Below are positions 1 through 20,203 of a DNA stretch of 20,203 nucleotides, piece after piece. The translations under genes were made by a program, and so were the position numbers. This DNA is from Gemmatimonadales bacterium (lineage in GTDB: Bacteria; Gemmatimonadota; Gemmatimonadetes; Gemmatimonadales; GWC2-71-9): positions 1 to 20,203 of the forward strand of contig JBFJHJ010000044.1 in NCBI GenBank assembly GCA_041613315.1, in the 5' to 3' direction. Every line of letters begins with the position of its first letter. The stretch's first letter is position 1. The notes beneath the pieces are model-generated. The model made no database searches and was not told the origin of the DNA. It saw nothing but the letters and a program-made list of their open reading frames with translations.

Positions 1-1
1 C

Positions 2-1357
2 AGCGTGCTCGGCTTGGAAGTGCGCCCCGTCTATCGCGACCCAGCCAATGGGACACCCTACCCTATCGTGCTCCGCGAGATCCGCCGCGGACTGAGCCGG
101 GCCCTCAAGCGCACGTTCTACGAGTTCACCCGGACCCGAACGACGCACCGACCGAGGCACTACCACGTGCTTGGGCGTCACGCCATGGTCAAGGCGGTGT
201 GGGAGGTTGACACCCAGTTAGCCGATGTCTCGGACAGCTTCGACTTCCTCCTTCAGCTCACTCCCGTGAACACCGGTGCCGCCTGGGAAGAGTTTCGCAA
301 GAACCGGTTCCAGCGGGCTCCCGTCTTTCACTACCGCCCACTCCCTGTGGATCCCTCGATCCTGAAGCGCAGGTTGTACGCTGCTCCCGTGGAACGCGTG
401 GAAGACCCCGCGCTCACCCACTTGTTCCGCGAGAAGCAGGACGAGCTCGACCGGCAGATCACCCTGTTGCTGGATATGAACACATCGAGGTTCGTGCACG
501 GCAGCCTTCAGCTGTTCGGCACTGTGAGCGACGAGCTGCTGGGTCTGGGGGAAGATCTGCTGGAATCGCTCCCCCCGAGGACGCGCGAGGATTCGCGCAG
601 CGGCTACCTCGATGCCGCCACCTTCGCGCGGCGCGCGGAGGAGGAGATCGCCTCGTACCGACGCCAGTGGCCTCAGTTGAACGCGACCGTCCACGTGCGG
701 GGCGACGTGAACAGCGGGTTGATGGTCTCCCGCGGCTCGTTGCTGATCGGCACCGAGACCCGGATCCCCGCGAGCCGTGCTGACGCGCTGCTGCAGCACG
801 AAGTCGGCACGCACATCGTAACGTACTTCAATGGACGGGCTCAGCCGTTCCGCCAACTCTACACGGGCCTTGCCGGCTACGAGGCCCTTCAAGAAGGGCT
901 CGCCGTGCTCGCGGAGTATCTCGTCGGCGGCCTGAGTCGTCCACGTTTGCGCCTCCTCGCTGCTCGGGTTCTGGCCGCGCGGCACCTCGTCGACGGCGCA
1001 TCCTTCGTAGAGACGTTCAGCGAGTTGCACCGGATTCACGAATTCGACCGGCGAACGGCGTTTACGGTCGCGATGCGTATCTATCGTGGAGGGGGCCTAA
1101 CGAAGGACGCCATCTATCTCCGCGGGCTCCGCGAGGTGCTGGCCTACGTGGCGCGGGGCGGGAAGCTCGAACCGCTCTTCGTTGGGAAGATCGCAACCGA
1201 ACATATTCCGATCGTCAGCGAACTGCATTGGCGGGGGGTGCTGCGGGAAGCGCCGCTGACGCCGCGCTATTTCGAGCGCCCAGATGCGCGCCGCCGACTT
1301 GAGCAACTTCGAAACGGCATTACAGTACTCCAGCTCGCGAAGGGGAGACGACGATGA
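2..1357 (+). CDS. QEGLA-motif / DUF1704 (MATCAP-like, tyrosine/phenylalanine carboxypeptidase-like) zinc metallopeptidase; 5'-truncated by window edge
   Basis: Frame is open from the window start. It contains HEVGTH (797-814, HExxxH), QEGLA (890-904) and the C-terminal 'RGGGLTKDAIYLRG' motif typical of flavohemoglobin-expression-modulating QEGLA-motif proteins. The stop overlaps the next ATG (ATGA). Confidence 0.88.
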   Translation, partial: SVLGLEVRPVYRDPANGTPYPIVLREIRRGLSRALKRTFYEFTRTRTTHRPRHYHVLGRHAMVKAVWEVDTQLADVSDSFDFLLQLTPVNTGAAWEEFRKNRFQRAPVFHYRPLPVDPSILKRRLYAAPVERVEDPALTHLFREKQDELDRQITLLLDMNTSRFVHGSLQLFGTVSDELLGLGEDLLESLPPRTREDSRSGYLDAATFARRAEEEIASYRRQWPQLNATVHVRGDVNSGLMVSRGSLLIGTETRIPASRADALLQHEVGTHIVTYFNGRAQPFRQLYTGLAGYEALQEGLAVLAEYLVGGLSRPRLRLLAARVLAARHLVDGASFVETFSELHRIHEFDRRTAFTVAMRIYRGGGLTKDAIYLRGLREVLAYVARGGKLEPLFVGKIATEHIPIVSELHWRGVLREAPLTPRYFERPDARRRLEQLRNGITVLQLAKGRRR

Positions 1358-2400
1358 AAATCGGTATGGTGGTGAACGACATCAGGACCGAGGAAGCCGG
1401 CTACACGACCAGCCGACTTGCGGTGGCCGCGCTCGCGCTCGGACATCAAGTGTGGGTCATGGGCGTCGGCGACCTCGCATGCGACCCCGACGACAAGATC
1501 CGCGCACGCGCCTACGCTGCACCGAAGAAGAAGTATACGACGACCGACTCCTACCTCAAGGACCTGCAAGGCAAGCGGGCCGTCTCCGAGCGCATTACGG
1601 TCGACGATCTAGACGTGCTGCTGCTGCGGAACGACCCTTCGACGGATGCGGTTTCCCGGCCGTGGGCCGCCGGCGCTGGCATCGTGTTCGGACGGGTGGC
1701 GATGCGTCACGGCGTCGTGGTGCTGAACGATCCGAACGGCCTCGGGAAGGCCATGAACAAGATGTACTTCCAAACCTTCCCCGAAGAGGTGCGGCCGAAG
1801 ACACTCATCACGCGGGATCGAGAGGAGATCAAGACCTTCGCGAAGGAGCAGGACGGTACCATCGTTCTGAAACCGCTTCAGGGCTCTGGCGGTCAAGGCG
1901 TTTTCCTCGTGCGCCCCGAAGATGTGCCGAACCTCAACCAAATGATCGACGCCGTGAGCCGTGACGGTTACGTCATCGCGCAGGAGTATCTGCCGGCCGC
2001 GGCCCAGGGAGACATGCGCCTGTTCTTGATGAATGGCCAGCCACTTCGCTTCAAGGGCAAGTACGCCGCCTTCCGTCGCGTCCGCACGGGCGGCGACATG
2101 CGGTCCAACATTCATGCCGGCGGCAAGCTGCGAGAGGCCGAGGTCGACCATGCCGCCCTTCGCATCGCCGAGATCGTGCGGCCGAAACTCGTCCAGGACG
2201 GCATGTTCCTGGTCGGATTGGACATCGTTGGCGACAAACTCATGGAGATCAACGTGTTCAGTCCGGGCGGCCTGGGCAGCGCACAAAAATTCACGGGCGT
2301 CAACTTCAGTCGCACCGTGATCGAGGCGCTGGAGCGGAAAGTCCAATACATGGCCTTTTACCGACGTAACTTCGACAACGTCGAAATGGCGACCCTGTAG
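1354..2400 (+). CDS. Glutathione synthetase-like (GshB-type) ATP-grasp ligase
   Basis: GshB-like N-domain (MKIGMVVN, LDVLLLRNDPS, VLNDP) and ATP-grasp motifs VLKPLQGSGGQGVF, QEYLP, GDMR, RSNIHAGG, GLDIVG, EINVFSPGG. GGGAG lies upstream of the ATG. Whether it makes glutathione is uncertain, so no gene symbol is given. Confidence 0.88.
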   Translation: MKIGMVVNDIRTEEAGYTTSRLAVAALALGHQVWVMGVGDLACDPDDKIRARAYAAPKKKYTTTDSYLKDLQGKRAVSERITVDDLDVLLLRNDPSTDAVSRPWAAGAGIVFGRVAMRHGVVVLNDPNGLGKAMNKMYFQTFPEEVRPKTLITRDREEIKTFAKEQDGTIVLKPLQGSGGQGVFLVRPEDVPNLNQMIDAVSRDGYVIAQEYLPAAAQGDMRLFLMNGQPLRFKGKYAAFRRVRTGGDMRSNIHAGGKLREAEVDHAALRIAEIVRPKLVQDGMFLVGLDIVGDKLMEINVFSPGGLGSAQKFTGVNFSRTVIEALERKVQYMAFYRRNFDNVEMATL

Positions 2401-2657
2401 CAGCGTTGGGGAGCGTGCGGCCTCCTTGCCTGCGGCGCGGCATCGTCCCGGGCCGTACCAGGCACCGCCTCGTCCACCGGGGCAACGGCATTTCCACATC
2501 GCATCGATGCCGCGGTGACCGCCACGACCGCATCTGGCGGCCGTTACCGAACTGTCATCCCAGCCACATCAACTCCTCATCGCCGCATGAGCGCCACGCC
2601 GTGCATGGTTCGACTTCTCGCACGTCCTTAGAGTGACGACACTCAAGAGAGGTCTCC

Positions 2658-3554
2658 ATGCGGTTCACCATCGCCGTCCTGCCGCTCGCCGCCACGCTGT
2701 TGGGATGTCAGTTCACCGCACACCGAAGCCTGGAAGTCGCCGACGATCAACACGCCGAGTCTCCGTATGCCTCGCGGGACGGTGTTCAAGCGCAGTTCAT
2801 GCATGGCGACGCGCCGGCTCGGCCACCGGCCGCCGTCGCCCCGGACCAACCAGCGGAGCAGCTTACGGCCAGCGTGAGCGCCGCCATGCTCATGCGTTCC
2901 GCGCAGGTGGCGATCGAGGTGGACACTCTGGACACCGCCATCGCGGCCGTGCGGGCCATCGCCGACGACCACGGCGGATTCATCGCGAACTCATCGATCC
3001 GCGGCCGCAACGCCCGCCACCGCACCGCACTGCTCCAGCTACGGGTGCCGGCTGACGCCCTCGATCGCGTGCTCGCGGGCCTCCCCGCCATTGGCCGACT
3101 CACGTCGCTCGAAGTGACGAGCGAGGACGTGGGTGAGGAGTACGTGGATGTACGAGCTCGGGTCGCCAACGCCCGCCGACTCGAGGAGCGCCTGCTCCGG
3201 CTCATCGCCGCCCGGACCGGGAAGCTCGAGGAAGTCCTCCAGGCCGAGCGCGAGCTCGCCCGGGTGCGCGAGCAGATCGAGCGGCTCGAGGGGCGGCGCC
3301 GGTACCTGGAGGGGCACGCGAACATGAGCACCGTGCACGTGGACCTCCGTGAACCCACACCGGCACTCGACGCGCGCTGGGCGAGCCTGATGGCCGCGGC
3401 GTTCCGCGGCGCGTGGCGCAACTTCTGGAGCTTCACCGCGGTACTGGTAGAGGCGCTGGGAATCGTGATCCCTCTCGGGGTTCTGGCGTTGGGCGCCGTG
3501 CTGGCATGGCGGCGGTTCCCGCGAACCGCCGCCACGGCGGCGCGCGAGTCGTAG
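2658..3554 (+). CDS. DUF4349 domain lipoprotein with C-terminal membrane anchor
   Basis: SD GAGAGG before ATG. Signal peptide with lipobox LLGC. DUF4349-type segments 'LRVPA..LD..L..L..IG', 'SEDVGEEYVDVRARV' and coiled coil 'ERELARVREQIERLEG'. Hydrophobic C-terminal helix. Confidence 0.85.
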   Translation: MRFTIAVLPLAATLLGCQFTAHRSLEVADDQHAESPYASRDGVQAQFMHGDAPARPPAAVAPDQPAEQLTASVSAAMLMRSAQVAIEVDTLDTAIAAVRAIADDHGGFIANSSIRGRNARHRTALLQLRVPADALDRVLAGLPAIGRLTSLEVTSEDVGEEYVDVRARVANARRLEERLLRLIAARTGKLEEVLQAERELARVREQIERLEGRRRYLEGHANMSTVHVDLREPTPALDARWASLMAAAFRGAWRNFWSFTAVLVEALGIVIPLGVLALGAVLAWRRFPRTAATAARES

Positions 3555-3637
3555 CTCGGGCCGCCTCGAAAGCATCGCGCGTGCCTGACGCGGCGGGTCC
3601 CGCCCGCATAGCTTTCTCCACGATGGCGGGACCGAGG

Positions 3638-4633
3638 ATGCGGGCCATGCTGCTGGACGCGGCCGGAGCGCCGCTCCGTGAGGCCACCGTCACGCGGCCA
3701 GCGCCTGGTCCGGGGCAGGTCCTTCTCCGTGTGCGCTGCTGCGCGGTGTGCCGAACCGATCTCCACGTGGCCGACGGCGACCTGCCGGCCGCCAAGCTCC
3801 CGCTTGTGCTGGGACACGAGATCGTCGGCACGGTCGCGGCCCTGGGCGACGGTGTCACCCGGTTCGCCGCCGGTGACCGGGTCGGCGTGCCGTGGCTGGG
3901 GTGGACGTGCGGCCAGTGCGGCTACTGTACCACAGGACGAGAGAACCTCTGCCCTCGGGCGCAGTTCACAGGCCACCAGATCGACGGCGGCTTTGCCGAG
4001 TACACCGTCGCGGATGCTCGCTACGCCTTCCCCCTCCCTGACGGGTACGCGGACCTCGAGGCCGCGCCGCTGCTGTGCGCGGGACTGATCGGCTATCGGG
4101 CGCTCCGGGCGGCCGGCGACGCTCGGCGCCTCGGTCTGTACGGGTTCGGCGCGGCGGCGCACCTGGTCGCGCAGGTGGCGCGGCATGAAGGTCGGCAGCT
4201 CTTCGCGTTCACCCGCCCCGGTGATGCGGACGGTCAGGGCTTCGCGCGGCGACTCGGCGCGGAGTGGGCGGGCGGCTCAGACAGCGCACCGCCCGAGCCG
4301 CTGGACGCGGCTATCATCTTTGCGCCCGTGGGCCGTCTGGTGCCAGCGGCGCTACGGGTGGTGGCGCCGGGCGGCACCGTCGTCTGCGCCGGGATCCACA
4401 TGAGCGATATCCCGTCGTTCCCATACGAACTGCTGTGGGGCGAACGAGCCGTGCGCTCCGTGGCGAACCTCACGCGGCGAGACGGCGAATCGTTCCTGCG
4501 GCTGGCCCCCCAAGTACCGGTCCGCACCGAGGCGCGACCCTACGCCCTCGCCGACACCAACCGAGCCCTCGACGATCTCCGAGCGGGGCGGGTACACGGT
4601 GCGGCGGTGATTGTCGTGGAGAATGCGGCATGA
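3638..4633 (+). CDS. Zinc-dependent alcohol dehydrogenase (MDR family, AdhA/propanol-preferring-like)
   Basis: Motifs CRTDLH, GHE, structural Zn cluster CGQCGYC...NLC, LLCAGLIG and GLYGFGAAAH. Start placed at ATG 3638 (GAGG directly upstream). An in-frame ATG at 3623 is an alternative, and the track start at 3413 overlaps the previous gene. Confidence 0.93.
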   Translation: MRAMLLDAAGAPLREATVTRPAPGPGQVLLRVRCCAVCRTDLHVADGDLPAAKLPLVLGHEIVGTVAALGDGVTRFAAGDRVGVPWLGWTCGQCGYCTTGRENLCPRAQFTGHQIDGGFAEYTVADARYAFPLPDGYADLEAAPLLCAGLIGYRALRAAGDARRLGLYGFGAAAHLVAQVARHEGRQLFAFTRPGDADGQGFARRLGAEWAGGSDSAPPEPLDAAIIFAPVGRLVPAALRVVAPGGTVVCAGIHMSDIPSFPYELLWGERAVRSVANLTRRDGESFLRLAPQVPVRTEARPYALADTNRALDDLRAGRVHGAAVIVVENAA

Positions 4634-5169
4634 GCGAATTTCTCGCCGCCGCCCGCCGGCAGTTCGTACGGCAGAAAGGCCTGGCGGAGCGCGCCCTGGC
4701 TCAGGTTCCGGACACGGGGCTCCGGCAGCAGCTCGACCCCGAGGCCAACAGTCTCGCCGTGCTCGTCAAACACTTGGCGGGCAATCTGCGGTCCCGGTGG
4801 ACTGCCTTTCTCGCCACCGATGGCGAGAAACCGGACCGCCGACGAGACGGCGAGTTCGTGCTGGAAACCGCCGACTCCAGGGACGGCCTGCAGGAACGGT
4901 GGGAGGAGGCGTGGCGACTCCTCTTCGACACGCTGGACGCGCTCACGCCGGACGACCTGACCAAGACGGTCCGGATCCGCGGCGAGCCGCTAAGCGTCCC
5001 CGAAGCGATCCAGCGGCAGCTCGCGCACGCGGCCTATCACGTAGGTCAGATCATTCAGCTCGCCCGCCACGTCACCGGGGGCGCCTGGCGAACGCTGAGC
5101 ATCCCTCGAGGAGCCTCGGAGCAAGATTTCCGTACCGGCGAGTCCGGGTCTCCGCCTCGTCCGTCGTAA
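4630..5169 (+). CDS. DUF1572 family protein (DinB/YfiT-like superfamily)
   Basis: ATG overlaps the ADH stop (ATGA). Motifs NSLAVLVKHLAGNLRSRWT.FL.TDGEKP.R.RD.EF and HAAYHVGQI. Confidence 0.88.
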   Translation: MSEFLAAARRQFVRQKGLAERALAQVPDTGLRQQLDPEANSLAVLVKHLAGNLRSRWTAFLATDGEKPDRRRDGEFVLETADSRDGLQERWEEAWRLLFDTLDALTPDDLTKTVRIRGEPLSVPEAIQRQLAHAAYHVGQIIQLARHVTGGAWRTLSIPRGASEQDFRTGESGSPPRPS

Positions 5170-5241
5170 CGCCGGTGGGACGGGTCGGGTCCCGCACCAT
5201 CGCACCGGCTGCTGTAGCGCTCTCCCGCCGCGATCGGACCC

Positions 5242-7527
5242 CTACCCGTCCAATGTGGCCCGGACCTTGCGCGCGAGCGCGGCCGGCGTGAACGGCTTCT
5301 GCACGTAAGCGACCGCTTGCGCCAGGACGCCGTGGTGAATCACCGCGTCGTCGGTGTATCCCGACATGTACACGACCTTGACGCCGGGCCGCAGCTCGTT
5401 CAGCCGCGCCGCGAGCTCGCGGCCGCTCATTCCCGGCATCACGACGTCGGTGAGCACGAGGTCGATCACCTCGGCGTGCGCCCGACAGATGTCGATCGCC
5501 TGCTCGGGCCCCTCCGCTTCGAGCACCGTGTAACCGAACTGCTCGAGGACCTTCCGCGTCAGCCTTCGCACCGGCACGGCGTCCTCGACCAAGAGGATCG
5601 TCTCCGTGCCGTGCGCCTCGCCCATCGCATCGATCGGAAGCGGCTGGGCCGCGACCCCGGCGGCCACGCGCGGCAGGTAGATCTTGAACGTCGTGCCCTG
5701 GCCCGGCTCGCTGTAGACCCAGATGTGTCCTTCGCTCTGCTTCACGATGCCGTACACCGTGGAGAGGCCGAGACCCGTGCCTTTGTCGGGCCCCTTGGTC
5801 GTGAAGAACGGCTCGAACATCCGGGCCTTCGCCGAAGCGTCGATGCCGACGCCGGTGTCGCTCACCGCGAGCATGACGTAGGCCCCCGTGGATGCTCCGA
5901 CATGCTCCCGTACGTATTGGGTATCCAACTCCGCATTCGTCGTCTCGATCGTCAGTCGACCGCCGCGCGGCATCGCGTCCCGGGCATTCACCGCAAGGTT
6001 CACGATCACCTGCTCGATCTGCCCCGGATCCGCCCGCACCAGTCCCAGCTCCTCGCCGGAGACCGTGAGCAGATCCACGTCCTCGCCGATCAGCCGCCGG
6101 AGCATCTTATCCATGTTCGCGACGACCGTGTTCAGGTCGAGCACCACCGGCTGCAGCACTTGCTTGCGGCTGAACGCCAGCAGCTGCTGCGTGAGCGCCG
6201 CCGCACGTTCCGCGATCTTGCGGATCTCCTCGATGTCCTCGCGCCTGGAATCGTCCAACGGCAGTTCTTCCAGCAGGAGGTCCGTATAGCCCACGATGGC
6301 GGTGATGATGTTGTTGAAGTCGTGCGCCACGCCTCCGGCCAGCCGTCCCACGGCCTCCATCTTCTGCGACTGGAGCAGTTGCCCCTCCAAACGCTTGCGT
6401 TCCCGGAGGTCCCGCATGACCATCGAGTAGTACTCGATCCGACCGTCCGGAGCGCGGTGCGAGAGGACGACCTGGGACACTGGGATTTCCGTGCCGTCAC
6501 GGTGGAGCAACGCCGTCTCGCCGCTCCAGACGCCGCGCTGCGCCGCCGCCGGTAACGCGTCCGTCAGGATGACCTCGAACGCCCACGGCGGGTGGTACAT
6601 CGCGATCGGCCTGCCCGTCAGGTCTTCACGCTCACCGATGCCAAGCATGCGTCGCCCGGCACGATTGAGATAAAGCGTGCGGGCCTCCGCATCCGCCGTG
6701 CCCACGAAGTCCGTCGTGGCCTCCAAGATCGCCGCCAGACGTTCCCGGGCCTCCTCGGCCCGGCGTCGCTCGGTGACGTCCTGCACGAACCCCTCGAACC
6801 GCACGACCTCCCCCTGCGCGTCCAGGATCGGTTGAAAGTTCAACTCGACCCAGATCGGAGTGCCGTCTCGCCGCTTCCAGAGCATCGAGACGCCGACGGC
6901 GCGACCCGCCGTCGCGTAGCGGGCGATGAGCGCCTCGCGGTCGTGGTGGTCCCAGTACACATCCTCGGCCAGATTGCGTTGGAGGAGCTCCTCCGGCGAG
7001 TCGTACCCCAGCATGCGGGCGATGGCGGGGTTGGCGGCAAGCAGGCGGCCATCGGGCGTACTCTGGTAGATCCCGAGCGGCGCCTCGTTGAAGATCTCCT
7101 GATATCGGACTTCTGATTCCAGGCGCGCGGCCTCGGCGCGCCGGATCTCTTCCCGATGACGTCGCGAGTGGATGGCCCCCTGCACCGCCCCGCTCAGCCG
7201 CACGAGATGCTCCGCGACGATGCAGTCCGCCGCCCCTTCCCGCGTGTACGCGACCACCTCCTGCTCGTCGAGTGATGGTGCCACGACGATGACGGGAACG
7301 TCCGGCGCCGCACCGCGGACCGTGAGCAGGGCCTCGTGCCCGTCGATGGCAGACAACCAGTGCGCGGTGATGACGACGTCGGGCTCGGGTCCCCGAAGTG
7401 CCGACGCCAGTTCCTCGCGGCTCGCCACGAGACGGAGCGTGACGTGGGACCCCAACTTCCGGAGCTCCCGCGTCACCGCCTCGGCGACCGCGGCGTTCTC
7501 CTCAACGAGGACGATGTTGGCGGTCAC
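5242..7527 (-). CDS. Hybrid sensor histidine kinase (pseudo-REC, two PAS, HisKA, HATPase, REC; CckA-like)
   Basis: H-box QKMEAVGRLAGGVAHDFNN, N-box QVIVNLAVNARDAM, G-boxes DTGVGI, FEPFFTTK and GTGLGL. Two PAS/PAC repeats and an intact C-terminal REC (LLVED, LTDVVMP, MSG, QKP). Likely start is GTG at 7527 with GGAGG upstream. The track's upstream extension to 7881 looks non-coding. Confidence 0.93.
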   Translation of the reverse strand: MTANIVLVEENAAVAEAVTRELRKLGSHVTLRLVASREELASALRGPEPDVVITAHWLSAIDGHEALLTVRGAAPDVPVIVVAPSLDEQEVVAYTREGAADCIVAEHLVRLSGAVQGAIHSRRHREEIRRAEAARLESEVRYQEIFNEAPLGIYQSTPDGRLLAANPAIARMLGYDSPEELLQRNLAEDVYWDHHDREALIARYATAGRAVGVSMLWKRRDGTPIWVELNFQPILDAQGEVVRFEGFVQDVTERRRAEEARERLAAILEATTDFVGTADAEARTLYLNRAGRRMLGIGEREDLTGRPIAMYHPPWAFEVILTDALPAAAQRGVWSGETALLHRDGTEIPVSQVVLSHRAPDGRIEYYSMVMRDLRERKRLEGQLLQSQKMEAVGRLAGGVAHDFNNIITAIVGYTDLLLEELPLDDSRREDIEEIRKIAERAAALTQQLLAFSRKQVLQPVVLDLNTVVANMDKMLRRLIGEDVDLLTVSGEELGLVRADPGQIEQVIVNLAVNARDAMPRGGRLTIETTNAELDTQYVREHVGASTGAYVMLAVSDTGVGIDASAKARMFEPFFTTKGPDKGTGLGLSTVYGIVKQSEGHIWVYSEPGQGTTFKIYLPRVAAGVAAQPLPIDAMGEAHGTETILLVEDAVPVRRLTRKVLEQFGYTVLEAEGPEQAIDICRAHAEVIDLVLTDVVMPGMSGRELAARLNELRPGVKVVYMSGYTDDAVIHHGVLAQAVAYVQKPFTPAALARKVRATLDG

Positions 7528-7797
7528 CGGCGGAAGACCTCCGGACCCTCGGACCTCCGAGGCATAACGCGGGGCCACGCCCCGGTCCGTGATGCGGTGC
7601 ACCGCGGGAGCGGCGGCGGCCCACGTGAAGCCCGACACGCGTGGGGCGCGGGGCGGGGGGGACCGTGCGGGGGAGCAGGGCGAGGACCGAGGGGACTCGA
7701 CCGGCTCCCCCTGTGGGGCAGCACCGGGCGCATGGGACACAAGATGGGTCGGCTCGTCGAGGCGCACCACCCCTCGTGACCAGGGCGACCGCCGACC

Positions 7798-7827
7798 TTT
7801 ACATCGGAGCGGGACCGCCGCTATCTT
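7798..7827 (+). promoter_or_regulatory. Putative sigma70-type promoter for rpsU
   Basis: TTTACA (7798-7803), an 18-nt spacer and TATCTT (7822-7827) form an AT-rich island in otherwise very GC-rich DNA about 115 nt upstream of rpsU. Confidence 0.5.
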
Positions 7828-7940
7828 GTTGGCCTTGAGCGTCATAGCGCGCCACGGGCGAGTGCACAGGGCCGTCCGCATCGTTCGGATCGACCCCGTC
7901 TCGTGAGGGCGGGCGGGACATGGTGACGTTGGAGATGGCG

Positions 7941-8138
7941 ATGGCTGAAGTCCGGTTGGATGAAAACGACAGCGTCGAATGGGCGATCAAGGTCTTTCGG
8001 CGCAAGGTCCAGCGTTCGGGGGTGCTCAAGGAGCTCCGCAAGAAGCGGTATTACGTGAAGCCCAGCACCGCGAAACGGCTGAAGAGCGCAGCCGCGCGCC
8101 GGCGACAGCAGCGGACCCGCCGGCGGCGGACCACGTAG
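7941..8138 (+). CDS. rpsU: 30S ribosomal protein bS21
   Basis: MAEVRLDENDSVEWAIKVFRRKVQRSGVLKELRKKRYYVKPSTAKRLK matches the bS21 pattern (E.A++.F++KV...G+L.E+++++YY.KPS). GGAG lies at 7931-7934. Confidence 0.93.
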   Translation: MAEVRLDENDSVEWAIKVFRRKVQRSGVLKELRKKRYYVKPSTAKRLKSAAARRRQQRTRRRRTT

Positions 8139-8227
8139 TCGCACGACAGCGCCCTCAGCGGTACGACTCGGCAAAGCTCACCGAGTCTGTCGCAGGATTC
8201 GTTGGCGTCCGGTAGGCGCTGGACGCC

Positions 8228-9025
8228 ATGCTCACACACAGCACGCTACCGGACATCCACGCCGCGCTCGCGGGCCTGGGGGCGACCCTCGCCCTCGTTA
8301 CCCTCGTCTGGCTGGTCAGTCTCGCGAAGCGCAACGTCAGCATCGTCGACGTCTTCTGGGGATTGGGATTCGTGGTCCTCGCGTGGCTGTACCGCGCGAC
8401 GGCGCCGGACCCCACTTTCCGGGCGCTCCTCGTCTCCCTGCTTGGCACCGTGTGGGGGCTCAGGCTGTCGGGCTACATCCTATGGCGGAACTGGGGGAGG
8501 GGCGAAGACTATCGCTACCGGGACATGCGGCAGCGGCGCGGCGCCCGCTTCCCGGTGGTGAGCCTCTGGACGGTGTTCTGGCTGCAGGGCGTGATCCTCT
8601 GGGTCGTGGCGCTCCCGATCTTCGCCGCCGCGCGGGCCGCCGGCCCGCCCGGACTCACCCTCCTGGATGCGGCGGGCGTCACGCTGTTCGCTGTCGGCCT
8701 GTGGTTCGAAACCGTCGGCGACCTTCAGCTCGCCCGCTTCAAGGCCGACCCGGCCAACCGAGGCAAGGTGATGGACCGCGGCCTGTGGCGGTTCACTCGA
8801 CATCCCAACTACTTCGGTGATGCGGTCGTCTGGTGGGGATTCTTCGCTTTCGCGGCCGCGACGGGCGCGTGGTGGAGCGCCGTGGGCCCGGCGCTCATGA
8901 CGGTGCTGCTGTTGCGCGTATCGGGCGTCTCGCTGCTGGAGCGGGGGTTGGCGGAGTCGAAGCCCGGTTACCGCGCCTACATCGAGCGCACGAGCGCCTT
9001 TGTTCCGTGGTTTCCCAAGTCTTGA
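8228..9025 (+). CDS. DUF1295 family membrane protein (steroid 5-alpha reductase-like)
   Basis: Motifs SIVDVFWG, GEDYRY, ETVGDLQLARFK, GLWRFTRHPNYFGD and Y..Y...TSAFVPWFP. Multiple TM segments. Confidence 0.92.
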   Translation: MLTHSTLPDIHAALAGLGATLALVTLVWLVSLAKRNVSIVDVFWGLGFVVLAWLYRATAPDPTFRALLVSLLGTVWGLRLSGYILWRNWGRGEDYRYRDMRQRRGARFPVVSLWTVFWLQGVILWVVALPIFAAARAAGPPGLTLLDAAGVTLFAVGLWFETVGDLQLARFKADPANRGKVMDRGLWRFTRHPNYFGDAVVWWGFFAFAAATGAWWSAVGPALMTVLLLRVSGVSLLERGLAESKPGYRAYIERTSAFVPWFPKS

Positions 9026-9035
9026 CGCCCGTGGC

Positions 9036-11432
9036 TCATTCGGCCCTCAGGGCAACCAGCGGACTGACGGTGCTCGCACGCCGCGCGGGCAGGTAACTGG
9101 CGACGAACGCCGCCGCCGCCAAGAGCAGTGCCACGGCACCGAAGATCAGCGGATCGAACGGCTTCACCCCAAACAGGAACAGGGATAGCCCGCGGCTCGC
9201 GATCGCGGCGAGCCCCAGACCGATCGCACCGCCCACCGCGACGATTCGCGCCCCCTCCCGCACCACCATCGCGATGACGTCGCGGCGGTCGGCACCCAAG
9301 GCCATCCGGACGCCGATCTCGTGGGTCCGCTGAGTCACCGAGTACGCCATCACGCCGTAGACGCCGACGACGGCGAGCACGATCGCGATCACGGCGAGCA
9401 CCATCATGACCTTCGCGAGCACCGTATTCGCCTGGATGTTCGCCGCGATCCGATCCTCGAAGGTGAGGACGTCGAACACTGGTTGGTCCGGATCCAGCGC
9501 CAGCACGACACTGCGCACGGCGCCGGTCAGCGACGTGGGGTCGCCGGTCGTCCGCAGCACGATGCCCAAGCGGCTGCTCGGCGTCTGCGCGAAGGCGAAG
9601 TACGCCATGGGGAGCGGCGCGGCGCTCTCGAGATCCACTTCCCGCGCATCCCGCACGACCCCTACGATCTCCCGCGGCCCGCCGCCGAATACGAGCCGCC
9701 TGCCAAGCGGATCGCCCTCCGGCCAGTGCCGGCGCACGAACGCCTCGTTGACGACCACCGCACGGACATCCGTGCTGCGATCGGAGGCGTGGAGGCCCCG
9801 TCCGCGAAGTACCGGGATGCCCAGCGTCTCGAAGTATTCTGGGGTGACGGAACGAAAGCTCACGATGGGCGACTGACCCGCCGGCACTTCCTCGCCCTCC
9901 AACTGATAACTCGTGCGGCTGTCGCCGATGAGCGGCAGGAGCGACGTGATCCCGACCGACTGGACCCCGGGCAGGGCGGCGAGCGCCTCGATCAACCGGT
10001 CCGCAAACCGGACGCGGTCGTCGTTCTCGGGATACTTGGCGGCCGGCAGGTCGGCGCGCACGGTGAGCGCGCTCCGGGGCTCGAATCCCAGGTCCGTCGT
10101 CCGAAGCTTGAGAAAGCCTTTCACGAGGAGGCTTGAGGACACGAGGAGGACCATCGCGAGCCCCACCTCGGCGATGACGAACGCGCTACGGAGGCGACCA
10201 CCCCGTCGGCTCAGGCTCGCCCCGCGGCCGCCGTCTTGAAGCGATTGGCGGAGGTCCTGGCGCACGACTTGGAGGGCCGGCGCGATGCCCGCCACGAGGC
10301 CTGCCGCCAGCGTGACCGCCACCGCGTACGCCAGCACGCGACCATCGATCCCGATCTCGTCCACGCGCGGGAACCATGCCGGCATGAGCCCCACGAGCGC
10401 ATCCACCGCGGGGAAGGACACCGCGATCCCAACGACGCCGCCCATGAGTCCCAGCAGCAGGCTCTCGGTGATCAACTGGCGCACGATTCGGCCGGCACCC
10501 GCGCCCAGCGCTCGCCGCACCGCGACCTCCCGTTCCCGACCGGCGGCCTGGGCGAGCAGGAGATTGGCGACGTTGGCGGCCGCGATGAGCAGGAGCAGGG
10601 TCACCGCGACGGTCGCGATGAGCGAGGCCTGACGGAACTCCTCGCCGAAGAGCGCATCCCAGAGCGGCGCCGCGCGGGCGCCCATGCCGACGTTCGTCGC
10701 GGGATACGTCTCCGCGAGCGCTTGGCCGATCGTCGCCACCTCGTCGTTCGCCTGCGCAAGCGTCGCGCCAGGCACGACGCGCCCGACGGTGCTCAGGAAG
10801 TGGCTGCCGCGCGACTCGGTCCCATCGTGGCTGAGCGGGAGGTAGAGCTCCGTCGTCCGATCGGGAAAGTTGAGCCCTGCCGGAGCGACGCCCACGACCA
10901 CATAGGCTTCGCCATCGAGCCGCAGGGTACGGCCCAGAACGTCCCGCTCGCCACCGAAACGGTTGACCCATAGCCGATGGCTCAGCACCACGACCCGTGC
11001 GTTTCCCGGCGTCTCGTTCTCGGAGAGGAAGCCGCGCCCCAATACCGGAGGCGTGGCCAGGACGCGGAAGAAGTTGTGCGACACTTGGAGGGCGAGGAGC
11101 CGGACGGGCAGATCTTCGTCCGACAGGTTCAGGCTCTGCCCGTCGTAGGCGGCCAGATCGAGCGTTCGGCTCCGCTCCCGATAGTCCAGAAAGTCGGGCA
11201 CCGAGAGATCCAGTTCGGTCCAGCCTCGCTCCGCATTCGTGTTCCAGACGACGGCAAGCCGGTCCGCCGAGGGGTAGGGGAGCGGGCGCAGCAGGAATAC
11301 GTCCACCGGGCTCAAGATGGCCGTCGTGGCGCCGATCCCGATCCCCAGACAGATGACGGCGAGCGCGGTGAAGGTCGGGCGTCTGCCGAGGGTACGCAGC
11401 GCGTAGCGGACGTCCTGGAGCAGCGTGTTCAT
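9036..11432 (-). CDS. ADOP-type duplicated ABC transporter permease (two MacB_PCD/FtsX repeats)
   Basis: Starts 'LLQDVRYALRTL..RP.FT'. Contains 'LLLIAAANVANLLLA...REREVAVRRALGA', a second half with 'GVYGVMAYSVTQRTHEIGVRMALGA', and ends 'YLPARRAS.VSP.VALRAE'. Confidence 0.93.
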   Translation of the reverse strand: MNTLLQDVRYALRTLGRRPTFTALAVICLGIGIGATTAILSPVDVFLLRPLPYPSADRLAVVWNTNAERGWTELDLSVPDFLDYRERSRTLDLAAYDGQSLNLSDEDLPVRLLALQVSHNFFRVLATPPVLGRGFLSENETPGNARVVVLSHRLWVNRFGGERDVLGRTLRLDGEAYVVVGVAPAGLNFPDRTTELYLPLSHDGTESRGSHFLSTVGRVVPGATLAQANDEVATIGQALAETYPATNVGMGARAAPLWDALFGEEFRQASLIATVAVTLLLLIAAANVANLLLAQAAGREREVAVRRALGAGAGRIVRQLITESLLLGLMGGVVGIAVSFPAVDALVGLMPAWFPRVDEIGIDGRVLAYAVAVTLAAGLVAGIAPALQVVRQDLRQSLQDGGRGASLSRRGGRLRSAFVIAEVGLAMVLLVSSSLLVKGFLKLRTTDLGFEPRSALTVRADLPAAKYPENDDRVRFADRLIEALAALPGVQSVGITSLLPLIGDSRTSYQLEGEEVPAGQSPIVSFRSVTPEYFETLGIPVLRGRGLHASDRSTDVRAVVVNEAFVRRHWPEGDPLGRRLVFGGGPREIVGVVRDAREVDLESAAPLPMAYFAFAQTPSSRLGIVLRTTGDPTSLTGAVRSVVLALDPDQPVFDVLTFEDRIAANIQANTVLAKVMMVLAVIAIVLAVVGVYGVMAYSVTQRTHEIGVRMALGADRRDVIAMVVREGARIVAVGGAIGLGLAAIASRGLSLFLFGVKPFDPLIFGAVALLLAAAAFVASYLPARRASTVSPLVALRAE

Positions 11433-11510
11433 GGCAGCTCTGGCGCTGGAGGGGTGTTGCTCTCTTCGACGTTGGGGGCCGCCGCGGGTTTCATTGGCAC
11501 GACTCGGCTG

Positions 11511-12281
11511 CTAGCGGGCTTGGCGCCGTTGGCGAATCTCGGTGTGCAGCCGGAGAACCTCGCTCATCACCTTGTCCACCAAGGCCTGCGCCGTCTCGCG
11601 GTCCCGCGAACGGCCGAGGAACTCCGAGTAGTCCACCGGCGGTCCGAACGAGACGTCCACACGCTTCCCGATGCGTGGGAGAAACGTCCCGATCGGGAGC
11701 ACGTCCTGCATGCCATGGATTGCCACGGGAATCACGCGAGGCCGCGTCGACAAGACCACCAGTCCCGCACCGGGCCGTGAGGCGCGGATCGACCCGTCAC
11801 GCGTGCGTCCGCCTTCCGGAAACAGCGTCATCACGCCGCCGGGGAGCACCGCGATCATCTGCCGCAGCGCCCCAAGGTCCCGCCGGCCTTCTTTCACCGG
11901 AATGCAACGCCACTTGTCGGCCAGCCAGCCGAGCCAACCCGGATGAAAGAAGTTCTCCTCCGCGGCCGGATTCCACGGAATCAGCCATGGCTTGATGAAG
12001 GACCCTGGAAAGAACGCCTCCATCCCCACCAGAAAGCTGTCGATCATCGACTGGTGATTGGACAGTAGCAGGGTGTTCGGCGTGCTTCCGACATGCTGTC
12101 TGCCGGACACCGTCGTGCGATTGAAGACATGCAAATAGACCCACATGATGGCGACGCAGGCGTGCGTCACCACGTATGCCAGAACCAACCAGATGATGCG
12201 TGCCAGGCCGGTGCGGCGCCTCCCCGGCGGCGTCGGGAGGGGCGGCCGCCCGGCCCGCCGGGGGTCCACGGGGTCGGGCAT
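11511..12281 (-). CDS. Lysophospholipid / 1-acyl-sn-glycerol-3-phosphate acyltransferase family protein (PlsC-like)
   Basis: Catalytic NHQSMID (HxxxxD), FPEGGRT and VIPVAIHG, plus an N-terminal TM helix. Start placed at ATG 12281; the track start at 12308 is an alternative. Confidence 0.88.
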   Translation of the reverse strand: MPDPVDPRRAGRPPLPTPPGRRRTGLARIIWLVLAYVVTHACVAIMWVYLHVFNRTTVSGRQHVGSTPNTLLLSNHQSMIDSFLVGMEAFFPGSFIKPWLIPWNPAAEENFFHPGWLGWLADKWRCIPVKEGRRDLGALRQMIAVLPGGVMTLFPEGGRTRDGSIRASRPGAGLVVLSTRPRVIPVAIHGMQDVLPIGTFLPRIGKRVDVSFGPPVDYSEFLGRSRDRETAQALVDKVMSEVLRLHTEIRQRRQAR

Positions 12282-12288
12282 GGGCGGT

Positions 12289-12294
12289 AAGATA
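12289..12294 (-). promoter_or_regulatory. Putative -10 element (TATCTT) of a leaderless acyltransferase transcript
   Basis: The minus strand reads TATCTT-ACCGCCC-ATG: the hexamer lies 7 nt before the start codon, with no SD in between. Confidence 0.4.
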
Positions 12295-12355
12295 TGCCTC
12301 ACATACAATCGTGGCGAGACTGCTCGCGCGGCTGGCTCGCCGGCCCGGTCCCGGG

Positions 12356-12361
12356 TATAGT
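12356..12361 (+). promoter_or_regulatory. Putative -10 element (TATAGT) for the serine hydrolase operon
   Basis: 5/6 match to TATAAT about 30 nt upstream of ATG 12391 in a divergent intergenic region. No convincing -35. Confidence 0.35.
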
Positions 12362-12390
12362 GCGTCGGTCCCCACTACGAGGTCGCAGGT

Positions 12391-13782
12391 ATGCTGTCGC
12401 TCATCCACGCCCGACTGATCACGGCGGCGCTGCTCGCCGTCGCGCTCGCCGGTCCCGCCGCCGCTCAGGGCTTTCCGGCGGATTCGACCGTCCGCGCCAT
12501 CCTCGCCGAGCGGGTCGCCACCCGACGTACGCCGGGCATCGTCGTCGGCCTCCTCGACGGGACGGGTCGGCGCGTTCTCGCCGCGGGCCGCGCGGATTCG
12601 GCCGCCCGGGTTCCACTCGACGGCCGCACCGTGTTCGAGATCGGGTCGGTGACCAAGGTATTCACGGCGACCGTGCTGGCGGACATGGTGGCGCGCGGCG
12701 TCGTGCGTTTGGACCAGCCCGTGGCCGAACTGCTGCCGGCGGATGCGCGCGTCCCGAGTCGTGGCGGCCGCGCGATCACGCTCCGAGAGCTCGTCACACA
12801 CACCTCGGCGTTGCCGAGGATGCCGAACAACTTTTCGCCGGCCGACCCCGCGAACCCTTACGCGGATTACTCCGTGCGGCAGCTTTACGCGTTCCTGTCG
12901 AGCTACGAGCTGCCACGGGACGTGGGCGAGGCGTACGAGTATTCCAATCTCGGCATGGGACTCTTGGGTCACGCGCTCGCGCGGCGTGCCGGCACGACCT
13001 ACGAAGCGCTCCTGACCGCACGCGTACTGTCCCCCCTCGCCATGCACGACACTCGCATCACGCTCACCCCAGACCTTCGGTCCCGCCTCGCTACCGGGCA
13101 CGACGCGATGGGCAACCCGACGGCCAACTGGGACATTCCGACGCTCGCCGGAGCGGGCGCGCTGCGGTCCACAGCCGACGACATGCTCACGTGGATCGCC
13201 GCGAACCTCGCGCCCCCCGAGGGGCCGCCCGGGCGGGCGATCCGCGACACCCACGCGCCGACCATTGCCACCGGTAACGAGGGCATGGACATCGCGCTCG
13301 GCTGGCACGTGGCCCGACGGCCGAACGCCACCATTATCTGGCACAATGGGGGAACCGGCGGCTATCACTCGTTCGTAGGATTCGACGCGGCTCGGGGCAT
13401 GGGCGTGGTGGTCCTCGCGAACTCCTCGATGAGCATCGATGACATCGCGATCCACCTCCTGGACAGCACCTTCGCGCTCCAGACCCCGGAACCGATCCGC
13501 CGCCGCACCGAAATCGCGGTCGCGCCCCGGGTGTTGGAGCGCTACGTCGGCGAGTACGAGCTCGCGCCGGGGTTCACGATCACCGTGACACGGGACGGCA
13601 ACCAGCTGTTCATCCAGGCCACGAACCAACCCAAGTTTCCGGCCTTTGCCGAGTCCGAAGCCGATTTCTTTCTCAAAGTGGTCGACGCGCAGATCAGCTT
13701 CGTCCGCGATGACGAAGGCACCGTGACGGGGCTCGTGCTGCACCAGGGCGGTGCCACCGTGCCTGGCCGTCGCATCCGATGA
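12391..13782 (+). CDS. Exported serine hydrolase, beta-lactamase class C/AmpC-like fold, with C-terminal DUF3471-like domain
   Basis: Signal peptide (AAA-Q cleavage). Motifs SxxK (FEIGSVTK), YxN (YEYSN) and WHNGGT. C-terminal 'LERYVGEYEL...' domain. Confidence 0.92.
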   Translation: MLSLIHARLITAALLAVALAGPAAAQGFPADSTVRAILAERVATRRTPGIVVGLLDGTGRRVLAAGRADSAARVPLDGRTVFEIGSVTKVFTATVLADMVARGVVRLDQPVAELLPADARVPSRGGRAITLRELVTHTSALPRMPNNFSPADPANPYADYSVRQLYAFLSSYELPRDVGEAYEYSNLGMGLLGHALARRAGTTYEALLTARVLSPLAMHDTRITLTPDLRSRLATGHDAMGNPTANWDIPTLAGAGALRSTADDMLTWIAANLAPPEGPPGRAIRDTHAPTIATGNEGMDIALGWHVARRPNATIIWHNGGTGGYHSFVGFDAARGMGVVVLANSSMSIDDIAIHLLDSTFALQTPEPIRRRTEIAVAPRVLERYVGEYELAPGFTITVTRDGNQLFIQATNQPKFPAFAESEADFFLKVVDAQISFVRDDEGTVTGLVLHQGGATVPGRRIR

Positions 13783-14213
13783 CCGATGCCGCGGGACGTA
13801 TCCGGGCGCTCGTGGACCTCGAGACGCGAGCATGGGATACGCAGGACGTCAGCTTGCTCCTCACTGTATTCCATCCGGACATGGTGTGGCCGTGGCCGCC
13901 CCGCCCCGACGCGCACGACCCGCTCGAGTGGGTGATCGAGTGGGGCCGGTTCGACGAGTCGCGCTGGCGCCGCGGATGGCAGAGACTGTTTGACACGCAC
14001 CGACTCGTGCACAACCGGCGAACGATTCGGAAGATCGTGGTGTCCAACGAGGACGACGGCGGTTTCGCCGTGGTGGACGTAGACACGATGTGGCGCGATG
14101 CGGGAGGCAACCATCTCCATTGGAAGGGGCGCGCCTGCAAGATCTACACGACCGTGGAAGGCGAATGGAAGCTGATCGCCCACACCGGTTTGCTGGACTA
14201 CTCGCTGCCCTGA
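13779..14213 (+). CDS. SnoaL-like / NTF2-fold (DUF4440-like) protein
   Basis: ATGA overlap with the upstream stop. NTF2-type pattern 'AW...D...L...FHPD' at the N-terminus and 'GEWKLIAH' at the C-terminus. Confidence 0.72.
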   Translation: MTDAAGRIRALVDLETRAWDTQDVSLLLTVFHPDMVWPWPPRPDAHDPLEWVIEWGRFDESRWRRGWQRLFDTHRLVHNRRTIRKIVVSNEDDGGFAVVDVDTMWRDAGGNHLHWKGRACKIYTTVEGEWKLIAHTGLLDYSLP

Positions 14214-14214
14214 C

Positions 14215-14940
14215 GTGACCGTGCCGCTCACCGCCATCATCTGGGACTATGACGGGACGCTCGTGGACACTCGGGAAAAAAACTTCCGAGTGGCGCGACG
14301 CATCATCTCGCAGGTGTGCGGCGACCCACCCGAGCGCTTCCCCGCCCTGCGATCGCTCGAGGCGTACGGGCGCGCGCTTCACCGGACGGCCAACTGGCGG
14401 GAGCTGTACCGGCGCGAGTTCGGCCTCTCGGAGGACGAGACGGATCGCGCCGGGTCGCTGTGGACCGGCTATCAACTCGAGGACGAGACGCCGGCTGCGC
14501 TGTTCGAAGGAATCCGGGAAGCGTTGGTGGCGTTGGACGGCGTGCCGCATGGCATCGTGTCACAGAACGCCCGGGAGACCATCGCCCAGGCCCTCGCGCA
14601 CGCCGACATCGCCGAGTACTTCCGCCACATCGTGGGCTACGAGGAGGTAGACGTCCGGCGCCAGAAGCCCGAGCCGGACGGCCTCTTGGCGTGCGTCGAG
14701 GCACTTACCGGATTGGCCAGCGGCTGGGTGCTCTACGTCGGCGACCACGACACCGACGTGCGCTGCGCGCGGCATGCCAACGAGGCTTTAGCTGCGGCGG
14801 GCAGGGCCGTGCGGATCGGGGCCGTGGGCGTCAGGTTCGGCGTGACGGCCGCACCCGCCTGGGCGGTAGCGCCCGACCACGTGGCGAAGCACCCGAAGGA
14901 GGTCGTCGCCTTCGCCCGCGCGTTCCTGCCCGACGGCTGA
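14215..14940 (+). CDS. HAD-superfamily hydrolase (phosphoglycolate phosphatase-like)
   Basis: Motif I WDYDGTL, motif II VSQN, motif III KPEPDG and motif IV YVGDHDTD. The GTG start lies 1 nt after the preceding stop. Confidence 0.9.
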   Translation: MTVPLTAIIWDYDGTLVDTREKNFRVARRIISQVCGDPPERFPALRSLEAYGRALHRTANWRELYRREFGLSEDETDRAGSLWTGYQLEDETPAALFEGIREALVALDGVPHGIVSQNARETIAQALAHADIAEYFRHIVGYEEVDVRRQKPEPDGLLACVEALTGLASGWVLYVGDHDTDVRCARHANEALAAAGRAVRIGAVGVRFGVTAAPAWAVAPDHVAKHPKEVVAFARAFLPDG

Positions 14941-14966
14941 CGGCGGCCGACGACACCCACCCAACG

Positions 14967-15004
14967 CACGACGGCCGGCGACCTGAGCGTCGCCGGCCGT
15001 CGTG
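14967..15004. terminator. Perfect 16-bp hairpin between convergent genes (probable bidirectional terminator or 3'-end stabiliser)
   Basis: CACGACGGCCGGCGAC (14967-14982), loop CTGAGC, GTCGCCGGCCGTCGTG (14989-15004). No U-tract on either strand. Confidence 0.65.
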
Positions 15005-15038
15005 TCTCGTCCCGCCTACGTCGCGGACCGTCGCCGGA

Positions 15039-18000
15039 TCAGAACGCCCACCGGGCGCCGACCTGCGCCTGCCGCGGGGCCCCCAGGCCCGACTGCACCG
15101 TGCCGTCGAAGTTGAACAGCAGCGAGCCGAAGGCCGGATCGAGGAAGTTGTCCGAGTTCGTCACGTTGAAGACCTCGAAGATCGCCTCGAACTGCTGCCC
15201 GCCGGCGAACGGGAACACCTTCGACAACCTGATGTCCCACGAAAAGAATTCGTTGTCCTTGCGCAGCGTGTTCCGTGTGAGGACCGATCCGTCAGCGCAC
15301 AACCGGTCGGTCGGTGCCGCGGCGCGCTCACCTGCAGGCGGCGCGAACGGATTCGCGCCGAAGGGGTTCCCCGCGGGCCGCGGGCCGCAACTCTCCGAGA
15401 TCGGCTGCGCCGAGTAGTAGCTGACCCGATTGTTCACGAGGACGTCGTACGGAAGCCGTAAGAGGAACCAGCCGTTGACGCGGTGCCGCTGGTCGCGGTC
15501 GCTCCAGTTGTACTCGGGCGCCAGGTTGTCCGCGCGTGCGTAGCGGAGGGTGAACGGGTCACGCTCGTTATCGTCGTCCGACTTGTCGAACGACAGCGTG
15601 TAGTTGACCTGGAACTGCACCAACGGATCGTCCATCCGCGCGAGGGAGACCGTGACGCCGTTGTAGCGCGACTTCCCGCTGCTCTGAACCGTCCACAAGG
15701 TGTTGATGCCGTTGGTGGTCGTCCCGTCGTTCTCGGGATCCAGCCCCGTGCACCACGGTCCGCTGAAGCCGATCGGACAACCCCCGGGACTGTTGCCGAA
15801 CAGGAAATCATTGCTATTGAAGAACCGGGTCAGGCCGTCCGTCCGGGCGTGCGTGTAGCTGACCGCGGCGGCGAGGCCGGACACGATCTCCTGCTCGTAG
15901 CCGACGGTCCCGCTGATCGTTCGCGGGTTCTCGAAGTTGCGGTCGAACACGTACACGTCCGGGTTGAACGGGAACCCGGCCGGATCGGGCAACAGCTGAT
16001 TGATCGCCGGTGGGCGGCCCAGGAACGCGCTCAGCCCGCTGTTCCGGAAGATCGTCTGTCCCAGGGAGCCGTTGGTGCTGCGTGTGCTCGCCAGGTTGAG
16101 TCCTGGAATACGGGCGTAGAAGACGCCGCCGCTGCCGCGGAGCACCGAGCGGCCATCACCGCGGATGTCCCACGCGAAGCCGAGCCGCGGCTGGAAGTTG
16201 TCCCAATCGGATGGGATCGTCCCATCGGAGGGGAACGCAAACGTGCCGGCCGACGTGGTCACACTGGTGCCGATGAAATCCGAGAAGAACACCTGCGAGG
16301 GCGGCGTCAGCACGTCCGGCTGAATCGAGGCCTCCCACCGCAGGCCGTAGTTCAAGCTCAGGTTGGGGTGGACCTTCCAGCTGTCCTGGACAAAGAACGC
16401 CAGCTCGTGCTGCGGGATACTCTGTGTCCCAGCCTGCGCCACCGTCGTGCCGCCAACCCCCGCCTGCTGGAGATAGAGGAGCACAGGCCCCGTCGGCGGG
16501 GCCCCGCCCGGGCACGCCCCGGTCGTTCGTCCCAGACCCGGCGCGTCACCGGAGCATTCGAAGTAGCTGTTCCCGTCTGCAGCATAGCGCAAGAAGCCCG
16601 GTACCGAGCTGAAAATGAACCGGCCGTTCGCGAACCCGATGAAGGTCTGGACCGATTCGACCCGATTCCACTCGGCACCGATCTTAAACAGGTGGTTCCC
16701 GGCGGCGATGGATAGGTTGTCCAGCACCTGAATGCGGGAGTCGTAATACTCGATCGGCAGGAAGAACGGCATGCCGATCCGGTACCCGCTGGCGAAGTCC
16801 ATCGCGATGTCCGGGAACGGTCGGTTGCCGTCGCGGGATGTCACGCCGGGCGGCGGCTGGACGCCCGGTATCGTCGGGCCAAGATACGGCCGCGGCCGAT
16901 CCTCCCGGGACCATTGGAACCGGAACTCGTTCGTGACGCGGGCCGAGACAAACGAGGAGAGGCTCCCGTTCACCGCGTGGGAGAAGTCCTTCTCAAGGCC
17001 GTTGGCGCTGGCCCCCCAGGTATCCACGTCGAACGTCCCGTTCTCTTGCTGCGACCAGGTGTAGTTGTACTTGAGCGACGCGTTGTGCCGGTCGCTCAGC
17101 CTGAAGTCGAACTTCGCCAGCAGCGCCCGGGCGTTGTCGGTGCGGTCGATCGCTCCGAAGTCCCCGTTCAGGGCGCCGCCGAACGCCGTGTCGGTCCAGG
17201 CCTTGAGAGCCGGGTTGATGAGGCTCAGCCGGTTGGCCTGGCGCGTATCGTCGAGCGCCTGCTGGTCGTACGCTACGAAGAAGAACGCCTTGTCCCTGAC
17301 GAGCGGCCCGCCCAGCGTAAACCCGAACTGGTGCTGCTGGAAGTCGGGGTTGCGCGTCAGCGTGTTCCCCACGACGGCGCAGATGCCGCCCACATCGGTA
17401 CAGACGTGCCGCGCCTCCGCGGAGAGCGGGTCGTACTTGCCGAAGTAGTGCACCGAGCCGTGGAGCTGGTTCGTCCCGGACTTGGTGATCACGTTCACGA
17501 AGCCGCCGCTGGAGCGCCCAAACTCGGCGTTGGCGCCGTCGGACACCACCACGATCTCCTGCACGGCGTCCAGGTTGAACGTGAACGGCGGCCGCTGGCC
17601 GCCGCGCTGCTCGCCGAAGAACGGATTGTTGAAGTCGGCCCCGTCCACCGAAATGTTGTTGTGAATCCCCTTCTGTCCGGCAATCGTGAGCTCGTCACCG
17701 TCGGGCCCCTGTACGAGCGCCACGTTGGGCGTGAGGAGCGTGAGATCGAGGAAGTTGCGGCCGTTGTTGGGCAGCCCCTTGACCGCGTTCTCGGGCAGGC
17801 GCGTCGCGGCCTCCGATCGTTCGGTATCCACCGTGGGCGCCCGCGCCTCCACCGTCATCGCCTCCAGCGCGATCACCCCCACGGTGAGCTGCAGATCCAC
17901 CGTCTGGCCGACCCGCACCTCGATCCCGCGGCGTACGTTCTCCCGCACGCCCGGTGCGCGCGACGTCACCTCGTACGTCCCAAGCGGGAGGAGGGGCGCG

Positions 18001-18224
18001 GCGAACGTGCCGTTATCGGCCGTCGTGAGCGTCCGCGTGAAGTTCGTGTTCATCTCCCGCATGACGACCGTCGCGCCAGCGACGGGGTTGCCCTGGGCGT
18101 CCACCACCGTACCGCGGATGATACCGGTCGTGGCCTGCGACTGGGCACGCGCCAACGACGGGACCAGCGTGACCAGCACCGTGAGGAACGAGAGCCAGCG
18201 GCTCGACACGAGGGTGCGCAGCAT
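15039..18224 (-). CDS. TonB-dependent outer-membrane receptor, Oar-like, with N-terminal carboxypeptidase-regulatory-like domain
   Basis: Signal peptide (ARA-Q). N-domain 'IRGTVVDAQGNPVAGATV', plug 'LP.NGRNF.DL..LTP' and 'AEFGRSSGGFVNVITKSGTN.LHGS'. Barrel motifs QDSWK and PRLGFAWD, and a C-terminal aromatic beta-signal (ARWAF). Likely start is ATG 18224; the track start is 18269. Confidence 0.92.
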   Translation of the reverse strand: MLRTLVSSRWLSFLTVLVTLVPSLARAQSQATTGIIRGTVVDAQGNPVAGATVVMREMNTNFTRTLTTADNGTFAAPLLPLGTYEVTSRAPGVRENVRRGIEVRVGQTVDLQLTVGVIALEAMTVEARAPTVDTERSEAATRLPENAVKGLPNNGRNFLDLTLLTPNVALVQGPDGDELTIAGQKGIHNNISVDGADFNNPFFGEQRGGQRPPFTFNLDAVQEIVVVSDGANAEFGRSSGGFVNVITKSGTNQLHGSVHYFGKYDPLSAEARHVCTDVGGICAVVGNTLTRNPDFQQHQFGFTLGGPLVRDKAFFFVAYDQQALDDTRQANRLSLINPALKAWTDTAFGGALNGDFGAIDRTDNARALLAKFDFRLSDRHNASLKYNYTWSQQENGTFDVDTWGASANGLEKDFSHAVNGSLSSFVSARVTNEFRFQWSREDRPRPYLGPTIPGVQPPPGVTSRDGNRPFPDIAMDFASGYRIGMPFFLPIEYYDSRIQVLDNLSIAAGNHLFKIGAEWNRVESVQTFIGFANGRFIFSSVPGFLRYAADGNSYFECSGDAPGLGRTTGACPGGAPPTGPVLLYLQQAGVGGTTVAQAGTQSIPQHELAFFVQDSWKVHPNLSLNYGLRWEASIQPDVLTPPSQVFFSDFIGTSVTTSAGTFAFPSDGTIPSDWDNFQPRLGFAWDIRGDGRSVLRGSGGVFYARIPGLNLASTRSTNGSLGQTIFRNSGLSAFLGRPPAINQLLPDPAGFPFNPDVYVFDRNFENPRTISGTVGYEQEIVSGLAAAVSYTHARTDGLTRFFNSNDFLFGNSPGGCPIGFSGPWCTGLDPENDGTTTNGINTLWTVQSSGKSRYNGVTVSLARMDDPLVQFQVNYTLSFDKSDDDNERDPFTLRYARADNLAPEYNWSDRDQRHRVNGWFLLRLPYDVLVNNRVSYYSAQPISESCGPRPAGNPFGANPFAPPAGERAAAPTDRLCADGSVLTRNTLRKDNEFFSWDIRLSKVFPFAGGQQFEAIFEVFNVTNSDNFLDPAFGSLLFNFDGTVQSGLGAPRQAQVGARWAF

Positions 18225-18317
18225 AGGAGGAAGCCTCGCAAAGGGGAGTTTCAACGCCAAGGCTATCATCGCCCCGCAGGCCCCGCAAGATCCGGTGCCA
18301 AGGGCGTGCTGGAACGC

Positions 18318-18794
18318 TCAACGTCGCATCAAGTCCCGAACCGTGACGACCCCGCGGGTCTCGAGATCGACCCCGCGGCTCCCGACCGGCGTGTCGGCGA
18401 CGATCCGGCCGTCCAAGGCGTACCGCACCGATCCGCGCCCCAGGAGCGCCCGCGCGCCCGCCCCAACGCCTTCCCACGTGAACGTGAGCGGAACATCGAC
18501 CGTGGCATGAGACTCCGCCGGCAGGAGGATCGCGCTCTCGAGCAGCGCATCCCCAAAATGGGTGTCCTCGAGATCGATGCCGATCTCGACGCGCGCCGTC
18601 CGTAGGTCGTAGCGGTTGGGGTTGTACACCGCAAGCACGAGGTTCAGCGAGCCTCCCGTCAGGCCGATCCCGGTCACCTCGACCGCGGCCAGGTCCACGG
18701 TCGGGCGCTCGAACGAAACGCGCCGGAACAGCGAGCACGACGCCGTCGCACCCACGAGGAGCAGCCAGCCCGTCAGTCGGATCGTCCGTCGCAT
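18318..18794 (-). CDS. LEA type 2 / WHy-domain lipoprotein
   Basis: Lipoprotein signal ending ATASC, followed by 'P.V.L..V...G+G+.G..L.L.L.VYNPN.YDL', typical of LEA_2 proteins. Confidence 0.85.
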   Translation of the reverse strand: MRRTIRLTGWLLLVGATASCSLFRRVSFERPTVDLAAVEVTGIGLTGGSLNLVLAVYNPNRYDLRTARVEIGIDLEDTHFGDALLESAILLPAESHATVDVPLTFTWEGVGAGARALLGRGSVRYALDGRIVADTPVGSRGVDLETRGVVTVRDLMRR

Positions 18795-18982
18795 CGTCCA
18801 CCAGCCTGTGCGTGAGGGTGAAATCTGCTACGGCCGGTCCCCGCGCCGCCAGCGACGACCCCGCGTCTTCCTGTCCGGCCGTCGACGGCACACTTTTAGT
18901 TCGGCGTGCGGCGACGCTCTCGAGTGCCGCGCCGCCCACGACCGTTCCTGCAACGTACCCCGATCGGCACGGAGGTTCCGCG

Positions 18983-20203
18983 ATGCCTGCCCGTCTCCTT
19001 CCGCTCGCGTCCGTGGCGCTGCTGCTCGCTCCCGCGGTCGCAGCCCCCATGGCGGCCCAGACAACGCCCACCCAGCGGGCCGCCGCCCGCGACGTCATCC
19101 GGCAGATCGACGCCCTGCAGGCGGAGCTCAAGCCGACAGCCTACGGCCGGGCCATGGCCCGCAAGCGCGATCGTGACCGCGATCGGCTGTTCGAGCGCGT
19201 GGACGCCCTGTGGGCCGGCGAGCTGCGGGACCTGAGCGACCACATCGGCCGGCACCCCGAAGTGGGATGGAAAGAGTTCCGAACCGTCGATACCCTCACG
19301 GCGGTGCTCCGGGGCTACGGCTTCCGCGTCACCACCGGCCAGGCGGGGCTGGAGACGGCCTTCGTCGGTGCCTGGGACGCTCCGGCGGGGGTGAACGGGC
19401 CAACCCTGGGCATCATCGTCGAATACGATGCCCTCCGCAGCACCACCGAGCCGTTCCACGGCTGTCAGCACAATGCCCAGAGCCCGGTTGGGTTCGCCAC
19501 CGCGGTCGCCCTCACAGAGTTCATGGCGGCCAAAGGTCTCCAGGGGCGCGTGCGGGTCTACGGCACGCCCGCCGAGGAGGTCGGGCCACCGGCCAAGACG
19601 ATCATGTGGAAGGCCGGCGTGTTCCAGGGCGCGGACGTCCTGATCCGCAGCCACGGGTCGAGCGAGACGAGCCGGAACAAAGCCGGCTTTGGCGTCTGCT
19701 GCCTGAACATCAACGAAGTGCGCTACATCTTCACCGGCAAGGCGGCGCACCAGCGGGCATCCTGGTTCGGGCGCAACGCGCTCACGGCGGCGGTCCAGTT
19801 CTATACCGCGGTGGACCACCTGCGGCCCACCTTCCGGCCGGAGGCGTCCATCCAGGGCGTGATTCCGGAGGGCGGGATCGCGCCCAACGTCGTGCCCGAA
19901 CGGGCGGTCGTGGATTACTACATCCGCTATCCGGATGAGGTGTACCTCGCCCACATGGATTCGATGATGGCGAACGCCGCCCGAGGCGCGGCACTCGCGA
20001 CCGGCACCGAAGTGACGATCGAGCGCTACGGCGAGTACCGCGACGGCATCACGCTGGGGACCCTCGAAGAGTTGGCGTTCGCCTACGCGGAAGCGTTCAG
20101 CGCGCCGAAGATCGATCCCGAGCCGCAACGGCCGGCGGGCTACGAGGAGACGGGGTTTCTCACGCGTGACATCCCCGGCGTCGGGGTCAGTGTCTTCACC
20201 TCG
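18983..20203 (+). CDS. Exported M20 family amidohydrolase (M20D / AbgB-Acy1L2-like); 3'-truncated by window edge
   Basis: Absent from the ORF track because it has no stop in the window; translated by hand. GGAGG at 18971-18975, ATG at 18983, signal-like MPARLLPLASVALLLAPAVAAPMAAQ. Motifs HPEVGWKEF, EYDAL, HGCQHN, GTPAEE, FTGKAAH, GRNAL and GG.APNVVPERA. Confidence 0.9.
   Translation, partial: MPARLLPLASVALLLAPAVAAPMAAQTTPTQRAAARDVIRQIDALQAELKPTAYGRAMARKRDRDRDRLFERVDALWAGELRDLSDHIGRHPEVGWKEFRTVDTLTAVLRGYGFRVTTGQAGLETAFVGAWDAPAGVNGPTLGIIVEYDALRSTTEPFHGCQHNAQSPVGFATAVALTEFMAAKGLQGRVRVYGTPAEEVGPPAKTIMWKAGVFQGADVLIRSHGSSETSRNKAGFGVCCLNINEVRYIFTGKAAHQRASWFGRNALTAAVQFYTAVDHLRPTFRPEASIQGVIPEGGIAPNVVPERAVVDYYIRYPDEVYLAHMDSMMANAARGAALATGTEVTIERYGEYRDGITLGTLEELAFAYAEAFSAPKIDPEPQRPAGYEETGFLTRDIPGVGVSVFTS

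Follow-up and report, generated by a model that had tools for sequence, protein, structure and literature searches.

We found that a GshB-like ATP-grasp ligase of the PRK12458 family, a metallocarboxypeptidase related to MATCAP and an FGase-like enzyme are encoded by a three-gene unit that is kept across many bacterial phyla. Our preferred explanation, which we hold tentatively, is that the unit is not a glutathione synthetase but makes and dismantles a small acidic peptide. The ligase would attach an amino acid (glutamate is the likeliest candidate) to an acceptor that is small, acidic and probably N-acylated; the MATCAP-type carboxypeptidase would likely cut the added residue back off, and the FGase-like enzyme would likely take off the remaining N-acyl amide. 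The outcome would be the reversible storage and release of glutamate-like solutes as the salt or Mg2+ balance shifts. We infer the opposing directions of the enzymes and the acidic, small-molecule nature of the substrate from the evidence below.

Organization of the three-gene unit

The window (the whole stretch of DNA analyzed, 20,203 nt) is an entire contig. The original prediction described a peptidase gene with HEVGTH and QEGLA motifs that overlaps the gene for a GshB-like ligase by ATGA, and all of these were seen (Table 1). It also proposed that the operon might continue to the left, where an FGase-like gene was to be looked for. Indeed, both this gene and the N terminus of the peptidase were found on contig C47. 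The join between C47 and the window was bridged by single contigs of three other runs (X2, 1802 b; X3, 763 b; and X4, 1774 b). The TGA of the FGase-like gene overlaps the GTG start of the peptidase gene (L001:13771) as GTGA. Peptidase codons 1 to 187 lie on C47, and the joined protein has 638 aa; full-length relatives have about 640 aa. The ATGA overlap suggests that the peptidase and ligase genes are translationally coupled. The GC content of the ligase gene is 0.62 versus 0.69 for its flanks, and GC3 is 0.81 versus 0.82 to 0.85; since the GC3 values are alike, there is no clear sign of recent transfer, although the ligase is present in only 2 of 61 related genomes. A sequence scan revealed no sigma-70 promoter or terminator upstream.

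Table 1. Features of the unit in the window and on the adjoining contig C47 (L001)
Feature	Position	Strand	Remarks
C47 overlap	1..141	+	Exact, unique match to the end of C47 (L001), which holds the upstream part of the unit
FGase-like gene	L001:12992-13774		260 aa; on C47, upstream of the peptidase
MATCAP-family metallocarboxypeptidase ORF (QEGLA/DUF1704)	2..1357	+	C-terminal 451 of 638 aa; 5' end open
End of the peptidase N-terminal degenerate FGase-like domain	2..140	+	Last ~46 residues; predicted zinc ligands missing
HEVGTH (HExxxH), zinc-binding and catalytic motif	797..814	+	Residue 266 of the 451-aa ORF
QEGLA motif	890..904	+	Residue 297 of the 451-aa ORF
Stop/start overlap ATGA (peptidase TGA, ligase ATG)	1354..1357	+	
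PRK12458 ATP-grasp ligase, GshB paralog	1354..2400	+	348 aa
Ligase C-terminal tail	2350..2397	+	Clade specific, conserved, missing in GshB

The ligase and the glutathione question

The ligase matched the Pfam domains GSH-S_N and GSH-S_ATP, and its best match among solved structures was Escherichia coli GshB (PDB 1GSA; E value, 7e-37). It scored 481.1 bits against NF009110/PRK12458, above the curated cutoff of 408, and fell below both GshB equivalog cutoffs (NF003573, 217.8 versus 272; TIGR01380, 199.4 versus 299.05) and the RimK cutoffs (TIGR00768, 75.4 versus 143.4; NF007764, 35.4 versus 331). A phylogeny against true GshB had been suggested as a check on the original prediction. In a quick tree made with cyanobacterial GshB left out, the triad ligases formed their own clade (SH-aLRT, 99), outside a group of 33 proteobacterial-type GshB proteins (SH-aLRT, 98).

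The catalytic motifs of the ligase, described earlier as intact, comprise the full ATP-grasp set (K136, K173, D220, R222, R250, N252, D290, E298, and N300); these residues and R92 occur in 99 to 100% of 103 ligases. The retention of these residues points to an active ligase. ATP-grasp ligases operate by acyl-phosphate chemistry, and this one would be expected to do so too. It shares with GshB its domains, length class and the residues for ATP, Mg2+ and the acyl-phosphate. In a sequence alignment, however, acidic or polar GshB residues are swapped (D19 to Y/F, E124 to N/S, T285 to F, T288 to G, and E292 to S) and the arginines R21 and R244 are gained. We take the five swapped residues to be GshB substrate-pocket positions; judged from the alignment, the pocket is changed relative to that of GshB. 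Position 285 is T in 16/16 GshB proteins but F in 99% of the 103 triad ligases. Unlike GshB, the ligase also has the signature EINVFSPGG rather than EINVTSPT (EIN(V/I)TSPT), MNK in place of the NEK motif, an RPWA insertion, and a C-terminal tail for which a short helix is predicted. Tail residues Y336, R338, F340, and N342 are found in 91 to 97% of the 103 ligases, and 92 of 98 ligases terminate in Leu. Further differences from GshB are two coupled hydrolases and no dependence on gshA.

The original prediction had noted the lack of gshA in the window and suspected that the usual glutathione synthetase label was misleading, and both points stood. A Pfam scan of 15 ORFs of the window found no gamma-glutamylcysteine ligase. 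GshA of family PF04262 was not found in the source genome (82.9% complete), which carries on contig C20 one GCS2/YbdK-family carboxylate-amine ligase (PRK13515, 456 bits; cutoff, 371) that could supply a gamma-glutamyl acceptor. Of 51 carriers, 26 had neither PF04262 nor PF04107; these included four closed chromosomes and a genome with a completeness rating of 100%. All six gammaproteobacterial triad genomes also contain a canonical gshB.

A second glutathione synthetase, with the hydrolases serving glutathione turnover, would account for the E. coli GshB match and for the GCS2-family gene found in 25 of the 51 carriers and the source genome. It would also agree with the NCBI name of PRK12458 ("glutathione synthetase"), the treatment of this family as GshB in one study (PMC3462692), and the score of a second architecture of the module, which just passes NF003573 (277 to 278 bits versus 272). 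Against it, the regulation of the pair in Photobacterium, described below, is opposite to that of canonical gshB, and the changed pocket residues are invariant in GshB. Because both GshA families are missing in about half of the carriers, gshB stands alongside, the clade is separate, the GshB cutoffs are failed, and the pocket is changed, the ligase is very unlikely to make glutathione, and we regard this explanation as scarcely probable. The unit is independent of gshA, gshB, and hutF.

The peptidase and its FGase-like partner

The homology of DUF1704/QEGLA proteins to MATCAP, on which the original prediction drew, was borne out. The peptidase ORF scored 347.8 bits against TIGR02421 (cutoff, 338.65) and 303.9 bits against the Pfam MATCAP family PF08014 (cutoff, 27). 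HEVGTH aligns with H280-E281-H285 of human MATCAP, and the Glu of QEGLA falls at the position of the third zinc ligand, which in MATCAP belongs to EEG. HExxxH and QEG are present in 112/112 aligned relatives, and R548, R551, K557, D558, and Y561, invariant in the bacterial family, are identical residues at the aligned MATCAP positions. The predicted model of a full-length relative (P0121; 73% identical; pLDDT, 89) matched MATCAP 7z5g in Foldseek (E value, 4.7e-9; TM, 0.71 over the target) and also matched FGase 2q7s (E value, 3e-3). Comparison of 79 N-terminal domains with 74 FGase-like proteins by hhalign gave a probability of 96.8% (E value, 2.8e-10). This alignment begins at FGase residue 77, leaving H21 and E44 unmatched, and the position of H135 is occupied by W. 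By these comparisons, the peptidase is composed of a degenerate FGase domain and an intact MATCAP domain. The former may be a remnant of the active FGase-peptidase fusion of other lineages and possibly serves as a docking or substrate-binding module. MATCAP/TMCP enzymes, including a Tetrahymena member, are deglutamylases, carboxypeptidase action on acidic C termini being established for eukaryotic members only (PMC10499314). By this precedent, the bacterial peptidase would prefer acidic C termini.

The product of the upstream gene scored 81.6 bits against Pfam FGase, above the cutoff, and had no match at an E value of 1 to the sequences of solved structures. Its family conserves H21, E44, H135, and E221, the predicted zinc ligands among them, and in these residues and the Pfam match it resembles the N-formylglutamate deformylase HutG (TIGR02017; FGase 2Q7S). 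Unlike HutG, it is far under the TIGR02017 cutoff (17.5 bits versus 278.75), and hutF occurs in only 3 of 56 carrier genomes; the hutF of the source genome has its own ArgE-type deacylase adjoining. A HutG role in histidine catabolism was ruled out on these grounds.

A MATCAP-type peptidase beside an ATP-grasp ligase recalls the reversible tagging of protein C termini, in which residues added by the ligase would be removed by the peptidase, as by RimK/RimB on S6 or TTL/TTLL and MATCAP on tubulin, with neighboring channels or transporters as candidate targets. The peptidase does have the fold and intact motifs (HExxxH and (Q/E)EG) of MATCAP/TMCP1-2 (KIAA0895L, KIAA0895; PDB 7Z5G), which the ligase would oppose. 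However, identity is 19%, the bacterial protein adds its degenerate domain, there is no tubulin, the partner ligase is GshB-like rather than TTL-like, and the unit includes a third enzyme, the FGase-like protein, whose presence a simple tag does not account for. RimK/RimB and RloABC of Pseudomonas (PMC11957051, PMC10375531) provide a bacterial precedent: a ligase and a peptidase are co-encoded, glutamate chemistry is involved, and the RSNxH loop is shared, the large loop of our ligase being RSNIH, as in RimK-like proteins, versus RGNLA in GshB. Their peptidase is a retropepsin, unlike the gluzincin and FGase-fold enzyme here, and our ligase fails the RimK models, its score being much higher with GshB models (218 bits) than with those of the RimK family (75 bits). 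Of the RimK arginine belt (R8, R64, R96, R98, R102, and R189), only two of six positions are kept, R64 as R92 and R189, which binds the acceptor C terminus, as R222, a residue invariant in GshB too. R98 corresponds to M134 and, by offset, R96 to K132, R102 to Y138, and R8 to N8. A poly-alpha-glutamate product is therefore less likely. Peptide-tagging systems of similar logic, in which an ATP-grasp ligase is linked to peptidases, were reportedly predicted by Iyer et al. in 2009. Overall, we consider a protein tag unlikely.

Conservation, neighborhood and a possible osmotic role

The linkage of ligase and peptidase on which the original prediction was built proved to be conserved, the peptidase being present in 74 of the 80 closest ligase loci and all three genes in 68. 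All five Bacteroidia QEGLA matches adjoin a ligase, and the full triad was found in 2/2 clade members from an unbiased phylum draw. The ligase is the most conserved member of the unit (77 to 86% identity across phylum labels). One locus encodes an FGase-ligase fusion (P0241), and three encode FGase-peptidase fusions (L199, L203, and L205). A 985-aa peptidase-ligase ORF (L027) was rejected as evidence of fusion; it comes from a long-contig assembly and has a run of A ahead of TAATG at its junction, so that it probably reflects an indel. Three Poribacteria genomes carry the ligase and gave no QEGLA match in genome-wide searches. In 16 of 24 gammaproteobacterial genomes with a QEGLA match, the sole form is short and stands alone, and no ligase accompanies one FGase-peptidase fusion on its 9.5-kb stretch; the peptidase can therefore act without the ligase. 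Such common stand-alone proteins, and the N-acyl group removal typical of FGase-fold enzymes, would suit a catabolic or repair unit whose hydrolases salvage N-blocked or damaged peptides while the ligase channels an intermediate. Yet it is the ATP-consuming ligase that is most conserved, and no peptide transporter recurs except one permease family in 9/80 loci, making this role highly unlikely.

No substrate or carrier ORF recurred among the linked ORFs of the 80 loci, where no short ORF family was seen in more than three loci; an unlinked gene might still encode a substrate. We therefore prefer a small-molecule cycle over a protein tag. The original prediction had offered two versions of the pair as a cycle. 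The two-enzyme writer and eraser of a protein tag fared poorly, given three enzymes, no recurring substrate ORF and the sparse belt arginines; the synthesis and turnover of a small peptide other than glutathione agrees better with the data.

Of 50 loci, 14 have an MscS gene within 7 kb of the unit, against 0.6 expected, although these channel neighbors are partly kin (3 Poribacteria). The Gemmatimonadales locus lacks an MscS neighbor, and searches with seeds or profiles found none at 14 module loci that are more distant. Other neighbors among the 80 loci were MgtE (10), CorA (9), CNNM (4), and one amino-acid-permease family (9), the Mg2+ transporter counts being without a control. In Photobacterium at low salt, an overlapping "gshB"-QEGLA pair is upregulated 38-fold and 27.5-fold, a 948-bp gshB is downregulated 1.6-fold, and RimK and ribosomal genes are upregulated as well (PMC10308900); the pair was assigned to the family by size and order only and, on that reading, has the other architecture. 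Pseudomonas Rlo is required under hypo-osmotic stress (PMC11957051, PMC10375531). The MscS and transporter neighbors and the Photobacterium data point to a possible osmotic role for the unit.

A small-peptide cycle could also serve another purpose, its product being an Mg2+ chelator, a signal or a redox-neutral glutathione analogue, with the osmotic link secondary. RimK-like enzymes of animals are known to produce NAAG and beta-citrylglutamate, Mg2+ transporter genes recur beside the unit, and Planctomycetes have tandem ligase paralogs whose differing pocket residues hint that a short, defined peptide is built step by step. Given the uncontrolled Mg2+ gene counts, and with the sole expression data, those from Photobacterium, pointing to low salt, we think such a purpose rather unlikely. 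It is distinctly improbable that the tubulin glutamylation cycle has its bacterial forerunner in this unit, whose GshB-derived ligase and MATCAP carboxypeptidase would then reversibly glutamylate the C termini of proteins, for example mechanosensitive channels or Mg2+ transporters, and so tune them in salt down-shock, with the FGase-like enzyme taking off the branch-point residue.

The small-peptide cycle that we favor offers a testable function for two widespread and so far unassigned families, PRK12458 and QEGLA/DUF1704. As all three enzymes are soluble and low salt provides a clear stress condition, the substrate question can be approached directly. In Planctomycetes, Bacteroidota, Gemmatimonadota, Poribacteria, and other groups, many genes annotated as "glutathione synthetase" have probably been misnamed. 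The unit also indicates a bacterial context for the human tubulin enzyme MATCAP.

Extent and anatomy of the three-gene unit

The original prediction described an HEVGTH/QEGLA peptidase gene overlapping a GshB-like ATP-grasp ligase gene by ATGA, and this stands: an open reading frame (ORF) of 451 amino acids, open at its 5′ end and bearing both motifs, overlaps one of 348 amino acids in this way (see table). The peptidase ORF scored above the cutoffs of TIGR02421 and Pfam MATCAP in a profile search. The window spans the whole of contig C44 in a genome that is 82.9% complete. Its bases 1 to 141 are identical to the last 141 bases of contig C47 and are present nowhere else. Similar end overlaps occur in five further contig pairs of the assembly, and three other runs belonging to the same study have single contigs that extend on both sides of the C44/C47 join. 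C47 adds 187 codons, giving a peptidase of 638 amino acids in total (relatives, ~640). The predicted leftward extension with an N-formylglutamate amidohydrolase (FGase)-like gene was found there: a 260-amino-acid FGase-family gene overlaps the peptidase start by GTGA. hslR lies 112 bases upstream of the FGase-like gene and is absent from the neighborhood clusters of relatives. A second ATP-grasp gene on C47, 3 kb upstream of the FGase-like gene and adjoining an sdh operon, best matched the DcsG D-cycloserine synthetase model (216 versus 360 bits).

The FGase-like protein matched PF05013 (81.6 bits). Its identification as HutG, the N-formylglutamate deformylase, was rejected, as it scored 17.5 against a cutoff of 278.75 with the HutG model and hutF was present in only 3 of 56 carriers. 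The hutF gene of this genome adjoins an ArgE-type deacylase, not hutG, and the deacylase may act as the deformylase.

Features and their locations
Feature	Location	Strand	Remark
QEGLA peptidase, 5′ end open	window 2-1357
GshB-like ligase	window 1354-2400
MacB-type permease	window 9036-11432	-	Pfam; ordinary, unrelated
Beta-lactamase-family protein with DUF3471	window 12391-13782	+	Pfam; ordinary, unrelated
Outer-membrane barrel with carboxypeptidase-regulatory domain	window 15039-18269	-	Pfam; ordinary, unrelated
M20 peptidase, truncated by contig end	window 18812-20203	+	Pfam; ordinary, unrelated
Second ATP-grasp gene	C47 (L001:9069-9935)	-
YbdK-family ligase	C20:26802-27638 (L002)	-
hutF and ArgE-type deacylase	C35 (L221:8188-10678)	-
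Long-branch GshB paralog	L222:5631-6572
Tandem ligase paralogs	L029, L050, L054, L056, L060, L061, L088, L089		Mostly planctomycete; some with two peptidases

An AlphaFold model of P0121, a full-length peptidase relative with 73% identity (pLDDT 89), matched human MATCAP (E 4.7e-9; TM 0.71 over target); a weaker match was to FGase 2q7s (E 3e-3). In the catalytic domain, 112 of 112 aligned relatives have HExxxH and QEG, and the family's invariant Arg, Arg, Lys-Asp, and Tyr fall on identical MATCAP residues in the alignment, bearing out the proposed homology. Profile comparison matched 79 peptidase N-terminal domains to 74 neighboring FGase-like proteins (96.8%; E 2.8e-10). H21, E44, and H135 of the latter, which from the fold we take to be zinc ligands, are 99% conserved among them; in the peptidase N-terminal domain H21 and E44 have no counterpart and W replaces H135. 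The N-terminal domain is thus a degenerate copy of the FGase-like enzyme encoded upstream.

Conservation and gene architectures

A search of GTDB genomes returned at least 589 ligase relatives, of which the best 80 (68 to 85% identity) were taken; these came from Planctomycetota, Poribacteria, Bacteroidota, Chloroflexota, Acidobacteriota, Calditrichota, Actinomycetota, Gemmatimonadota, Proteobacteria, and others. The anticipated linkage is conserved: within 7 kb, 74 of these best 80 loci have the peptidase and 68 have all three genes. Three of the six peptidase-less loci lie on contigs that stop ≤350 bases upstream. The other three are Poribacteria with complete flanks (L049, L059, and L098), whose genomes gave no TIGR02421 match (the control genomes were without this family); in sister Poribacteria the triad lies next to MscS and pst/phoU genes.

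On the peptidase side, a QEGLA match was found in 24 of 151 Gammaproteobacteria: six with the triad (one the draw's own center), two with an active FGase-peptidase fusion (the ligase adjoins one, not the other), and 16 with a short peptidase and neither ligase nor FGase within 1.5 kb, an isolation that held over wider flanks in the 7 loci fetched. In Bacteroidia the match was found in 5 of 121, each adjoined by the ligase. There are therefore three architectures: the triad (type A), a ligase followed by an FGase-peptidase fusion (type B), and a lone short peptidase (type C). The stand-alone forms (~430 amino acids; L137 to L149, L156 to L158, L160, and L161), whose neighbors vary, are closer to MATCAP in architecture. 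Type B ligases carry EVNVLSPGG and are likewise PRK12458; P0241 is an FGase-ligase fusion. At least eight loci hold two or three ligase paralogs, which diverge at pocket positions 16-17, 93-94, and 134-135. In the Actinomycetota loci the ligase comes first, followed by the FGase-like gene and then by the peptidase on the opposite strand (L078, L081, L083, L085, L094, L096, and L101). Only 2 of 61 relatives of this genome have the ligase; the unit is therefore patchy and probably mobile.

The ligase-peptidase-FGase trio may already be among the predictions of Iyer et al. 2009. Among the matches listed from open full text, a body without subscription papers or preprint supplements, none was a study of what bacterial QEGLA proteins or PRK12458 do. 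The only mentions of the pair there are rows in tables (PMC10308900; Vibrio vulnificus VV2_1203/1204, PMC3091676), and PRK12458 is handled as GshB (PMC3462692). The three-enzyme unit is real, widely conserved, and uncharacterized, and is of the ligase-plus-peptidase kind.

Relationship of the ligase to glutathione synthetase

The ligase passed the NF009110/PRK12458 cutoff (481 versus 408 bits) and fell below both GshB equivalog cutoffs (218 versus 272 and 199 versus 299) and that of the RimK family (75 versus 143). Two quick trees built by maximum likelihood (119 and 63 rows; support from SH-aLRT only; long-branched RimK/MptN-like outgroup; cyanobacterial GshB and E. coli left out) each placed canonical GshB, the type A ligases, and the type B ligases in three separate groups (99/97/100 and 98/99/99), with the triad ligases outside canonical GshB both times. 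The long-branch GshB paralog (motif EVNVITPGG) has no neighboring QEGLA or FGase gene.

Gamma-Glu-Cys ligases were surveyed in 51 carrier genomes (G049 and those of the 50 loci, out of 80, whose flanks were longest). One genome had PF04262 and 25 had PF04107; the 26 with neither include four closed chromosomes and one genome rated 100% complete. Canonical gshB coexists with the triad in 6/6 gammaproteobacterial triad genomes. In the 82.9%-complete genome studied here, neither canonical gshB, a clear rimK, nor PF04262 was found; the only GCS2-family gene, for a PRK13515 YbdK-family carboxylate-amine ligase, leaves a small opening for a glutathione reading. Given the subthreshold GshB scores, the separate groups, and the carriers lacking both families, the glutathione synthetase label is misleading, as suspected, and the unit is very probably not a glutathione synthetase system.

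Across 103 triad ligases compared with 16 GshB proteins, every ATP, Mg2+, and acyl-phosphate residue is kept. Changed are D19, N123, E124, T285, T288, and E292 (E. coli numbering, presumed for D19), which we take to hold glutathione; R21 and R244 are gained. With acids lost and arginines gained, the pocket would fit an acceptor whose amine is blocked and that bears an extra carboxylate, which would be the kind of molecule an FGase-type partner acts on.

Probable ligase product and possible link to salt physiology

The large loop of the ligase reads RSNxH, like that of two RimK-like proteins. Of the six glutamate-binding arginines of RimK (PMC10375531), the triad ligase keeps only R64 and R189. 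Among 1669 candidates at the best 80 of at least 589 loci, no short ORF family recurred in more than three loci, and those were kin. In eukaryotes, enzymes of the MATCAP/TMCP group clip off glutamates, the Tetrahymena member being a deglutamylase (PMC10499314). Between the protein tag and the peptide originally proposed, we therefore favor a small acidic peptide; a tag on a genetically unlinked protein target is kept as the less likely product.

MscS-family genes flank 16 of the best 80 loci (two further weak matches were dropped). In 50 genomes counted, 14 lay near the ligase, where 255 matches in 242 Mb would lead one to expect 0.6. These 14 loci are spread over 12 labeled lineages (three are Poribacteria), so kinship alone does not explain the excess, but its Poisson value is an overstatement. 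Other recurring neighbors, counted without a control over the 80 loci, are MgtE (10), CorA (9), an amino-acid-permease family (9), and CNNM (4). No MscS neighbor was found at the window's own locus or at 14 more distant module loci.

In Photobacterium damselae, low salt raised a 1,029-bp "glutathione synthase" 38.4-fold, an overlapping 1,983-bp QEGLA gene 27.5-fold, and rimK 52-fold, and lowered a 948-bp gshB 1.6-fold (PMC10308900); by gene sizes and order only, the pair fits type B. Pseudomonas Rlo peptidases, co-encoded with an ATP-grasp gene, cleave poly-glutamate and are required in hypo-osmotic stress (PMC11957051). Together with the MscS excess, these observations suggest that the unit may reversibly sequester glutamate when salt drops. 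The full reading, in which a small peptide of glutamate type is cycled in connection with salt or ion balance, is plausible, if somewhat short of probable.
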